The notes under the pieces: generated by a model
The model's database searches: none
Told to the model about the DNA's origin: nothing
The model's input: only the letters and a program-made list of their open reading frames with translations
Position numbers and translations under genes: made by a program
Shown: piece after piece, positions 1-64,000 of the stretch
Numbering within the stretch: the stretch's first letter is position 1
How the letters are laid out: the number at the start of each line of letters is the position of its first letter
Assembly (NCBI GenBank): GCA_965214095.1
Contig: OZ243938.1
Span: forward strand, 1,408,001-1,472,000
From: Candidatus Poribacteria bacterium
GTDB taxonomy: Bacteria; Poribacteria; WGA-4E; WGA-3G
Length of the DNA stretch: 64,000 nt
Reading direction: 5' to 3'

Positions 1-2
1 TC

Positions 3-410
3 GGAACAGATGAGGATGATGTACAACCACTCATAGAAGGTGTTCGAGACAACGGAATAATCATGTGGGGTATAGGAGACAGATGTACTCGACCTGCGCA
101 ACTCGGAGCAAAAGGTCATACTTCTGGAATAGCAGTTGCTTATGCACGCGCATCGGATGAAATTAACAACGCGCAACGCCGTGCAGATTATGAAACTTCA
201 GCACGCATTGAAGCAGACATTGCACCACTCGAAGAGATAAGGTTTTGGAATGGACGAGTCTACAATTATTCTGCTGTTGTTGAAACTATGATTCAAAGTG
301 GATTTGAGGACATAGAAGCGGGTACAGGTGGACCATTCAACCCCCGTGTTCCCCAAGAAATACAAGAACAGCTACGCGGCATTACGAATGATTTGAAACG
401 TTACCATTAA
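3..410 (+). CDS. 5'-truncated CDS, possibly the C-terminus of a dihydrodipicolinate synthase-like TIM barrel
   Basis: The frame is open from the window edge into the 63..410 ORF. Family call rests on weak resemblance only. Confidence 0.35.
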   Translation, partial: GTDEDDVQPLIEGVRDNGIIMWGIGDRCTRPAQLGAKGHTSGIAVAYARASDEINNAQRRADYETSARIEADIAPLEEIRFWNGRVYNYSAVVETMIQSGFEDIEAGTGGPFNPRVPQEIQEQLRGITNDLKRYH

Positions 411-489
411 TCTAAAAAGGTCAAACATTTTAATCGCTCCTATCCTGTGATACATTGTCTAACATCCACTTCCAACAAGAAATACACCC

Positions 490-2196
490 ATGTCTTTTGA
501 TACTTTAACCCTACATCATATAACCCACGAATTGTCTCAAACGCTTATTGGCGGTGCAATCCGACACATTGAACAAGCAAATCCCACCACATTTAACTTC
601 AAGATATCAAAGGACACACAAATCTACTGGTTCACGATATCCGCACATTCTGTGCATGCCCGCGCACATCTGATTAACAAACCTCCACCCGGACAAAAGC
701 AATCCTATTTTGCCGAATTTCTGTCTACACATCTGAAACACGGTAACATCATTGACATAGAACAACTTGGATGGGACAGAATATTGAAAATCACTGTTCA
801 ACCCATTACAGATGAACCTATACAACCACCACCTAAGGCAATCATTGCAGAATTTATGGGGAAACATAGCAATATCATTCTTGTTGATTCTACAGATGAT
901 AGAATACTGGAATGCCTGAAACATATTGATGAAACAATGAGCCGTTTCCGTGAAGTTCTGCCAGGAGACAATTATGTATTGCCCCCACAACAAGAGAAAA
1001 TAGATCCATTGACAATAGACAAAGCCACTTTCTCAGAACTTTTCTCACCCCCTGACGTAACATGGAAATCATTATTTAGTCAAATTGATGGATTAAGTCC
1101 CATACTTGCCAAGGAAATCATCGCACGTGCAGAGAAAACAGATCTATGGGATACATTCCAACAAGTTATAACCTATTTCAACCCAAATGATGGCACACCA
1201 AATCTATTGACAGAAGGAGATAATCCTTTAGCAGCCTATCCACTCAAATTACAACAATACCCGAATGCCACATCTCAACCTTATGAAACAATGAGTGACT
1301 CCCTCACAGCCTACTATGACGCTATCACAGAGAGAGAGACAGTTGCATCTGAAATACAAACGCTCACCCAAGCATTAGAAAAACAAAAGAGCATGTTAGG
1401 TAGAAAAGAAAAAGCATTACAGAGAGATTTAGAAAATGCTGAGAAATCGGAAGACTACAAAATCCAAGGAGAACTGCTGCTTGCTAACCTTCATAAAATC
1501 AGACGTGGACAAACACAGGTGGATATCCAAAACTACTATAGTCCAAATCTTGAAACTCTCACAATTAAACTAAATCCTGAGCAATCACCTTCGGATAATG
1601 CACAGTCTTATTTCAAGAAATATACCAAAGCAAAACGAGGGTATTCTCAGATACAACAACGGCTCGCTGAACTTGAGGCAGAGCAGAAGGTCATGGGGCG
1701 TTATAAAAATAAGGTAGCATCAGCAAATACACTCGAATCCTTACAACGACTTCATTCAGAATTCTTAGAAAACGGTTATATCAAAACACAAAAGCATAAG
1801 AAACAACAACAAACAAGTGATGGTCCCTATCGTAAATATATTTCAAAAAACGGTTTTCATATCTATGTTGGTAGAAACAGTCAATCCAACGATCTACTCT
1901 TACGAGAGATAGCGAAACCACGGGATATGTGGCTGCATGCAAAACAGATCCATGGGTCGCATGTCATCATCCGCAATCCAGAGAATCGACCAGACATCCC
2001 TATGCCAACACTCCTTCAAGCAGCGCAGCTTGCCGCATTTTACAGTAAAGCACATCACTCCAGTTATGTCCCTGTAGACTATACATGGGCAAGATATGTT
2101 GTAAAAAGAAAGGGTAATGTCGCAGGTTACGTCCACTATACACACGAGAAAACCTTGTATGTTGAGCCAGCAGTCCCTGAAACAAAGAACAAATGA
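490..2196 (+). CDS. rqcH: Rqc2/RqcH (NFACT, FbpA-like) ribosome quality control protein
   Basis: MSFD N-terminus, EFMGKHSNIIL, coiled coil, and C-terminal NFACT-R motifs VGRNSQSND, WLHAKQIHGSHV and VDYT. Confidence 0.9.
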   Translation: MSFDTLTLHHITHELSQTLIGGAIRHIEQANPTTFNFKISKDTQIYWFTISAHSVHARAHLINKPPPGQKQSYFAEFLSTHLKHGNIIDIEQLGWDRILKITVQPITDEPIQPPPKAIIAEFMGKHSNIILVDSTDDRILECLKHIDETMSRFREVLPGDNYVLPPQQEKIDPLTIDKATFSELFSPPDVTWKSLFSQIDGLSPILAKEIIARAEKTDLWDTFQQVITYFNPNDGTPNLLTEGDNPLAAYPLKLQQYPNATSQPYETMSDSLTAYYDAITERETVASEIQTLTQALEKQKSMLGRKEKALQRDLENAEKSEDYKIQGELLLANLHKIRRGQTQVDIQNYYSPNLETLTIKLNPEQSPSDNAQSYFKKYTKAKRGYSQIQQRLAELEAEQKVMGRYKNKVASANTLESLQRLHSEFLENGYIKTQKHKKQQQTSDGPYRKYISKNGFHIYVGRNSQSNDLLLREIAKPRDMWLHAKQIHGSHVIIRNPENRPDIPMPTLLQAAQLAAFYSKAHHSSYVPVDYTWARYVVKRKGNVAGYVHYTHEKTLYVEPAVPETKNK

Positions 2197-2359
2197 ACCG
2201 CATAATTGTTATCAAAGCTACTATATGAAATAGTTCAATGTTCTTCATTTTGTAATGCTATTCTATATTTACATACAAATTAAAATCCGAAAAAAATTGC
2301 ATTATTTTCGCTAAACTGTTAGACTCTTACCACAAATCTAAATTGTGAGGAAACAAATT

Positions 2360-3088
2360 ATGAAATTAGGTAAGTTCTTTGTAAGAATAGTCGTATTGTC
2401 TGCTATTACAGTTTTTTCTATCGGTCCATCTTATGCCTTAGAGGAATTTGTTCCAATTGACATTGAACCCTATTCAAATACAAAGTTAGTAGGACACGAA
2501 TGGTGGACACTGAATGCAGGAGACAATACATATTCACTGCTACCGATAGGTGAAGTTGGAGAGTTTGAAGGTCCTGACAAAAAAGTGGAATTCCAGATAA
2601 TTGATGGGGGTATCGTTCTCTTTGGCACAAATGCTGATAAATGGCCCAAAGCAGTCAATGATATTGCCGTTGAGGGTGTGGCAAAATCAATCTATTTCTT
2701 CCACGCAACGGGTTGGTCAGCAGCAGGACAACCAAGTTACAAGTTCGTAATGAATTACAAAGGTGGAACACAAGAAACGCTGGAGATGCAGACAAATATC
2801 AATTCCCATGATTGGTGTCATATAGAAAAGAATTTTGAAGACAAAAATTCTGTATGGGGTTGGACAGCAAACGAGAAACCTGCATGCAACAAAGCGGGAT
2901 TGATTACAACAAAATGGGAGAATCCGCATCCAAACACAGAGATAGTTTCAATAGATGCAGTCTCGTTAGAATTAGGTGCAGTACCTATTATCGTTGCGAT
3001 CTCTTTAGGGGACGGTTCACTTGATGTCCATCCGATTCAAAAAATGACCATAACCTGGGGTAGATTGAAAAATTCATTAGGTAATTAG
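2360..3088 (+). CDS. Secreted beta-sandwich protein with C-terminal KxxxTWGxLK tail
   Basis: N-terminal signal peptide; WENPHP motif; ends VHPIQKMTITWGRLK. Confidence 0.7.
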   Translation: MKLGKFFVRIVVLSAITVFSIGPSYALEEFVPIDIEPYSNTKLVGHEWWTLNAGDNTYSLLPIGEVGEFEGPDKKVEFQIIDGGIVLFGTNADKWPKAVNDIAVEGVAKSIYFFHATGWSAAGQPSYKFVMNYKGGTQETLEMQTNINSHDWCHIEKNFEDKNSVWGWTANEKPACNKAGLITTKWENPHPNTEIVSIDAVSLELGAVPIIVAISLGDGSLDVHPIQKMTITWGRLKNSLGN

Positions 3089-3169
3089 TTCATAACCTAT
3101 TAGCAAACGATAAATACACTAACTTAGCGTATGTAGTTTTCTTTTAAAACATATCGTGACCTATTGTAT

Positions 3170-3195
3170 GGCGGGGTCTTTCTTCCCCGCCTTTG
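3170..3195 (+). terminator. Probable intrinsic terminator
   Basis: GGCGGGG/CCCCGCC stem followed by TTTG. Confidence 0.5.
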
Positions 3196-3254
3196 TCTGT
3201 ACAATAATCTTCTTGAAATAAAGTTTATGATGAGGTCTCCTAATCACGAAAAAG

Positions 3255-3283
3255 TTGACTTTACCTAAAGTGCATGCTATAAT
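3255..3283 (+). promoter_or_regulatory. Sigma70-type promoter of groEL
   Basis: TTGACT-17 nt-TATAAT with an extended -10 TG. Confidence 0.75.
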
Positions 3284-3343
3284 TTTATATCTCAAAGAAC
3301 TATGATTACTACATATTTTAACATTATTTGAGGAGGCCTTTTT

Positions 3344-4978
3344 ATGCCTGCAAAACAAATCATCTTTGACGAAGGTGCCAGAGCTGCACTCAAACGGGGG
3401 GCAGATACTCTGGCAAATGCAGTAAAAGTGACACTTGGTCCACGGGGACGCAATGTCGTCATTCAAAAATCTTTTGGTGCACCATTAGTAACATGTGATG
3501 GAGTCACAGTCGCAAAAGAAATAGAACTGCCAGATCCCTATGAGAATATGGGGGCACAATTGCTGGAATCTATCGCCACAAAAACTAACGATATTGCCGG
3601 AGATGGAACAACTACCGCAACTATATTAGGACAAGAAATCCTTCACGAAGGACTAAAAAACGTTACAGCAGGTGCTGACCCAATGCAGCTGAAAATTGGA
3701 ATCGACAAAGCTGTAGATACGGCAGTTACTGCAATAACATCACAAAGTCGTGCTGTCGATACACATGAAGATATCGTTCATGTCGCCTCAATTGCAGCAA
3801 ATGATCCAGCGAATGATAGCAATATCGGAAACATCATTGCTGAAGCAATTGAGAAAGTAGGGAATGATGGAGCAATTACAATTGAGGAAGGAAAAACTGC
3901 GGAGACTGATGTGGACATCGTTGAAGGAATGCAGTTTGATAGAGGATTCCTATCACCACATTTTGTTACAGACGAAAATGAACAAGTTGTTGAATTAGAA
4001 AATCCGTATATTCTTATCAATGCAGATAAAATTACAACGGTTGCTGATCTAGTACCGATTATGGAAAAAGTTATGCAACTTGGTCGTCCCTTGCTAATCA
4101 TTGCTGAGGATGTGGAAGGTGAAGCACTTTCAACATTGGTCGTTAACAAACTACGTGGCACACTACAAGTTGCTGCAGTAAAAGCTCCTGGATTCGGGGA
4201 CAAACGCAAGGAAATGCTTGAAGATTTAGCCGTGTTAACTGCAGGACAAGTTATCTCAGAAGATACAGGAATACGTTTGGAGAACATCGTTGTCGGAATG
4301 TTGGGAACCGCAAGACGTGTTTCAATTGATAAAGAGAACACCACTATAGTCGGAGGGTATGGAGCAAGGGAGAGTGTTGAAGGCAGAGTTGCTCAGATAC
4401 GCACACAAATTGAAGATACAACATCCGAATATGACCGGGAAAAACTTGAAGAAAGACTCGCAAAACTCGCTGGTGGTGTCGCTGTTGTCAATGTCGGGGC
4501 TGCAACTGAAGTTGAAATGAAAGAGAAAAAAGCAAGATGTGAAGACGCTCTCGCAGCAACACGGGCTGCTATTGAAGAAGGTATCGTACCTGGAGGTGGC
4601 ACAGCACTCTTACGCGCAATTTCAGATGTTGATGCCCTTGAACTTCAAGGTGACCAGAATACCGGAAAGAAGATCGTTCTTGAGGCATTACGGGCTCCTA
4701 TCCGTGCTATCGCTGAGAATGCTGGAATGGAAGGTGCAGTCGTATTGGCTAAGGTTGAAAGCGGAGATACTAACTACGGATTCAATGCAGCAACTGAACA
4801 ATATGGAGATATGCTTGAATACGGGGTAATTGATCCAACAAAAGTTGTCAGGTCTGCATTACAAAATGCAAGTAGCATCGCAGGGTTGCTACTAACTACT
4901 GAAACATTGATCACTGAGATTGAAGAACCGCCAGACTTTTCTGATATGGGTGATCCACACGACGATTATATGCATTAA
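3344..4978 (+). CDS. groEL: Chaperonin GroEL
   Basis: [26 protein letters not shown] and EEGIVPGGG motifs; GAGGAGG RBS. Confidence 0.97.
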
Positions 4979-5047
4979 TATTGATACAGAATTGTGTAAC
5001 TCTGTTTCAATATTATGAGACAAATTTAGAAACACAATATTCAGTTC

Positions 5048-5085
5048 TATGTAAGCGCGTGTCTAATATGATGCGCGCTTACATA
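5048..5085. terminator. Hairpin between convergent genes
   Basis: 12-bp perfect stem TATGTAAGCGCG/CGCGCTTACATA. Confidence 0.6.
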
Positions 5086-5105
5086 CTTACTCATCTTACC
5101 TAACA

Positions 5106-5573
5106 CTAAGCACGGAACCGAGCAACCATTCCACTATCCCAATCACAATCTAAACAGAACATCTCGGATGGACCTAAATACTGGATTTTCTTACTGCCAC
5201 AGGTAGGACATTCTGTGACTTTATTCACCGATTCCAAACTTTCAGATTGCTGATATATGTTCAGATGGTAGACCTTCATCACACCGGAATACCGATGTCC
5301 CAATGGACACCGAATCTGTTTCGTTTCTTCACTCTCAAATCGTTCAATGAGTTCACGGAGAAACTTTAATGGATGATGGCAAATTGGGCATGGATTCGGC
5401 ACCAATTCCTTCACCACGATTATATCTGTATTCTCTGACCGAACAGTGACCGGTAATGAAAGTTGACTCTCAAGCCTCAAAGACTCGCCATCTTGTGACT
5501 CGGATGATTCAAGACGTTCTGTAACAACTTTAGCATAACTTTCAGGACTCAGTACTACAGTTGTAGGCACCAT
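5106..5573 (-). CDS. Hypothetical zinc-ribbon protein
   Basis: CPICHH...CPLGH and CPTCGS...FCLDCDWD motifs. Confidence 0.65.
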   Translation of the reverse strand: MVPTTVVLSPESYAKVVTERLESSESQDGESLRLESQLSLPVTVRSENTDIIVVKELVPNPCPICHHPLKFLRELIERFESEETKQIRCPLGHRYSGVMKVYHLNIYQQSESLESVNKVTECPTCGSKKIQYLGPSEMFCLDCDWDSGMVARFRA

Positions 5574-5708
5574 GGTTCCACCTTTTAAACTTGAGATTAA
5601 TCTGTAGATTCGTTCTAAAATGGTCAGGTACCTCCTAAATCAACACTGTATTAACTCACCTGAGTACAAAGTCATGCTATATTGTATTGACTTTATACAA
5701 CACCTTCT

Positions 5709-6059
5709 TTAATTTGAAGATTCTGCTGATAGCAACTGTTCACGAGTCCGCGCAAGTGAAGATGATCCGCGCTGTGTACGATACGCATCTTCAGTCTGTT
5801 TCCGTATGATAAGAAGATCGTCACCATCACGTTCAATTAAGTCGCCAGTAAGTAAAGCAATATCAAATTTTCTCATGCTTGTCAAAAAGTTAATAGTAAC
5901 TCTTCCTGCTCCCTCAAGATGAATCTTCCAACCATTTTCTGTCTTAACTCGGTTGTAACGTTGTGGAATCTCCAAGGATTGCATCTGCTGGACATTAATG
6001 AGAGTAACACTTTCTCCAGTGTTATTAGTTGATTCTTCCATCGTATTTTCGTCTGCCAT
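5709..6059 (-). CDS. Hypothetical protein
   Basis: 116-aa ORF with an AAGGAAG RBS. Confidence 0.6.
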   Translation of the reverse strand: MADENTMEESTNNTGESVTLINVQQMQSLEIPQRYNRVKTENGWKIHLEGAGRVTINFLTSMRKFDIALLTGDLIERDGDDLLIIRKQTEDAYRTQRGSSSLARTREQLLSAESSN

Positions 6060-6225
6060 TATAGTTTCACTTCCTTAATTTATAGACTTTACACAATTTT
6101 ATCTAATACAACCCCACTTTGTCAACCTATTTTATATATCTACTTAAACCATAAACTGGTTGCAATATATCTAATGATATTGTAAAATACCCACAAGTTA
6201 TACATATATCAGGAGAACATTCCAA

Positions 6226-7176
6226 ATGCTAAAAGCTGGATTTATTGGTGCTGGTGGACGAAGTCAGGGTGCACACTACCCCAGTGTTAATCGTCTTGAA
6301 GATGATGTTGAAATGTCCGCTGCATGTGAACTTGATGAGAATAAGTTAGCGCAAGTCACACAAAAATATGAGTTTCCACATACATTTACAGACCACCGTA
6401 AAATGCTTGATACGGTGGATTTAGACATCGTGTATTGTGTGATGAATGAAAAGTGGATTTTGCAGCCCGCGTTAGATTGTCTAAATGCAGGAAAACACCT
6501 ATTCATAGAAAAACCACCCGGTGCAACAAGTGATGAAACACAACAATTACTGGATGCTGCTGTGGCTAACGATGTCTACTGTATGGTCGGATTCCAACGA
6601 AGATTTGCAGCAGTAACACGCGAAGCCATGCGACGTGTCGCCGAAAAAGGACCAGTTTCATTAGCAGTCACAACATTTAATAAGCAGATGATCGGCGGCA
6701 ACAGAGAATTTACAACAACACTTTGGAACGATGTCTGTCACGTCGTTGATCTGCTCCGGTATATGGCAGGCGGTGAACCTGTTGAAGTTTCCGCACACCG
6801 AGACAAATTCGGGGCAGAACAACGCAACTTCTATACTGCCTTTGTCCGTTTTGATAACAACGTCACTGGTGTCGTCTTTGGAAATCGCGCTTCTGGTGGA
6901 CGCGTGCTACGTTCTGAATTACACGGTGTTGGTATTGGATGTTATATGAAAATTCCTGAAGAGATTGAAATATATGAGAACAATCAAAGAAATGTTATGG
7001 GTGGTTGGGAAGTTGATGGAGTAGACGAACGCGATGGTGCAAGTTATGAAGGTGTCCTCACAATGCATCAACATTTCGTAGACTGTGTCCGAAACAAAAA
7101 AGTGCCATTAACAGACCTTCGTGATGTCATTCATTCTATACATCTTGTTGATCAAATTGAGGGACCTCTGGAATAG
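6226..7176 (+). CDS. Gfo/Idh/MocA family oxidoreductase
   Basis: GFIGAGG Rossmann start, GKHLFIEKP, VGFQRRF. Confidence 0.9.
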   Translation: MLKAGFIGAGGRSQGAHYPSVNRLEDDVEMSAACELDENKLAQVTQKYEFPHTFTDHRKMLDTVDLDIVYCVMNEKWILQPALDCLNAGKHLFIEKPPGATSDETQQLLDAAVANDVYCMVGFQRRFAAVTREAMRRVAEKGPVSLAVTTFNKQMIGGNREFTTTLWNDVCHVVDLLRYMAGGEPVEVSAHRDKFGAEQRNFYTAFVRFDNNVTGVVFGNRASGGRVLRSELHGVGIGCYMKIPEEIEIYENNQRNVMGGWEVDGVDERDGASYEGVLTMHQHFVDCVRNKKVPLTDLRDVIHSIHLVDQIEGPLE

Positions 7177-7191
7177 AATTAATCAGGAGAA

Positions 7192-8061
7192 TTGATTATG
7201 CTTGATGACCGTCATCTTCAGCATCAAATTACTGATGATCAACTATGTGCATTGAATACTGATGGATATTTCATCGTGGAAGATGCACTGCCATTGGATC
7301 TCGTTGTAGAATTGGAAAAACGTATAGATGCAATCTATAAGGTTCATTTAGATGCTGAATATGATCCATATAGAAAAAGACAGATGACACCACACGACAA
7401 CTTCTTTTATCCTAATTTTCTTGGCAAAGACCAACTCTTTGTTAACGTTCTGGATTGGTATAAAACCTTCCCAAAGGTTTGGGGTATTTTGGGGTGGAAC
7501 ATCTATTCCTATCATAGTCATTTCATAATCACACCCCCACGACCGGAATCTCAACGCGGTAAAACTGCACCTCTCGGTTGGCATCAAGACAGTGGTCGTG
7601 TGAACATAGAAATAGAGAGTTCTCCTCGTCCCCGTCTATCAATCAAAATCGTCTACTGGCTTTCTGACTGTTCTGTAGGGGGACGAGGCAATTTCTATGT
7701 CATGCCGGGAAGTCATCTATGGGATACTTTAGATCGTCCCTCAGACGGTTCACTACCTGAAGGTGCGACTGCGGTTTGTTGTAAACCAGGTGATGCAGTC
7801 TTCTTTGATAGACGAATTTGGCATGCCCGTAGTGAAAACAACTCAGACATCACACGGAAAGGTCTGTTCTACGGATATGGATACCGTTGGTTGCGAAGCA
7901 AAGACGACATGACGATCCCATCCGATCTGTTCAATCAGAACGATCCAATACGTCAGCAACTCCTCGGTGGCGGCACGAATGCAAATGGTCATTTTTCACC
8001 GAAGGATACTGATGTACCGTTAAAGATCTGGCTTGAAGAAAAGGGTGTTATTTCAAAGTAA
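7192..8061 (+). CDS. Phytanoyl-CoA dioxygenase (PhyH) family Fe(II)/2OG oxygenase
   Basis: WHQD, PGSH and FFDRRIWH motifs. Confidence 0.88.
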   Translation: MIMLDDRHLQHQITDDQLCALNTDGYFIVEDALPLDLVVELEKRIDAIYKVHLDAEYDPYRKRQMTPHDNFFYPNFLGKDQLFVNVLDWYKTFPKVWGILGWNIYSYHSHFIITPPRPESQRGKTAPLGWHQDSGRVNIEIESSPRPRLSIKIVYWLSDCSVGGRGNFYVMPGSHLWDTLDRPSDGSLPEGATAVCCKPGDAVFFDRRIWHARSENNSDITRKGLFYGYGYRWLRSKDDMTIPSDLFNQNDPIRQQLLGGGTNANGHFSPKDTDVPLKIWLEEKGVISK

Positions 8062-8065
8062 AGGC

Positions 8066-8094
8066 TTGACATTTTGATTAATCAATGATATGGT
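8066..8094 (+). promoter_or_regulatory. Sigma70 promoter with a palindrome in the spacer
   Basis: TTGACA-17 nt-TATGGT; perfect palindrome TTGATTAATCAA at 8074-8085. Confidence 0.6.
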
Positions 8095-8245
8095 TAAATA
8101 ACATCGTAGATGTAGGTGAACAACCATTCACTATTTACGGTGTTTATAAATTCTACATTGAACGTCCGAATAAACCTAATTGAACTTTTATTCAGGATGG
8201 GTTAGGAAACTACACCTACTCAGATTAGAATATTGAGGTATAGAA

Positions 8246-9265
8246 ATGTTTCAAAGAGTATCTTTTTACACTGCTGGCGTTGTACTACTTATAGTTTTAT
8301 TGTCAACCCCAGTAATTACAGCGGAGAATGAAGTGGAAAAACCGAAAGAACTTGAAGTGGGGATGATTGCCCCAAATTTTACACTAAAAGATGAGACCGA
8401 TACCGACCGAAATCTAAACGAATTCTTAGGTAAGAAAAATGTTGTACTTGCATTTTACCCGAAAGACTTTACAGGTGGATGAACAGCAGAACTTCAGTCG
8501 CTCCGGGATAAATTGAGCGACATAGAAAAAACCGAAACTGTACTGTTAGGAGTCAGTGTTGACACTGTCGATTCACATAAAAGGTTTGTGGACGAAAACA
8601 AGTTCGGATTTTCACTATTAGCTGATACGGAATTTGAGATTAGCAAACAATATAGCGGTATAATGGAAAGGTTCAACGCATCAAATCGTGTGACCTTCAT
8701 TATTGATAAAGCAGGATATATCCGTGCGATTGATAAAAAAGTCAATGTAAGAACGCATGGTGAAGATGTTGTTAAACAAATAAAGGAAGCAATACCGAAA
8801 ATAGAAGTTGGTCAACTTGCACCCGAATTCTTCACAGAGGATGGAGAAGGGAAAATCCATCAACTCAGTAAACTACGTGAAAAAAAGAATGTTGTCCTTG
8901 CATTTTATCCGCGAGATTTTGGACGTGGCTGAACGGCTGAAGTTTGCTCGCTCCGTGATGAGTCGAGCGGTTTTGCTGAACACAATGTTCAAGTCTTCGG
9001 TATTACTCACAACGATCTTGAGTCCAGACAAAAGTTTGCAGAAGATAATAAATTGAACTTCCCGCTTTTGGTAGATACCCAGAAAAATCTTGCATTACTC
9101 TTTGGTGCTGCAAAGAAACCAGACGATGAACGTTTGAAACGGCTGACAATTATCATTGACAAAGAAGGTAAAATCGTCAAGATTGACAAAGAGGTTAACC
9201 CAAGCACACACGGTGCGGATTTAGTGAAATTCTTCAAAAATCCTGAAACACCACAGAACAATTGA
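8246..9265 (+). CDS. Exported tandem BCP/PrxQ-type peroxiredoxin, probable selenoprotein with two Sec (U79, U229), 339 aa
   Basis: ORFs 8246, 8513 and 9053 share one frame. TGA at 8480-8482 (FYPKDFTGG-U-TAELQSLRD) and at 8930-8932 (FYPRDFGRG-U-TAEVCSLRD) fall on the peroxidatic position. Signal peptide present. Confidence 0.88.
8497..8521 (+). promoter_or_regulatory. Candidate bacterial SECIS 1
   Basis: GTCGCTC/GAGCGAC 7-bp stem starting 14 nt after the UGA; loop begins CGGG. Confidence 0.6.
8946..8968 (+). promoter_or_regulatory. Candidate bacterial SECIS 2
   Basis: GCTCG-CTC-[CGTGAT]-GAG-T-CGAGC stem with a bulged U, starting 13 nt after the UGA. Confidence 0.65.
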
Positions 9266-9876
9266 TGAAGCTAAAGACATTAACGGAAATTCGCAATAAT
9301 GTTGCACTCGGGACATCCATAGTTTTCAGTCCGTTTATAGTGCCAATTGTTACTGCTATCTTTGTCATTCTTAAGCATGCAGAAACGAGTAGAGAACTTT
9401 TGCAGTGGCTTGTAGTTATATCAATATTTGTCACTGTACTGCCAATATTTGTAATAATCTTGCTATATCGCTTCTCGAAGGTGAGTAATATACATTTGCA
9501 TGCGAAGGAAGAACGTCTCATTCCGCTCTGTTTCACTATGGTGAGTATGATAGTAGGGACGTACGTCTTATATAAAATTGGGGCGAATAAAAGTATAATA
9601 TGGGTGTGTCAGGCTTTCATTGTTAACAGTGTAGTTTTCTCAATAATCACGCCATTATGGAAAATAAGTTTCCACACAAGTGTTGCAACTGGATGCATTA
9701 TGGTTTTGACTTTATTGGTCAACTTAAATTTGGTTTGGTTATTTCTATTAATGCCATTGATCGCTTGGGCACGAGTATACCGGGAACGACATACTCCCCT
9801 TCAAACTGTCGCTGGGACCCTCTTAGCAATTGTGAATACAATGCTCTTTTTCATTGTTCTACCACCTACCGTGTAA
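9265..9876 (+). CDS. PAP2-like integral membrane protein
   Basis: Multiple TM helices; WKISFH and WARVYRERHT motifs; TGATG overlap with the upstream gene. Confidence 0.7.
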   Translation: MKLKTLTEIRNNVALGTSIVFSPFIVPIVTAIFVILKHAETSRELLQWLVVISIFVTVLPIFVIILLYRFSKVSNIHLHAKEERLIPLCFTMVSMIVGTYVLYKIGANKSIIWVCQAFIVNSVVFSIITPLWKISFHTSVATGCIMVLTLLVNLNLVWLFLLMPLIAWARVYRERHTPLQTVAGTLLAIVNTMLFFIVLPPTV

Positions 9877-9887
9877 AACAAAGTACA

Positions 9888-10727
9888 TTATAAACCACGA
9901 TTTAATGGAGGAAGATCATCCCAATCGCATTGCAAACAGAAAAAACTATTCCCGATTCGTCTAACATCACTGTTGCATTCGGGACAACTTCGTTGGTTCA
10001 CCGTTTCACTTATATCAACATCAGCGGAAGAAGCGTTTGTCATCGTCTTATCCATCGGTATTGCACTTTCACGACTCGTAATATCTTGCTGCACGATTTC
10101 AATCACTTCTTCTGCATTCAAATGAAACGGTGGAGGCGCATTACGGGTGAGATCGAAGAACGTACTCCTATAGAAACGTGGACTTTCTGAGTCATTAACG
10201 CACCTCAGGAATACAGTAAACTTATCTGGAGAGACAAGAAAAGCAGAAGAGTCTACAATATGGTGTTTCGCGTTTATCGCAAGTTCATATCCTTCAAATT
10301 CAAAAATTGAATTGCCACCATCCACCCATATCGTGTCTGATGTGTTTTGAAAAACATCTTGTAGTTCATAGGAACGTGTTACAGAAAGGATTAAGGTATA
10401 GCGTTGATATGGATACTGTGATAGCAAGTCAAACGGCAGAAATGGTCCCGGTTCAGAAGTTTGCTTTAGAAATGCTGTAAAAGCTTTATATACTGCTTCT
10501 TTTGCTTCTCTTAGAATTGCACGATTACTATTTCCTAAGTGGGAATCATTACCTTCCTGAGAAAAAAAGTGGTCATCATTAATGTCTAATTCGGTCTGAA
10601 TATGAACATCAAACGTCATATTCCGATTACTTAATAGTTGTAGTCGTAAGGAAGGTTCATCTACAGTTTTGAGGATAAAGGGAAGCATAGTTAACTCCAT
10701 ATTTGACTGATATTGGAATTGTAACAT
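9888..10727 (-). CDS. Hypothetical protein with C-terminal zinc ribbon
   Basis: Ends CPECNS...FCLQCDWD. Confidence 0.65.
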   Translation of the reverse strand: MLQFQYQSNMELTMLPFILKTVDEPSLRLQLLSNRNMTFDVHIQTELDINDDHFFSQEGNDSHLGNSNRAILREAKEAVYKAFTAFLKQTSEPGPFLPFDLLSQYPYQRYTLILSVTRSYELQDVFQNTSDTIWVDGGNSIFEFEGYELAINAKHHIVDSSAFLVSPDKFTVFLRCVNDSESPRFYRSTFFDLTRNAPPPFHLNAEEVIEIVQQDITSRESAIPMDKTMTNASSADVDISETVNQRSCPECNSDVRRIGNSFFCLQCDWDDLPPLNRGL

Positions 10728-10901
10728 ATTCTGGTATCTTCATTCAACGTATTATTATTAAAGTCTACAATTAATTTGTATCTTATTCAACTATCTGTTA
10801 TACTATTTATAGGTGTTGGTGATACAATCCATTCAGTTTTTAGAACGGCTATTACTTAGATTACTGTTTTGTAGAAATGATGATAAGAAAGGAAATAGAT
10901 T

Positions 10902-11648
10902 ATGTCAGGACACTCTAAATGGTCAACAATAAAACATAAAAAGGCTGCGATTGATGCTAAACGCGGAAAACTTTTTTCTAAGTTAGTTAAAGAGATCACT
11001 GCTGCTACACGAATAGGTGGTGGTGATGTTGATACCAATCCACGCCTACGAACAGCAATTGCAACCGCAAAGTCAAGTAATGTACCAAGTGATAACATAG
11101 AAAAGGCTATACTGCGCGGGACAGGTGAACTTGAGGGTACGTCTATAGAAGAAGTCGTTTATGAAGGATACGGTCCCGGTGGCGTTGCTTTGATAATTGA
11201 AGTGATTACAGATAATAAAAATCGAGCAGTAGCAGAAATTCGTCATGTACTCGGTAAGTTTGATGGCAGTATCGGAGAACGCGGTTGTGTTTCATGGGGT
11301 TTTGATAAATGTGGGCTCATTGTCGTTGATGCTGAAAGCATTGATGAAGAGGAACTGTTTTTAGTTGCAGCAGATGCAGGCGCGGAAGATTTGAATGAAA
11401 TGGAAACCGCTTTTGAAATTATAACTCCATTTGAAGAGTTTGATAAAGTTGTCACTGCAATCCAATCCACCGAAGCAGACATTCAGTTAGCTGAAATAAG
11501 TATGATACCACAAAATACTGTAAAACTTGAAGGCAAACAAGCAGAAAAAATGCTTAGGTTGATGGAAAACCTTGACGAACTTGATGATGTTCAGAAAGTT
11601 TATGCAAACTTCGACATTCCTGACGATATACTTGAGGCTGCAGCGTAG
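10902..11648 (+). CDS. yebC: YebC/PmpR family protein
   Basis: MSGHSKWSTIKHKK and YEGYGPGG. Confidence 0.95.
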   Translation: MSGHSKWSTIKHKKAAIDAKRGKLFSKLVKEITAATRIGGGDVDTNPRLRTAIATAKSSNVPSDNIEKAILRGTGELEGTSIEEVVYEGYGPGGVALIIEVITDNKNRAVAEIRHVLGKFDGSIGERGCVSWGFDKCGLIVVDAESIDEEELFLVAADAGAEDLNEMETAFEIITPFEEFDKVVTAIQSTEADIQLAEISMIPQNTVKLEGKQAEKMLRLMENLDELDDVQKVYANFDIPDDILEAAA

Positions 11649-11666
11649 GAATAGGACTTGTTGTCA

Positions 11667-12167
11667 ATGATAATTCTTGGGATTGACCCCGGTATTGCAA
11701 ACACTGGATTTGGAATCGTCAAATCAAGCACGGCACGCAACCAATTAATGCAGTATGGGAATATCAAAACTGATGCAAAAACGCCATCAGAATTACGATT
11801 AAAACAAATATATGACAAAATCATAAATCTAATTGATGAGTTTGATGTTGAGGAAGTCGTTCTTGAGGATGTTTTCTTCAGTAAACAGGTGAAAACAGCA
11901 TTTATCCTTGGTGAAGCAAAAGGGATTATTAAGTTAGCCGCGGCAAATACTGGAACTTCAGTGACAACATATACACCATTGCAAGTGAAAACATCTGTTA
12001 CAGGATATGGAAAAGCACCAAAAACACAAGTACAAAAAATGGTTCAGATGTTATTGAAACTAAAAAAACCACCAGAACCAGACCATGCAGCGGACGCACT
12101 TGCCCTCACGATATGCCACGCGCGTTCATACAAACTCAACAAAATACGGGAAAAATTAAATAAATAA
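11667..12167 (+). CDS. ruvC: Holliday junction resolvase RuvC
   Basis: ILGIDPG, TGYGKAPK and DHAADALA. Confidence 0.95.
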   Translation: MIILGIDPGIANTGFGIVKSSTARNQLMQYGNIKTDAKTPSELRLKQIYDKIINLIDEFDVEEVVLEDVFFSKQVKTAFILGEAKGIIKLAAANTGTSVTTYTPLQVKTSVTGYGKAPKTQVQKMVQMLLKLKKPPEPDHAADALALTICHARSYKLNKIREKLNK

Positions 12168-12216
12168 CCTACCAGGATAAGACATCTCTCCTGTTCACTG
12201 AAAGGAATACATCTGC

Positions 12217-12813
12217 ATGATTGCTCACATAAAAGGAACTCTTGAATATAAAGATTCAAATGAGGTAGTTGTAGATGTTAACGGTGTTGGTTATTCAATT
12301 GAAGTAACGGAACGGACACTCAACGAATTACCTGCAATTGGTGAACCCGTTACTTTCTATACACACTATACACAGAATCGTGACAATGTGATAAAGTTAT
12401 ACGGATTCACATCACGAGATGCACTAAAGATATTTGAATTGGCAATCACTGTGACAAGGGTCGGTCCTACTTTAGCACAAAATATAGTTGGCAGACTGTC
12501 TCCTGCACAATTTCAACAAGCAGTTCTTAAAGAAAATATCCCAATCCTAAGACGTGTCCCTCGGTTGAGTGATGAAATTGCCAAACTTATTATCATGAAA
12601 CTAAAAAAGAAAATCGCAAATATAAAACTAGAGGAAAAAGTTGAGTTAGGTGGCGTGACTTCAACCCATCAAGCTGTCATCAATGTGTTGTTGAACCTTA
12701 ACGCATCCGACCTTGAAGCAGAACAGGCTTTAGAAAAGGCAATAGAGTCTCTCGGTGATTCTGCTGACCGCGATACACTCGTAAAAGAAGCATTGCGTTA
12801 TATACGAAATTAA
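12217..12813 (+). CDS. ruvA: Holliday junction branch migration protein RuvA
   Basis: MIAHIKG, VNGVGY and LYGF; lies between ruvC and ruvB. Confidence 0.92.
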   Translation: MIAHIKGTLEYKDSNEVVVDVNGVGYSIEVTERTLNELPAIGEPVTFYTHYTQNRDNVIKLYGFTSRDALKIFELAITVTRVGPTLAQNIVGRLSPAQFQQAVLKENIPILRRVPRLSDEIAKLIIMKLKKKIANIKLEEKVELGGVTSTHQAVINVLLNLNASDLEAEQALEKAIESLGDSADRDTLVKEALRYIRN

Positions 12814-12861
12814 ATTCCGATTGTTTTATATTCAGCATAATCTTTTGTTCAAATCTCATCT

Positions 12862-12886
12862 GTAGGAACAATCTCCGAATCGCGAC
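12862..12886 (+). repeat. GTAG-initiated REP-like sequence
   Basis: GTAGGAACAATCTCCGAATCGCGAC resembles the copy at 43587. Confidence 0.5.
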
Positions 12887-12965
12887 GAAATACTTTGATC
12901 GAATGTCAAACTAACTGTAAATTCCACTATAAAACAACTTTTACCAGAGAAAATGAGCCATATTC

Positions 12966-13997
12966 ATGGGTGACAAAATGGACAGTTACGATGAAGGTGA
13001 ATTTGGATATAGTCTACGTCCAGAAACATTAGATGAATTTATTGGACAGGATAAGGCAAAAGAGCAGATACGTCTTCACATAGATGCAGTAAAAAGTAGA
13101 CGTAAAGAAAAAAGTAGTGTAAAAAGTAAAGATAACGTATTGGAGCATGTCCTCCTCGTAAGCCCTCCAGGTCTTGGTAAAACTACACTCGCAAAAATAA
13201 TATCAAATGAATTTGGCACTAATTTTAAACAGGCTATCGGTACTGTCATGGAACAACTTGATCTTGCTTCAACATTAACAAATCTTGAAGAAGGTGACAT
13301 TCTTTTTATCGACGAAATCCACAGAATGAAGGCTACAACACAAGAGTCATTGTACCCTGTACTTGAAGATTTTGTTTTAGACCTGTCTATCGGTCAAGGT
13401 CCCGGTTCAGATATTGTCCAAGTTCCAATAGAACCGTTTACTTTGGTCGGGGCAACAACACGTGAAGGGTCACTTACAGGTCCATTTCGCGACAGACTTG
13501 GCATACATATTCACCTCGACTACTACACGCCAGAAGATATACAGCAAGCCATCCGTATCAACAGTGCAAAACTTAATATAAAAACTGAGGAAGATGCAGA
13601 GTATGAATTAGCAAAACGTGCTCGTGGCACAATGCGTGTCGCAAATAAATTACTCGCAAATGTTAGAGACTTTGCACAGGTTCACAGTAATGGGATTTTA
13701 ACACATGAAGTTGCTTTAGAAGCTTTGGAATTTTTTGGTATTGATGAAAAAGGGTTAAACAAGCAGGATTACGCCTATTTCCGTGCGCTTATTGATACAT
13801 TTAGTGGACGCGCAGGACTAAAAGCACTCGCTGTTGCTCTTAGTGAGGATGGACGCACAATCTCTGAAGTCTATGAACCATACTACATTAAAGAGGGATT
13901 TCTCAAACTCACATCAAGTGGACGGGTCGCAACTGAAGGGGCTTATGAATACTTCGGATATCCAACAAGCAACCAACCTTCATTATTTGAAAACTGA
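12966..13997 (+). CDS. ruvB: Holliday junction helicase RuvB
   Basis: LRP, PPGLGKTT, FIDEIHR, GATTR and YEPY. Confidence 0.95.
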   Translation: MGDKMDSYDEGEFGYSLRPETLDEFIGQDKAKEQIRLHIDAVKSRRKEKSSVKSKDNVLEHVLLVSPPGLGKTTLAKIISNEFGTNFKQAIGTVMEQLDLASTLTNLEEGDILFIDEIHRMKATTQESLYPVLEDFVLDLSIGQGPGSDIVQVPIEPFTLVGATTREGSLTGPFRDRLGIHIHLDYYTPEDIQQAIRINSAKLNIKTEEDAEYELAKRARGTMRVANKLLANVRDFAQVHSNGILTHEVALEALEFFGIDEKGLNKQDYAYFRALIDTFSGRAGLKALAVALSEDGRTISEVYEPYYIKEGFLKLTSSGRVATEGAYEYFGYPTSNQPSLFEN

Positions 13998-14002
13998 CTT
14001 AT

Positions 14003-15031
14003 ATGAAATTGACAGATTTCGATTACGAACTACCGCAGAACCGAATTGCACAAGAACCACTGCAGCAACGGGACGCATCAAAACTGATGGTGATTAACCG
14101 AAACACACGGGAAATACACCATACGACTTTCTCAGAAATTAGAGATTTTCTACCGAAACCTTCCCTCCTTGTCTTGAACGACACAAAAGTTATTCCAGCA
14201 AGATTAATTGGAAACAAAAGCAAAACAGGTGGTAAAATTGAACTGCTTCTCATTCAGGAAAAAGAAAGAGACACATGGGAAGTACTCGCAAAACCGCGCA
14301 GGAGTTTGCAAGTCGGCACACAGTTGGAATTTAACGATGGAGTACTTAACGCTGAAGTTGTTGAAAAACCTGACAATGAAAACTGCATTGTCCATTTCAA
14401 ATATGATGGAACGTTCTCAACTATACTATCCAATGTAGGTATCATGCCATTGCCACCATATATTCGTCGTTCTCCAAATGATGAAGATAGGGTTCGTTAC
14501 CAATCAGTGTTTGCTGACAAAGAGGGAGCAATTGCAGCACCAACTGCAGGACTACACTTTACACCTGAATTGTTAGGTGAATTGAAAGATCACGGATTTG
14601 ATATTGCATTGTTAACATTGCATGTTGGTATTGGCACATTCCAACCAGTCAAAGTTGAGAATATCCAGACACATAAAATGCATGCAGAATACATACATCT
14701 CGGTGAGAAAGAAGCAACACAAATTCGTAAGGCACGTCAAAGTGACACCAAAATAGTATCTATCGGTACAACAGTCGTGCGAGCACTTGAAACTGCTGGA
14801 AAGGATGGAATTTTCAAACCATTTTGTGGATATAGTGAACTTTTCATATATCCTGGTTACCAATTTAATGTTGTAGATGCGTTAGTAACAAACTTCCATC
14901 TACCTAAATCAACTTTACTCATGTTAGTCAGTGCATTTGCTGATATTGAACTAATTCAATACGCATACGACGAAGCACTAACTCATGATTACCGCTTCTA
15001 TAGCTATGGTGATGCCATGCTTATTTTATGA
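14003..15031 (+). CDS. queA: S-adenosylmethionine:tRNA ribosyltransferase-isomerase
   Basis: FDYELP, PLPPYI, AAPTAGLHF, NFHLPKSTL and YSYGDAM. Confidence 0.96.
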   Translation: MKLTDFDYELPQNRIAQEPLQQRDASKLMVINRNTREIHHTTFSEIRDFLPKPSLLVLNDTKVIPARLIGNKSKTGGKIELLLIQEKERDTWEVLAKPRRSLQVGTQLEFNDGVLNAEVVEKPDNENCIVHFKYDGTFSTILSNVGIMPLPPYIRRSPNDEDRVRYQSVFADKEGAIAAPTAGLHFTPELLGELKDHGFDIALLTLHVGIGTFQPVKVENIQTHKMHAEYIHLGEKEATQIRKARQSDTKIVSIGTTVVRALETAGKDGIFKPFCGYSELFIYPGYQFNVVDALVTNFHLPKSTLLMLVSAFADIELIQYAYDEALTHDYRFYSYGDAMLIL

Positions 15032-15054
15032 AAATTAAGGAGAATTTATTTGCA

Positions 15055-15357
15055 ATGGATGGTCTAACAAGTATACTTTTTATGGTTGTTCCGATGATTC
15101 TCATCTTGTATTTTTTGATGTTTCGTCCAGAACAACAAAGACGGAAAAAACATCAGGCAATGCTTGAGAATCTAACAAAAGGGGATGAAATAGTAACGAA
15201 CGGAGGCTTACACGGCAAAATACTTGGGATTACAAATGATAAAAAGATTGTGCTTCTCTCTGTCGGAGAAGTGAATAATCAGGAAGTAAAAGTGCAAATA
15301 TCCCTAAGTGCTGTAGCATTCCTCAAAAAAGGTGGAGAACTTATTGAAGGTGAGTAG
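15055..15357 (+). CDS. yajC: Preprotein translocase subunit YajC
   Basis: YFLMFRPEQQ and GDEIVTNGGLHG; AAGGAG RBS. Confidence 0.9.
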   Translation: MDGLTSILFMVVPMILILYFLMFRPEQQRRKKHQAMLENLTKGDEIVTNGGLHGKILGITNDKKIVLLSVGEVNNQEVKVQISLSAVAFLKKGGELIEGE

Positions 15358-15994
15358 ATTGGAAAACTGAAAGCTGATAGATCACACCATCATATTCTAA
15401 CAGTCTTGCACGGGTCTGTTCTGCAATACCAAGTAAATCATTGTGATGCAAAGAGACTCGTGCTGATTTATCTTTTGAATCAATCAGATTAACGGTTGCT
15501 GTGCCTTTCCCATCAAGAAATCTATAGAAACAGAATCCCTCTCCAATCCATTCAGTTTCAAACGCATTTTCACACATACATAGATTGTAGTTTGTATCTG
15601 TCCGATTTTCACCTGCATTCAATATGACCGCAGCAGGATCTGTATGTGAAGGTGTTTTACAAAACGCTATTTCAACACTCTCTGAGGTAGTGATAATTTC
15701 AAAAGTCGTGTGATGTGGAATAAAAGCCAAACATGCTTCACCGTCAAAGACATCTTTACGTTTGCCTAAATCACCATTAGCCTTATTCCCGTTATGACCG
15801 ACAAGAAGTCTACATTGTCCTCCTAATGCAATCAGAACAACTTCATAATCATCAGAATGGTCAAAATAGGTTGAATTAGGAGATAGGTTAAGAATACCGA
15901 AGTGTAGATTAGAAATTCCAAAATCACCTGGGTCAGCAAGATGGGTATAACCCTCAGTAGGTGTATAATGCTTAAATACTGACATCAGGAACAA
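15341..15994 (-). CDS. IolB/KduI-like cupin protein, shortened
   Basis: N-half resembles IolB (EVVLIALGG, RKDVFDG, AFIP); the C-half lacks the PPHKH motif. Confidence 0.55.
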   Translation of the reverse strand: MFLMSVFKHYTPTEGYTHLADPGDFGISNLHFGILNLSPNSTYFDHSDDYEVVLIALGGQCRLLVGHNGNKANGDLGKRKDVFDGEACLAFIPHHTTFEIITTSESVEIAFCKTPSHTDPAAVILNAGENRTDTNYNLCMCENAFETEWIGEGFCFYRFLDGKGTATVNLIDSKDKSARVSLHHNDLLGIAEQTRARLLEYDGVIYQLSVFQSTHLQ

Positions 15995-16568
15995 AATCCA
16001 CTATATGTTCAACAAGACTTGCCAACGGAAGTCCAACCACGTTAAAATAGCAACCTTCAATCCGTTGCACAAATGCTGCACCACGGCCTTGAATACCATA
16101 AGCACCGGCTTTATCACGCGCTTCACCACTATTGATATAATGAACGATCTCGTCTTTAGAGATTTTTCTAAAATACACCTTTGTAACTTCCGACCATTTT
16201 ATCTCGCGGTTTTCTTTCAGATTGATAAGAGAAACACCTGTAACAACACTATGACATTTATTGCTAAGTTTTGTTAACATCTGCAGACCGTGTTTATCAT
16301 TTTGTGGTTTTCCAAGCAGTTCTGACTCAAACGACACCAACGTGTCTGCACCAATAACGATACCCTCAGTATACCGTTTAGCAACATCTTGAGCTTTCAA
16401 GGAAGCAAGTTGTTGCGTTACGACTTCTGGGGACACATCATTTGGTGGAACAGGTTCTTGAATATTACTCGGATATACCTCAAATGTCAATCCAATTTGA
16501 GATAATAAAGCAGCACGGCGTGGGGAGGCTGATGCTAATATTAAACGTGGAATCTTCAGAAATGGCAT
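15972..16568 (-). CDS. maf: Maf nucleotide pyrophosphatase
   Basis: LILASASPRR, GADT, DKAGAYGIQG and NVVGLP. Confidence 0.95.
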   Translation of the reverse strand: MPFLKIPRLILASASPRRAALLSQIGLTFEVYPSNIQEPVPPNDVSPEVVTQQLASLKAQDVAKRYTEGIVIGADTLVSFESELLGKPQNDKHGLQMLTKLSNKCHSVVTGVSLINLKENREIKWSEVTKVYFRKISKDEIVHYINSGEARDKAGAYGIQGRGAAFVQRIEGCYFNVVGLPLASLVEHIVDFVPDVSI

Positions 16569-16591
16569 AAAACGGTTACTTCAAGAAACTG

Positions 16592-16903
16592 TTACTTTAA
16601 ACAATACCATTGATTACAGTTTTTATTTTCTATCTCTAACAACTTGGCAGCAATTAGTTCCGATATACCAGTATCAATGTCTGTTTTGGAAAACCCAACT
16701 TTGCCGAGAATTTCATCTCTATTAGGTATGAGAAACCATTCAGGTTTTTCAAGTGAATCATTATGATTGCGAAATACTTCAAGGGCAACATATAGGCGCA
16801 TTGCTCTCGCTGAAAGATCAACAAGTGGATTGATGTTTGAGCAAAAGTCTATGGATTTATCCTGCATCATTCTGTCCTCAATTGTATATATTTTGACAAC
16901 CAT
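16592..16903 (-). CDS. Hypothetical winged-helix-like protein
   Basis: LSARAMRLY...GFSKTDIDTGISELI resembles a wHTH. Confidence 0.45.
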   Translation of the reverse strand: MVVKIYTIEDRMMQDKSIDFCSNINPLVDLSARAMRLYVALEVFRNHNDSLEKPEWFLIPNRDEILGKVGFSKTDIDTGISELIAAKLLEIENKNCNQWYCLK

Positions 16904-17097
16904 TGGATTTAACGGAATCCACAGAATTGCGGTTACAATATCATATATTTTTGGGTCAAGATTACCAGACCTGCAATGCTATTAGGATGTAGTGACAAGA
17001 ACACTACACACCCGCATCAGATAACTCTTGCAACTATTAACGAAATAATATATGATGATACTGAAAGATTATGGAAAAATAGACTTGGAGTCTATGA

Positions 17098-17604
17098 ATG
17101 CGGAATAACCTATTTGTACCCAACAAAATGCCTTATGCAAAAGGAAAGAACAGACCTGATGTACAGTGTATCCTATGTGCAATCGTGGAGAAAGATGAGA
17201 AAGTTGAACGTCTTGAAGTTCATAGAACAGAACTCTTTACAATCTCACTAAATCTATATCCGTATAGTCCTGGACACCTTATGATATTTCCCAATCGGCA
17301 CATAGTTGATGCTCGTGAATTAAACGCAGAAGAAGTATATGACCTACATCAACTTCAATGTCTAAGTTTTGAAGTATTGACGCAGGCATATCAACCAAAA
17401 GGGTTCAATGTAGGATACAATATGGGTGAATCGTCAGGAGCAAGTATAGCACATCTTCACTTGCATGTTGTCCCGCGGTATCCGCGTGAATTAGGGTTCA
17501 TGGATGTAATCGGAGGGGCAAGAATTATCATTGAAGACCCGAATGCAACTCAGGAAAAACTCTTTGAACTATTCCAAAAAATTACAGATAAGACGCAGAC
17601 ATAA
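17098..17604 (+). CDS. HIT family hydrolase
   Basis: CILC, NLYPYSPGHL and HLHLHVVPR. Confidence 0.92.
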   Translation: MRNNLFVPNKMPYAKGKNRPDVQCILCAIVEKDEKVERLEVHRTELFTISLNLYPYSPGHLMIFPNRHIVDARELNAEEVYDLHQLQCLSFEVLTQAYQPKGFNVGYNMGESSGASIAHLHLHVVPRYPRELGFMDVIGGARIIIEDPNATQEKLFELFQKITDKTQT

Positions 17605-17737
17605 GAATTCAACTTGTCAATATAAATCAAGCAGAACTCCTAAAACTAAATAACCCTGTTTAGAATCAACTTTCCTTGCAATCCACGATGATTTGTGGTA
17701 TCCTATCTATAAGTTATATTCAAGCGAGGACAGATGA

Positions 17738-18544
17738 ATGAAATTGGGTTTATGTACAATCGCATTTGAAGAAAAACCTTTGGAAGAGGTAATTGATATT
17801 GCTGCTGACTACGGTTTTGATGGCATTGAAGTATGGGGAAAACCACCACACATGCCACTTGAATACGATGCTACCTATGTGAAAAACATTAAGGAGTTAG
17901 CACAACAGAAAGGATTGTCGATTTCTGCTTATGGATCCTATGTGAATCCCTTAATGGAATTTCATCAGAAGCATTTTGAGGATGCATTTAAAATTGCACA
18001 CGGTCTTGGCACCAATCTCATCCGGATTTGGTCTGGAGGGGGTCCGTCAAAATCTATTATATCCGACGATAAACGGATGATCCTATTCCGATTAGTCAGT
18101 TTGGCACAATGGGCAAATTTCCGTAGTATTATCATGGGGTTGGAGATGCACAATAACCATCTGTCTGATACAGTTGAGAGCATCCTTGAGATAATAGAAA
18201 ACACCAATATGCCATCTCTAAAAACATATTACCAACCACTTTCACGGTATGATGCTGATGAACCGCATACTGCTGCCCAACAGCTCGCACCCCACGTTGT
18301 GAATATTCATGCACAGAACTTTGATGAAAACGGTAAAGCATGTCCAATCTCTGATGGCGTTGTTGACTATAGCAGGATCGTCGAAACGCTTGGAAGTGAA
18401 GGCTATGATGGGTATATTCACGTCGAATTTGTCCACGGTGATAACAAAATGGATGCTTTACAACGGGATAGAGACTTTCTCGCAAGCCTCACTACACCAT
18501 TAGTTGAGGATTCATTGAAAAATCTTGAGACCGAGTCTGTATAA
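17738..18544 (+). CDS. Sugar phosphate isomerase/epimerase (AP endonuclease 2 TIM barrel)
   Basis: GFDGIE, LEMH and GYDGYIHVE. Confidence 0.85.
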   Translation: MKLGLCTIAFEEKPLEEVIDIAADYGFDGIEVWGKPPHMPLEYDATYVKNIKELAQQKGLSISAYGSYVNPLMEFHQKHFEDAFKIAHGLGTNLIRIWSGGGPSKSIISDDKRMILFRLVSLAQWANFRSIIMGLEMHNNHLSDTVESILEIIENTNMPSLKTYYQPLSRYDADEPHTAAQQLAPHVVNIHAQNFDENGKACPISDGVVDYSRIVETLGSEGYDGYIHVEFVHGDNKMDALQRDRDFLASLTTPLVEDSLKNLETESV

Positions 18545-18565
18545 GCAGAGTCGATTTTTTCTTAC

Positions 18566-19180
18566 ATGCGATTAGAAGTCGGTATCATCGCTCTCCTTGA
18601 ACAGACATTAGAAATTTCTGCTGAAAAACGCGCACAGTTTGACTGGCTTCGGAACAAACCTTCTCCTGATTATTTCGGGGATCTTTATGATAAGTTGATG
18701 GATCTTTACGGAGAACTCAACGGAGATTGGCAGGGCACTGAAGCAAAAGCAGACGGTTATCTTACGCCTGACGCATATTTTCCTGAACCATACAATTTTA
18801 TCTTTGAGTTTGATGAGCTACAGCACTTTACAAAATATAGAGAGTTGACATTTAAATATTATTCTGAAAACATGCCGCTTGCCTACAAACCGGAAAAATA
18901 TGTTACGTTTTGCAAGGAATACCATCAAGCAGCTCTTGCAAAAGGACCAGACCGATTCAGAAGGCGTACAGCGGATTTTCCTTATGTGAACGGAAGGGCA
19001 GCGCAACGGGCTTTTTTTGATACTTTCAGGGATTGGTTACCCCCGCGGCACGGACTCAATCCTACTATAAGACTCGCAGAATTTGAGGTCCAACCTATTC
19101 TGAACGGTGAATTAACTGAAGATGCTGCGATTTCATATATGAAGAAACTCATAAGCGGTCGTATTGCAGACATAATATAG
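18566..19180 (+). CDS. Hypothetical protein, possible Vsr/PD-(D/E)xK-like nuclease
   Basis: TPDAYF...IFEFDELQHF motif. Confidence 0.5.
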   Translation: MRLEVGIIALLEQTLEISAEKRAQFDWLRNKPSPDYFGDLYDKLMDLYGELNGDWQGTEAKADGYLTPDAYFPEPYNFIFEFDELQHFTKYRELTFKYYSENMPLAYKPEKYVTFCKEYHQAALAKGPDRFRRRTADFPYVNGRAAQRAFFDTFRDWLPPRHGLNPTIRLAEFEVQPILNGELTEDAAISYMKKLISGRIADII

Positions 19181-19204
19181 AAAAGGTAGGGTATATTACA
19201 CTAT

Positions 19205-20134
19205 ATGGACAACCGAACAAGTTCAATAGTGAATCTTTCTGATTATCCATTACTACAGCAAATTGGAAATACACCACTTGCAAGAATTGATCTCTTTAAA
19301 GATGAATTGCCAAATGTTGAGATCTATGCGAAAGTGGAAACCTATAATCCCGGCGGTTCTATAAAAGATAGACCTGTCCTAAGAATGGTAACCGAGGCAA
19401 TTGCATCTGGCGAACTGACACGCGATAAAGTCATATTGGATTCAAGTTCAGGAAACGCAGGAATCGCTTATGCCATGATTGGAGCGATACTTGGATACCA
19501 AGTTGAACTCGTTATCCCAAATAACGCCAGTGAAGAACGGAAAAAACGAATTCGCTCACACGGTGCAAAGATTGTTTATACTGACGCGCTACTCGGATAT
19601 GATGAAGCATTGCGAGAGGTGCAACGCAGATATGAAACAGAACCGGATAGATATTTCTTTAAATCCCAATATGATAATGATAATAACTGGCGCGCACATT
19701 ATGATACAACAGGCAAAGAAATTTGGCAACAAACAGGTGGGAAGATTACGCACTTCGTAGCGGGTGTAGGTACTGGTGGCACCATTACAGGCGTTGGACG
19801 TCGTCTGAAAGAATATGAGCCGAATATTCATATCTGTTCAATAGCACCTGAGGAATTTCCTGGAATTGAAGGATTGAAAAAACTTGGTGGTGCAGAAGAT
19901 ATTGTGCCTAAAATCCTTGATGTAAATATAATTGATAGTCATATTCCTACCACTATTGAAGATGCTTATGATATGTGCACGCGTCTAACAAAGAAAGGTT
20001 GGTTTGTTGGACAATCTTCAGGCGGATATCTATACGGGGCATACAAACTGGCACAAGAAATACAAGAAGGTGTCATCGTCACTGTATTTAATGACCTCGG
20101 TGAAAGGTATTTTAGTACGAGTTTGTGGGATTAA
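19205..20134 (+). CDS. PLP-dependent cysteine synthase (CysK/CysM family)
   Basis: IGNTPL, NPGGSIKDR, SSGNAG and GTGGT. Confidence 0.92.
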   Translation: MDNRTSSIVNLSDYPLLQQIGNTPLARIDLFKDELPNVEIYAKVETYNPGGSIKDRPVLRMVTEAIASGELTRDKVILDSSSGNAGIAYAMIGAILGYQVELVIPNNASEERKKRIRSHGAKIVYTDALLGYDEALREVQRRYETEPDRYFFKSQYDNDNNWRAHYDTTGKEIWQQTGGKITHFVAGVGTGGTITGVGRRLKEYEPNIHICSIAPEEFPGIEGLKKLGGAEDIVPKILDVNIIDSHIPTTIEDAYDMCTRLTKKGWFVGQSSGGYLYGAYKLAQEIQEGVIVTVFNDLGERYFSTSLWD

Positions 20135-20181
20135 GCCGGCTATGGTTTTGAGATGTAAACCCTATATGAGAATGGAGATTT

Positions 20182-21444
20182 ATGGAAACTACGGTTGTAC
20201 CCTTTCAAGGCTTGCGTTACAATGTAGAGAAAGTAGGTGATATCGCAGATGTAATTGCACCACCCTACGATGTGATAAAGCCTGAAGAACGTATTGAATT
20301 GGAAGCACACCACCCTCAAAATATCATCCGACTAATTTTGAGCCAACCACAGGATGATGACACTGAAAAAAACAATCAATATATACGTGCTACGGAATTG
20401 ATGCAGCATTGGATGTCAGATAATACACTCGTCCAAGACCCTACTCCCCGTTATTATATCTACGATCAATCATTTACTGCACCAGATGGAAAGCATTATA
20501 CGCGTCGGGCAATAATTGCTCTCGTTAAACTTGAACCGTTTGAGAACAGGGTTATCCTCCCCCATGAAAAGACACATGCTGGGCCGAAAATAGATCGCCT
20601 CAATCTCATGCGTGCTTGCCACGCTAATCTTAGTCCGATATTTCTTCTCTATCAAGATGCTAAAGGCGATATTGAACAAATTATGCAGGATTTTACTGAT
20701 GATAACCCGCCTGAGATAGATTGTCCGAACACTTTTGGGAGCACACATCAATTATGGTGTATGGAGAATCCCGATTCCAATAACAAAATACAGAAACTAT
20801 TTACCGCCAAACCGCTTTTAATCGCAGATGGACATCATAGGTATGAAACTGCACTTGCGTTTAGAGATGAGATGTCTCGACAAAGAGGCATCAACACATC
20901 ACTTGGATATGACTATATGATGGTCAATCTTGTTCGGATGGAATCTCCCGGATTGGCAGTATTGGCAATACATCGCTTGCTCAGCGATCTTACTGCTGAA
21001 CAGATCAATCGTGCTATTGCTGGTATGCCTGAAGTATTTGAGGTACACGAAGTAGACTCCCTTTCAAACCTTATGGCAAAATTGGACACATTTAAAGGGA
21101 AATCTCCTGCTGTTGGGATGTCCACTCCTGACAATAAATTTCGCTTATTGATACCACATTCAACTTCTGAAGGACAATTAGATGTTACGATTGTTCAAGA
21201 TACCATAATTCAGAAACTCTTTAAGATTGAAACATTAGCAGACCATATCAGCTATACCGCTTATACTGATGATGCTGTAGCACATGTAAAAGAGGCTTCT
21301 GATCGTGTCGCATTACTCATGAATCCGACACCTGTGGAACAAGTTTTAGATGTTGCAATGGCAGGATCAGTAATGCCACAGAAATCAACCTACTTCTATC
21401 CGAAGATGGCGACGGGGTTTGTTGTGAATCTGTTGAATAGGTAA
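20182..21444 (+). CDS. DUF1015 family protein
   Basis: PPYDVI, PHEKT, IADGHHRYE and MPQKSTYFYPK. Confidence 0.88.
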   Translation: METTVVPFQGLRYNVEKVGDIADVIAPPYDVIKPEERIELEAHHPQNIIRLILSQPQDDDTEKNNQYIRATELMQHWMSDNTLVQDPTPRYYIYDQSFTAPDGKHYTRRAIIALVKLEPFENRVILPHEKTHAGPKIDRLNLMRACHANLSPIFLLYQDAKGDIEQIMQDFTDDNPPEIDCPNTFGSTHQLWCMENPDSNNKIQKLFTAKPLLIADGHHRYETALAFRDEMSRQRGINTSLGYDYMMVNLVRMESPGLAVLAIHRLLSDLTAEQINRAIAGMPEVFEVHEVDSLSNLMAKLDTFKGKSPAVGMSTPDNKFRLLIPHSTSEGQLDVTIVQDTIIQKLFKIETLADHISYTAYTDDAVAHVKEASDRVALLMNPTPVEQVLDVAMAGSVMPQKSTYFYPKMATGFVVNLLNR

Positions 21445-21454
21445 TTAGGAAGAT

Positions 21455-22498
21455 ATGATGCCAAATCAACAGTCATTAGACACTTTAGCATTCTCACATC
21501 ACCTATACGATGAAACACCGCGCGAGTTAGAATTCAGTGCTACGAGCAAATCAGAAGCAGAAGCATGGCAGCAGGTGTTACGTGAAAAACTGATAGAATT
21601 GATGGGTGGGTTTCCTTCAACGAAGTACGACTTACAACCAGAAATATTGGAGACACGAGAATTTGAAGGATATAACCGTGAAACAGTGTTGTTCCAAAGT
21701 CGTCCAAAGATGGAAGTCTACGGATATTACCTTACACCAACCCACATAGACATTTCCTCACCTAACGCCACAATTCTGTGTTTGGCGGGACACGGTCGCG
21801 GTGTAGATGACATCGTAGGGATTGAAGAAGATGGCACGATGCGCGAGGAATATGGTGGATATCAAAACGATTTTGCTTTACAATGTTTAGCATACGGGTA
21901 TAATGTCCTTGCTATAGAACAATTCGGTTTCGGTCATAGGAGAGATGAGGTGGCGCGCGGGAGAGGCGGTGGAAGTTCTTCCTGTCAACCGAGTTCGGGT
22001 GCCGCATTGCTACTCGGACAAACGATGGTTGGTTGGAGAGTCTACGATGCTATACGTGCTTATGATTACCTAAAAACGCGTCCTGAAGTAGACATGAACA
22101 GACTCGGAATTATGGGGATCTCAGGTGGCGGAACAACTTCGTTCTACACGGCTGCAGTTGATCAACGGGTGAAGGCTGCGGTAATTAGTGGATATTTCAA
22201 TACTTTCAAGGATAGCATATTGAGTATTAGTCATTGTATGGACAATTATATTCCGAATGTGTTAAAATATGCTGAGATGCATGATATTGCAGGATTAATC
22301 GCACCACGCGCACTTTTCGCGGAGTCCGGCACTGAAGATACAATTTTTCCGATTGATGCTACCCGATACGCTGTGGAACGCGCAAAGTCAATTTATAAAC
22401 ACTTCAACGCAGAAGACAACTTAGGTCTTGAAGTGTTTGAAGCAGGACACAGTTTTTATGGAGTCGGCGCGTTTGAATTTCTAAAGAAGGTCTTGTAA
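21455..22498 (+). CDS. Alpha/beta hydrolase
   Basis: GISGGG nucleophile elbow; D in GTED; H in AGH. Confidence 0.85.
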   Translation: MMPNQQSLDTLAFSHHLYDETPRELEFSATSKSEAEAWQQVLREKLIELMGGFPSTKYDLQPEILETREFEGYNRETVLFQSRPKMEVYGYYLTPTHIDISSPNATILCLAGHGRGVDDIVGIEEDGTMREEYGGYQNDFALQCLAYGYNVLAIEQFGFGHRRDEVARGRGGGSSSCQPSSGAALLLGQTMVGWRVYDAIRAYDYLKTRPEVDMNRLGIMGISGGGTTSFYTAAVDQRVKAAVISGYFNTFKDSILSISHCMDNYIPNVLKYAEMHDIAGLIAPRALFAESGTEDTIFPIDATRYAVERAKSIYKHFNAEDNLGLEVFEAGHSFYGVGAFEFLKKVL

Positions 22499-22510
22499 AA
22501 GGAGTAGTGA

Positions 22511-23308
22511 GTGGCAATAGAGTTATTTTCAATTGGCACTGAGTTAGTACTCGGTCAAATTCAGGATACCAATGCACACTGGATCGCGCAGCAAATTCTA
22601 CAACTCGGTGGGGAACTACGACGGGTTACCATGCTACGCGATAACTTTGATGAGATGACTGAAGCGTTAGGTTCTTCAATCCAACGTGAGAGTGCACTCA
22701 TCTTAACAACAGGGGGACTCGGACCCACACCAGATGATATGACTGTGGAAGTTATTGCTTCACTCATCGGGACAAAAATTATTGTCAGTGATGAGACTAT
22801 CTCGGAATATCGTAAACGCCGTGAGATGTCAGAGGATGATCCGCTCAATGAAGCATTGACGAAAATGGCAACTATACCTGAGACAGCACAAGTCCTTCAG
22901 AATCCAGCAGGATGGGCACCGTGTATTAGTGTAGAACATCAGAATTCAACTATTATGATGATGCCAGGTCCACCGCGAGAGATGAAGGCGATCTTTGAAA
23001 CACATATCAAACCCTTAATAGTAGAACGTTACCGTTCAGAAATTAGCACGGCACGCGTTCATGTAAATATGTTTGAAGCTGAAGTTTCACCACTGATGCA
23101 AAAGGTGATGGAACGACATCCAGAAGTATATCTAAAGGCTTATGTTTCCCTACGTGAAGTAGGTGGAAACACTATGCCTGTAGATATTGTTTCTACATGC
23201 GACGATAGAGAGGAGTCTGAAAAACAACTTCAATTAGCTATTAACTTTTTCAAGGAACTTGTTCTTGAATCAGGAAAAACTTTCAGTCACGATGAACCGT
23301 CTGAATAA
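22511..23308 (+). CDS. CinA-like molybdopterin-binding domain protein
   Basis: IGTELVLGQIQDTN, GGLGPTPDD and PGPPREM. Confidence 0.85.
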   Translation: MAIELFSIGTELVLGQIQDTNAHWIAQQILQLGGELRRVTMLRDNFDEMTEALGSSIQRESALILTTGGLGPTPDDMTVEVIASLIGTKIIVSDETISEYRKRREMSEDDPLNEALTKMATIPETAQVLQNPAGWAPCISVEHQNSTIMMMPGPPREMKAIFETHIKPLIVERYRSEISTARVHVNMFEAEVSPLMQKVMERHPEVYLKAYVSLREVGGNTMPVDIVSTCDDREESEKQLQLAINFFKELVLESGKTFSHDEPSE

Positions 23309-23376
23309 ATTTACATATGTATTGTCGGCAATAAAGGGCATGACAATACAGATATATTTGTAAGGAGAATTATATT

Positions 23377-23748
23377 TTGAATCGTAGACCATCAGGAAAT
23401 AGGAAAAAGCCGCAATCAAGGTTTTCAAACCAACGAGGAAGAAATCGAAAAAAACCACAAAAAAAGAAGACTCAACAAGATGATGCAGTTGATGTCAATG
23501 CTGAGACAGAAGAAGTTGAATCCTCATCATCTAAAAAAGATAAAATTGAGGTAGAAGGTGTTGTCGTTGAGCCTTTACCGAATGCAATGTTCCGTGTAGA
23601 ATTGGAGAATAAACATAGAATACTTGCACATATCTCTGGTAGGATGCGTAAATTCTTCATCAAAATTGAACCTGGAGATAAAGTTACTGTAGAACTCTCT
23701 CCTTACGATTTGACACGTGGACGCATCACTTATCGTAAGACGAAGTAA
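23377..23748 (+). CDS. infA: Translation initiation factor IF-1 with N-terminal extension
   Basis: [22 protein letters not shown]...[13 protein letters not shown] core; TTG start with AAGGAG RBS. Confidence 0.9.
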
Positions 23749-23792
23749 TACCAAATCTAAGAATCACATTTCCTTTAAGAAAGAGACTGTTT

Positions 23793-23815
23793 GTAGTCGC
23801 GCAATTTATTGCGCC
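23793..23815 (+). repeat. GTAG-initiated REP-like hairpin
   Basis: GTAGTC-GCGCAAT-TT-ATTGCGC; related inverted pieces near 47505-47548. Confidence 0.55.
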
Positions 23816-23903
23816 TATTACATTCTTGCTCAAAAGGGAAGTCATTTATAGAAACGGTATAACATATTCAAGATTTTGCTTCTGAACTCTTTAGGATAGT
23901 GTC

Positions 23904-24728
23904 ATGAACCCCGCAACCTTAGTTTATATCAATAGTAATGAAGAAAAAGAGATAAATAGATTACTTCAGACTATTGAGGAAAAACGTGCGCAGGTTGAAG
24001 AACTCACTGTGTCTATGGAAAACCTAAAGACTGAAGTGGATCTGTTTCAACATCGTTATAATGCTCATGTTGGGCGTTATTATCTTGAACTTGATGAAGT
24101 TGACCTTGAATCAAAGGAATTCCGCCTTCGTCTACAATTGCGACGCGAAGACATCTCTGAAGATGAAATTGAGGCGCGTGTGGAAGCCTGCTTTCGGGAA
24201 AACCGAGCACGTATCAACGCAGCCACAGAACAATCAGAATCTGATGAAGACGCTCAAACAAACAATCTGCCAGACGTAGAAGCGAAGTATTTGCAGAAAC
24301 TTTATAGAAAACTCGCGAAACGGTTTCATCCAGATAAATCCGAGGAGAGTGATGAACAGAAGCGGCGGTCACAATTGATGCCGTTGATCAATCGAGCATA
24401 TAAAGAAAACGATATCCAAATCCTTGAAAGGCTAAGTTTTGGAGAAACTGAGGCTACACTGCAGACTGAAGAATCAATCTCGCAAAAAATGGAACGACTT
24501 CATATTGAACTACGTAGTCTGAACCGGGCAACAAGTGAATTACGATCTGATATTAATCGGGTTAAAGCGGGACGTACCTATCAACTAAAACAACAAGTTG
24601 AAACCGCAGAAAAAAAAGGGAATGACCTGCTGACAACACTCGCAGCAGATATCAAACGAAAAGTTCAGTCAAGTCGGGCACAGCTGACACGATTGAAAAA
24701 TCTGTGGGGTGGAAATAAAAAAACATAG
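23904..24728 (+). CDS. Coiled-coil protein with internal J-domain
   Basis: LYRKLAKRFHPD...INRAY flanked by coiled coils. Confidence 0.8.
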   Translation: MNPATLVYINSNEEKEINRLLQTIEEKRAQVEELTVSMENLKTEVDLFQHRYNAHVGRYYLELDEVDLESKEFRLRLQLRREDISEDEIEARVEACFRENRARINAATEQSESDEDAQTNNLPDVEAKYLQKLYRKLAKRFHPDKSEESDEQKRRSQLMPLINRAYKENDIQILERLSFGETEATLQTEESISQKMERLHIELRSLNRATSELRSDINRVKAGRTYQLKQQVETAEKKGNDLLTTLAADIKRKVQSSRAQLTRLKNLWGGNKKT

Positions 24729-24782
24729 TCAACCAGAAACCTACATATTGGATTTTCATGGGCATTTTGTAAGGAATAAGAC

Positions 24783-25517
24783 ATGCAACTCAAAGACAAA
24801 GTCGCTTTAATAACTGGCGGTGGACGTGGTATCGGCAGAGCCATTGCTATCGGTTATGCTGCTGAAGGTGCGAAGGTCGTTATCACTGCACGAAGTCAGG
24901 ACCAGCTTGACGAAGTGACAAATGTTATATCAACACAAGGTGGAGATGTCCTCGCAGTGCAAGCGGATATACGGAATCGTGCTGAGGTAGAGAACCTTGT
25001 CCAACAGACAATAGAAAAATATGGACAGATAGATATCCTTGTCAACAATGCTGGCATCAATCCCAGAGGGTTCTTTTTAGAAACAACTGACGAAGAGTGG
25101 GATGAAGTTTGGAAGATCAATGTCATGGGTGTTGTTCACTGTTGTCGTGCGGTGTTGCCGATAATGCAACAGCAAGGAAGCGGCAATATTATCAACATCG
25201 GTTCTGGTATGGGACAGGTCAGTCATGCGAATCTCAGTATTTATTGTGCATCAAAAGCAGCATTACACGGATTGACACAAGCAATTGCAGAAGAGGTGTG
25301 GGAAGATGGAATCATAGCCAATGTTCTCATACCCGGTCCCGTCAAAACAGAACTCTCAAGACCTGTTTGGGAAGGCGATAAGATATTCAGAGCACAGAGC
25401 GACCCGTGGAAGGACCCAGAGAAAGTTGTTGCTTCGGCCTTGTTTCTTGCTTCACAACCGACTGATAGCGGTATGACTGGTCAGATTCTTAGCATTATGC
25501 GACGAAATAGTCCGTAA
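24783..25517 (+). CDS. SDR family oxidoreductase
   Basis: TGGGRGIG, NNAG and YCASK. Confidence 0.92.
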   Translation: MQLKDKVALITGGGRGIGRAIAIGYAAEGAKVVITARSQDQLDEVTNVISTQGGDVLAVQADIRNRAEVENLVQQTIEKYGQIDILVNNAGINPRGFFLETTDEEWDEVWKINVMGVVHCCRAVLPIMQQQGSGNIINIGSGMGQVSHANLSIYCASKAALHGLTQAIAEEVWEDGIIANVLIPGPVKTELSRPVWEGDKIFRAQSDPWKDPEKVVASALFLASQPTDSGMTGQILSIMRRNSP

Positions 25518-25522
25518 CTGTC

Positions 25523-27469
25523 CTATTTCTGTTCTGAAGTTTTGGTATTGGCTGCAATATTCCACAAGATGGCATTTCCATCAGCAGTGCCATACACAAT
25601 CTGTTTCCCATCAGGACTAAATCTAACACTGTCTATTGGCCTTCTATACCAATAGACTTCCTTCCTATGCTTGGCAGTGGATATATCCCATAATCGTATG
25701 GAACCATCAGAACCACCACTTGCGAGTGCCTTACCATCCGGACTAAATGCTACACATTTAACACTTACTCTATCTCCTCCGAATGTTTTCTTAGTCCTAC
25801 CAGTTTTTGTATCCACAAAACGGATTGCTGACTTTTTCCATTCACCATCGGTTGCGAGTATCTTACTATCTGGACTGAACACTAAAAAATCAACTCCACC
25901 CAACAGTCTGGGTAGTTTTAGTTTTGTTCTTCCTGTTTTGGCATCCCAAATTCGGATGTCTCCATCATCAGAACTACTCGCAAGCATTTTCCCATCTGGA
26001 CTGAAGGCAAGGTGTTCAATAATACTTGTATTTTCCAATAGTATCTTCTTTAGTTTTCCGGTTTTAGTATCATATAGACCGATTGGTTCTTGATTATCAC
26101 TATTGATATCAATAAACTGTCGGACAAGTAAGTAAAGATTCCATGTTGGCAGGATCGCATCTCTACCTCCTGCTGCGAGCAGGCGACCATCTGGACTGAG
26201 TGCTATACTCCACAGGTCTTCAGTATGTGTACCGATCACTCGTGTTGTTTTCCCTGATTTCATATCCGATAGATGAGTAGTCCAGTAACCATCACCAGTT
26301 GCAAGTATCTTCCCGTCTGAACTAAACGCTATGTGGTCAATATACTCGGTATGTCCTTCAAGTATTTTCTTCGTCTTTCCGGTTGTTTTGTCCCATAGGT
26401 GTATAGTTCCATCCATACATCCACTTGCGAGTGTGTGTCCATCTGGACTAGCAACTGTTATTCTGACATCCTTTGCAGGTGCTCTGAGTATTTTCATGTT
26501 GTGTGTATCTAAATCCCACAAGTTTATATTACCGTTCCATAATCCTATAGCAAGCGTCCAACTATCCGGACTGAAATCCATACATGCAACGCTTGATCCA
26601 ACCCATAGTATTTGTTTTTCATTGTGGGTGTTTGTATCCCAAATTCGTATAGTTCGGTCATCACTGCCGCTTGCCAATGTTCTGCCATTAGGACTAAGTG
26701 CGACACAACGCACCTTCTTCTCATGTTCTTTGATGATAGTTTTTGCTTCGGTTTTATTAATGTCCCATAGTCTGATTGTCCAGTCATCACCACAACTAAT
26801 TAATGTCTGTTCATCTGGACTAAATGCTACATTTCTAACTAAGCCGTTATGTCCGGTATAAGTTTTTACTGCTTTTCCTGTCTTTGTATCCCACAATCGG
26901 ATAGTCCCATCGTTACCACAACTTACAAGCATTTCCCCATCCTTACTAAATTCAATACAAGTAATGGGGCCATTATGTCCGATATAAGTTTCCACAATTT
27001 TACCTGTGTTATAATCCCACAATTGTATTGATCCATTAGAATTTCCATTTGCCAGTAACTTTCCATTCGGACTAAATGCTATAGAATAGACAGGTCCAGC
27101 ATCTGTACTGATAGTTTTCTTCGTCTTTCCTGTTACTGCATCCCATATTCGGACTGTTCTGTCTTCACCTCCACTCGCGAGTAGAAGTCCGTTATTTTCT
27201 GAAGATGCATGGAATGTGAGAGCATTTACACGTCTTGTGTGTCCTGTGAGTATCTGCTTAGTTTCATCTGTTGATGTATCCCATATACGGATGGTATTGT
27301 CAGCACTTCCACTTGCAAGCGTTAACCCATCTGGACTGAAAGCGATACAATAGACATAATCGGTATGACCAGATAGAGGTGTATAGAAGTAATATTCTGC
27401 ATAAGTATTTGGAAGAAAGGTGAGCGTAACACATACAAAGCTGATAATCATAACCAACTGATGTTTCAT
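25523..27469 (-). CDS. Secreted WD40-repeat protein
   Basis: Many GH...FSPDG..LASGS.D.TIRIWD repeats after a signal peptide. Confidence 0.92.
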   Translation of the reverse strand: MKHQLVMIISFVCVTLTFLPNTYAEYYFYTPLSGHTDYVYCIAFSPDGLTLASGSADNTIRIWDTSTDETKQILTGHTRRVNALTFHASSENNGLLLASGGEDRTVRIWDAVTGKTKKTISTDAGPVYSIAFSPNGKLLANGNSNGSIQLWDYNTGKIVETYIGHNGPITCIEFSKDGEMLVSCGNDGTIRLWDTKTGKAVKTYTGHNGLVRNVAFSPDEQTLISCGDDWTIRLWDINKTEAKTIIKEHEKKVRCVALSPNGRTLASGSDDRTIRIWDTNTHNEKQILWVGSSVACMDFSPDSWTLAIGLWNGNINLWDLDTHNMKILRAPAKDVRITVASPDGHTLASGCMDGTIHLWDKTTGKTKKILEGHTEYIDHIAFSSDGKILATGDGYWTTHLSDMKSGKTTRVIGTHTEDLWSIALSPDGRLLAAGGRDAILPTWNLYLLVRQFIDINSDNQEPIGLYDTKTGKLKKILLENTSIIEHLAFSPDGKMLASSSDDGDIRIWDAKTGRTKLKLPRLLGGVDFLVFSPDSKILATDGEWKKSAIRFVDTKTGRTKKTFGGDRVSVKCVAFSPDGKALASGGSDGSIRLWDISTAKHRKEVYWYRRPIDSVRFSPDGKQIVYGTADGNAILWNIAANTKTSEQK

Positions 27470-27581
27470 GTGTGTCTCCTAATCTAAAATAGGTTGCTTT
27501 AAGTCACATTTGAATAACACTTTGCTGTTTTGTTGGTAGATATCAGTTGTTTCTTCATTATTGCCAATAACCCATTGATGC

Positions 27582-27615
27582 AAAAACGCACCGAGTGAGA
27601 TGTTCAACTCGGTGC
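27582..27615 (-). terminator. Intrinsic terminator of the Gfo gene
   Basis: GCACCGAGT/ACTCGGTGC stem with a U-run on the minus strand. Confidence 0.65.
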
Positions 27616-27639
27616 TACTTGTAGATTTATATTGCTATG

Positions 27640-28692
27640 CTATAGTGGAAATTGCACGCGTCTTCCTTCTTCAGCTGAACGATAAGCACCTAAAACCATC
27701 TCCACAGATACCCGTCCTGCTTCAACTGATACATCGGGTTCTGTATCATTTTTCAAACAATCAATAAACGGACGAGGGACACCTGCAATCCGTTCACCAT
27801 GGTTGTTTGGAATTGCAATTCCAAGGTCTTTCCACGAAGGATGTTCAGTCGTATACAATTTCAACGCGACTGCATCTTCTGGACGTGGTATGTTACAAGA
27901 AGGACCATCTCCGTAGTTCTGAATGACAACGCCTTTATCACCATATATTTCTGTCGTATTTTCACCAGCATGTGTAACGGATGTATTTATCAGGATAGCC
28001 ATTTCACCACTCGGAAACCGGTAAATTGCAACACCAGTATCATCGGGTGCGACATCTGTCAGGACATTATCTATTTCTGCCATAACACTACTCGGTTTTC
28101 CCAGCATCCAATAGATAAAATCAGTGGCATGGGATGCGTCATCCATAAACATACCCATATTCATTTCTGGGTCAATGTGCCAACGACTCGGTCCTGTTAC
28201 AAAGGCTTCATTGAAAAGAACATTGATACAGTGTCGTCTGCGGAGCAATCCTATTTTTCCTAAAGCTCCGCTTTTAATCAGTTCCTTCATTCTTATGTTC
28301 GCAGGATCGCGACGCATTTGGTGTGCCATCATAAACTTCACACCAGATTTTTCAACTTCCTCCGCAATCTTATCGCAATCGTCTAAGGTAAGTGCCATCG
28401 GTTTTTGGCAAAGAATATGTTTCCCCGCAGATGCTGCAGCTGCGACCATTTCAGCATGCCGATTTGTTTCACAGGTCACAATAACAGCGTCTATTTCTTT
28501 ATTATTTACAACATCTTCAAGGTGAGGTGAGAAACGCATCTTGAATTGATTTGCAGCATTTTCTCCGCGATCTATGTTGTCGTCCCAACATGCGATGAGT
28601 TTTACATCATCAAACCCCATCATTTTGTTGCAATACGCATTTGCATGTCCGTGTGCGAAACTTATTATACCGATACCAATTTTTGTATTCAT
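27640..28692 (-). CDS. Gfo/Idh/MocA family oxidoreductase
   Basis: GKHILCQKP and DDASH; ATGA overlap with the upstream PIN gene. Confidence 0.88.
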   Translation of the reverse strand: MNTKIGIGIISFAHGHANAYCNKMMGFDDVKLIACWDDNIDRGENAANQFKMRFSPHLEDVVNNKEIDAVIVTCETNRHAEMVAAAASAGKHILCQKPMALTLDDCDKIAEEVEKSGVKFMMAHQMRRDPANIRMKELIKSGALGKIGLLRRRHCINVLFNEAFVTGPSRWHIDPEMNMGMFMDDASHATDFIYWMLGKPSSVMAEIDNVLTDVAPDDTGVAIYRFPSGEMAILINTSVTHAGENTTEIYGDKGVVIQNYGDGPSCNIPRPEDAVALKLYTTEHPSWKDLGIAIPNNHGERIAGVPRPFIDCLKNDTEPDVSVEAGRVSVEMVLGAYRSAEEGRRVQFPL

Positions 28693-29192
28693 ATATGCAT
28701 TACCCACTTCGTTAGTTCCTGTTGTGCATCTGTTTCCGGATTGAATACCAATAAACCTTCTGATTCAGCACCACTGTTTAGAAGTTGATCAGAGGACACG
28801 AGAACCAACCTATTTCCAGTCTTCCAGAGAGATCTTGTAACATCAACTGCAGAACGGAGCAATATGGCATTAACACTATTGAGTGAATATGCCTGAATCA
28901 TAGGCATTGAACTTAATATCAGAGAATCCTCAATAGACATTATATGGAAATCAGAGTGACTGTCTAAAATCTCAGATTCTAAGTTTATACTTGCTTGAGA
29001 AAAGTCATCTTCGTTGATTCTTCTATCAATCTTCTTACGAAAAAATATCCAATATAACTCAGTAATAGCCATTATTGAACACATCATACGGTTCATTGGT
29101 AAGTTAGAAAAAATGAAATTTATATGTTCACTACCAGGCTCTTTAGTATAACGTTTAACCAATGCACTTGCGTCAAAATAAAAATAGTACAT
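28689..29192 (-). CDS. PIN-domain (VapC-like) toxin
   Basis: YFDASALVKRY, E.GS, and SSD...AESEGL motifs. Confidence 0.82.
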   Translation of the reverse strand: MYYFYFDASALVKRYTKEPGSEHINFIFSNLPMNRMMCSIMAITELYWIFFRKKIDRRINEDDFSQASINLESEILDSHSDFHIMSIEDSLILSSMPMIQAYSLNSVNAILLRSAVDVTRSLWKTGNRLVLVSSDQLLNSGAESEGLLVFNPETDAQQELTKWVMHI

Positions 29193-29194
29193 AC

Positions 29195-29377
29195 TTATCT
29201 ATATCTTTCCTCAATAATTGCCCGACTACATTCGTTATCAATTAGACGAATTCTGCTCTTTTCCATACGTTCTTGTAATTCTTCCGCAGGAATAGGCTCA
29301 CCATAAATTTCCATAACCTTAAAAACTTCTTGAACAAGTTTTGCATGTTCTTCTTTGTTTATTTCAAAATGTGCCAT
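29195..29377 (-). CDS. Putative antitoxin
   Basis: Small ORF directly upstream of the PIN gene, ending SRAIIEER. Confidence 0.6.
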   Translation of the reverse strand: MAHFEINKEEHAKLVQEVFKVMEIYGEPIPAEELQERMEKSRIRLIDNECSRAIIEERYR

Positions 29378-29394
29378 TACTTTTCCACCTGTAC

Positions 29395-29523
29395 TTAAAA
29401 TTCGTCTTGCTCCTGTTTTTCTAAATGATCAACAAGCACAGAAACTATTTCCTTCAACTCAGTAATGCCTTTTTCAAGTCTATCTAATCGTTCCAAGACA
29501 GTTTCAAGCGTAACTTTTGCCAT
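29395..29523 (-). CDS. 42-aa coiled-coil peptide (below the ORF-track cutoff)
   Basis: MAKVTLETVLERLDRLEKGITELKEIVSVLVDHLEKQEQDEF with an AGGAGG RBS. Confidence 0.6.
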   Translation of the reverse strand: MAKVTLETVLERLDRLEKGITELKEIVSVLVDHLEKQEQDEF

Positions 29524-29540
29524 CGTTAATACCTCCTATA

Positions 29541-31169
29541 TTATCTTTCAAACACAATCCGTACATCAGAAAAAATACCATTCTCATCAACATGCACATC
29601 GGCAGTAATAGGTCCGAGAGATTCCAACGGAAAGAGATTATCTTTAAGTCGTCTCATTAAAACTGCATCTAATCTATAACCAGATAAAGAGGCAATCATC
29701 GTTGTTATCGGTATAAAACGCGTTATTTCAGGGACTAAATAATTAGGTTGAATATATGTCTGTAGACTATCTTCAGAAAACACTACATCACTTAGTTCAG
29801 GTGTGTCTCCTGAATATGTATCAAGCACGGACTTTATACCGGTTAACGTTGTGCTAAAAATGAAATCCTCACCTACCGTTGCGTACGCTCCTGTAAGTGC
29901 TAATAAAAAATTCAGACGTATCCTGACAGGTTGCACAGTAATCCCTTTGTAATTTTGTGTTTCAAGGAACTCAAGTGGTAGACCCGATACACTGATTTTC
30001 ACGTTCTTTAACCTATCTAAGTCTGTGACAAAAGTATCAGTTTCTTTTACTGGTACACGCAGAATTAAAGATGGGAACTTAGATACATCACCTTCACTAT
30101 GTGAAACTAACGCGAGAGTCATCTCTTTATTAAAATGCTGCAATATATTGATATCGCCTGAATCTATTTCAATTGCTAAGTTGTCATCCACAAGTTTTGC
30201 AAACTTAGGCCAATCTTGGTTTGGATTGAATGTTACCAAGGCAGTTTGTTCAGGAAGATATCTGGGTTTTACATTTTTTTCTGATTGAGATGATTGCGGC
30301 ACATCAGAATTACTATAACGACTCTGAGATATAATTACTCCGTTCTCATAACGATTGCCAAATACCCAATAATCTTTGTTATTTTTCCATTGAGATAATG
30401 TTCCTATGATTGAATCACTATTGTCCGCCAGACTATTTATTAACGCTGTGAACTGAGAAACATCAAAATATCCAGTATTTTTATCGTTATCGTAACTATG
30501 TTGTATCTCCTCTTTTATTTTATGTTTTACAAGGAATCCGTCTCTTTTCCCAGCATATATGTCAATCACTTCAGCTAATAACAGTGGATTGAGACTTAAA
30601 ACCCCAATCTTACCGATGAAAGTATAACTAAAATCAAGTGGATAACCAGTGATAGTGTTTATTGTCAGGTCGTTGTATTTTGTTTGAATCCGTTCATATT
30701 TTGGATTTATAGCATCAGTAGCAATGATTGCTTCAATTGCCAGTTTTTCCGCTCCACCAACTTCTGTGATAAGTAAGAAGGAAAGTTCTCCTTCACGTTG
30801 ATACAAGGCAAGAATTGCTTCTGTTCCAAAGTGTCCCTTGACCGCATTCATATCAAGTCTACCACCCATCTCCGATTCCCAAACCCATTTCTGATATTCC
30901 AATTGTCTCCACCAGAGTTGGTTTTTAATATAACTGAGGATAGGCATTTGTGCAACCTGTTTCCCAAACTCACTGCGGTTAAAGGTATTAATCAGTCCAT
31001 CAAGTTCCTTAAGGGTTAGGTAGCACAACGGTGTTTCAGGTAACAAGGTAATAAGACTCTGTTCGGGTTTCCAGAGTGCAGTTTGATGATAGACAACTGA
31101 AAACAAAACGATCACACCTATCAATGCAACCAGAATAATGAGGAGTAGTTTTTTTCTTGTGATTTTCAT
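29541..31169 (-). CDS. Membrane-anchored exported protein (DUF3352-like)
   Basis: N-terminal TM helix; LLPETP and YLPEQT repeats typical of this fold. Confidence 0.55.
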   Translation of the reverse strand: MKITRKKLLLIILVALIGVIVLFSVVYHQTALWKPEQSLITLLPETPLCYLTLKELDGLINTFNRSEFGKQVAQMPILSYIKNQLWWRQLEYQKWVWESEMGGRLDMNAVKGHFGTEAILALYQREGELSFLLITEVGGAEKLAIEAIIATDAINPKYERIQTKYNDLTINTITGYPLDFSYTFIGKIGVLSLNPLLLAEVIDIYAGKRDGFLVKHKIKEEIQHSYDNDKNTGYFDVSQFTALINSLADNSDSIIGTLSQWKNNKDYWVFGNRYENGVIISQSRYSNSDVPQSSQSEKNVKPRYLPEQTALVTFNPNQDWPKFAKLVDDNLAIEIDSGDINILQHFNKEMTLALVSHSEGDVSKFPSLILRVPVKETDTFVTDLDRLKNVKISVSGLPLEFLETQNYKGITVQPVRIRLNFLLALTGAYATVGEDFIFSTTLTGIKSVLDTYSGDTPELSDVVFSEDSLQTYIQPNYLVPEITRFIPITTMIASLSGYRLDAVLMRRLKDNLFPLESLGPITADVHVDENGIFSDVRIVFER

Positions 31170-31297
31170 AACGGTAGATACCTACTCTGATGCATCAAGT
31201 TTTCATTTCTATTGATTATAGCACAATGGGGCTCAATAGACAATGCAATATTGATATTGTGAAATAGAAGGAATTGCTGTAAAATCATTGTATTATT

Positions 31298-33220
31298 ATG
31301 GATCAAGGTGTACATCAAACAACTCATTCATCAAAAATTCGACCAGTTACAATCCTTCTGATCTGTGTGTTGGTCCCGCTGAACTGTTGGTGGGTCTCTG
31401 CTTCTATATTGCGAGGAGGTGGAAGTCCAACACAGGTATCCCTATTCTACAATGCTGTAACTACAATGCTAATCCTACTGGGAATTGGACTTCTGTTACG
31501 TCGTCTGAATCGGGTTTTTGCGTTAAATCGCGCAGAATTGTTGGTGATTTACTCCTGTATCTCTATAGGTGCAGGACTCGCAGGCGTAGATAGATTCCTC
31601 GTGTTAATGCCGCTCATTAGTCATGCACAATGGTTTGCCACTCCCGAAAACGATTGGATTAACCTGTTCCATCTCCACATCCCTGAATGGTTAATACTCA
31701 GCAATAAACGGGTTCTTGAAGGATACTACTATGGGTTTTCAAGCATATACGAAACACACAACCTTGTGGCATGGTTACCCAAGATCTTTTGGTGGACACT
31801 ATTTATCGTTGCTGTGCACCTTGTTATGTTGTGTATGTGTTTGATTTTCAGAAAGCAGTGGGTTGAATCTGAACGACTAAGCTACCCGATTATCCAACTA
31901 CCGTATGAATTGACTGCACCCAAAGGCAGATTTTTCCGTTCACCCTGGATGTGGTTAGGGTTATCCATAGGTGTTACAATAGATATTATCAACGGGTTAA
32001 ACTATCTGTTTCCTGCTGTCCCAAGTCTTGGTGGCAAACTTTTTGATCTTCGTAGGATATTTACTGAACGTCCGTGGAGTGGCATCGGATGGAGTCCGAT
32101 TGGGGTTTTCCCGTTTGGTGTTGGATTGTCATTCTTTATACCACTTGATCTTTCATTCTCGTGTTGGGCATTCTGGTTAATTTGGCGTGCGGAACGTTTG
32201 TTAGGCACAATTGCCGGATGGCGTGGTCTGCCTCGTTTCCCTTATGAAGCAGAACAATCGCATGGAGCATATCTGGGGTTGTGTGTCCTTGCAATTTGGA
32301 TGAGCAGAAGATATCTGAAGCAGATTTTATCTAACTTATTCACAAGAAGTCAATCTAAGGACAATATATCTACGCAAAGTGAGGAACCTATTTCATATCG
32401 CTTGATATGCATTGCTTTACTTGCGGGAATTGTATTTATTGTTGCATTTTGTATTAAAATGGAAATGAGCCTCTGGGTTATCATCGTATACTTCGCAATC
32501 TGGTTCGCAATCGCAATCGCTATCACAAGGCTTCGAGCAGAACTCGGTTCCCCTGTGCATGATTTACACTTCATCGGTCCTGATGAGATGTTACCAAGAC
32601 TCATCGGCATTCGTCGGCTTGGTGCAGTTAACTTAACAGGTTTTTCATATCTCTATTTTCTTAACCGAGCACACCGTTCGCATGCAATGCCGCATCAACT
32701 TGAAGGATTCAAACTGGCAGAAGGGGCAAATATACCGTTACGTCGTTTTGCAATACTAATGATGTTGGCATCAGTATTGGGAGCACTCGGTTCTTTTTGG
32801 GCATATCTATCAATGTATTATGAAGAAGGCGGCGGACCAGGATTTGGAAGGGAATCCTTTGGCAGGTTGGAGTCATGGCTAACTTATGCAGCACCACCAG
32901 ATGTACCAGCAATAGGTTTTGCCTCTTTTGGATTTATCGTAACACTCATTCTCGCTGCTATGCGGATGCGGTTTATCTGGTGGAATCTGCATCCAGTAGG
33001 ATATGCAATTTCTGGAAGTTGGGCAATCAATCCTATGATCGGTTCTATATTTGTTGGCTGGTTACTGAAGTGGCTTGTGCTAAAATACGGTGGTATCCGG
33101 CTGCATCGAAAGGCTATTCCATTCTTCCTTGGAATCGTGTTAGGTGAATTCATTATCGGTGCATTTTGGAGTCTCTTGGCAGTTGCACTTGATCAACCTA
33201 TGTACCGTTTTCTGTTTTAG
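31298..33220 (+). CDS. Polytopic membrane protein (DUF6785-like, putative transporter)
   Basis: Many TM helices; RKQWVESERLSYP, RLRAELG and WWNLHPVGY. Confidence 0.65.
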   Translation: MDQGVHQTTHSSKIRPVTILLICVLVPLNCWWVSASILRGGGSPTQVSLFYNAVTTMLILLGIGLLLRRLNRVFALNRAELLVIYSCISIGAGLAGVDRFLVLMPLISHAQWFATPENDWINLFHLHIPEWLILSNKRVLEGYYYGFSSIYETHNLVAWLPKIFWWTLFIVAVHLVMLCMCLIFRKQWVESERLSYPIIQLPYELTAPKGRFFRSPWMWLGLSIGVTIDIINGLNYLFPAVPSLGGKLFDLRRIFTERPWSGIGWSPIGVFPFGVGLSFFIPLDLSFSCWAFWLIWRAERLLGTIAGWRGLPRFPYEAEQSHGAYLGLCVLAIWMSRRYLKQILSNLFTRSQSKDNISTQSEEPISYRLICIALLAGIVFIVAFCIKMEMSLWVIIVYFAIWFAIAIAITRLRAELGSPVHDLHFIGPDEMLPRLIGIRRLGAVNLTGFSYLYFLNRAHRSHAMPHQLEGFKLAEGANIPLRRFAILMMLASVLGALGSFWAYLSMYYEEGGGPGFGRESFGRLESWLTYAAPPDVPAIGFASFGFIVTLILAAMRMRFIWWNLHPVGYAISGSWAINPMIGSIFVGWLLKWLVLKYGGIRLHRKAIPFFLGIVLGEFIIGAFWSLLAVALDQPMYRFLF

Positions 33221-33297
33221 TCTGCTATGTGGTTGATAAAGGGGGCAGTTCTTGGTAAAAAGGTATTGTTCCGAGCATAATCGATAGAACAACATAT

Positions 33298-34827
33298 ATG
33301 AGCAATCTTAAGCACATTTTTACATCAGGAAAAATATCCGATACAACGATATACATCGGATTCTTGATATTTGCCCTCTCACTTCCCTTTGATAATTTAA
33401 CCCTTTTCCTAAATATCGGAATGTCACTTGTTCTTATTGGGTGGATTGGACGAATCATCTATGAACGAAAACTCGGATGGCATCGCACGCCTCTGGATAT
33501 TCCTATTGTGCTTTTCTTAGCATTGACATTGGTTGCTTCACTATTGGCACCAAACCCGTCATTCAATGTTAGCATCGGTTATATTTGGAAACTACTTCGA
33601 GCAATCCTACTTTTCTATGCAGTGATTCACAGTCGTTTGGGAAACCGATGGAGACATGTTCTTATAGCGTTTTTTGTTTCCGCTGGCATCAGTTCAATGC
33701 TTGGTATTTGGTATTACACAAATGGCACAGGTTTGGCACACGCCTTAATGGGGCAAGTTGGATTAGAATATCAGAACGAACTCCCCACTGACGAAGGATT
33801 TTCAGATGGATTCCGTGCGGATTTGCGTCTTATCAATATACCACTATCGCAAACCGCATCCATAGAACAAACCAAGAAATCTGATGAATGGCAAATTGAT
33901 GACTCAGAGAGAAACAGACGTTACTTTGTTGAAAAGGGCGAAACGCACCTGAACGTTTATATGATTGAACAACGTCTCGCTGGCTCTTTCAAAGCACCGA
34001 ATTATCTTGGTGCATATCTCGCGCTCAGTCTTCCTTTTGTGTTAGGGTTTTTTGTAGCAAGTTGGCAGTCATTACGCAAACAGAAGTATGGAATATGGGT
34101 TGTCTTTGCGCTCGGTGCTATTGTTGTTATGATGGCTGTGAATTTGGCGTTAACACTCACGCGTGGTGCTTGGGTCGGTGTTGCAGTTGCAATATTATGC
34201 ATCGGTTTATATTTAGTTGTGGTTAGTCTTGCCAAAATGAAATCACTCGGTGGTGTTTTGAAGTTTATATTGATAGTAGTTATTTTACTATCAATGATAT
34301 TGGGTGCGTATGTATATTTAACACCACAACATATCAAGACACGTCTCAACACCTTGGTTGAGCGACCTACAGGTTTTATGGGAGAACGTCCGCAGTGGTG
34401 GGGCATTTCCCTTGACCTCATAAAGAAGCATCCTATCATCGGAGTTGGTATGGGTCGGTTCCGTCATGAAGCACAATTAAACTCCTTTCCTGATGTGCAA
34501 GATATTCCCTTTCATGCCCATAATATCTATCTACATATCGCAGTTGAACAAGGAATACCTTCACTACTTCTGTTTTTGTGGATGATAGGTCTGTTTTGGA
34601 AACAGATTTGGGCAATCCGTTCTAATACGAATAGTGAAGGGGACTTTTGGTGTATGGGAACATTTATCGGAGGCAGCGGATTTCTCATTTCCACGCTTGT
34701 CTACGGAACAGCAGATTACATATTCCATCATCGAACACTCTTGCTTTTCTGGTTCATCATTGGCATAATATATTATATCCAAATATATAAGGACGAAATA
34801 GATGAAAAAAGACTTGAAACCGATTGA
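33298..34827 (+). CDS. O-antigen ligase (WaaL/Wzy_C) family protein
   Basis: TRGAW, R..WW, GVGMG and HAHNIYLHIAVEQG. Confidence 0.85.
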   Translation: MSNLKHIFTSGKISDTTIYIGFLIFALSLPFDNLTLFLNIGMSLVLIGWIGRIIYERKLGWHRTPLDIPIVLFLALTLVASLLAPNPSFNVSIGYIWKLLRAILLFYAVIHSRLGNRWRHVLIAFFVSAGISSMLGIWYYTNGTGLAHALMGQVGLEYQNELPTDEGFSDGFRADLRLINIPLSQTASIEQTKKSDEWQIDDSERNRRYFVEKGETHLNVYMIEQRLAGSFKAPNYLGAYLALSLPFVLGFFVASWQSLRKQKYGIWVVFALGAIVVMMAVNLALTLTRGAWVGVAVAILCIGLYLVVVSLAKMKSLGGVLKFILIVVILLSMILGAYVYLTPQHIKTRLNTLVERPTGFMGERPQWWGISLDLIKKHPIIGVGMGRFRHEAQLNSFPDVQDIPFHAHNIYLHIAVEQGIPSLLLFLWMIGLFWKQIWAIRSNTNSEGDFWCMGTFIGGSGFLISTLVYGTADYIFHHRTLLLFWFIIGIIYYIQIYKDEIDEKRLETD

Positions 34828-35749
34828 CATGTCTTCCGTGAAGACCTACCCACTTAAAGAACGTATCAACAAAGTTTCTGTTAACGATTTTGCTACACTC
34901 CCAGACTTAGAAGCGAATCTTACTCCGTTTTTGGCATCCCTTCCCAAAATACTCAAAGGACAAGATTTTACTGAACTTATTGATAAGATTGTTGCTGCAC
35001 ATCAACGTGAAAAGGCAGTGATCGTAATGATGGGTGGACATGTCATTAAGTGCGGTTTAACACCGCTATTGATCGCATTAGTTGAACGCGGACTCATTAC
35101 CGGTTTTGCATTCAATGGTGCAAGCAGCATACACGATTTTGAAATTGCCCTTATCGGTGAAACCTCTGAAGATGTTTCTGAATACCTAAAAACCGGTCAA
35201 TTCGGCATGTGGGAGGAAACAGGACGGTTCATGAATGAAGCGATCCAAAATGCAGCGAATACTGCCATCGGCATGGGTGAGGCATTAGGGAAAAAGTTGG
35301 TAGCGATGGACGCACCATATAACGATTACAGTCTCCTCGCGGCAGGTATTCAACACAACATTCCGATTACAGTGCATGTTGCGATTGGCACGGATATTAT
35401 ACATCAGCATCCATCAGCAAACGGTGCTGCTATTGGTGAAGCAAGTTTTACTGACTTTCGTCTGTTGACACAACTTGTTACGGAGTTAGAAGATGGTGGG
35501 GTCGTGCTTAACTTCGGTTCGGCTGTTATATTACCAGAGGTGTTTCTGAAAGCGTTGACGGTTGCTCGGAATTTAGGACATACGGTGTCTAACTTCACTG
35601 CTGCCGATTTTGATATGCTTCAGCAATATCGTGCTGTGGAGAACGTCGTCAAACGTCCGACTGAGATGGGTGGGAAAGGATATACGTTCACCGGACATCA
35701 TGAGTTGATGATACCGCTTTTGGTGCAATCTGTTCTTGCTCGGCTGTAG
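34802..35749 (+). CDS. Conserved protein with deoxyhypusine-synthase-like fold
   Basis: GGHVIKCG, IGTDIIH, GSAVILPEVFLK and GHHE. Confidence 0.6.
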   Translation: MKKDLKPIDMSSVKTYPLKERINKVSVNDFATLPDLEANLTPFLASLPKILKGQDFTELIDKIVAAHQREKAVIVMMGGHVIKCGLTPLLIALVERGLITGFAFNGASSIHDFEIALIGETSEDVSEYLKTGQFGMWEETGRFMNEAIQNAANTAIGMGEALGKKLVAMDAPYNDYSLLAAGIQHNIPITVHVAIGTDIIHQHPSANGAAIGEASFTDFRLLTQLVTELEDGGVVLNFGSAVILPEVFLKALTVARNLGHTVSNFTAADFDMLQQYRAVENVVKRPTEMGGKGYTFTGHHELMIPLLVQSVLARL

Positions 35750-35765
35750 ATGGAAACAAAGACAT

Positions 35766-35993
35766 CTACACAGAACGTTTTTTATCAAGCATATCCCGAA
35801 CAGACTTCAGACATTTCTTGTTTGAATCATCGCAACGATTTAATTTAGATTTCATCTCACCTAACATGTCACGAAGAGATTGTAAATGCGGCAACGATGG
35901 GGTTTTCAGATATTCACTTAAGAGTTCTTTTCTTGTAGCACTATCCATTTCATTTTCAGTGTCTACAATTTTACGATAATCAGAATATTCCAT
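35766..35993 (-). CDS. Hypothetical protein
   Basis: 75-aa ORF with a GGAGG RBS. Confidence 0.6.
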   Translation of the reverse strand: MEYSDYRKIVDTENEMDSATRKELLSEYLKTPSLPHLQSLRDMLGEMKSKLNRCDDSNKKCLKSVRDMLDKKRSV

Positions 35994-36035
35994 ATTTTAT
36001 ACCTCCATTGATACCAAGTGTGGTGCAATTTATAC

Positions 36036-36563
36036 CTATATCTTTTCTGTTATTTTATCTCTTGGTAGTTCACTATATGAAACAGCGATCGGTTCTGCTG
36101 TCTCCAAGCCAAGTGTGTTTTTTACGTGATTGTGTTCCTGATTAGCGTCTGCATCGGATTGTCCTTGATAAACTGTTTCTAATTCAACAAATTCCCCTAA
36201 ATCTTCAACAGTATCAAGATGGATTCTGGTATTTTGATACATCCAAAGCACTCGCTGTTTTTTTATGATTGTCTTGACACCTAAAGCAGCTGTCATAAGT
36301 TCTTTTAATACTGAGGATTCATCAACTTTACAAAGTTGATATACGCTGTAACGAGATTCCAACGTGTTCGGACGTTCATAATAGATTAGCCATCCTTCAT
36401 CGGACGTGTCCGTCTCGCGTAGTTTTAGCCTTCCTTTAGGATTGTGAAAATATGTGTCTACTTGATTTATAACTTCTTGTCGTTTTGCCTTCAGGTCTGC
36501 TAATTTCGGTAGAAGCAGATCAAGTGACCTATATCGCACTTTAAACTCTAAGTTTTTTGCCAT
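36036..36563 (-). CDS. cyaB: Class IV adenylate cyclase / CYTH domain protein
   Basis: NLEFK, QVDTYF, RLKLRE, RIHLD.V..LGEFVELE. Confidence 0.85.
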   Translation of the reverse strand: MAKNLEFKVRYRSLDLLLPKLADLKAKRQEVINQVDTYFHNPKGRLKLRETDTSDEGWLIYYERPNTLESRYSVYQLCKVDESSVLKELMTAALGVKTIIKKQRVLWMYQNTRIHLDTVEDLGEFVELETVYQGQSDADANQEHNHVKNTLGLETAEPIAVSYSELPRDKITEKI

Positions 36564-36592
36564 TATTTATTGCGAAGTATTGATCAACAATT

Positions 36593-37249
36593 CTAATTTG
36601 GATCATATTCACTATTTGGATTATAATCACTCAGGTAATCCTCAGACACATCATCAAAATCCATAATATCGGCTTCAGTTTGATAACTATTTACACAAGA
36701 GCGGTTACATTTTTCGTCTTGTGCTTGTAATGAACAAACACGATGTCCCATCCTTAGAGAACTCTGCAGACAGGTTCGGAGTTGTTCTGTATCAAAATTG
36801 CGTCCAACTAAGTAACTATAACTCCCCAATCGCATCATCTCACGCGCTCTGCCATCATTCGGAACAATGGAGATAACTCTTGTACCAGGTTGATACCTTC
36901 TAACATAGGAAAAGATGGTAGAACGTCTGTAACGTGTATAATCCACAATAATCAGTTCATATTTTTGCAGTTTGAGCATACCGACAGCTCTTGAACTTCC
37001 TTCTGCTACATCACACCGATAATTGTCAGATTCAAGGACACCTCTAATTCTCTCTTGTAAATCATCATTATAAGTAATAATCAGAATTTGACCTTTTAAA
37101 TTTGATACTCCCTTCTTCTCCTGAATGTCAAGTGGGATAAGTGCCTGACGTACTTGCCACCGCAAACGTCCACGCGCCTGACGCACCTGTTGCTCAACTT
37201 TATCAAGCTTCTCTTCCATTTCTGGACGACGTTTTCTTGATCTACGCAT
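36593..37249 (-). CDS. Atypical receiver-domain protein
   Basis: REC-like core (YELIIVD), basic N-terminus, Cys-rich and acidic C-terminus. Confidence 0.6.
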   Translation of the reverse strand: MRRSRKRRPEMEEKLDKVEQQVRQARGRLRWQVRQALIPLDIQEKKGVSNLKGQILIITYNDDLQERIRGVLESDNYRCDVAEGSSRAVGMLKLQKYELIIVDYTRYRRSTIFSYVRRYQPGTRVISIVPNDGRAREMMRLGSYSYLVGRNFDTEQLRTCLQSSLRMGHRVCSLQAQDEKCNRSCVNSYQTEADIMDFDDVSEDYLSDYNPNSEYDPN

Positions 37250-37605
37250 CTCTTTAATTTAACCTCATCAATGTGTGGACTACGTCTTTCATCAGAATAG
37301 GTGTTCTACAACAAATTCTACAAATGTACGTTATCCAACGATTTTAATAACGAAAGATTCTGCAAAAGAATTCAAAAATTATGAAAAAAGTTCGCTATCC
37401 TTTAGTACTTCTTATTACTTTAGACTGATGAAACCCGTTTTTTGTTGTAAAAAAATGTTAGGTGCTATAAAATAACAGCAATTCTTTGATTAACAACAGT
37501 GTAAATCTAACTTCATTGTCGGTTTCTATATCCATGTTACACATTATAGACTGATTTGTTCTAAAAAAGATAGAAAAAAATCATAATTTCGCTGTGTGAT
37601 GTAAA

Positions 37606-37745
37606 TTATAGTAAAAACCATAATTATTTACAGACTACGGTAGGTTCGGTTTCCTAACCGAACCGGTGTTTGTTCAATCTCATAGATGTGGTTAGGAAAC
37701 CGCATCTACCGGAGAGTGTGCACGTATTTTTGCAACTCACTATAA
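37606..37745. mobile_element. 140-bp REPIN/MITE-like element with two inverted GTAG hairpins
   Basis: Near-identical to 53433-53572 and 43757-43871; ends TTATAGT...ACTATAA. Confidence 0.8.
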
Positions 37746-37772
37746 CTCGTGATTGTAAGTATAAAGGATACA

Positions 37773-38834
37773 ATGATGAGCAACACACTGTCAACCCTAA
37801 AAGTTCCGATTCCTGCTCATTTTGATGTTGATCGGGTAGGACATGTCTGGCGTATTCCATATCAACAACGATTAGATGAAGCACGGGCATGGACACAACG
37901 ACACAACATCCCTCCTGCATCTGAAGATACTCTCCGCACATGCTTGCTGCTTATTGATGTCCAAAACACCTTCTGTATTCCAGAATACGAACTATTCGTC
38001 GGTGGTAGATCTGGCAATGGTGCTGTGGAAGATAATGTGCGTTTGTGTCAATTCATCTATCGTAATTTGCCGCATATTACTAAAATCGCATGCACATTGG
38101 ATACACATACAGCGATGCAGATTTTTCACGAAATCTTTTGGATCAATGATGCAGGTGAACATCCTATACCATTACAAACCCTTATCACACAGGAAGATAT
38201 TGAGACTGCCAAATGGCGCGTCAATCCAGCAGTTGTTGACAGTCTGAGTGGAAATGCAAAACAATATACGTGGCTTCAAAAATTCGGAGAACATTATGTC
38301 AAGACATTGACTGCTGATGGAAAGTATCCGCTAACGATATGGCCCTACCATGCTATGCTTGGTGGAATCGGACATGCGGTTGTTTCTGCTGTGGATGAAG
38401 CGTGTTTTTTTCATGCGATTGCGCGTAACAGTCAGACACATTATGAACTCAAAGGACGCAATCCTTTAACTGAGAACTACTCTGTGCTGCGTCCAGAAGT
38501 GCTTGATAATGCAGAAGGAAAACCGATTGCTCAAAAGAATACTAACTTCTTGAAAACGCTTTTATCTTACGATCGCGTGATTATTGCTGGACAGGCAAAA
38601 AGCCACTGCGTTGCTTGGACGGTGAGCGACCTTCTCACAGAAATACAACAGACAGATGCCTCGCTTGCTAAAAAAATATATCTGATGGAAGATCTGACAT
38701 CATCGGTTGTTGTCCCCGGTGTTGTAGACTATACGGAATCAGCAGATGTTGCTTTTGCAGAATTTGCTGATGCAGGTATGCACATTGTACAGTCAACTGA
38801 ACCGGTTGAAAATTGGGAATTATCGGAGAAATAA
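37773..38834 (+). CDS. Isochorismatase/nicotinamidase-like cysteine hydrolase
   Basis: LIDVQNTF, TLDTH, WPYH and GQAKSHCV. Confidence 0.85.
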   Translation: MMSNTLSTLKVPIPAHFDVDRVGHVWRIPYQQRLDEARAWTQRHNIPPASEDTLRTCLLLIDVQNTFCIPEYELFVGGRSGNGAVEDNVRLCQFIYRNLPHITKIACTLDTHTAMQIFHEIFWINDAGEHPIPLQTLITQEDIETAKWRVNPAVVDSLSGNAKQYTWLQKFGEHYVKTLTADGKYPLTIWPYHAMLGGIGHAVVSAVDEACFFHAIARNSQTHYELKGRNPLTENYSVLRPEVLDNAEGKPIAQKNTNFLKTLLSYDRVIIAGQAKSHCVAWTVSDLLTEIQQTDASLAKKIYLMEDLTSSVVVPGVVDYTESADVAFAEFADAGMHIVQSTEPVENWELSEK

Positions 38835-38836
38835 TT

Positions 38837-40540
38837 ATGTCATCTATAAAAACACTCACGTTTCAATCAACTGATGGGGAATTAGCCGTATCAACGATGC
38901 AGAATTGGCGTATCGTATATTCCGATGATGCCACTGCATCAGAAAGATATGCCGCAGAGGAATTCCAAAAATGGTTCAACCAAGCTACGCAGTTGCAGTT
39001 ACCACTCGGAACAGCAGACGAAAACACAGGGAACAATGATGGACAAATAACTATCACATCTTTAGATGAATTAGGCGATGAGGAAATACATATCACAGTT
39101 AATCAGAAACAGATCCTGGTCAGTGGCGGTGGAACACGAGGGGTGCTTTATGCCGTGTACCAGTTCCTTGAGGAATTGGTCGGCATTCGATTTCTCACCG
39201 CTGACCACACATATCTTCCCGATGCGTCCGATTTGAAAGTGCATTGCGGAAGTTATACTTATAACCCTCCTTTCTCCTTCCGATGGAGTTACTATCGTGA
39301 AAACTCCAATGTTCCAGAATTTGCAGCAAAACGTAAAGTCAATACAGTGACCGATGCTGAAAACCTTGGTGGGAAGACACCACAACAGCTCATCAACCAT
39401 TCATTCCATGTGCTTGTGCCTTATGGAACGTATGGTGAGGAGCATCCAGAATATTACGCATTAGTTGATGGAAAACGGGATACAAATACGCATGGGGGTG
39501 GACCGCAGTTGTGCGTCACCAATCCTGAAGTAATTGAGATAGCCGCTGAAACTGCAATTCAAAATCTCAATGACAATCCCAATGTAGCAAACATCAGTGT
39601 TAGTCAAGCAGATACCGCTGCATACTGCCGTTGCGACAAATGTGAGGAACTCAATGAAGCTGAGGGAACACCAATGGGGTCACAATTGACATTCGTTAAT
39701 GCAGTCGCGGAACGTATTGAAAGAGAACACCCCAACGTTAAAGTTGGAACACTGGCATATTGGTACACCCGTAAACCACCTAAGAACATCAAACCACGAG
39801 ATAATGTGCAGATACAACTTTGCAGTATAGAATGTTGCACACTCCATGCCATAGATAACCCAGCTTGCGAACAGAATCAAGCCTTCTGTACCGATACGAA
39901 TGAATGGGGTAAAATCTGTAACGATATCTGGATTTGGAATTACAACACCAACTTCCGTTCCTACGATTTGCCATTTCCTAACTTACGTAGTATTGGACCG
40001 AATGTCCGCTACTTTTTGCGGAACAACGCCAAAGGCGTTTTTATGCAGGCTAACGGTAATGGGTTAACTGGTGAGTTCTCCGATTTACGCAATTACATCA
40101 TCTCCCATCTTATCTGGAATCCACACCTTGACGATCAGGAAATCTTAAACGAATTTGTCCATCTCCATTACAAGTCAGCTGCACCTGTAATAATGAACTA
40201 TATCACTTTTATCCATGATAACGTTGAGGCGAGAAACTTACACCCCAGATGTTTCCCCTCACCAGAGGAAGTCGGTTTAGATGCAGAGAGTTCACAACGT
40301 GTGTTTGACTATTTTCAAGAAGCGTTATCACTTGCAGAAAATTCTGAAGTGAAAGCACACGTAGAAAAAGCGTCTATTCCTGCTTACAAAGCGATGTTGG
40401 TAGCAGGTGGTGATATTCAGCAGAAACGTCGCCGCACATTGATCGCTGAATATATCGCATTGTGCAAACGTTATGGCATGACACACGCAGCCGAAAGGCA
40501 AGCAGCTGAAACGTATTTTGAGGAATTGCACAAACAATAG
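38837..40540 (+). CDS. DUF4838 family glycoside-hydrolase-like protein
   Basis: GH20/67-like N-domain (RGVLYAVYQFLE), HPEYYAL, QLCVTNP and CRCDKC. Confidence 0.75.
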   Translation: MSSIKTLTFQSTDGELAVSTMQNWRIVYSDDATASERYAAEEFQKWFNQATQLQLPLGTADENTGNNDGQITITSLDELGDEEIHITVNQKQILVSGGGTRGVLYAVYQFLEELVGIRFLTADHTYLPDASDLKVHCGSYTYNPPFSFRWSYYRENSNVPEFAAKRKVNTVTDAENLGGKTPQQLINHSFHVLVPYGTYGEEHPEYYALVDGKRDTNTHGGGPQLCVTNPEVIEIAAETAIQNLNDNPNVANISVSQADTAAYCRCDKCEELNEAEGTPMGSQLTFVNAVAERIEREHPNVKVGTLAYWYTRKPPKNIKPRDNVQIQLCSIECCTLHAIDNPACEQNQAFCTDTNEWGKICNDIWIWNYNTNFRSYDLPFPNLRSIGPNVRYFLRNNAKGVFMQANGNGLTGEFSDLRNYIISHLIWNPHLDDQEILNEFVHLHYKSAAPVIMNYITFIHDNVEARNLHPRCFPSPEEVGLDAESSQRVFDYFQEALSLAENSEVKAHVEKASIPAYKAMLVAGGDIQQKRRRTLIAEYIALCKRYGMTHAAERQAAETYFEELHKQ

Positions 40541-40614
40541 AAGTCAGGTGTCTACTTTTCCCTATCAAGATTTGGAGTGGGTATTATCTTGCTTACTGTC
40601 AGGAGAATTAACAG

Positions 40615-43395
40615 ATGTTTGATTTCCGATCTCCACTCTTCTTAATTCTACTTGCTGCAATACCAATTCTACTCTATATTCAGTTACGCACAAGCGTTAT
40701 CACAGCGAAGTGGCGAAAACGCACTACATTCTTCCTAAGAGCTGCTGCACTACTATGCATTATCCTTGCCTTAGCAAATCTTCAGCGAACTGATCGCGAA
40801 CAACGTCTTGCAGTAGCATTCCTGATTGATACATCTGACAGCATTGACCCATCCCAACAAGAAATCACCATCAACCAGATAAATTCCGCTATAACAGAGT
40901 TGAAACCGACTGACCAATTTGCAGTAATCAGTTATGCTAAAGAACCATCCATTGTAATTGGAATGGGAGCAGTAGATCAACAGATATCACTCACATCAAG
41001 TCTCCTGGAATCGTCTGCTGATACGGATGGCACTGATATTCTCACCGTTCTCAAACGTTCACTTGAACTGTTGCCGGACAATTATCACCGTCGGATTGTC
41101 CTATTTAGCGATGGGATCAATAATGCCGGTAATACCTCTATCAAAGATTACTTGCCGTTGTTTAAATCAAGTGACGTGGAAATAATGTCTGTTCCTCTAC
41201 AAACAGTTCACGATACAATCAGAGTTCAAGAACTTCAATTGCCAAACAAGGTTCGGAAAGGACAGCAATTCCCGATACAAGCAATCGTTGAAACGGAGGG
41301 TAGTATTCCGACTGTATCCGCAACACTATACCACAACGGTGTGCCATTTCCTGATACTGAATTCACATTGCAAAAAGGGAAAAATGTACTGTCTCTACCT
41401 TCTCAAACACTATTGGAAGATCGTCCACACACTTTTCACTTTAAATTGAACATCAGCGATGAGATACTTGAAAATAATCAAGCTTATGGTGTGGTACAGA
41501 TTCAGGACAAACCGAATGTTCTATATGTAGAAGGTGATTTAGAATATGCAGATAATCTAAAGAAGGTACTTGAAGAGAACGGTTTTGTGGTCAACGTTAT
41601 CCCTGCTGCTGAAATACCCACAGAATTGGTATTGCTTCAACAGAACGATGTTCTAATACTGAGCAATGTTTCTGTAGACGCACTTTCATCGGAACAAATG
41701 GATGTTATTGAAGATTATGTGCGTGACCTTGGACACGGGTTAGTGGCTATCGGCGGTGACCATGCATTCGGTGCTGGGGGTTGGACAGATACTGCATTAG
41801 AACGGGTTCTTCCTGCAGAAATGACACCGCGTGAACGTCAAGAGTCCGTAGCACTTGTGTTTGTCATTGATACATCGGGTAGCATGGCAAACTCCGTCGG
41901 TTCACAGCAAAAGATTGAACTTGCCATTGAGGCGATACGCGCAGGTATTCAGAATCTGGAAAATGAGGATCAGGCAGCAATTCTCGGTTTTGATGTCAAT
42001 CAACGAGATATTTCTCCACTCACATCAGACCATGACGCGTTGATACGTGCAGTGGGTAGATTAAAACCGACAGGTGGCACAACTGCGATGGATGCGGCAG
42101 TTGAAACAGCAGGAAAAATGCTCAAAACTGCTGAGGCAAAACTAAAACATATTATACTATTATCAGATGTAAAGTCAGCTGGAGATCCTACACAATTTAT
42201 GGAAACTGCTCAGGAGATTGTTGATGCACGGATCGGTATCACCGTCATTGGCATTGGGGATGCGGACAAACAGCTGCTACAGAAAATTGAGGATGATGGC
42301 ATAGGACAATCAGTGCATGTTAAGGATGTACGCGAATTGCCAGATGTGTTGATGGATGCTGTCCGAGAAACGCAGAGTTATATTGTTCAGGAACCGTTTG
42401 TACCAAGTATCCTTAACCAAAATGTTCCAATATTAAAAGGTATTACAAGTTTACCGCTACTGAAAGGTTACGTTGCGACAGCAGAGAAAACCGCTGCACA
42501 AGTCATTGTCAAATCACATAAAGATGAACCTGTGCTTGCAGTTTGGAACTACGGATTAGGGAAATCGGTTGCATGGACATCAGATGTTAAACCCGCTTGG
42601 AGTGCGGATTGGATTAAATGGGAAAACTATGGCAAGTTTTGGGGACAAGTTGTCAATTGGACTTTGCCAACTGAAGACGCAGATGCTAACTTTGATCTGG
42701 TTGTTTCATCAACGAATGGCAGCGGGAATATAGTCATTGATACACAATATTCGTCTCCTGCAACTTTTGTGGTGCAGGTTGCGGGTCCGAATGGAACAAG
42801 TCAATCTGTCAAAATGGAACAGGAAAGTTCTACACGATACACTGGCACCTTTCAGATGAGCGACAGTGGATCTTATATTGTCACAGCAAAACGTGAGGAC
42901 GATGGAAGCAGACAGACAGAAACGATCTCGCTTTCCTATCCTGCAGAGTACGCGGGTTTTGATGTTAACTCAGCATTGCTCAAACAACTTGCTGAGGATA
43001 CGGGTGGTATCTATGAACCGACTGCTACACAGATCGTTGCACCTGCAGGAGTTCCTATTGAGCAACGCGTGTCACTATCAACCATGTTGTTGATTATTGC
43101 GGTAGTGCTGTTTGTATTAGAGATGATTCTCCGGCGTTTCAGCATAATGAGTGGTTATTTTTCTGAACTTCGTACACAATTACGCGGGCAATCTGAGTCT
43201 GTGATACCTGATACTCTAACACGACTTACACAGAAGAAAGGAGAAGTACCTTCAGTATCTGTTAGTGGTGTCTATTCAACGGTGGAAGATGCATCTATAC
43301 GGGAACGGACAACTTCAGAAACACCCCCTCAAGAACAAGTAGAGGGGACGGTGTCGCGTTTGTTGGCTGCGAAGAGAAGGTCGCAATCCATGTGA
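40615..43395 (+). CDS. VWA / glutamine amidotransferase-like domain membrane protein
   Basis: Two DxSxS MIDAS motifs (DTSDS, DTSGS), a GATase1-like segment, and N- and C-terminal TM helices. Confidence 0.85.
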   Translation: MFDFRSPLFLILLAAIPILLYIQLRTSVITAKWRKRTTFFLRAAALLCIILALANLQRTDREQRLAVAFLIDTSDSIDPSQQEITINQINSAITELKPTDQFAVISYAKEPSIVIGMGAVDQQISLTSSLLESSADTDGTDILTVLKRSLELLPDNYHRRIVLFSDGINNAGNTSIKDYLPLFKSSDVEIMSVPLQTVHDTIRVQELQLPNKVRKGQQFPIQAIVETEGSIPTVSATLYHNGVPFPDTEFTLQKGKNVLSLPSQTLLEDRPHTFHFKLNISDEILENNQAYGVVQIQDKPNVLYVEGDLEYADNLKKVLEENGFVVNVIPAAEIPTELVLLQQNDVLILSNVSVDALSSEQMDVIEDYVRDLGHGLVAIGGDHAFGAGGWTDTALERVLPAEMTPRERQESVALVFVIDTSGSMANSVGSQQKIELAIEAIRAGIQNLENEDQAAILGFDVNQRDISPLTSDHDALIRAVGRLKPTGGTTAMDAAVETAGKMLKTAEAKLKHIILLSDVKSAGDPTQFMETAQEIVDARIGITVIGIGDADKQLLQKIEDDGIGQSVHVKDVRELPDVLMDAVRETQSYIVQEPFVPSILNQNVPILKGITSLPLLKGYVATAEKTAAQVIVKSHKDEPVLAVWNYGLGKSVAWTSDVKPAWSADWIKWENYGKFWGQVVNWTLPTEDADANFDLVVSSTNGSGNIVIDTQYSSPATFVVQVAGPNGTSQSVKMEQESSTRYTGTFQMSDSGSYIVTAKREDDGSRQTETISLSYPAEYAGFDVNSALLKQLAEDTGGIYEPTATQIVAPAGVPIEQRVSLSTMLLIIAVVLFVLEMILRRFSIMSGYFSELRTQLRGQSESVIPDTLTRLTQKKGEVPSVSVSGVYSTVEDASIRERTTSETPPQEQVEGTVSRLLAAKRRSQSM

Positions 43396-43412
43396 ATCAG
43401 GTAAAATATCTC

Positions 43413-43871
43413 TTGTCTGAACCAGGATTTCCAGGTTTATGTATCTGAAGTTTCAAGCTGCTCATCTAAAGATAGACATAGGTGTCAACTTAGTGGAAAA
43501 TTACGTTCAAATAACTCGGTATTCGTAGGCGCACTTTGTAAGCGCGCTGAATCATAGAAACATTACTGTCAATTATACACGCCACTGTAGGAGCGATCTC
43601 CGAATCTCGATTTAACTCAGTCACAGTCGGGAATCGAAGTTTACTTCTACATATCCAAAATGTCTAATTTATTCAAGAATCTGCCATATATAAGTTAGAG
43701 CGATAGCTCCAGCGGGGCGGAATGTGTATAGAAGCGTCGTCCAACCTAACGGATTTCACACTACGGTAGGTTCGGTTTCCTAACCGAACCGCTGTTTGTT
43801 CAGTCGCATAGATGCGGTTCGGAAACCACATCTACCAGAGAGTGTGCACATATTTTTACATTTCACCATAA
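43413..43871. repeat. Intergenic mosaic of several REP/MITE families
   Basis: 43413 TTGTCTGAACCAGGATTT; 43477 IS4-type end CATAGGTGTCAACTTAG; 43587/43650 inverted GTAG pair; 43757-43871 partial 140-bp element. Confidence 0.7.
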
Positions 43872-43899
43872 AATCTTATAGGTAGCAACTTGAGTTAAA

Positions 43900-43935
43900 T
43901 AGTAAAGGACAGTGTTTTGACACTGTCCTTTACTA
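43900..43935. terminator. Bidirectional terminator hairpin
   Basis: 16-bp perfect stem TAGTAAAGGACAGTGT/ACACTGTCCTTTACTA between convergent genes. Confidence 0.75.
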
Positions 43936-43963
43936 ATTTAGTTGTTACAAATCTATGGTGTTA

Positions 43964-45225
43964 TTATTTTGCACCTTTTAGTTTGCCCCAAGTGGTTACA
44001 AGTTTTCCACCGGCTTCAACAGCAGTGCCAACGTCAGAAGCAGCGGGTCTATATGCGGTTTCTACATCTGCACCTATACCCGCATACATGCCCCATCCAC
44101 CACCACGTTCACTAATTTTGATCATTAACAGATTATCTCCTTTATTCAAGCTCACTTTGAACTTATCTTGGAAACTTGCTCGTCCGCCACGACCACGGTT
44201 TGTAGCGTTGGTATGAACGACTTCACCGTTGAGCCAGACCTTGACCGAGTCATCACTGCTGACACCTATCACAACATCTTCCATCGCTTCTTCAGCGACA
44301 AGTGTAATGAGTGCATAAGAGGAGATGTCGTTAATTGCATTATCATCACCCCGCGGAAACCCTTCAAGGTATTAACAAGCGTATTAATGTTCCCATCCTC
44401 AGGAAGCTCAGCAAGTGTCCAGTCGTAATCACCGACGCTGTTGCCTTCAGTTGCGCCATTCTCAGCAACCATTGCTTCGGTAACAGCATCATTACTGGCA
44501 GCTGCGAGGGAGTCAATGTCTGTAGAAGCTTGTCCACCTTGGTCTGCTTCGGTATGGGCAACCATCCAGAGCCATTCGCCTGTGATGTGTTCAACTGGCG
44601 GTCTATAGGCATAGGTGACATCAGCGTCAATACCAGCAAACATACCCCATCCACCGCCGCGTTCACTTACCTTAATCATTAGCAAGTTATCGCCAGCGTT
44701 AAGGTTTACTTGAACTGTATCTTGGTAACTACCAGCAGCACCACGTCCACGGTTTGTAGCGTTGGTGTGAACGACTGTCCCGTTAAGCCAAACTTTTATA
44801 GAATCGTCACTACTGACTCCCAAAGTTACATCGTTCTGTGCTTCTGCTGATACCAGCGTTATGAGTGCGTAAGACGAAATGTCGTTAATTGCATTATCAT
44901 CACCCCGCGGAAATCCTTCAAGTTCATTGACAAGCGTATTAATGTTCCCATCATCAGGAAGCACTGCGAGCGTCCATGCATAATCACCGACCATTGAACC
45001 TACCTTTGCACCATTTGTTGCTACCATTGCTTCAGTGACAGCATCTTCACTTGCCACTGCAAGTGAATCAATATCGGTAGAATTTTGCCCACCTTGGTCT
45101 GCTTCGGTGTGGGCAACCATCCAAAGCCATTCACCTGTTATTGCCTCTTGTGCATCAGCAATATATGGAATTACTGAAAGAACCATTAGACATGCTAATC
45201 CGAATAAACATACTTTCTTGTACAT
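43964..45225 (-). pseudogene. Secreted two-repeat PA14-like protein with C-terminal TWG tail, split by a 1-nt frameshift near 44370
   Basis: Repeat 1 reads NELEGFPRGDDNAINDISSY. In repeat 2 the same DNA is out of frame after AAT-AC-CTT-GAA and continues into ORF 43964..44284. Confidence 0.8.
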
Positions 45226-45376
45226 TAAGTACCTCCATTAATCATTAATTATTCAACAATATGAACTGAAATTTTATATACCATTTATCCATTAACAAAT
45301 ACTTATACTATATCGTAAGTAGAAACGATAAATTTCAAATAAGTTTAACAGAAAACATTAATTTAATCAATAAGAA

Positions 45377-46072
45377 TTACCTAAAATTCTTAATTTGTGC
45401 CCATTGGGTAGTTAATTTATCGGCAGGTTCAACTGGGAAAACACCACCTACATCAGATACATCATAGTCACCACCAACACCGAAGTGCATACCCCATCCA
45501 CCGCCACGTTCGCTAACCTTTATCATAAGGAGGTTACTTCCTTTTTTTAGGTCAACATTTAGATTATCTTGAAAGGTTCCTGCATCACCGCGTCCACGGT
45601 TCGTTGCATTGGTATGAACGACTTCACCGTTGAGCCAGACCTTGACAGAATCGTCACTGCTGACACCCATTGCTACACTATTTTGTGCTTTGTTGGTACT
45701 AAGAATTAATAGGGCATAAGATGTAATATCATTAATTGCATTATCATCACCCCGCGGAAAACCGTCAAAACTATTGACAAGTGTATTAATGTTCCCATCA
45801 TTAGCAAGTGTACCAGATGTCCACGCATAATCACCAACTATATCACCTTCTCTTGCACCGTTTTTAGCGATTTTCTCTTCAGTGACTTTGCCGTCGCTGA
45901 CTTCACTAAGTGAATCAATATTAGTAGAATTCTGCCCACCTTGGTTCGCAGCAGTTTTAGCTACCATCCAAAGATACGGTCCAAGAATTTTTTGCTGCGC
46001 ATCAGCAGCTAATGTCATAAGGGAAAGGCTCATGATACAAACCAATCCTATGACAAATAATTTTTTGAACAT
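45377..46072 (-). CDS. Secreted single-repeat PA14-like protein, paralog of the neighbour
   Basis: Signal peptide; GVSSDDSVKVWLNG; ends VEPADKLTTQWAQIK. Confidence 0.8.
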   Translation of the reverse strand: MFKKLFVIGLVCIMSLSLMTLAADAQQKILGPYLWMVAKTAANQGGQNSTNIDSLSEVSDGKVTEEKIAKNGAREGDIVGDYAWTSGTLANDGNINTLVNSFDGFPRGDDNAINDITSYALLILSTNKAQNSVAMGVSSDDSVKVWLNGEVVHTNATNRGRGDAGTFQDNLNVDLKKGSNLLMIKVSERGGGWGMHFGVGGDYDVSDVGGVFPVEPADKLTTQWAQIKNFR

Positions 46073-46172
46073 AATATATACTCCTTATATTTAATCAAAA
46101 TAGTGAGAAATTTATAATTTCTCTTACCTATAGTAGCAAATTGTCAAAAAAAGTCAAGACATTCTTTGCAAG

Positions 46173-46481
46173 TTATTTATTCTGCCCCAACTGTTCCTGA
46201 ACACTAACAATCTTATCTTCCATCGTTTGTGCTCTATCCATCCGAGTGCCGAACTTGAGGGTTGTTGTAATGCGAGGTGCTCCCATTTCATGCACCACTT
46301 CATGACACTGTTTTATCGCATCAAACACGGCATCCCATTCACCTTCAATATTAGTGCCGTAAGCGTGAAGTTTCGTCTTTAATCCTGCCTCTTTCAATAC
46401 TTTTTCACACGCTGTGACGTATTTTGAGACAGACACACCGACTCCCATAGGAACAACACATAAATCGGCAATAACTTTCAT
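46173..46481 (-). CDS. MTH1187/YkoF family thiamine-binding protein
   Basis: SVSKYV, HAYGTNIEGEWD and GAPRI. Confidence 0.88.
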   Translation of the reverse strand: MKVIADLCVVPMGVGVSVSKYVTACEKVLKEAGLKTKLHAYGTNIEGEWDAVFDAIKQCHEVVHEMGAPRITTTLKFGTRMDRAQTMEDKIVSVQEQLGQNK

Positions 46482-46490
46482 GTGGTTTCC

Positions 46491-47429
46491 TTAATTGTCA
46501 CGCAATTTTTTGATTATTGCTTTGGGTAGCGGTGCAGACCCGGATGTAGCGACACCGTCATCAACTTGGGCAGGTGTCATCATTCCTGGTGTAACACAAC
46601 AAACTGCGCGATGTGCCAAAATGAATTTGAGTGCAGCTTGTGGTAGACTTTTCGCTTTTCCTCGGACAACTGATTTTATCTGTTCAACTCTCTCTAAATC
46701 TGCAAGGAACTTTTCACGGGGCCATGTCTTCCGATAATCGTTATCAGCAAATAAGGTATCCACATTGAGTTTACCAGACAGCAACCCTGATGACAAAGGC
46801 TGGCGAACAGTTACGGCAATACCTTTTGCTGCGGCTGTTTCCATCACAGGTTTTGCCATCCCTTGATTTAGGATGTTGTAGGTGAGCATGAGCGATGAAA
46901 TACCTGTTTCTTCAATTGCTTTGAGTGCTTGCGCTTCGTTTCCAAGACACAATCCATAGAAGCGGATTTTTCCTTCAGACTTGAGTTCAGCCATTGTGCC
47001 AAATGCTTCATCCCATATCTCTTCAGGTGGAGGGGCATGAAATTGATAGATGTCTAATACATCTCTTTTCAATCGTGTGAGACTTCCCTCAACAGATTGA
47101 CGAATATATTCACGCGAAGCATTGAATGCAGGCACCTTGCCACCTTGACTTATCCACCCATCGGAGTCCAATTCATATCCGAGTTTCGTTGCAATGACAA
47201 CCCTATTACCGAGTGCTGAAAACGCGTTACCTAAAAGTTTTTCAGCGCGTCCACCCCCGTATTGGTCAGCGGTATCGTAATAGGTGACACCTTTTTCAAA
47301 AGCGTATCGTAGGAGATCCACGGCTTCCTTTTCACCGATGTCTCCCCATTCGCGTCCTCCGAGTTCCCAGGTTCCCATACCGATCTCGGAGACGGTCAAA
47401 CCCGTTTTACCAAACTTACGCTGTCGCAT
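46491..47429 (-). CDS. Aldo/keto reductase
   Basis: VSEIGMGTW, DTADQYG, IATK and EGSLTRL. Confidence 0.92.
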   Translation of the reverse strand: MRQRKFGKTGLTVSEIGMGTWELGGREWGDIGEKEAVDLLRYAFEKGVTYYDTADQYGGGRAEKLLGNAFSALGNRVVIATKLGYELDSDGWISQGGKVPAFNASREYIRQSVEGSLTRLKRDVLDIYQFHAPPPEEIWDEAFGTMAELKSEGKIRFYGLCLGNEAQALKAIEETGISSLMLTYNILNQGMAKPVMETAAAKGIAVTVRQPLSSGLLSGKLNVDTLFADNDYRKTWPREKFLADLERVEQIKSVVRGKAKSLPQAALKFILAHRAVCCVTPGMMTPAQVDDGVATSGSAPLPKAIIKKLRDN

Positions 47430-47553
47430 ATTGTCCCTCCAGATGGTCTTATGAGAATTTTATATGTTCTTTGTTTTTTTGTCAACAATTTCTTTTTAGT
47501 GATTACGCGACTACAAGCATGAATGTCCGAGGCGCAATGAATTGGGCGGATTC

Positions 47554-47775
47554 TTGTTTGAACCAGGTTTTTCAGGATTGACAAGACAAGAGTTTGAAAC
47601 ATCAAAGTGCCATCCAGAGAATAAACGTTAAACTGGGAATAGGAACTTTGCAGAGCCAAACTCATAATCCTGAAAATCTACTAATCCTGAAAATCCTGGT
47701 TCAGACAAATAGCAATACAAATCCATAATTAAGTTAACGTTTGGGAATAATATTGAACAAAAATCCTAAAACTAA
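47554..47775. repeat. AATCCTGAAAATCCTGGTTCAGACAA family repeat
   Basis: Inverted pair at 47554-47579 and 47683-47708; block 47646-47775 recurs at 53631-53760. Confidence 0.75.
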
Positions 47776-47896
47776 TGGTTTATCTACTTTTATTTTAAGG
47801 GTAATATGATCGTAGGGGCGAGGTCATGAAGATTAATTTATTAAACGGGTAATACTCATTTACCCAAACCCGGTAGGTGCGGTTTCCTAACCGCAC

Positions 47897-49384
47897 CATA
47901 GGCGTCAATTTAAGGATGCACCAAGACCGATAAGTGTCAACTTTTAATCAGAGGAAGTATAAATTATGAAATAAAACTTCTGTAAAAATGAAAACACCTC
48001 ATATATAATGTAGATATAGATTTATTATGGTCTACAAAGAGGTGTTTCCTAATGAATACATTATCACAAGTTCCCAAAGAAATGCAACATATTCTTACAA
48101 CTATAGCCAATGATGCAGCTCTCAATACAGGTTTTGTCAAAAGAAGTTGTAAACTCAACGGTAGTCGTTTTGCTCAAATACTCATTTGGACTTGGTTAGA
48201 AAACCCAGATGCCACCTATACACAACTTGCGCAAACCGCTGGTGTGCTGGGGATTTCAATCTCACGACAAGCCATTGAACAACGATTTACATCTGAAGCA
48301 GCAGAGACCCTGAAAGTTATCCTTGATGCTACTGCGTCCAAGGTTATTTCTGCCGACCCGCAAACGCTTCCGCTCCTTGAAAAGTTCACTGGTGTCTATT
48401 TACAAGATAGTTCTTGGATTACACTCCCTGATGTGCTCCACGAAACTTGGGAAGGTGGAAGCAAAAAGAATAAACCGAACACAGCTGCCGTGAAACTCCA
48501 CCTGCGTTTTGATAGTGCCACAGGCACTTTTGAACACTTTGAACTGACCAATGGTATCACCGCTGATAGTGCTATTGAAAAGCAGATTGACATGCTACCC
48601 GCCGGCAGTTTGCGCCTCGCAGACCTCGGCTATTATTCACTTGATACCTTCAAAAGACTTTCCGATGCAAACGTCTTTTGGATATCACGCTACAAAGTCC
48701 AGTGTTTTCTCTATGATGAAACAGGTGACCCTTTTTGTTTGCTAAAATGGCTCAAGAAGGGTTCTAATAACTTCAAGGACAAACAAATCTTTATAGGTAA
48801 AAACAAGCGTCTCAAAGCACGATTAGTTGTTCAAAGACTTTCAGAAACAGAAACCCAACAGCGTATTAAGGAGATAAAACATCGTGCAAAGCGGAAGTAT
48901 ACGAAACCTTCACCAAAACGACTTCAGCTCGCAAGATGGAATATCTACATTACTAATATAAAAGTAGACCATCTGACTGCTGAACAGATTTGTGCTGTCG
49001 CACGCATCCGATGGCAGGTTGAGTTGATGTTCAAGTGCTTCAAAAGCATTGGAAAAGTTGATACCTCCCGTAGCGACAAGCCATATAGAATCTTATGTGA
49101 GTTATATGCAAAACTCATCGTCGCAATTATGCGGCACTGGATCATGTTAAGGGTCGGTTGGCGATGTCTAAAACATAGTCTAACAAAAACAGCAGAACTT
49201 ATTAGCACCTTCGCACGCACACTTGCAATAGGTTTCCGCAAGTCTATAATGTCTTTTCGGCAAACTTTTGATGAAATAAAACACGCTTTCCAAAATGGGT
49301 GCTACATTGAGAGACGTGCTAATAGAGACACAACATTAGAACACCTTGAAAATGCAGCAAAAAATCACTAAATTGACGCTTATG
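47897..49384 (+). mobile_element. IS4-family insertion sequence, 1488 bp
   Basis: TIRs CATAGGCGTCAATTTA / TAAATTGACGCTTATG (15/16); 20-bp direct repeats at 47877-47896 and 49385-49404. Confidence 0.9.
48052..49371 (+). CDS. IS4-family DDE transposase
   Basis: LQDSS, ADLGY and RIRWQVELMFK (YREK-like, with Y replaced by A). Confidence 0.92.
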   Translation: MNTLSQVPKEMQHILTTIANDAALNTGFVKRSCKLNGSRFAQILIWTWLENPDATYTQLAQTAGVLGISISRQAIEQRFTSEAAETLKVILDATASKVISADPQTLPLLEKFTGVYLQDSSWITLPDVLHETWEGGSKKNKPNTAAVKLHLRFDSATGTFEHFELTNGITADSAIEKQIDMLPAGSLRLADLGYYSLDTFKRLSDANVFWISRYKVQCFLYDETGDPFCLLKWLKKGSNNFKDKQIFIGKNKRLKARLVVQRLSETETQQRIKEIKHRAKRKYTKPSPKRLQLARWNIYITNIKVDHLTAEQICAVARIRWQVELMFKCFKSIGKVDTSRSDKPYRILCELYAKLIVAIMRHWIMLRVGWRCLKHSLTKTAELISTFARTLAIGFRKSIMSFRQTFDEIKHAFQNGCYIERRANRDTTLEHLENAAKNH

Positions 49385-49538
49385 GTGCGGTTTCCTAACC
49401 GCACCGGACTTCTCAAGGAAATTACCCAATTTATTTCTTAATCCTCATCACCTCGCCCTCTTCCAAATTACATAACCGTAATTTTAGAATGGACACTCCA
49501 CTAAATATCCCTGCCATATACGATGCTCAACAATTAGA

Positions 49539-49567
49539 TTGACATGTTGAACGTGTTCTGATAGGAT
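49539..49567 (+). promoter_or_regulatory. Sigma70 promoter of rfbB
   Basis: TTGACA-17 nt-TAGGAT. Confidence 0.55.
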
Positions 49568-49625
49568 ATTGTTATGCAATTTAAGTGTTTTGGAAGATTA
49601 AATACGTTCGATTTTAGGGACAAGT

Positions 49626-50666
49626 ATGAAATTATTGGTCACGGGTGGAGCAGGATTTATCGGGACGAACTTTATTAGATACTGGCTCAAGGAGTATCCA
49701 AATGATGATATAGTGAACCTTGATTTGTTGACTTATGCGGGAAATCTCGCCAATCTGACAGATATTGTATTAGCTTATACAGATCGGTATGTGTTTGTGC
49801 ATGGTGATATTTGTGATGATACATTCGTATCGGAAGTAATGGAGACACATCAACCTGATGTGATTGTCAACTTCGCGGCGGAATCGCATAATAGTCGTGC
49901 TATATTGTACCCGCGTGTATTCTCAGAAACAAATGTGATGGGAACACAAGTATTATTAGATGCTGCCCGTCAATACGATGTGTCTCGGTTTCATCATATT
50001 TCTACATGTGAGGTATACGGTGAACTTCCCTTGCATTCATCTGATGCGTTTTCAGAAACAGCCGCTTACCGACCACAAACCCCTTACAACGCATCAAAAG
50101 CAGCTGCCGATCATCTCGTCAACGCATACTTCCACAGTTTCGGACTTCCGATTACTATCTCTAACTGTTCCAATAATTATGGACCTTATCAGCATCCGGA
50201 GAAACTGATCCCGCTTTTTACGACGAATGCCATCCAAGATTTGCCATTGACACTCTATCGGAGCAGTCATAACCGCAGAGAATGGTTGCATGTTGATGAC
50301 CACTGCAGTGCGATTGCATCGGTTATTCACAACGGTAAGCTTGGAGAGACCTATAATGTCGGTAGTGGCGTTGAGAAAAGTATAGAGGAAATAAGCGATT
50401 TTATATTGGATGTGTTGGATAAGCCGCAAGACTTGAAAACTTATGTTCCCGACAGACCTGGACACGATTGCCGTTATCTGTTGAATTCCCAAAAAATAGC
50501 ACGTGAACTCGGTTGGCAACCAACAATACCGTTTGAAGAAGGCATGCGAAAAACAATTGCGTGGTACGTTGAAAATCGTGAATGGTGGGAAAAAATCCGC
50601 AAAAAACCTGACACAGAAAACGTTAAAGAGGATAAATGGGAGAAGTTCTCACAGCAAAAGAGGTGA
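49626..50666 (+). CDS. rfbB: dTDP-glucose 4,6-dehydratase
   Basis: TGGAGFIG, LTYAGN, FAAESH, YNASK, NNYGPYQHPEKLIP and DRPGHD. Confidence 0.92.
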   Translation: MKLLVTGGAGFIGTNFIRYWLKEYPNDDIVNLDLLTYAGNLANLTDIVLAYTDRYVFVHGDICDDTFVSEVMETHQPDVIVNFAAESHNSRAILYPRVFSETNVMGTQVLLDAARQYDVSRFHHISTCEVYGELPLHSSDAFSETAAYRPQTPYNASKAAADHLVNAYFHSFGLPITISNCSNNYGPYQHPEKLIPLFTTNAIQDLPLTLYRSSHNRREWLHVDDHCSAIASVIHNGKLGETYNVGSGVEKSIEEISDFILDVLDKPQDLKTYVPDRPGHDCRYLLNSQKIARELGWQPTIPFEEGMRKTIAWYVENREWWEKIRKKPDTENVKEDKWEKFSQQKR

Positions 50667-50670
50667 AACG

Positions 50671-51630
50671 ATGAAACTGACTGATGAACAACATGCAACT
50701 TGGGAACGTGACGGAATTATTGTTGTGCCAGACGTTTTTTCACAAGAGGTCGTTTCTGCTGCATTGGAAGTCGTTGAGCAAAATGCTTATGACGGGTTGT
50801 CATACACTGAATATCGTGCAAAGTGGGATGATAAACCGGATGAACTGAAAGCAGCTTATGAAAAGAACAATCCGATGAATCGCCTCGCGGGTCCCTTTGC
50901 TAAGATTTCCCACTTTCCAACTGGTTTAGAAGCAGTGGACACCCTTATTGAGAATGAAACTTATCTGAGTATTGCGAAGCAATTGTTAGACACAGAAGAA
51001 ATCCGTATCAGTTATGGACAGATTTTTCTCAGAGAGGGGTTAACGGATTCTCGGTATAGCGAACATCCTTGGCAAGGGTATCACATTGATAACGGGACGA
51101 ATGCTGCTCTACCACCGCATCCTGATTGGCTGCGATACGGATATATCCTCTGCAGTATTATGCTGCACGATGTTGATTTGGATGGGGCACCAATGCTTAT
51201 CTGTCCGGGTTCACAAGACCAATTGGATATTGTATGGGAAAAACATCCCGGTAGTGCCGGTGGACTCGGTATTCCTGACCTGCGTGAGTTTAAGGAGTTG
51301 GGAGACCCCGTTCCTCTCACTGCAAAAGCGGGAAGTGCGATTTATCGGTCAAGTTATATAGTGCATGCTGCACAACCGTTTGCGAACAGAAGCAAACAAC
51401 GAGTTTGGATGGGGTATCACTTCCACCGCGCTGACAATGCCGATTGGTGCAACACGACACGTCCGATTCCCAGGTCAAGTCCACACTATATGAAGTTTGT
51501 TACGCAAACAACTCCTGCTGTGAGAAACGTCTTTGGGTGGCCTGCCGTTGGTGATCTGTACTATACACTGCAGGCATTAGATCGTTTAGCACAAGCATTT
51601 CCGGGTATTGATTTGGAACCGTATAAATAG
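50671..51630 (+). CDS. PhyH family dioxygenase
   Basis: YHID, CPGS and IVHAA; GAGGTG RBS before the ATG at 50671. Confidence 0.8.
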   Translation: MKLTDEQHATWERDGIIVVPDVFSQEVVSAALEVVEQNAYDGLSYTEYRAKWDDKPDELKAAYEKNNPMNRLAGPFAKISHFPTGLEAVDTLIENETYLSIAKQLLDTEEIRISYGQIFLREGLTDSRYSEHPWQGYHIDNGTNAALPPHPDWLRYGYILCSIMLHDVDLDGAPMLICPGSQDQLDIVWEKHPGSAGGLGIPDLREFKELGDPVPLTAKAGSAIYRSSYIVHAAQPFANRSKQRVWMGYHFHRADNADWCNTTRPIPRSSPHYMKFVTQTTPAVRNVFGWPAVGDLYYTLQALDRLAQAFPGIDLEPYK

Positions 51631-51640
51631 AGAATTTATG

Positions 51641-52351
51641 TTATTGCGGACACCACGCCATTACTGTCCCGAAACTTGCGAACATGCTGTTTTCACCACT
51701 CGTTAGGATACGTGAGCCTTGAACAACGACCCTCGCGTCTCTGCTTGTGATTTTGTAACTCACGGGGGCATCTTTTGCAATCAACAGTTCACCGTTTGCG
51801 TCTTTCAGTTTATCCAACCGATAATGCACGGATCTCTGTGCGGGAACATCAAATTCACAGGAAACGTTATCCATTGCAGTATCCTCGTATAGCACTTCTA
51901 ATAGGCACTGCGTATCAATATCTGAGGTATTAGAGACACATATAGATTCATGTGAGAAATACCCGCCGCCTTCGCTCTCCCACCGCTGTTCATCTACTGT
52001 CAATTCTGCCATGTATCCATCCGGCACCACCCAAACGTAAGCACCATCGCCATCAGAAGTACAAAATTTCAGGACATCTTGTATTGCTTCAGTGTTTTCA
52101 GTAATGTCGTCAAGCGAAATCACGAGAAACCTTGAGTAAAATTGTATTCCTTTTGATGGCGTATGTTCTTTTAGTTGTCCTGTTATATTCAAGCATAATC
52201 TGTTTTCATCCAGCATCTCGAGATGACTCACACCTTGAGATGCTAACCAGTCCCCGAACATGTCATTAGCCAGGTTGGTAATAGTGCTAAGATTAGTAAT
52301 TCCTGCCTGTTTGTATTCTCGAATCGTTGCTAACAATATTTCGTATGTCAT
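51641..52351 (-). CDS. Protein with C-terminal sensory rhodopsin transducer (ASRT)-like domain
   Basis: WVVPDGY, SHESICVSN, LYED, VPAQRSVHYRL and VVVQGSR. Confidence 0.65.
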   Translation of the reverse strand: MTYEILLATIREYKQAGITNLSTITNLANDMFGDWLASQGVSHLEMLDENRLCLNITGQLKEHTPSKGIQFYSRFLVISLDDITENTEAIQDVLKFCTSDGDGAYVWVVPDGYMAELTVDEQRWESEGGGYFSHESICVSNTSDIDTQCLLEVLYEDTAMDNVSCEFDVPAQRSVHYRLDKLKDANGELLIAKDAPVSYKITSRDARVVVQGSRILTSGENSMFASFGTVMAWCPQ

Positions 52352-52379
52352 AGGTTTCTCCTTGTAGGTTTTGCTTTTA

Positions 52380-52712
52380 TTATACCATCCATCGTCCATC
52401 AATACCCAGTAGTGCCATTAACACTTGCAATAGGACTATCTCTGCGTTAGGTCCGATAAATTGGCGATGGGTATCAACATAAGTGCCGTAATCTGCTGCC
52501 CACTCACGGAAGTCAGTTTCATATTCCCATCCGTTTGCGGTTTTGCTGAAATTGGAACGGTCGGGATATGGAAGTTTTTGGTTTAATATTTCGTGTAGTT
52601 GTTCAACCGTTGGCATCCATAGGTCTTCGGTGTTTTCTGTAATGGGTTTTAGTGCTTGAATAGTGGGGTGGGTGCACAATTTGAGGTAATGTTTTTTATC
52701 TGATGCGTTCAT
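52380..52712 (-). CDS. Hypothetical protein
   Basis: 110-aa ORF co-oriented with its neighbours. Confidence 0.55.
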   Translation of the reverse strand: MNASDKKHYLKLCTHPTIQALKPITENTEDLWMPTVEQLHEILNQKLPYPDRSNFSKTANGWEYETDFREWAADYGTYVDTHRQFIGPNAEIVLLQVLMALLGIDGRWMV

Positions 52713-52743
52713 AGGATGGTGTAGTTTAAAATCGGTCAGACGA

Positions 52744-53139
52744 TTATGTTATAATCCATTGCTGAATGTGTTTTGCAATTGCGTCAATGTCAGTCATGGA
52801 ACCATCAGCGATTTTTAAACCGAGTTCAATGATTGAATCATCAATGTTTAGACGGAGTACGAAACCGTTAAATTCCAAAAATAGGAGTGCAGACTTCATA
52901 CCAATCCGTTTGTTACCGTCTATAAATACATGCCCCGTAATAATATGATGTGCATATACAGCAGCTTTTTGGAATAGAGACGGAAATAGTTCAATATCAC
53001 CAAATTTCGCATCAACAACTTCAATTAGATAATTTAATTGATTCACATTTAATATCTGATAATTACCGACATGTTTTTCTGCGATTGCCAGAGTTTCAGG
53101 AATAGTCAAATATCTGAAATGTTTCCGAGTGTTTTCCAT
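52744..53139 (-). CDS. Fic/Doc family toxin
   Basis: KAAVY...HVFIDGNKRIG. Confidence 0.88.
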   Translation of the reverse strand: MENTRKHFRYLTIPETLAIAEKHVGNYQILNVNQLNYLIEVVDAKFGDIELFPSLFQKAAVYAHHIITGHVFIDGNKRIGMKSALLFLEFNGFVLRLNIDDSIIELGLKIADGSMTDIDAIAKHIQQWIIT

Positions 53140-53408
53140 GCGCGGTCGTAGCGGTGTAGTAATTCGTCTATAGCTGTATTGATATTTATCCCGATTTCAC
53201 TGGCAGTTTTCATGTCTGATTTTGCTTTTTCCTCTTCTCCAATTTGTAACCATGCTTTGCTGCGGCAATAATAGGCATCAGCGTAATCAGGTTTTAGTTT
53301 TATCGCTTGGGTATAGTCTTCTATGGCAAGTTCTATCTGACCTTTTTCGCTATTTTCTATACCGCTATTGAAATACTTTTCAGCAAGCTCTTGATTTTGA
53401 TCTTCCAT
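53106..53408 (-). CDS. TPR protein with antitoxin-like C-terminal helix
   Basis: AIEDYTQAIKLKPDYADAYY TPR; ends IDELLHRYDRAWKTLG; overlaps doc. Confidence 0.7.
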   Translation of the reverse strand: MEDQNQELAEKYFNSGIENSEKGQIELAIEDYTQAIKLKPDYADAYYCRSKAWLQIGEEEKAKSDMKTASEIGININTAIDELLHRYDRAWKTLGNISDI

Positions 53409-53432
53409 GGGTTTTTCCTGCTAAGTTTGTTT

Positions 53433-53572
53433 TTATAACTAAAACCATAATTATTTACACACGACGGTAGGTTCGGTTTCCTAACCGAACCGGTGTTTGT
53501 TCTGTCTCATAGATGCGGTTAGGAAACCACATCTACCGGGGAGTGTGCACGTATTTTTACATTTCACTATAA
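53433..53572. mobile_element. 140-bp REPIN/MITE-like element (second full copy)
   Basis: Near-identical to 37606-37745. Confidence 0.8.
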
Positions 53573-53630
53573 GATAATAATAACATACATTAAGGACATA
53601 TTCAACTGAATTTCAAAACTTCAAATCATA

Positions 53631-53760
53631 CTTTGCAGAACCAAACTCATAATCCTGAAAATCTACTAATCCCGCAAATCCTGGTTCAGACAAACAGAAA
53701 TACAAACCAATAAGAAAATTAACGTTTGTGAATGATATTGAACAAAAAATCTAAAACTAA
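53631..53760. repeat. Second copy of the 47646-47775 block
   Basis: Shared CTTTGCAGA.CCAAACTCATAATCCTGAAAATCTACTAATCC...GGTTCAGACAAA. Confidence 0.75.
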
Positions 53761-53983
53761 ACAACCCTGTGGTTCTGTAAGCATTTTGGATAATATATTC
53801 TTGAATATCTTACTGAACTCCATTATAATACCATTTCTAATAGAGAACGCCGCATTTTTGTAGCACAAACTGCCAGTTTGTGCCATCCTACAAGACATTC
53901 TTAACAAATTGTTAATGGGATAAACATTTATAGAAATGGTATAATTACCATCATAACATAAGACGTAGCAAAGCGAGAAAACA

Positions 53984-54814
53984 ATGAAACTTAGCTGCCT
54001 CCCTGTCTCTCTTTATGACGACATCTTCAGTGAAAAAAGTAGTGTTGCAGACTGGATTCGGTTTGGTGCTGAATTGGGTTTGGATGGCGTGGATTTTAGC
54101 ATCAAATTCTTTCCGCACTGGAATGTCCGACTACTGAATTCTGTGTGGATAGCTCTTGCAAGACGCGGTTTAGAGACCTGTATGATTGCGTGTTATTCAG
54201 ATTTTACGCATCCAGACCCTGAACACCGCGCAGGAGAGTTAACTAAACTAAAATCAGACATCACATTGGCAAAGGAATTGGGAGCAAAATTTGTGCGTGT
54301 GACCGCAGGACAAAATCATCCGGGTATTGAACATAAAGAGGCAGTGCGTTGGGTTACTGATGGATTTCGGCATGCCCTTGACGAGGCTGAAAAGCAAGGT
54401 ATCACACTCGCTTATGAGAATCATACAAAAGGTGCACCATGGCAGTATTGGGATTTCTCGCAACCATCAGAGATTTTCTTAGAAATCCTTGATGCATTAT
54501 CGGACACGCCACTCGGTGTCTGCTTTGATACGGCAAACCCGCTCGTGTTGAAAGAAGATGTGTTGGGATTGCTTGATAAAGTGATTGATCGTGTTGTCGT
54601 GCTGCATGTGTTTGACATGCACGAAGCGGGTGAGTTTGAACCTGTGCGTGTCGGCACAGGGGTATCACCGATTCCCCAGATATTTGCCCGTATGCGGCAA
54701 GCCAATTACGACGGTTGGCTTAGCATAGAAGAAGCCAGTCGTCAGGGGAAACAAGGATTTCAAGAAGCTGTCCAATATGTCCGACAAACGTGGGAACAGG
54801 CATCATCCGCGTGA
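53984..54814 (+). CDS. Sugar phosphate isomerase/epimerase TIM barrel
   Basis: LAYENH, CFDTAN and YDGWLSIE. Confidence 0.85.
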   Translation: MKLSCLPVSLYDDIFSEKSSVADWIRFGAELGLDGVDFSIKFFPHWNVRLLNSVWIALARRGLETCMIACYSDFTHPDPEHRAGELTKLKSDITLAKELGAKFVRVTAGQNHPGIEHKEAVRWVTDGFRHALDEAEKQGITLAYENHTKGAPWQYWDFSQPSEIFLEILDALSDTPLGVCFDTANPLVLKEDVLGLLDKVIDRVVVLHVFDMHEAGEFEPVRVGTGVSPIPQIFARMRQANYDGWLSIEEASRQGKQGFQEAVQYVRQTWEQASSA

Positions 54815-55654
54815 TGGTTCACTCATACTTTCTCGTGCTTTCTGTGACAATTCTATCAGATGTCCATCATTTGCCATCACCTGTTCAAGATGTATCTTCC
54901 GTTCCGGTGTTGCAGTGTTCAACATCTTCTCACCATATTTTCGATCAATCCAGAACCGTGCCGAACCTGAAATATATGCCTGTAATGCTTCAATTTTCTC
55001 ATCAGGATAACGTTGACATAGATTCATCGTGAACATACGTCTGCGTGTGCCACCGCCAAATGCTGCATGCTTAGTATTATGATTGAACAGCACAAGGTCA
55101 CCCGGAGTTGTTTCAAAGACTACTGCGGGGACATCTTTACCATGCATTTCCCAAATCTCTTGACTTTTCCCAACTTGCTGGCTCAATCCATCTGCATAGT
55201 TGTCTCCGAACAGATGGCTACCGGGAATGACGCGGAGCGCACCTGAGTCGCGTGTGAGTGGATCGAGATAGAACGCAATTTTGAGGTGCATAGGATCTTC
55301 TAAACGGTGTCCACCGTCTGAATGCCATCCAGTATCGCCTACATAGAAATTGCCATCGCTTCCCATATAGTTAAAATCGTCTCCGAGTAAAGTCTTCGCA
55401 ATTGTCAAAATACGCGGATCATCCAACAATGATGATAACTCCTCGCTTTGATCAATGAATGGTACAATACAGGAACGTGCTGTGCCTTCGTGCGGTTTGC
55501 CGTTATGTCCACCACCACGTTCTTCCCAGACAGTTTCAAATGCATCTTGTATTGCTTCAATCCTGTTTGCCATCAGCTGCGGAAAACTTAGGTAACCAAA
55601 GGTTTTGAAGAAATTAATCTCTGAATCGGTGATAGTATAATCATGTTGATTCAT
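54803..55654 (-). CDS. PhyH family dioxygenase
   Basis: WHSD, LRVIPGSH and FNHNTKH. Confidence 0.88.
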   Translation of the reverse strand: MNQHDYTITDSEINFFKTFGYLSFPQLMANRIEAIQDAFETVWEERGGGHNGKPHEGTARSCIVPFIDQSEELSSLLDDPRILTIAKTLLGDDFNYMGSDGNFYVGDTGWHSDGGHRLEDPMHLKIAFYLDPLTRDSGALRVIPGSHLFGDNYADGLSQQVGKSQEIWEMHGKDVPAVVFETTPGDLVLFNHNTKHAAFGGGTRRRMFTMNLCQRYPDEKIEALQAYISGSARFWIDRKYGEKMLNTATPERKIHLEQVMANDGHLIELSQKARESMSEPSRG

Positions 55655-55728
55655 GACGGATACCTCCTTTAGGCTCTGTTATTTACATCCTATCACACTT
55701 TTTCCTATTCGTCTTTAAAAATCAGCAT

Positions 55729-57123
55729 CTACAAATTCGGTGCGACCATATTACTCGGCACAACAAGTACGTCAAACTCTTCTGCTGTTAGAGCACCTTC
55801 CTCAATTGCAACTTCGCGTAATGTAGATCCATCTCGATGTGCTTTCTGGGCAAGTTTTGCTGCAGCATCGTAGCCAATTTTCGGTGTCAATGCTGTTACC
55901 AACATCAACGATGCTTCCAAATAACCAGCGATTGCCGATCTGTTCGCTTCAATGCCAACCACACAGTGTTCCCGAAACGCATCACATGCGTCCGACAGCA
56001 ACCGAATAGATTGCAGACTGTTGAATGCAATAACAGGCATAAAAACGTTCAGTTCAAAGTTACCAGCACTCCCTGCCAGTGAAATAGTTGTATCGTTGCC
56101 GATTACCTGAGCACAAACCATCGTCATCGCTTCACACTGTGTCGGATTGACTTTGCCGGGCATGATGGAACTTCCGGGTTCATTCTCTGGTAGTATCAAT
56201 TCACCGATACCGCATCGTGGACCGCTCCCTAACAGACGAATATCATTGGCGATCTTATATAAGGAACAGGCAAAACGTTTCAGTGCTCCGCTTGCTGATA
56301 CGAGCGCGTCTCTTGCTCCCATCGCTTCAAACTTGTTTGGTGCACTTATAAACGGGTGACCGGTTCGTTCTGCAATACGAGATGCCATCGCGTCTGCATA
56401 ATCTGGATGTGTGTTCAATCCTGTTCCGACTGCTGTACCACCGATCGGGAGTTCGTAGAGATGATGTAACGTGTTCTGAATCGCTTCCTGTGCGTGTGCC
56501 ACCTGATGTGCATATCCACTGAATACTTGTCCCAATGTCAAAGGTGTTGCATCCATCAAGTGTGTACGACCTGTCTTTACAATATCTGAGAATTCCTCTG
56601 CTTTATCCGCTAATACTTGTTGTAACGCTGCGGCTGCTGGTATCAATCGTTCAACGATCTGCGTAACAACCGCTATGTGAATTGCTGATGGAAAGACATC
56701 ATTCGTTGATTGTGAGCGGTTCACATGGTCATTCGGATGCACAGGGGATTTTATACCGCGGCTTCCACCCGTCAGTTCATTTGCACGGTTCGCTATAACT
56801 TCGTTGATATTCATGTGCGTCTGTGTTCCGCTGCCTGTTTGCCAAATTCGGAGTGGGAACTGGTCTGCAAGTTTTCCATCTGTAACTTCATCTGCAGCAC
56901 GGCAGATAAGTTCTGCTATTTCCGATGTAATCCCTCCGAGTTGGGCATTGACGGTTGCAGCAGCATGTTTTATGATGGCAAGTGCGCGTATGAATGTTGG
57001 TGGAAAATGTTCATCACCGATGTCAAAGTTGATATAGGCGCGTTGGGTCTGTGCACCCCAATATGCCTCCTCTGGAACTTCTACTTCACCTAAACTATCT
57101 TTTTCTATTCGTATGTTCATCAA
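55729..57123 (-). CDS. fumC: Class II fumarate hydratase
   Basis: WGAQTQR, QTGSGT, HPNDHVN and [15 protein letters not shown]. Confidence 0.95.
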
Positions 57124-57203
57124 AATCCTCTTTCTAAAATAAATGCATTTTCTGCATTTATTTTAACGCATTAGAATGGACTTGTCAAGCAGTCAATTTT
57201 ATG

Positions 57204-57532
57204 AGGTGTGTAAAGTTTTTGCCACCATAGGCGTTTTCCCCAGGCAGGTAGGTTCGGTTTCCTAACCGAACCTTATGTGTCAATTTAGTGCAAATTAGGC
57301 GTTTTCCCCAGGCCGGTAGGTTCGGTTTCCTAACCGAACCATAGGTGTCAATTTAGTGTAAATTAGGCGTTTCCCCAGGCCGGTAGGTTCGGTTTCCTAA
57401 CCGAACCGGATCCTATACGAGAACCTCTATAAAGGTATTTGGCGCAAACTCGGTTCGGTTAGGAAACCGAACCTACCGCTACTTGGAAGGACGCTAAATT
57501 GACGCTTATGGTGACAAGAACTTAACATACCT
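57204..57532. mobile_element. Nested non-autonomous IS4-ended elements with REP hairpins
   Basis: Three 67-68-bp units; right end 57495-57510 identical to the IS right TIR; outer 22-bp inverted flanks (18/22). Confidence 0.8.
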
Positions 57533-57565
57533 ATATTGAATGGTGTAGGTCACTTGAGAAATTCC

Positions 57566-57594
57566 TTGACATTTCCTTCTTCATTTGGTATCCT
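57566..57594 (+). promoter_or_regulatory. Sigma70 promoter
   Basis: TTGACA-17 nt-TATCCT with TG extension. Confidence 0.55.
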
Positions 57595-57697
57595 TAATTA
57601 TACGTAAGGTATATGTTGAATCGTTCAATATCTTACCAGTCTATTCTTCAGATTTATTTGAATATCATTGGCATAACATATTTTAAAGAGGATTAAA

Positions 57698-58474
57698 ATG
57701 AAATACTTGGCAAATGAATTTAGTAAGTTGGCAAAAATCGTTGGATTGGTCTTAATAGTCGTTGTTTTTCTATCAACGAATGTGTATTCAGCAGACGAAC
57801 TTGTCCTGCACCTCACTTTTGATGAGTTGAGAGGGGACGTTGCAGAGGATATATCCGAGTTCGGTAATGATGTTACTTTTAATGGAAATGTTAAATTGGT
57901 TGACGGGAAGTTTGGCATGGCAATTGATCTTGATGGAAAATCTTGGGGAGAGATCCCTGACGATGATAGTCTTGATATTGTTGACGGTATAACAATTGAA
58001 ATGTGGGCAAAACTCCGTGCAGCCGGTGCTGAGCAAACCGGCGTTGAAAAAGGAACCACTTGGAAAGCGGGTTTGTATACACTTGCACCTTATTATAGAA
58101 ATGGATCAATCCTCCAATTCTTTGATTTACCAGAAAATTGTAATGATGAAAATATAGGTGGCAATATACAGGATGACACCTGGCACTTTATGGCAGGAAC
58201 ATGGGATGGGTCCACAATCAAGTTGTATATTGATGGTGAGATTAGTAAGGAATCTGAATGTAAAGGCACACTCATACCAAACAATGATCCAGTTTTTATC
58301 GGTTCACGTGGTGGCACGCAACGATTTGTCAACGGTGCGCTTGACGAAATAAAAATGTATAACTATGCATTGACCGAAGACGAACTCAAAGCTGATATGG
58401 ATAACCCGCAGACTGCAGATGTTCTACCTCAAGATAAATTAACAACAACCTGGGCACGTATCAAATCAAGATAG
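57698..58474 (+). CDS. Secreted LamG-like jellyroll protein with C-terminal TW tail
   Basis: WHFMAGTWDG...LYIDG, GALDEIKMYN; ends VLPQDKLTTTWARIK. Confidence 0.88.
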   Translation: MKYLANEFSKLAKIVGLVLIVVVFLSTNVYSADELVLHLTFDELRGDVAEDISEFGNDVTFNGNVKLVDGKFGMAIDLDGKSWGEIPDDDSLDIVDGITIEMWAKLRAAGAEQTGVEKGTTWKAGLYTLAPYYRNGSILQFFDLPENCNDENIGGNIQDDTWHFMAGTWDGSTIKLYIDGEISKESECKGTLIPNNDPVFIGSRGGTQRFVNGALDEIKMYNYALTEDELKADMDNPQTADVLPQDKLTTTWARIKSR

Positions 58475-58493
58475 TTCACAACAAAGGTTAATA

Positions 58494-59057
58494 ATGAAGA
58501 GATTAGTTTATTATATAACAATAATTACTGTGTTTCAAATCATAATGGGTTGTGCCATGCTTCCTTTCGGTAAAGGATCGAAAGAGCAAGTTGCAGTCGT
58601 AAAAACTCAAAAAGGCACATTTGTAATTGAGTTTTACCCCGAATCTGCCCCTGTGGCAGTTGATAACTTCAAAAAGTTGATTGACTTAAAGTTTTACGAT
58701 GGATTAACTTTCCATCGTATAGAGAAAACACCTGGGCTGAATGTTGTTCAAGGAGGTTGTCCAGAGGGCAATGGAAGGGGCGGACCCGGTTGGACCATTG
58801 TTGATGAGTACACGAATCCTAATCAACGGAAACATGTCAGAGGCACCGTTGCTATGGCACGTGCAAATTTACCAAATTCATCGGGTAGTCAGTTTTACAT
58901 CTGTTTGAGTCCACAACCTCACCTTGACGGTAGTTATACCACATTCGGCGGTGTTATACAAGGAATGGAGGTCGTTGATACTTTAATTGTCGGCGATGTC
59001 ATGAAGACAATACGTTTGGAGGCTAAGTCGAAATATGTTAAGCAAACAAAGAGTTAA
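58494..59057 (+). CDS. Cyclophilin-type PPIase, lipoprotein
   Basis: FYDGLTFHR, QGG, VAMAR, GSQFYI and HLDGSYTTFG; lipobox IMGC. Confidence 0.92.
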   Translation: MKRLVYYITIITVFQIIMGCAMLPFGKGSKEQVAVVKTQKGTFVIEFYPESAPVAVDNFKKLIDLKFYDGLTFHRIEKTPGLNVVQGGCPEGNGRGGPGWTIVDEYTNPNQRKHVRGTVAMARANLPNSSGSQFYICLSPQPHLDGSYTTFGGVIQGMEVVDTLIVGDVMKTIRLEAKSKYVKQTKS

Positions 59058-59664
59058 CCAATTTCCGATCGCACTCGTAGTTATCGTTTGTCTATCTGTT
59101 ATCATTCTATTCGGTTGTTCGCAACAGGACAAAAAGGCATCTGAAACCAGTACAGAACAATCTGAAACCCAACAGACAGTAATCAAACCAGTTGAAGAAC
59201 CTGAGAAAACAGAGCCAGAACCAGAAGCCAAACCTATGATAGCACCCGCAAACGCAATCGCTGTCATTGAAACGGCTAAAGGTAATATTGAGTTTGAATT
59301 TTATGCAGACGACTCACCACAAGCATCAAAAAACTTTATCAAAAACGCAAGTACGGGTTACTATAGAAGTGAAAAGTTTCATAGAGTTGAGGAGCTTTTA
59401 ATCCAAGGAGGGTCAAGTCTTACAGATGAATCGTTCCCAATTGAGAAAAGTGATCTTCCCCTTGAAAAAGGTTCTGTGGTAATGGTAACAGAAGAAGGAT
59501 CAGACGTTGCTGATGGTGATGAATTCCTTATCTGTAAAGATGCTATAGTAAATGAAGGATGGACTGTTCTCGGCAAAGTTACCAAAGGTTTAGACGTATT
59601 AGATAATATCGTAAAAAATGATACGATATTGAATATCACAATTCGTGAACGCAATGCAGAGTAA
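59035..59664 (+). CDS. Degenerate cyclophilin-like lipoprotein
   Basis: Lipobox LFGC; FHRV and IQGG present, but AMA/GSQF/HLD are lost. Confidence 0.75.
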   Translation: MLSKQRVNQFPIALVVIVCLSVIILFGCSQQDKKASETSTEQSETQQTVIKPVEEPEKTEPEPEAKPMIAPANAIAVIETAKGNIEFEFYADDSPQASKNFIKNASTGYYRSEKFHRVEELLIQGGSSLTDESFPIEKSDLPLEKGSVVMVTEEGSDVADGDEFLICKDAIVNEGWTVLGKVTKGLDVLDNIVKNDTILNITIRERNAE

Positions 59665-59724
59665 ATAAAGTGGGTGGTCTGCTTTTCTACGACCACCCTA
59701 TACTAAGACTGAAAGGAAAAGTGT

Positions 59725-60093
59725 ATGGCATTAACGGTTATTCGGACAGCACGTCCGAGTCCAGTGTGGCAAGAAAGTTATGTAAACGTAAAAAAAGGAC
59801 AACGCCTTGTGATTGATGCCGATGGCGCGTGGTCCCCTGACTTAAAAAATAGAACGGGGTGGTGTGGAGCAGATGGAGTTCCTAAAACCCCCGCAGGGGA
59901 TAGTTATCTCCTACCCGGTGCCAATGTCGGAGCACTCATCGCAAGAATCGGAAGTAGCGTCTTTGCAGTCGGCTCTCGTTACGATAATCCTGCCCCCGCA
60001 GACGGTGTTATTTTCTTGGCTATGAACGAAAGTCCCAACAATAACAACCAAGCGGGAAGTCTACTTGCACAAATAATTATCTTTGATGAATAA
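59725..60093 (+). CDS. LecA/PA-IL-like small beta protein
   Basis: ADGAWS, CGADG, GALIARIG and FLAMNE. Confidence 0.5.
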   Translation: MALTVIRTARPSPVWQESYVNVKKGQRLVIDADGAWSPDLKNRTGWCGADGVPKTPAGDSYLLPGANVGALIARIGSSVFAVGSRYDNPAPADGVIFLAMNESPNNNNQAGSLLAQIIIFDE

Positions 60094-60175
60094 ATCAATT
60101 GATTTGAAAGAAAATTGTCCATAATATGTCGATTGAAACTCAATCGGATCTTTGCGTTTAATGAGGAGATATTAC

Positions 60176-60580
60176 ATGGAAGAAAACACACCACAGGAAG
60201 AAGTTTTACTCCCACCTATTGATTTTAATACTTTTATTACGGATTTAATCACAACTGCGCGTCTCTACCTACATGGATTTAAAAACCCAGAAACCGATGA
60301 CGTTATTGTCAATCTCGGCTTAGCAAAACGAATGATTGATACAATTGAGATGCTTGAAGAAAAAACAGAGGGAAACTTGACTGCACCTGAATCCAATTTC
60401 TTGACAAATTCTCTTTATGAATTGCGGATGGGATATGTCCGCGCCGCTGCTGCTCAAAAGGACGTATCAGAAGTTGAAGAAATAGAAGACGCACCTGTAC
60501 AAGATGCACAGAACGAAGATGTCAATCAAACCGAAACAGAAAATTCTCAAGACGAAAATACAAGTAATAAGTCTGATTAA
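60176..60580 (+). CDS. DUF1844 family protein
   Basis: FNTFI, LAKRMID.IEMLEEKTEGNL and LYELRM. Confidence 0.8.
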   Translation: MEENTPQEEVLLPPIDFNTFITDLITTARLYLHGFKNPETDDVIVNLGLAKRMIDTIEMLEEKTEGNLTAPESNFLTNSLYELRMGYVRAAAAQKDVSEVEEIEDAPVQDAQNEDVNQTETENSQDENTSNKSD

Positions 60581-60603
60581 TCCTACACACGCTGGGTTTA
60601 ACA

Positions 60604-60633
60604 TTGACATTTTCAAACCCAATGATATATAAT
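60604..60633 (+). promoter_or_regulatory. Sigma70 promoter, probably giving a leaderless mRNA
   Basis: TTGACA-18 nt-TATAAT ending 7 nt before the ATG at 60641; no SD. Confidence 0.55.
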
Positions 60634-60640
60634 TTCCAAT

Positions 60641-61555
60641 ATGGCAAAAGACTACGACAATATGGCAAAATCAATATTAACAGATTTTGCTACCGACATT
60701 TCACAGTTTGTAATCGGCACTCATCTTGATGTTGAAGTAATAGAAAATATTGACACGGAACAACAACTTGTTGTAGAACAACTTACTGACAGCACAAAAC
60801 GGATTCGTATCAACGAAAGCGAAGCAATTTTACATATTGAGTTACAACTTCGTGATAGCACATATAAACCGATGTGGGCCCGTAATGCGGCATATCACGG
60901 ATACCTTATCAAAGAACATCAGATGCCTGTTTATTCCAATGTCATCTATTTTCATCCGAATGCTGGAAGAAATGATACGGGTTTTTATCACTATAGTTCA
61001 TACGGATATGAATACACCTTACGATATAAGGTAATACGACTGATTGACATTGATGGACAATCGATATTGGAGATGCAGGCACCAGGATTGCTCCCTTTTA
61101 CCCCGTTGATGAAACGTCCTACGGGAGTTTCCATTGAACAGTGGATGCAAGAATGTATCAACGCAGTTGCTGCAACCCCTTTTGATGAACAGACACAAGG
61201 AGACCTATTCTGTGCACTATCGTTGTTCGGTGGCATTATCTACGATCCATTACTTTTCAAAAGAATGATACGGGAGGAACGTATGCAAGAATCAAAATAC
61301 TATCAACTCCTACGCGATGAATTCATCGCTATCGGCATTGAACAAGGTCTTGAACAAGGTCTTGAACAAGGGGCAAGAGAATCTACTATTAAAAACATCT
61401 TGAAGTTTCTAAATAGTAGATTCACTGCAGAAGAAGTCAACGAACTAATGCCTGAACTACAACAGATTACAGATATAGATCGACTTGAACAGTTGCTCTA
61501 TGCTGCACCACAAGTACAAAATCTTGAAGCCTTCAAATTCATGCTTGAAGAATAA
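60641..61555 (+). CDS. Rpn/YhgA-like PD-(D/E)xK nuclease (putative transposase) protein
   Basis: LTDS...ILHIELQ core, LLPFTPL, MQESKYYQ and GLEQG repeats. Confidence 0.82.
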   Translation: MAKDYDNMAKSILTDFATDISQFVIGTHLDVEVIENIDTEQQLVVEQLTDSTKRIRINESEAILHIELQLRDSTYKPMWARNAAYHGYLIKEHQMPVYSNVIYFHPNAGRNDTGFYHYSSYGYEYTLRYKVIRLIDIDGQSILEMQAPGLLPFTPLMKRPTGVSIEQWMQECINAVAATPFDEQTQGDLFCALSLFGGIIYDPLLFKRMIREERMQESKYYQLLRDEFIAIGIEQGLEQGLEQGARESTIKNILKFLNSRFTAEEVNELMPELQQITDIDRLEQLLYAAPQVQNLEAFKFMLEE

Positions 61556-61606
61556 CATATCCAGGACTTACACACTGTCCTTTGAATGAAGTTTGAATGG
61601 AGGACA

Positions 61607-62632
61607 ATGAATTATCAACGCAAGATTATTATCGCCTTCAGTTTGTTATTTGGTCTTCTTATCGTGGGAACAATCGGTTACACACTGATAGAAAAGGGAA
61701 ATCCAGAAGGCGAGTGGGACATCCTTGATGCAGTATGGATGACCGTTATTACATTAACGACAACAGGTTTTGACAGAATGAATATGAGTGATGCAGGACG
61801 CATCTTTACCCTGTTTCTACTCGTTGGCGGATTCGGAATTTTCGCATATAGCGTGACTGTTGCAACCGCTTTTCTTGTTGAAGGACAATTACAAAGCTTT
61901 TTTAAACAAAGAAAAATGATACGAACTGTTGATAAACTCTCAAATCATTATATTATCTGCGGAATTGGTGATACTGGCGTGCATGTGCTTGAAGAAATGG
62001 AAAAGGCAGATGCAAACTTTGTCTGTATTGAAATGGATGAAGAACGTGTAGAACACATTGCTGAAACTCACGATTTTCTATACGTTCACGGCGATGCAAC
62101 AGATGATGATATTCTCATCCGCGCAGGCGTTGAACGGGCGAAAGGACTTGTCGCTTGTCTCAGTCGGGACCAAGATAATCTGTTTGCTGTCATTTCTGCC
62201 AAAAAACTCAATCCAAGTTTGCGAGTCGTTTCCAAGGCAGTTGAGAATAATTCTCCTGAGAAAATGATAACTGCTGGGGCAGATGAAGTCGTTTTGCCAG
62301 ACCATATCGGGGGTATACGGCTTGCTTCTGGTATACTTGAACCACATCTTATTGATTTTTTTGCAAAGATGCAGGTAAGCAGACTGACTACGCGATTCGC
62401 AGAATCTATCATTCAACCAGACTCTAAATTGGACGGTATTACCATTGAAGAAGCAGAAATCAAAGATGAAACAGGCTTAGTCGTCATCGCTATTCGCAGT
62501 AAAGATGGTACATACATCTACAATCCTTCCGGAAATTTGCGAATTGAAGCGGGGGATGCTCTATTTGTCATATCAGACCCAAGGCAACTGCAGTTACTAC
62601 ATAAACTCACCGAAGATGCCCGGTGGGAATAA
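61607..62632 (+). CDS. Potassium channel protein with TrkA-N/TrkA-C (RCK) domains
   Basis: Two TM helices with TLTTTGF filter, ICGIGDTG and GDAT. Confidence 0.88.
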   Translation: MNYQRKIIIAFSLLFGLLIVGTIGYTLIEKGNPEGEWDILDAVWMTVITLTTTGFDRMNMSDAGRIFTLFLLVGGFGIFAYSVTVATAFLVEGQLQSFFKQRKMIRTVDKLSNHYIICGIGDTGVHVLEEMEKADANFVCIEMDEERVEHIAETHDFLYVHGDATDDDILIRAGVERAKGLVACLSRDQDNLFAVISAKKLNPSLRVVSKAVENNSPEKMITAGADEVVLPDHIGGIRLASGILEPHLIDFFAKMQVSRLTTRFAESIIQPDSKLDGITIEEAEIKDETGLVVIAIRSKDGTYIYNPSGNLRIEAGDALFVISDPRQLQLLHKLTEDARWE

Positions 62633-62725
62633 TCAAAATTAATAATGCCGATTATGTCCTGTTTGCTCGTCACCATTCTATCCTATATACACTGAATTCT
62701 ATAATCAATATACACGCTTTACACG

Positions 62726-62749
62726 GTAGGCGAGGTTTCCTAACCTCGC
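62726..62749 (+). repeat. GTAG-REP hairpin variant
   Basis: GTAG-GCGAGGTT-TCCT-AACCTCGC. Confidence 0.7.
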
Positions 62750-62836
62750 ATAATCAGAATGTCAAAGTTTTTCAATAATCTACCATAATATACAATTCTA
62801 AATTTTATATAAAAAACACAAAAAGGAAAAAATCGT

Positions 62837-64000
62837 ATGCTTGCAACTGTCCTAAGCAGTGCAGTACTTGGAATAGATGCATATATCGTTAAAGTTGAAG
62901 TAGATGTCACTGATGGTCTCCCTGTCTTCAGCACAGTAGGTTTACCAGATAGTGCCATAAAAGAGAGTCGTGATCGCGTTACAGCCGCTATAAAAAACTC
63001 CGGTTTTTACTTCCCACCGAGTAGAATTACAGCAAACTTAGCACCAGCACACATTCGCAAAGCAGGTTCCGCTTTTGATCTCCCCATTGCCATCGGTGTA
63101 ATGGCAGCAACGAATCAGGTTGATCCGATGAACCTTGAAAGTACAATGATTTTGGGTGAACTTTCTCTTGATGGCAACATTCGTAATATACAAGGAGGAC
63201 TCCCTATTGCTATAGCAGCAAAACACAACGGAGTGGAGAATCTTATCCTACCAGCTGAAAACGCCAAAGAGGCAGCGATTGTTGAAGGATTAAAAGTTTA
63301 TCCTGTCGAAAGTCTTACTGAAGCAGTCACATTCCTAAACGCTGTTAACGATATCTCTCCAGTACCGCCAACACTTAACACTACATTAGAAAAAACAGAC
63401 ACGAAATCCTATCTTGACTTAATAGATGTAAAAGGACAGGAACATGTAAAACGTGCAGTAGAAGTGGCTGCTGCCGGTGGACATAACATTATCATGATTG
63501 GACCACCAGGTTCCGGTAAAACGATGATTGCAAAACGTATCCCATCAATCTTACCGGAGTTATCTGTAGATGAATCGTTGGAAACAACAAAGATACAGAG
63601 CATCATCGGAGTTTTACCGAGTGATACACCGCTGGTAACAGTCCGTCCATTTCGATCACCACATCATACGATTTCAGATGCAGGTCTAATCGGTGGTGGG
63701 AATATACCACGTCCCGGTGAGGTAAGTCTCTCACATAACGGTGTGCTGTTCCTTGACGAACTCCCCGAATTTCGCAGGAACGTCCTTGAAGTCATGCGGC
63801 AACCTTTAGAAGACGGTTATGTGACGATTTCTCGTGCTGCTGCATCACTTACGTATCCAGCGAATTTTATGTTGGTGGCAGCAATGAATCCCTGTCCGTG
63901 TGGTTTCTTCAGCGACCCAAATAGAGAATGCAAATGTTCTCCTAAACAAATTCAAACGTATGTCTCTCGTATTTCTGGTCCGCTGTTGGATAGAATAGAC
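62837..64000 (+). CDS. comM: YifB/ComM Mg-chelatase-like AAA+ ATPase, runs off the window end
   Basis: [51 protein letters not shown] and MNPCPCG. Confidence 0.92.

Follow-up and report, generated by a model that had tools for sequence, protein, structure and literature searches.

We conclude that positions 8246-9265 of the window (the whole stretch of DNA analyzed here, 64,000 nucleotides of contig OZ243938.1) very probably constitute a single functional gene of Candidatus Poribacteria, encoding a probably exported tandem peroxiredoxin (Prx) with two selenocysteines (Sec) decoded through SECIS elements. Three features of a selenoprotein gene were found: a UGA at the site of the catalytic Cys, Sec machinery in the genome, and conservation of both the UGAs and the frame, accompanied by constraint on the RNA. 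The elements of the locus are listed here.

8235..8238, + strand: Shine-Dalgarno-like GAGG, 7 nt upstream of the ATG; read from the sequence.
8246..9265, + strand: whole predicted CDS, 339 sense codons plus TGA stop, with two in-frame Sec-UGAs; translation with TGA as U, two Prx domains, full-length two-TGA orthologues.
8246..8323, + strand: probable Sec-type signal peptide, residues 1-26 (...VITA/ENE); sequence features, AlphaFold helix.
8357..8728, + strand: peroxiredoxin domain 1, residues 38-161; Pfam PF00578, PDB matches to Bcp1 (3drn) and AhpE.
8480..8482, + strand: predicted Sec-UGA 1 (codon 79), at the peroxidatic residue of domain 1; TGA in 105/105 unique orthologues.
8497..8521, + strand: SECIS-like hairpin 1, stem GUCGCUC/GAGCGAC, loop CGGGAUAAAUU; fold, pairing, synonymous-site trough.
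8807..9208, + strand: peroxiredoxin domain 2, residues 188-321; Pfam PF08534/PF00578.
8930..8932, + strand: predicted Sec-UGA 2 (codon 229), at the peroxidatic residue of domain 2; TGA in 105/105 unique orthologues.
8946..8968, + strand: SECIS-like hairpin 2 core, GCUCGCUC / CGUGAU loop / GAG-(bulge)-CGAGC; fold, RNAalifold consensus, pairing.
9263..9268, + strand: terminal TGA and a second in-frame TGA directly after it; sequence, no hairpin after.
9265..9876, + strand: downstream gene for a multi-pass membrane protein of 203 aa that weakly matches PAP2; its ATG overlaps the stop (TGATG).

The gene is one frame on the + strand, running from the ATG at 8246 to the TGA at 9263-9265, with 339 sense codons when TGA is read through. 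The first in-frame TGA (8480-8482) is codon 79, in the context PKDFTGG-U-TAELQ, and the second (8930-8932) is codon 229, in the context PRDFGRG-U-TAEVC. The preliminary description had proposed a 339-residue, two-Sec protein hidden in three split open reading frames, with each TGA exactly at the peroxidatic residue and Prx sequence continuing after it. Both proposals held: a single frame was found, Pfam domains span both TGAs, and the Pfam and PDB alignments place the TGAs at that residue. Under table 11 the frame appears as three ORFs, 8246..8482, 8513..8932 and 9053..9265. The second and third ORFs of the split frame start at internal TTG Leu codons.

We compared orthologous genes to assess the conservation of this arrangement. 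We examined 133 tandem orthologous loci from four families, comprising 105 unique sequences at 48-94% identity; every locus had TGA at both sites, and none had a Cys codon at either. A search for homologues with Cys or UGA at both sites had been proposed as a check on the gene, and the uniform presence of UGA contradicts the view that these are random nonsense mutations. Amino-acid conservation runs through and past each TGA in the orthologues, and their terminal stops vary (TAA in 76, TAG in 17 and TGA in 12; n = 105). Ser is found at the domain-1 site in L070, P0018 and P0019, and Gly at the domain-2 site in P0016 and P0021. Within the window's order the gene was present in 154 of 159 genomes, and none of 17 genomes from outside the order had it; of the five genomes of the order without a match, two were 94% and 96% complete.

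The machinery for Sec incorporation was sought in the same genome, as the preliminary description had suggested, and all four components were present. Each scored above its curated cut-off: selA (616.3 bits), selB (355.5 bits), selD (361.4 bits), which has an in-frame TGA of its own, and tRNA-Sec (78.1 bits), which adjoins selB. ARAGORN reported no tRNA within the window itself; tRNA-Sec is located elsewhere in the genome.

Bacterial SECIS elements stand just 3' of the UGA. The GC stems that had been noted 14 and 13 nt after the two UGAs, the second with a bulge, were recovered on folding. Hairpin 1 pairs 8497-8503 with 8515-8521 (7 bp, 11-nt loop, -10.6 kcal/mol), so that its stem begins 14 nt and its loop 21 nt after the UGA. 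Hairpin 2 consists of a core at 8946-8968 with one bulged base and a weaker lower stem reaching out to 8934-8978 (-17.0 kcal/mol); its stem begins 13 nt after the UGA, and 8 bp carry the 6-nt loop CGUGAU at a spacing of 21 nt. The terminal TGA is followed by no hairpin (fold z +0.18). Compared with shuffled sequences, hairpin 1 had a folding energy z of -1.56 (14 of 200 shuffles as stable) and hairpin 2 a z of -0.99 (32 of 200); stability by itself is within chance, and the argument for function is the comparative data.

The bSECIS model in the available part of a 2026 catalogue of prokaryotic selenoproteins (PMC13188914, Fig. 2) specifies an apical loop of 3-9 nt, a stem of 4-16 bp, a G within the first two nucleotides of the loop, a UGA-to-loop distance of 16-37 nt and an MFE <= -7.5 kcal/mol; some bSECIS elements, according to the same part, lie outside the model. 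Hairpin 2 agrees with every one of these rules for loop, stem, loop G, spacing and MFE. Hairpin 1 agrees in its 7-bp stem, G at loop position 2, 21-nt spacing and -10.6 kcal/mol, and its 11-nt loop falls outside the 3-9 nt range. Site 1 in families f2 and f3 has a canonical 6-nt CGGGAU loop.

Across orthologues, the pairing at both sites was far above that obtained when the structure was slid along the alignment. At site 2, 99.5% of cells in 97 sequences were paired (25.5-39.7% when slid), two pairs showed compensatory changes (G-C to A-U and U-A exchanges), and RNAalifold gave a consensus structure. At site 1, 88.6% of cells in 94 sequences were paired (18.5-51.5% when slid), and three pairs had changes on both sides; the closing pair was C-G in 38 sequences, G-C in 15 and A-U in 1. 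True covariation is thin (2 + 3 pairs) because most stem pairs never vary, and a shuffle control inflates significance where sequences are related. The register of the site 1 stem differs among lineages, and RNAalifold predicted no common structure at this site across all families. A single site 1 structure for all families was considered and set aside, as imposing the site 2 structure paired only 70.1% of cells and a lineage-specific 7-bp register fitted better.

The synonymous sites of the gene carry the same signal. The two deepest troughs of synonymous variation immediately follow the two UGAs, the deepest at site 2, and the 14 lowest of 139 nine-codon windows are all located just 3' of the UGAs. 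Normalized synonymous entropy was 0.16 in codons U+5 to U+13 (14 columns) versus 0.77 elsewhere (132 columns; Mann-Whitney p 1.2e-9). Leu86 and Leu236 are encoded by CTC in 104 of 104 sequences, and other Leu codons are variable. No trough was seen in a Cys-Prx paralogue taken from 20 of the genomes (0.73 versus 0.69); the Cys paralogues of these genomes read FYPLDFSPVC at the site aligned with the UGA.

By analogy with established bacterial Sec decoding, each UGA would be recoded by SelB and Sec-tRNA(Sec). SelB would be drawn by the hairpin within the coding sequence, which presents an apical loop (CGGGAU.../CGUGAU) from 21 nt after the UGA; no hairpin of this kind follows the true stop.

We also looked for related elements by other means. 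No Rfam family matched within the window at gathering thresholds. The motif CTCCG[GT]G(N)TGAG following an in-frame TGA occurred eight times genome-wide, and the filter was passed only by site 2 of this gene. Downstream of the selD UGA, hand reading revealed a similar CUC-CGGGU-GAG, and the RNAfold minimum-energy fold there is a different hairpin. With only site 2 kept and the selD fold differing, this apical motif is unusable as a general SECIS signature.

The N-terminus, MFQRVSFYTAGVVLLIVLLSTPVITA-ENE, contains a basic residue and a hydrophobic core and ends in small residues, and AlphaFold predicts a helix at residues 2-19 followed by a low-confidence or disordered linker at 20-32. The preliminary description had noted a signal peptide here; n, h and c regions are visible, and a hydrophobic N-terminal stretch occurs in 98 of 105 unique orthologues, whose putative signal peptides end in ALA/E, VLA/E or ASG/E. 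The N-terminal region contains no lipobox Cys. These sequence features suggest that the protein is probably exported.

Pfam identified one AhpC-TSA/Redoxin domain at residues 38-161 and another at 188-321 (E 2.5e-64 for the whole protein), which are 42% identical to one another. The two BCP/PrxQ-type domains arose by internal duplication. The BCP/PrxQ motif is PxxxTxxC-x4-C. Domain 1 (PKDFTGGU) has the active-site Pro, Thr, Sec and distal Arg; T76 and R148 are invariant in the orthologue alignment (A5), and the distal Arg (Arg148) aligns with that of 3drn and of AhpE. Domain 2 (PRDFGRGU) retains Pro, Sec and Arg299 and has Gly for the catalytic Thr, so the full PxxxTxxC active-site set is incomplete in this genome and peroxidase activity of domain 2 is uncertain here. 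It has a resolving Cys at +5 (U-x4-C234); C234 and R299 are invariant in A5, and U-x4-C is kept in 104 of 105 unique orthologues. The AlphaFold model is confident (mean pLDDT 85.9, pTM 0.82) and has Bcp1 and AhpE as its nearest structural neighbors by Foldseek (TM 0.84-0.89 per domain).

Two features ascribed to these domains from the single sequence proved to be true of it and narrower than the family. The replacement of Thr by Gly in domain 2 was confirmed here and is limited to the nearer relatives of family f1 (80 of 105 unique sequences); families f2-f4 retain Thr, as PKDFTGGU or PMDMTPGU. Likewise, domain 1 is Cys-free in this genome (U-x4-Q) and lacks a resolving Cys in 72 of the 105; the remaining 33 have U-x4-C there, so this trait is not general.

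The mature protein would act as a peroxidase in the cell envelope, where peroxide would oxidize each Sec to selenenic acid. As in BCP/PrxQ, the selenenic acid of domain 2 might be resolved by Cys234, five residues on. Domain 1 would be a 1-Sec site analogous to the 1-Cys AhpE and would depend on domain 2 or on a thiol from elsewhere. A DsbD-type membrane electron transporter would probably supply the reducing power, and the genome encodes a DsbD_TM protein (180.8 bits).

The division of labor between the domains could be taken further, to the internal redox relay that the preliminary description had suggested. Domain 2 of family f1 may no longer be a peroxidase, U229/C234 instead resolving the selenenic acid of U79 through an Se-Se or Se-S bond between the domains, which a periplasmic thioredoxin-like protein would then reduce. 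Several observations point this way: the absence of a resolving Cys from domain 1 in most orthologues and its near-universal presence in domain 2, the change of Thr to Gly confined to f1, a predicted pTM that suggests a fixed arrangement of the domains, and the presence of only three redox-active residues in the mature protein (99 of 105 unique orthologues have no further Cys). Against this, the fusion has no need of such a function, as f2-f4 have a canonical domain 2; domain 1 of a third of the orthologues (33/105) supplies its own Cys at +5; and the forms in which one domain is dead, through Ser at the first site or Gly at the second, imply that each active domain can apparently do without the other's Sec. 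Since domain 1 is not always Cys-free, an interdomain resolution step is possible and not required by the family, and we regard it as rather unlikely. Its fullest version, in which the fusion is by itself a complete extracytoplasmic selenium relay with domain 1 as a 1-Sec peroxidase, the f1 domain 2 as its DsbD-recharged resolving partner through an Se-Se or Se-S bond, and two independent SECIS elements that both have to be decoded on one mRNA, that of site 1 having shifted register with its function kept, seems to us unlikely.

Two UGAs in series would multiply the inefficiency of decoding, as expected from what is generally known of bacterial Sec insertion. The gene might accordingly be a selenium-dependent dosage device, in which inefficient decoding of UGA 2 (or UGA 1) sets the ratio of full-length to truncated protein. 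Failed readthrough at UGA 2 had been thought to leave a one-domain product; judged from the Pfam domain limits, it would instead leave domain 1 plus ~45 residues of a broken domain 2. As this unfolded third of a domain is no clean module, and no conserved feature suggests a role for a truncated form, we consider such dosage control very unlikely.

It is also conceivable that the UGAs are read, though not (or not only) as Sec, by near-cognate Trp or Cys read-through or by a variant code, with the hairpins serving another purpose. Public gene callers do give W at both sites in 11 of the 12 aligned full-length database hits, the other, P0016, having W at the first site and Gly at the second. However, TGA commonly serves as a stop here, closing 259 of 1367 long open frames of the genome, which rules out an alternative genetic code; the Sec machinery is complete; and internal TGAs are absent from selA, selB and EF-type genes. 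A Prx with Trp as its peroxidatic residue would be inactive, and the remainder of both active sites is strongly conserved. The W residues are mechanical output of translation table 4 and provide no evidence on decoding, and we judge non-Sec decoding highly improbable. P0002-P0017 were considered as Cys forms of the protein and rejected: the 12 that were aligned carry W (with W and Gly in P0016), and they are table-4 translations of short contigs.

That the TGAs are true stops in a pseudogene or between three small genes, the pieces being dead or independently translated, could draw on the three ORFs of table 11 and on an additional TAA in domain 1 of one orthologue (L068, from genome G051), and is effectively excluded by the retention of both TGAs at the same positions in every tandem locus down to 48% identity in four families, by residue conservation past each TGA, by fragments that begin at internal TTG Leu codons, and by the inability of fragments cut at the peroxidatic residue to fold as Prx domains.

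The ATG of the downstream gene, at 9265, overlaps the stop of the peroxiredoxin gene, and the two are probably co-transcribed. Synteny of the downstream gene holds at 101 of the 110 orthologous loci, and the gene is missing from the nine most distant. Its PAP2 match is below the Pfam cut-off (E 3.9e-4). This PAP2-like membrane protein was considered as a redox partner; the weak match and the confinement of synteny to nearer relatives leave that role unsupported.

The two-Sec tandem peroxiredoxin is a near-core gene of one order of Poribacteria, which are abundant sponge symbionts, and its near-core status suggests that an exported selenium peroxidase is probably part of life in oxygenated, peroxide-rich host tissue. 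Because annotation splits the gene into three ORFs or inserts Trp, selenoproteome counts for the phylum are too low. Bacterial proteins with two well-separated Sec residues, each with its own in-frame SECIS, appear to be rare. The gene thereby offers a natural system for measuring the efficiency of two SelB-dependent UGAs in series, and for asking how a SECIS can alter its form within a sequence that also encodes a conserved protein motif.

No relevant literature turned up in searches for peroxiredoxins described as tandem, fused or double, and supplementary tables of selenoproteome surveys could list the protein. In the portions of the literature available on selenoproteins in Poribacteria, only hydrogenase work was found. 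The available part of the 2026 catalogue (PMC13188914) has no entry for a fused two-Sec Prx carrying two in-frame SECIS elements. That part does describe Sec-containing Prx proteins (PF00578, motif TxxU) with one Sec, and cites as their prototype PrxU of Eubacterium acidaminophilum (Sohling et al. 2001). As far as it describes them, they share with the protein reported here the fold, Sec in place of the peroxidatic Cys in PxxxTxxU, and a SECIS just 3' of the UGA; what sets our protein apart is the fusion of two domains, a pair of Sec residues separated by 150 residues, two separate in-frame SECIS elements and a predicted signal peptide. Against the PrxU equivalog NF040737 our protein scored 90.2 bits, below the cut-off of 270; it is therefore not PrxU itself and is instead a relative of BCP/PrxQ type.

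The best match in both sequence and fold was to BCP/PrxQ (NF006960; Sulfolobus Bcp1, 3drn, E 2.3e-22 by sequence and TM 0.85-0.89 across a single domain; Xylella PrxQ, 3ixr), with which domain 2 shares a resolving Cys at +5 from the peroxidatic residue. BCPs are cytoplasmic Cys enzymes of one domain, whereas the protein described here uses Sec and has two copies of the domain, the first without a resolving Cys and the second, in f1, without the catalytic Thr. Domain 1 also resembles the 1-Cys AhpE of Mycobacterium tuberculosis (1xvw/4x1u; E 1e-21, 33-34% identity), both being without a resolving Cys; AhpE, unlike the fused Sec protein, is a separate, dimeric, cytoplasmic Cys enzyme. The tandem layout has a Cys counterpart in the metagenomic BCP P0022 (375 aa, 29% identity), which has two domains, an N-terminal hydrophobic segment and C-x4-C in both domains; it has Cys instead of Sec and is distantly related, and no description of Cys tandem BCP proteins was found in the literature searched. 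Finally, Prx-like thiol:disulfide oxidoreductase selenoproteins (PF00578, UxxC/UxxU, 1-2 Sec) are reported from marine metagenomes and Olavius symbionts in the available parts of PMC13188914 and PMC1976440. They are likewise exported thioredoxin-fold proteins (export of ours being predicted) and, on those accounts, a precedent for two Sec residues in one bacterial protein. In UxxU, however, the two Sec residues lie three residues apart in one motif, whereas the poribacterial protein has two complete domains, each with a peroxidase motif that is not of the CxxC type.

Translation table 11 cuts window positions 8246-9265 into three ORFs (8246..8482, 8513..8932 and 9053..9265), which the preliminary description had taken for pieces of one gene. 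Read through its two internal TGAs, the sequence indeed forms one frame, with a GAGG 7 nt upstream of the ATG at 8246. The product carries two AhpC-TSA/Redoxin domains (Pfam, E 2.5e-64), domain 1 at residues 38-161 and domain 2 at residues 188-321. Each domain spans one TGA, located exactly at its peroxidatic position, and peroxiredoxin (Prx) sequence continues beyond both, as had been proposed.

Features of the gene and of the Sec machinery in its genome
8246-9265 (+): coding sequence, single frame, 339 sense codons with TGA read through
8480-8482 (+): internal TGA 1 (site 1), codon 79, context PKDFTGG-U-TAELQ
8497-8521 (+): hairpin 1, 7-bp stem, beginning 14 nt past the UGA
8930-8932 (+): internal TGA 2 (site 2), codon 229, context PRDFGRG-U-TAEVC
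8946-8968 (+): hairpin 2 core, beginning 13 nt past the UGA, one bulged base
C1:1272212-1273138 and C1:4987445-4989589 (listed jointly): selD and the selB/tRNA-Sec region; selD is itself a selenoprotein, KCAG-U-ASK

We consider it highly probable that this is a real, conserved and mis-annotated two-selenocysteine tandem peroxiredoxin, and we hold the gene and its UGA recoding, taken alone, with still greater confidence. The terminal TGA is followed by a second in-frame TGA, and a third fold detected no hairpin 3' of this terminal stop (z +0.18 versus shuffles). The ATG of the downstream gene (9265-9876, +) overlaps the peroxiredoxin stop (TGATG). Its 203-aa product is a multi-pass membrane protein whose PAP2-type match is weak and under the cut-off (E 3.9e-4); the gene is syntenic in 101/110 orthologous loci, being absent from the 9 most distant. 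Adjoining the operon in 83/110 loci is a 279-aa ORF (9888-10727, -), which has no Pfam match and ends in a C-terminal CxxC...CxxC zinc-ribbon-like motif.

Homologs were examined for Cys or UGA at both sites. Of 60 related genomes sampled across four families of the window's order, nearly all had a match over the full length that contains exactly two TGAs (48-94% identity). The set of tandem orthologous loci numbers 133 (L021-L069, L076-L079 and L083-L162, the third group often drawing on genomes already sampled in the first) and reduces to 105 unique nucleotide sequences; it excludes paralogues as well as single-domain and partial copies (L070-L075, L080-L082). TGA occupied both peroxidatic codons in 133/133 of these loci, and none had a Cys codon at either. 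A motif filter passed 130 of them and the remaining three were judged by eye: in L152 and L156 the motif Pro is replaced by Leu, and L068 carries, besides its two TGAs, an additional TAA in domain 1. Terminal stops, by comparison, vary across the 105 unique sequences (TAA 76, TAG 17, TGA 12).

Matches at E <= 1e-40 were present in 154/176 genomes of the phylum: 154/159 in the window's order, counting the window's own genome (nearer relatives, family f1, 107/111; f2, 11/11; f3, 29/29; f4, 6/7), and 0/17 in other families. Of the five genomes in the order that lack a match, two have completeness values of 94% and 96%. Full-length members in a large protein collection, encoded on contigs of ~1-4 kb, had Trp at both sites in 11 of 12 aligned; in the twelfth, P0016, site 1 is Trp and site 2 is Gly. 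We rejected these Trp residues as decoding evidence because they are mechanical table 4 output.

Related Sec forms were also observed. Four genomes of genus g3 (G053, G041, G047 and G038; L071-L075, two copies in G053) have only a single-domain, domain-2-like Sec form (PKDFTSG-U-TAEVC, 53-57% identity), whose open frame shows no obvious signal peptide. Genus g5 has a second kind of two-Sec tandem (L081, G060:C1:655038-657467; L082, G043:C1:1502940-1505369). Behind a signal peptide it carries two Prx-like domains of the UxxC type (FYRGKF-U-PFC, FYRGQW-U-PFC), followed by a further domain of ~200 aa at the C-terminus. Sec redox domains seem to have been duplicated repeatedly in the phylum.

The two-Sec reading had been tied to the presence of Sec machinery, and all four components sought are found in this 5.2-Mb, 41% G+C genome, in which the window occupies C1:1408001-1472000: selA (616.3 bits, cut-off 268), selB (355.5 bits, cut-off 242), selD (361.4 bits, with its own in-frame TGA) and tRNA-Sec (ARAGORN, anticodon tca; Rfam, 78.1 bits), the last adjoining selB ~150 bases downstream. 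TGA is otherwise an ordinary stop, ending 259/1367 open frames of at least 400 codons. After the selD UGA, CUC-CGGGU-GAG can be recognized by eye; the RNAfold minimum-energy structure there is another hairpin. Elsewhere in the genome, C1:4477651-4478124 (+) encodes a candidate selenoprotein, a Prx-like redoxin with a long N-terminal extension before FYRGGW-U-PFC (UxxC) and a hairpin after its TGA. A second contig (C2, 32,066 bases) has 64% G+C versus 41% for the main contig and is possibly foreign or mis-binned.

Synonymous-codon entropy was calculated from a codon alignment of the 105 sequences, at columns where one degenerate amino acid accounted for >=90%. Normalised entropy at codons U+5 to U+13 after both UGAs was 0.16 (14 columns) versus 0.77 at the other 132 (Mann-Whitney p 1.2e-9), and among 139 nine-codon windows the bottom 14 were all located directly 3' of one or other UGA. 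Leu86 and Leu236 are CTC in 104/104, Ser240 is TCG in 95/96, and Asp238 (GAT) and Glu239 (GAG) are fixed; at Leu83 and Leu100, many different codons occur. The control, a Prx paralogue with Cys (FYPLDFSPVC) sampled in 20 of these genomes, had neither a conserved hairpin nor a trough (0.73 in the codon window versus 0.69 elsewhere), while random 20-sequence subsets of the Sec gene still gave 0.15 versus 0.73. An RNA-level constraint follows each UGA.

Folding recovered both predicted stems, including the bulge in the second. Their energies were unremarkable against shuffles (z -1.56 at site 1, -0.99 at site 2). A single genome's sequence would leave the question undecided. Across relatives, RNAalifold returned the same 8-pair stem and 6-nt CGKGAU loop at site 2 in 97 distinct sequences, with 99.5% of cells paired versus 25.5-39.7% when the 3' arm was slid. 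Two pairs have changed on both sides (C-G to U-A; G-U to A-U and U-A), and in f4 a 3'-arm Ser-to-Met change is matched by a synonymous TCG-to-TCT on the 5' arm. RNAalifold gave no single consensus across families at site 1. Families f2 and f3 have a site-2-type hairpin there (loop CGGGAU); f1 has lost the three upper pairs (GAG to AAA, AAT or AGT), and its stem has shifted to 18-24 with 36-42, enclosing an 11-nt loop. In this f1 register 88.6% of cells pair versus 18.5-51.5% slid, and the closing pair is C-G 38, G-C 15, U-G 3, A-U 1 and unpaired 37. At both sites, shuffle figures overstate significance because most pairs are invariant and the sequences are related. Under the bSECIS rules of Fig. 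2 in PMC13188914, site 2 passed all; site 1 was within range for spacing (21 nt), loop G and energy, but its loop is longer than the 9 nt allowed.

Domains 1 and 2 share 42% identity (E 9e-36), above the 33-35% of either to any solved Prx, and therefore the fusion arose by internal duplication, a Sec-BCP gene having been copied together with its SECIS. An AlphaFold model (28 sequences; mean pLDDT 85.9, pTM 0.82) places an N-terminal helix at residues 2-19 and a linker of low confidence at 20-32, ahead of two complete Prx folds; no solved chain spans both domains (query-normalised TM <=0.42). The N-terminus resembles a Sec-type signal peptide, in keeping with the predicted export: 98/105 orthologues have an N-terminal hydrophobic stretch, and the predicted signal peptides of relatives end ALA/E, VLA/E or ASG/E.

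With the integrity of the gene, the position and conservation of both UGAs and the presence of the machinery established, a mechanism can be proposed by analogy. As in established Sec decoding, SelB with Sec-tRNA would bind each hairpin as the ribosome arrives at the UGA. Peroxiredoxin chemistry suggests that peroxide would oxidise each Sec, that the Sec of domain 2 would be resolved through Cys234, and that domain 1 would be a 1-Sec site dependent on an external thiol or on domain 2. The genome also encodes a DsbD_TM protein (180.8 bits), a candidate route for reducing power to the envelope.

The preliminary description went further, suggesting an internal redox relay between a Cys-free domain 1 and a domain 2 with Gly in place of Thr; we regard such a relay as unlikely. 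Domain 1 of the window's gene keeps Pro, Thr and Arg148, and its Gln at +5 is as described. Domain 1 usually lacks a resolving Cys, which would favour a relay. This does not hold family-wide, however: position +5 is C 33, Q 27, R 21, N 11, K 9, E 2 and S 2 in the 105 orthologues, placing Cys there in one third. No other Cys follows residue 30 in 99/105. Domain 2 keeps Pro and Arg299, and its U-x4-C stood (Cys234 in 104/105). Gly replaces the catalytic Thr in 80/105 (PRDFG../PGDFG.. forms), all of them f1, and this absence of Thr would favour a relay, but f2-f4 retain Thr in a canonical domain 2 (PKDFTGGU or PMDMTPGU). Forms with one dead domain also exist both ways among tandem-gene paralogues or variants: in L070 (G014:C108:2999-4704), P0018 and P0019 the peroxidatic residue of domain 1 is Ser and domain 2 retains its Sec; in P0016 and P0021 the corresponding residue of domain 2 is Gly.

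Sec-peroxiredoxins are already an established selenoprotein family. A 2026 review (PMC13188914) tabulates 'Peroxiredoxin (Prx) PF00578 TxxU' with one Sec and 'Prx-like thiol:disulfide oxidoreductase UxxC, UxxU' with 1-2 Sec; its main text lacks the terms Poribacteria, sponge, signal peptide and periplasm. In the literature we found no description of the fused, two-Sec tandem form, which supplementary tables of selenoproteome surveys may list, and the work that our searches linked to both Poribacteria and selenoproteins concerned hydrogenases. The closest matches to the individual domains are Sulfolobus Bcp1 (3drn) and M. tuberculosis AhpE. With both domains added together, the tandem protein reaches 177.6 bits under the NCBIfam BCP model NF006960 (cut-off 140), whereas the model for PrxU gives it just 90.2 bits against a cut-off of 270.

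Follow-up and report, generated by a model that had tools for sequence, protein, structure and literature searches.

Why does an insertion sequence lie between two complete and identical copies of a REP hairpin? The question is raised by a locus in a stretch of 64,000 nucleotides from a Candidatus Poribacteria genome (the window). Here an insertion sequence (IS) of 1488 bp (47897-49384, + strand) is framed by a perfect 20-bp direct repeat, GTGCGGTTTCCTAACCGCAC, at 47877-47896 and 49385-49404 on the same strand. The left copy is a REP stem-loop with an 8-bp stem and a TCCT loop, as is the right copy, and the terminal C and G of the IS extend the stem to 9 bp on both sides. An earlier reading of the window, made from its letters only (the sequence-only reading), had described an IS with CAT ends between two hairpin copies whose terminal bases restore a hairpin of 22 nt on each side, and both descriptions hold exactly. 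Both hairpin copies fold with -11.2 kcal/mol (z about -6.6 to -6.9), and the 20-mer has 9 matches in the window with up to 2 mismatches, against 0 expected from 100 shuffles. The same reading gave the usual duplications of IS4-family elements as about 8-13 bp, close to the 7-13 bp listed in Table 1 of PMC2266710. The duplications of 19-21 bp found here lie outside that family range of about one helix turn. This is an IS4-type element that duplicates about 20 bp, twice the usual length for its family.

The element is intact, with IS231-like CAT ends and a transposase of the Tn5 fold. Its left terminal inverted repeat, CATAGGCGTCAATTT (47897-47911, + strand), fits the IS231 end signature CAT-------AA--TAA given in Table 1 of PMC2266710, and 14 of its 15 bases are identical to those of the right repeat, CATAAGCGTCAATTT, read on the - strand (49370-49384). 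Thirteen full-length copies, 98.4-100% identical to one another, are present in the contig (C1). The sole ORF (48052-49371, + strand) encodes a transposase of 439 aa and keeps both its position and its full length in 11 of the 13 copies; the remaining two are 1487 bp long with a one-base shift. The transposase matches Pfam DDE_Tnp_1 (PF01609, E 1.9e-22) and belongs to NCBIfam transpos_IS4_1 (NF033592; 195.9 bits, cut-off 115), while its match to transpos_IS1634 is weak (29.2 bits) and under the cut-off of 100 for that model. A profile search of PDB sequences gave chance matches only (E 0.85), and a fold search was therefore needed to reach Tn5. With an AlphaFold2 model of the transposase (mean pLDDT 74.6), the best Foldseek match was Tn5 transposase 1muh_A (E 4.9e-10 over 412 columns), and chains of Tn5 transposase took all of the top five places, with E from 4.9e-10 to 1.2e-08. 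D119, D191 and E324 do not vary across 26 aligned relatives; these are putative catalytic residues, assigned from position and not from a residue-level alignment to Tn5. Their spacings, 72 and 133, satisfy the IS4-family rule D(60-110)D(100-150)E of PMC2266710. In the Y(2)R(3)E(6)K motif R320, E324 and K331 are invariant and correctly spaced, but the Y slot (317) is Ala in this transposase and the alignment consensus has no Tyr there. The DDE_Tnp_1-type transposase, the DDE spacing and the Tn5-like fold together place the element in the IS4 family.

An exact 20-bp flanking direct repeat is found at all 13 IS copies in the genome, which excludes chance. The target was a hairpin in 10 of the 13 (one with a stem mismatch), and at all ten the variants to the left and right (GTT or GTG, stem mismatches, loop orientation) agree; at the other three the repeats are non-palindromic 20-mers of unique sequence, unrelated to the hairpin. 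One might still suppose that nothing was duplicated, and that the IS landed between two hairpins already present or carries a hairpin within its mobile unit. REPs are in fact often paired, and in one relative (G032) four copies, as read from their flanks, have the same 19-nt hairpin to the left of the IS and differing hairpins to the right. However, paralogous empty host repeats, which were sought by blastn-short, hold a single hairpin, and no adjacent pair less than 10 bp apart, excision footprints included, occurs among the 723 hairpins of this genome. These two results establish a true target duplication. Together with the three copies framed by unrelated sequence and the left-right agreement at the ten hairpin copies, they already contradict the alternative in this genome, and we regard it as barely credible. 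The earlier claim that a whole hairpin was duplicated as the target therefore stands, and neither of the two outcomes that had been named as telling against it appeared: copies outside hairpins have long duplications rather than short ones, and empty sites have one hairpin rather than two.

The duplicated hairpin belongs to a larger host repeat, of which 47812-47876 is the left part and 49405-49444 the right part (both + strand); the left flank recurs many times in the genome and the genus. When this host-repeat family is listed with a sister IS copy (C1 2742881-2744368), which lies, oppositely oriented, inside a paralogous host repeat, one hairpin is followed directly by the other flank in 15 of 19 rows. 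The genes that flank the IS are adjacent and lack it in four of seven loci from relatives (L153, L155, L156 and L158); of the other loci, L157 stops within the gene on the right, and only the left gene is present in L154 and L159. The intergenic DNA between these genes is unalignable across species. At the same intergenic site one relative (G012) has about 120 bp without a REP, and another (G002) has a different MITE of roughly 280 bp with a 20-bp hairpin repeat on its flanks. Among the seven loci none offered a clean orthologous empty site. Short contigs from four sequencing runs, searched over 47500-49800, are broken at repeats, and none bridges the empty site with at least 31 letters on each side. 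One contig joint links 47808 to 49448; on one side it extends for just 21 letters, and the two parts are separated by 16 foreign letters.

Immediately outside the duplication stands a GTAG tag (47873-47876, + strand). The target hairpin agrees with the definition of the GTAG-tagged REP family in PMC3733652, being a short palindrome of high copy number with an unpaired GTAG at one end. There are 463 exact-core hairpins in the genome, and in 421 of these GTAG is in a fixed orientation to the loop; compensatory stem variants also occur. Among five PF01797 (Y1 transposase) matches in the genome, four of them of 141 aa, only one has a hairpin within 600 bp, and no REP-flanked RAYT was found. The register between hairpin and element is strict. 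Left-end-type terminal repeats number 174 in the genome (up to 2 mismatches), and a hairpin adjoins the element end at offset 0 in 77 of them and at offset +1 in one; within the span of -40 to +30, hairpins end at no other offset from any of the 174. A cut at the stem base, as the sequence-only reading had proposed, thus describes the situation here exactly, but it is not general, since in relatives the cuts in a second REP family, which has a stem of 11 bp, fall 3 bp below the loop and not at the stem base.

That reading had gone further, and held that the transposase recognises hairpin or cruciform structure, which would also set the long stagger. The genome contains many other events that bear on this point. 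MITEs of about 171 bp have 15-bp ends in common with the IS, 19-21-bp duplications, two hairpins inside and no coding capacity, and are presumably moved by the IS transposase. Among 36 IS and MITE events with matching flanks the duplication is 20 bp in 32, 19 bp in three and 21 bp in one. Twenty-one of these events are in hairpin sites, which make up less than 0.3% of the genome, and all 21 are of 20 bp. The other 15, comprising the three IS copies mentioned above and 12 MITE events, are in non-palindromic targets (a mean of 3.3 matching pairs of 9-10) and still show 19-21 bp, so that a stagger this long arises without a hairpin. The 30 half-sites of these non-hairpin targets share an inverted consensus, GTAG|GTK, the bar marking the cut. 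Outside the cut, G is found in 16 at -4, T in 19 at -3, A in 13 at -2 and G in 19 at -1; inside it, G is found in 26 at +1, T in 14 or G in 9 at +2, and G in 15 or T in 11 at +3, against a genomic G fraction of 0.20. Hairpins of the same shape with ATG..CAT stems are avoided: the element adjoins 1 of 70 of these and 52 of 355 hairpins that start with G (Fisher p 6.5e-4). Both the consensus and the Fisher test are overstated to some degree, as some of the targets outside hairpins belong to other GTAG-tagged repeats and related copies do not count as independent events. The half-sites shared by non-hairpin targets and the avoidance of A-start hairpins favour a reading of sequence and symmetry about two helix turns apart rather than recognition of a cruciform, and on this point the earlier claim is not supported. 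A point on the other side is that the preference for hairpins, with 21 of the 36 events, is far above what the weak half-site consensus alone predicts.

The rival case, for structure, is as follows. On this account an extruded hairpin or cruciform is bound and both strands are cut at the stem base, so that a hairpin of any sequence would be duplicated exactly. The stem-base register is exact in 77 of 78 hairpin-adjacent ends, duplication length follows loop length through 19, 20 and 21, and stem variants with compensatory changes are also targeted (GCT..AGC is one; another has a 7-bp stem and a 6-nt loop). IS1630, an element of another family for which duplication of inverted repeats of variable length is reported, offers a precedent. 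Set against this, in 15 of the 36 events the target is only as palindromic as chance would make it, yet the duplications are of 19-21 bp; from a complex adapted to a junction one would not expect cuts in duplex DNA at a two-turn distance. The avoidance of same-shape ATG..CAT hairpins and the internal cut in the second REP family argue in the same direction, as does the element of one relative (G001), which is mostly in unique non-repeat DNA with duplications of 18-20 bp. A stem of 8-9 bp with a 4-nt loop is also short for cruciform extrusion. We consider structure-specific targeting unlikely.

The alternative that we prefer, with a probability of roughly 0.7, is that of an active IS4-family IS with a two-turn stagger that reads GTAG|GTK half-sites and has the REP palindrome as its preferred target. 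Its transpososome would attach the two ends of the IS to phosphates of the target that are separated by about two helix turns (19-21 bp here and 17-21 bp in relatives), and would read the target as duplex DNA, preferring two inverted GTAG|GTK half-sites at two-turn spacing. The 20-bp GTAG-REP stem-loop is a near-perfect palindrome of such half-sites, and would take most insertions for that reason. Insertion at the base of the 8-bp stem followed by gap repair would leave the hairpin whole both to the left and to the right of the IS. The half-sites would set the cut positions with a tolerance of about one base, and because they would fix the exact cuts, the duplication length would follow hairpin length. 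MITEs with two internal hairpins, if moved by the same transposase, would give rise to nested insertions and arrays. The exact tracking of loop length (19, 20, 21) is a point against the half-site model, being the simplest outcome of a structure-guided cut.

It might be argued that no targeting is needed, if insertions occur anywhere and only the harmless ones in REPs or MITEs persist. This would agree with the intergenic position of REPs, with the 3 of 13 IS copies in unique sequence and with the G001 element, which is mostly outside repeats. Selection cannot, however, yield a single-base register within a hairpin, and it leaves unexplained why ATG..CAT hairpins are avoided in intergenic surroundings of the same kind; non-hairpin intergenic DNA is far more abundant, yet it received the minority of events. 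Survival as the whole explanation thus appears very improbable.

The transposase has roughly 800 relatives, and long duplications are found with related elements in Poribacteria, Chloroflexota and Acidobacteriota (17-21 bp). The sequence-only reading had suggested as a check that duplication length should track hairpin length, and this is borne out: in G031 20-nt hairpins gave 20 bp in 8 of 8 cases and 19-nt hairpins gave 19 bp in 3 of 3, and a relative in Blastocatellia (Acidobacteriota) has a 21-nt hairpin and a duplication of 21 bp. Other relatives have duplications of 19, 19, 20 and 20 bp (G003b), 17, 17, 18, 17 and 17 bp (G007), and 20, 19, 18, 19, 19 and 19 bp (G001); in G005 the duplication is 18 bp in 9 of 10 copies, six of them exact. 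Many of 80 loci in Poribacteria-labelled records have 19 or 20 bp, and plasmids of Herpetosiphon and Chlorohelix have about 19-21 bp and 20 bp, respectively. Non-matching flanks are frequent in relatives, with near-matching repeats in 2 of 8 copies in G032 and in 0 of 4 in G003a, and the loop is inverted between left and right in several copies; we attribute the mismatches, by assumption, to later rearrangement. A broader reading is that a deep Tn5-fold clade, spanning at least these three phyla, attacks its target two turns apart, with half-sites or an extruded hairpin setting a stagger of 17-21 bp and REP hairpins copied intact. This we hold tentatively, at somewhat less than even odds.

Several known systems resemble the element in part. 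IS231, from the Bacillus cereus group, likewise has a single-ORF DDE transposase and ends with the same signature, and one of the best plasmid matches that carry a name is a gene of Bacillus thuringiensis with the annotation IS231B transposase (27.4% identity over 84%, E 3e-36). IS231A reportedly shares a symmetric G...C target preference, GGG-N5-CCC. The differences are a duplication of 10-12 bp (PMC2266710, Table 1) against 20 bp here and 19-21 bp overall, an identity of only about 27%, a host in another phylum and the Ala in place of the Tyr of the YREK motif. The IS231 subgroup combines 10-12 bp with close transposase similarity, many pairs exceeding 50% identity, and the present element falls outside it. 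Neither the IS231B-annotated locus nor a Clostridium copy gave a readable direct repeat with an automatic end-finder, so the 10-12 bp for IS231 is the figure of PMC2266710 only.

Tn5 (IS50) transposase has the overall fold predicted for the present element, whose DDE spacing fits the family, but Tn5 duplicates 8-9 bp (PMC2266710, Table 1) and its sequence similarity is too low for a PDB profile search to detect. IS1634 and IS1549, of the IS1634 family (formerly placed in IS4), are DDE_Tnp_1 relatives with unusually long duplications; these vary from copy to copy between 8 and 514 bp (PMC2266710), in contrast to the narrow 19-21 bp found here. Among elements that target REPs, ISRm22 of the IS4 family is described as inserting at the axis of the REP palindrome and duplicating 6 bp, and ISPsy8 is given with 3 bp, ISPpu9 and ISPpu10 with 2 bp and ISPa11 without direct repeats (all PMC1525189). 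Like these and IS1397 and ISKpn1, the present element uses one fixed position in REP palindromes. They break the REP, however, and duplicate 0-6 bp, whereas this one duplicates the 20-bp stem-loop in full and leaves the two copies intact. Calcutt is said to have reported in 1999 that IS1630 of Mycoplasma fermentans (IS30 family) targets and duplicates inverted repeats. This second-hand likeness, inverted repeats duplicated whole within long duplications, is accompanied by a different transposase family, a variable target sequence and a wider range of lengths (19-26 bp in PMC2853133; 16-, 23-, 25- and 26-bp in PMC3317919). No report of a 17-21-bp duplication in the IS4 family was met in the literature searched, and such a case may be on record in ISfinder.

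Duplication length is treated as a family hallmark, since it follows from how far apart the two active sites sit on the target DNA. A narrow two-turn stagger within an IS4-family clade would point to another way of holding the target, through strongly bent or wrapped DNA, wider-set active sites or a higher-order complex. If the deep-clade reading is true, this would be a transpososome architecture new to the IS4 family, for which REPs serve as landing pads without being destroyed. Such landing would be safe in that the palindromic repeat survives on both sides, where the known REP-targeting elements split it. A sequence-guided target of 20 bp with a single-base register may also be of practical interest for site-directed insertion.

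Duplication of whole hairpins also explains nested MITEs, half-MITE arrays and hairpin-framed elements whose hairpins could pass as parts of the element. A MITE-like array with IS-type terminal repeats is present in the window at 57226-57510 (+ strand). It contains three left-end units, two full and one truncated, every one of which is closed by GTAG and a hairpin; beyond them come a spacer, a hairpin in inverted orientation and a single right end. The hairpins are at 57252-57271, 57320-57339 and 57387-57406 (+ strand) and at 57453-57472 (- strand). No direct repeat was found at the outer flanks of the array. The sequence-only reading had pointed to IS-type left ends at 57272 and 57340 that abut hairpins. 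They do adjoin GTT..AAC hairpin variants (57252-57271 and 57320-57339) in the same register as at the IS; rather than separate IS copies, they are internal junctions of the tandem MITE left-end array.

The insertion sequence (IS) occupies 47897-49384 (1488 bp), has 15-bp terminal inverted repeats starting CATAGGCGTCAATTT on the left and, read on the opposite strand, CATAAGCGTCAATTT on the right, and carries as its sole ORF a transposase gene (48052-49371, 439 aa). The 20-mer GTGCGGTTTCCTAACCGCAC lies directly outside both ends, at 47877-47896 and at 49385-49404, and each copy forms with the terminal C or G of the IS a 9-bp stem of -11.2 kcal/mol. The sequence-only reading, which described the same hairpin on both sides completed by these terminal bases, was correct in every detail. 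When flanks were tabulated for the 13 full-length copies in the 5.2-Mb genome (98.4-100% identity), an exact 20-bp direct repeat was found at all 13. Ten of these repeats are the hairpin, in variant GTG..CAC or GTT..AAC; a stem mismatch in one of the ten is the same on left and right. The remaining three, at positions 4200153, 4267269 and 4402194 of the main contig (C1), are unrelated unique 20-mers.

The hairpins used by the IS are hosted by larger repeat families. Paralogous empty sites of the family hosting the window's copy show a single hairpin followed directly by the other flank in 15 of the 19 rows listed, and none of the 723 hairpins in the genome (up to 2 substitutions) has another less than 10 bp away. 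An insertion between two pre-existing hairpins is thereby ruled out. The 20-bp repeat is a real target duplication. Seven same-genus loci were also compared: in four (L153, L155, L156, L158) the flanking genes are neighbours with no IS between them, L157 stops within the gene on the right, and only the left gene is visible at L154 and L159. None of the seven gave a clean orthologous empty site, as the intergenic DNA is too divergent. At the orthologous intergenic site of L155 (genome G002, ~2180-2500) there is a different MITE, ~280 bp long and with related ends, framed by the same 20-bp hairpin repeat. The repeat that hosts the window's IS has a paralog that harbours, in opposite orientation, the IS copy at C1 2742881. 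Just left of the window's IS (47549-47776) is another repeat family, ~230 bp long, of which this genome has >20 copies and the related genome G005 many.

There are 174 copies of the 15-bp element end in the genome (up to 2 mismatches), most of them belonging to non-coding MITEs of ~171 bp that have the ends alone in common with the IS and enclose an inverted hairpin pair. With ends paired, 36 IS or MITE insertions have matching flanks, the repeat being 20 bp in 32, 19 bp in 3 and 21 bp in 1; looser pairing gave up to 4 mismatches at 20 bp in 37 of 62 pairings. Hairpins make up <0.3% of the genome but were the target in 21 of these 36 events, all with 20-bp repeats. The proposed targeting of the hairpin at an exact register was borne out: the hairpin stops exactly at the junction at 77 of the 174 ends and is one base off at one, and none ends at any other offset from -40 to +30. 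In 8 of the 9 copies scored (9 of 10 when judged by eye), the left end of the IS faces the GTAG side of the repetitive extragenic palindrome (REP). One type of MITE end faces that side in 13 of 13 cases, which are non-independent owing to arrays.

The ends at 57272 and 57340, previously noted as adjoining hairpins, are real, but these junctions lie inside one MITE-like array (57226-57510). It comprises three left-end units, each with GTAG and a hairpin at its close, followed by a spacer, a hairpin in inverted orientation and a single right end; its outer flanks differ and contain no direct repeat. Similar tandem arrays of half-MITEs occur at C1 2057070-2057414, 1562320-1562559 and 4990821-4991128, with units of element end, GTAG and hairpin at a period of ~58-68 bp and one complete opposite end attached. 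We infer that nested insertion into a hairpin of the MITE itself, with later loss of the duplicated part, produced the arrays. The IS copy at C1 443699-445243 sits in a collapsed MITE with a single hairpin standing between GTAG and CTAC, so hairpin pairs can collapse to one.

At the 15 non-hairpin targets, which do not exceed chance in palindromy (mean 3.3 matching pairs of 9-10), duplications are 19-21 bp; the hairpin is unnecessary for the long stagger. Where hairpins are used, the duplication follows their length. In the related genome G031, where loops of 3 nt and of 4 nt both occur, a single end family comprising a 1469-bp IS and MITEs of ~235 bp duplicates 20 bp on 8 of 8 20-nt hairpins and 19 bp on 3 of 3 19-nt hairpins. 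Among 80 relatives' loci, 19-nt hairpins are found with 19 bp at L065, L078, L096, L098, L102, L103, L104 and L134, and 20-nt hairpins with 20 bp at, for example, L055, L056, L061, L062, L092-L094 and L105; a possible exception, L066, combines 20 bp with a 19-nt hairpin and has a doubtful end call. In a Blastocatellia record (36% identity) the 21-bp repeat forms a perfect hairpin of 21 nt, with CTAC after it. The elements of relatives that use a second REP family cut its 11-bp stem at the same position, 3 bp below the loop, duplicating 17, 19 or 20 bp depending on loop length. Local features at each end thus position the cuts, within the range of a ruler of ~17-21 bp. The hairpin mechanism of the sequence-only reading stands in part: length follows the hairpin (11 of 11 in G031), but the hairpin is not the cause of the long stagger.

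The exact tracking of loop length would be most simply explained by some contribution of hairpin extrusion, and could suggest that the target is recognised by its hairpin structure. Three observations make recognition of structure alone, as earlier proposed, unlikely. First, a consensus across the cut, GTAG/GTK (slash, cut), is common to the 30 non-hairpin half-sites and is the sequence of the REP's tagged side; against a genomic G of 0.20, the bases before the cut number G 16, T 19, A 13 and G 19, and those after it G 26, T 14 or G 9, and G 15 or T 11. Second, hairpins of identical shape starting with A (ATG..CAT) adjoin an element end in only 1 of 70 cases vs 52 of 355 for those starting with G (Fisher p 6.5e-4, overstated because the copies are kin). 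Third, the relative of the IS in genome G001 inserts mostly in unique DNA, duplicating 18-20 bp. Recognition therefore looks sequence-dependent, and we favour the reading of inverted half-sites on duplex DNA. A two-fold symmetric complex would read such half-sites about two turns apart, and a palindromic REP would offer it an ideal site.

The target hairpin (8-bp stem, 4-nt loop) is a GTAG-tagged REP and fits the GTAG class described by Di Nocera et al. 2013 (PMC3733652, consulted in part). GTAG is present on the side set by loop orientation in 421 of 463 exact-core hairpins; the loop is flipped relative to the tag in 13, which suggests occasional loop inversion within the 8-bp stem. Compensatory stem variants are GTT..AAC (264), GTG..CAC (82), ATG..CAT (70) and GAG..CTC (7). 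Most hairpins are in inverted pairs, with spacers of 20-24 bp in 106 pairs and 45-49 bp in 94. No RAYT was found for this REP among the five Y1-transposase matches in the genome, one of which has a hairpin within 600 bp; four are copies of a 141-aa IS200-like transposase (C1 81623-81976, 2170036-2170389, 2385609-2385962 and 4230081-4230434) without flanking REP hairpins. The second GTAG-tagged REP family, with the 11-bp stem (start GTAGGTCGGGT), is preferred by sister elements in genomes G003, G005 and G007 and is also present here, for example as a MITE target at C1 5180447. The second contig of this genome (32 kb) has 64% G+C vs 41% in the main contig, contains neither hairpins nor IS copies, and may be foreign.

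By protein and predicted fold the element is an IS4 family member. Its transposase scores 195.9 bits against the NCBIfam IS4-family model NF033592 (cut-off 115) and hits Pfam DDE_Tnp_1 at E 1.9e-22. A profile search against PDB sequences gave no match; with the AlphaFold2 model (mean pLDDT 74.6), the top five Foldseek matches were all Tn5 transposase (1muh_A, E 4.9e-10 over 412 columns). The IS231 signature CAT-------AA--TAA (De Palmenaer et al. 2008, PMC2266710, Table 1) fits the left end. The IS fails the duplication-length hallmark of the family: in the consulted parts of that paper, the duplications of IS4 subgroups measure 7-13 bp, 'about one helix turn', and the sole outliers are IS1634 and IS1549, whose 8-514 bp, differing by copy, contrast with the narrow 19-21 bp seen here. 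According to the portion seen of Tobes and Pareja (PMC1525189), REP-targeting elements are known from five families (IS4 among them, with ISRm22) and duplicate 0-6 bp, splitting the REP, whereas this IS duplicates the whole 20-bp hairpin. IS1630 (IS30 family) is reported, second-hand in excerpts of PMC2853133 and PMC3317919, to insert at inverted repeats, 19-26 bp long, and to duplicate them. The literature searched, whose scope left aside ISfinder and the PMC2266710 supplements, yielded no account of an IS4-family duplication of 17-21 bp.

Public data contain ~800 transposase relatives of 438-444 aa. Related elements of the same genus (65-75% nucleotide identity) have duplications of 19, 19, 20 and 20 bp (G003b), 17, 17, 18, 17 and 17 (G007), 20, 19, 18, 19, 19 and 19 (G001), and, in G005, 18 in 9 of 10 copies (exact in 6). 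Plasmid relatives from Herpetosiphon (34.8% identity, ~19-21 bp) and Chlorohelix (33.8%, 20 bp) are single copies with ends ambiguous by 1-2 bases; Bacillus IS231-type genes have ~27% identity to the transposase. Some flanks do not match. All 16 ends of the eight copies in genome G032 adjoin hairpins at the exact register, and the flanks are near-matching in only two copies; the loop is inverted left vs right in one copy and, strand-oriented, four copies have the same left hairpin. Flanks match in none of the four G003a copies. Recombination between copies, by analogy with the proposal of Tobes and Pareja for ISRm22 (PMC1525189, seen in part), could lie behind such flanks, as could gene conversion, hairpin-pair collapse or loop flips. 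Loops are inverted between the flanks of one G031 copy and of the Blastocatellia locus L133. Across L140-L147 (G032), L013-L016 (G003), L139 (G031) and L133, many IS copies adjoin a hairpin at the exact register at either end, with the two hairpins differing in variant, length or loop orientation.
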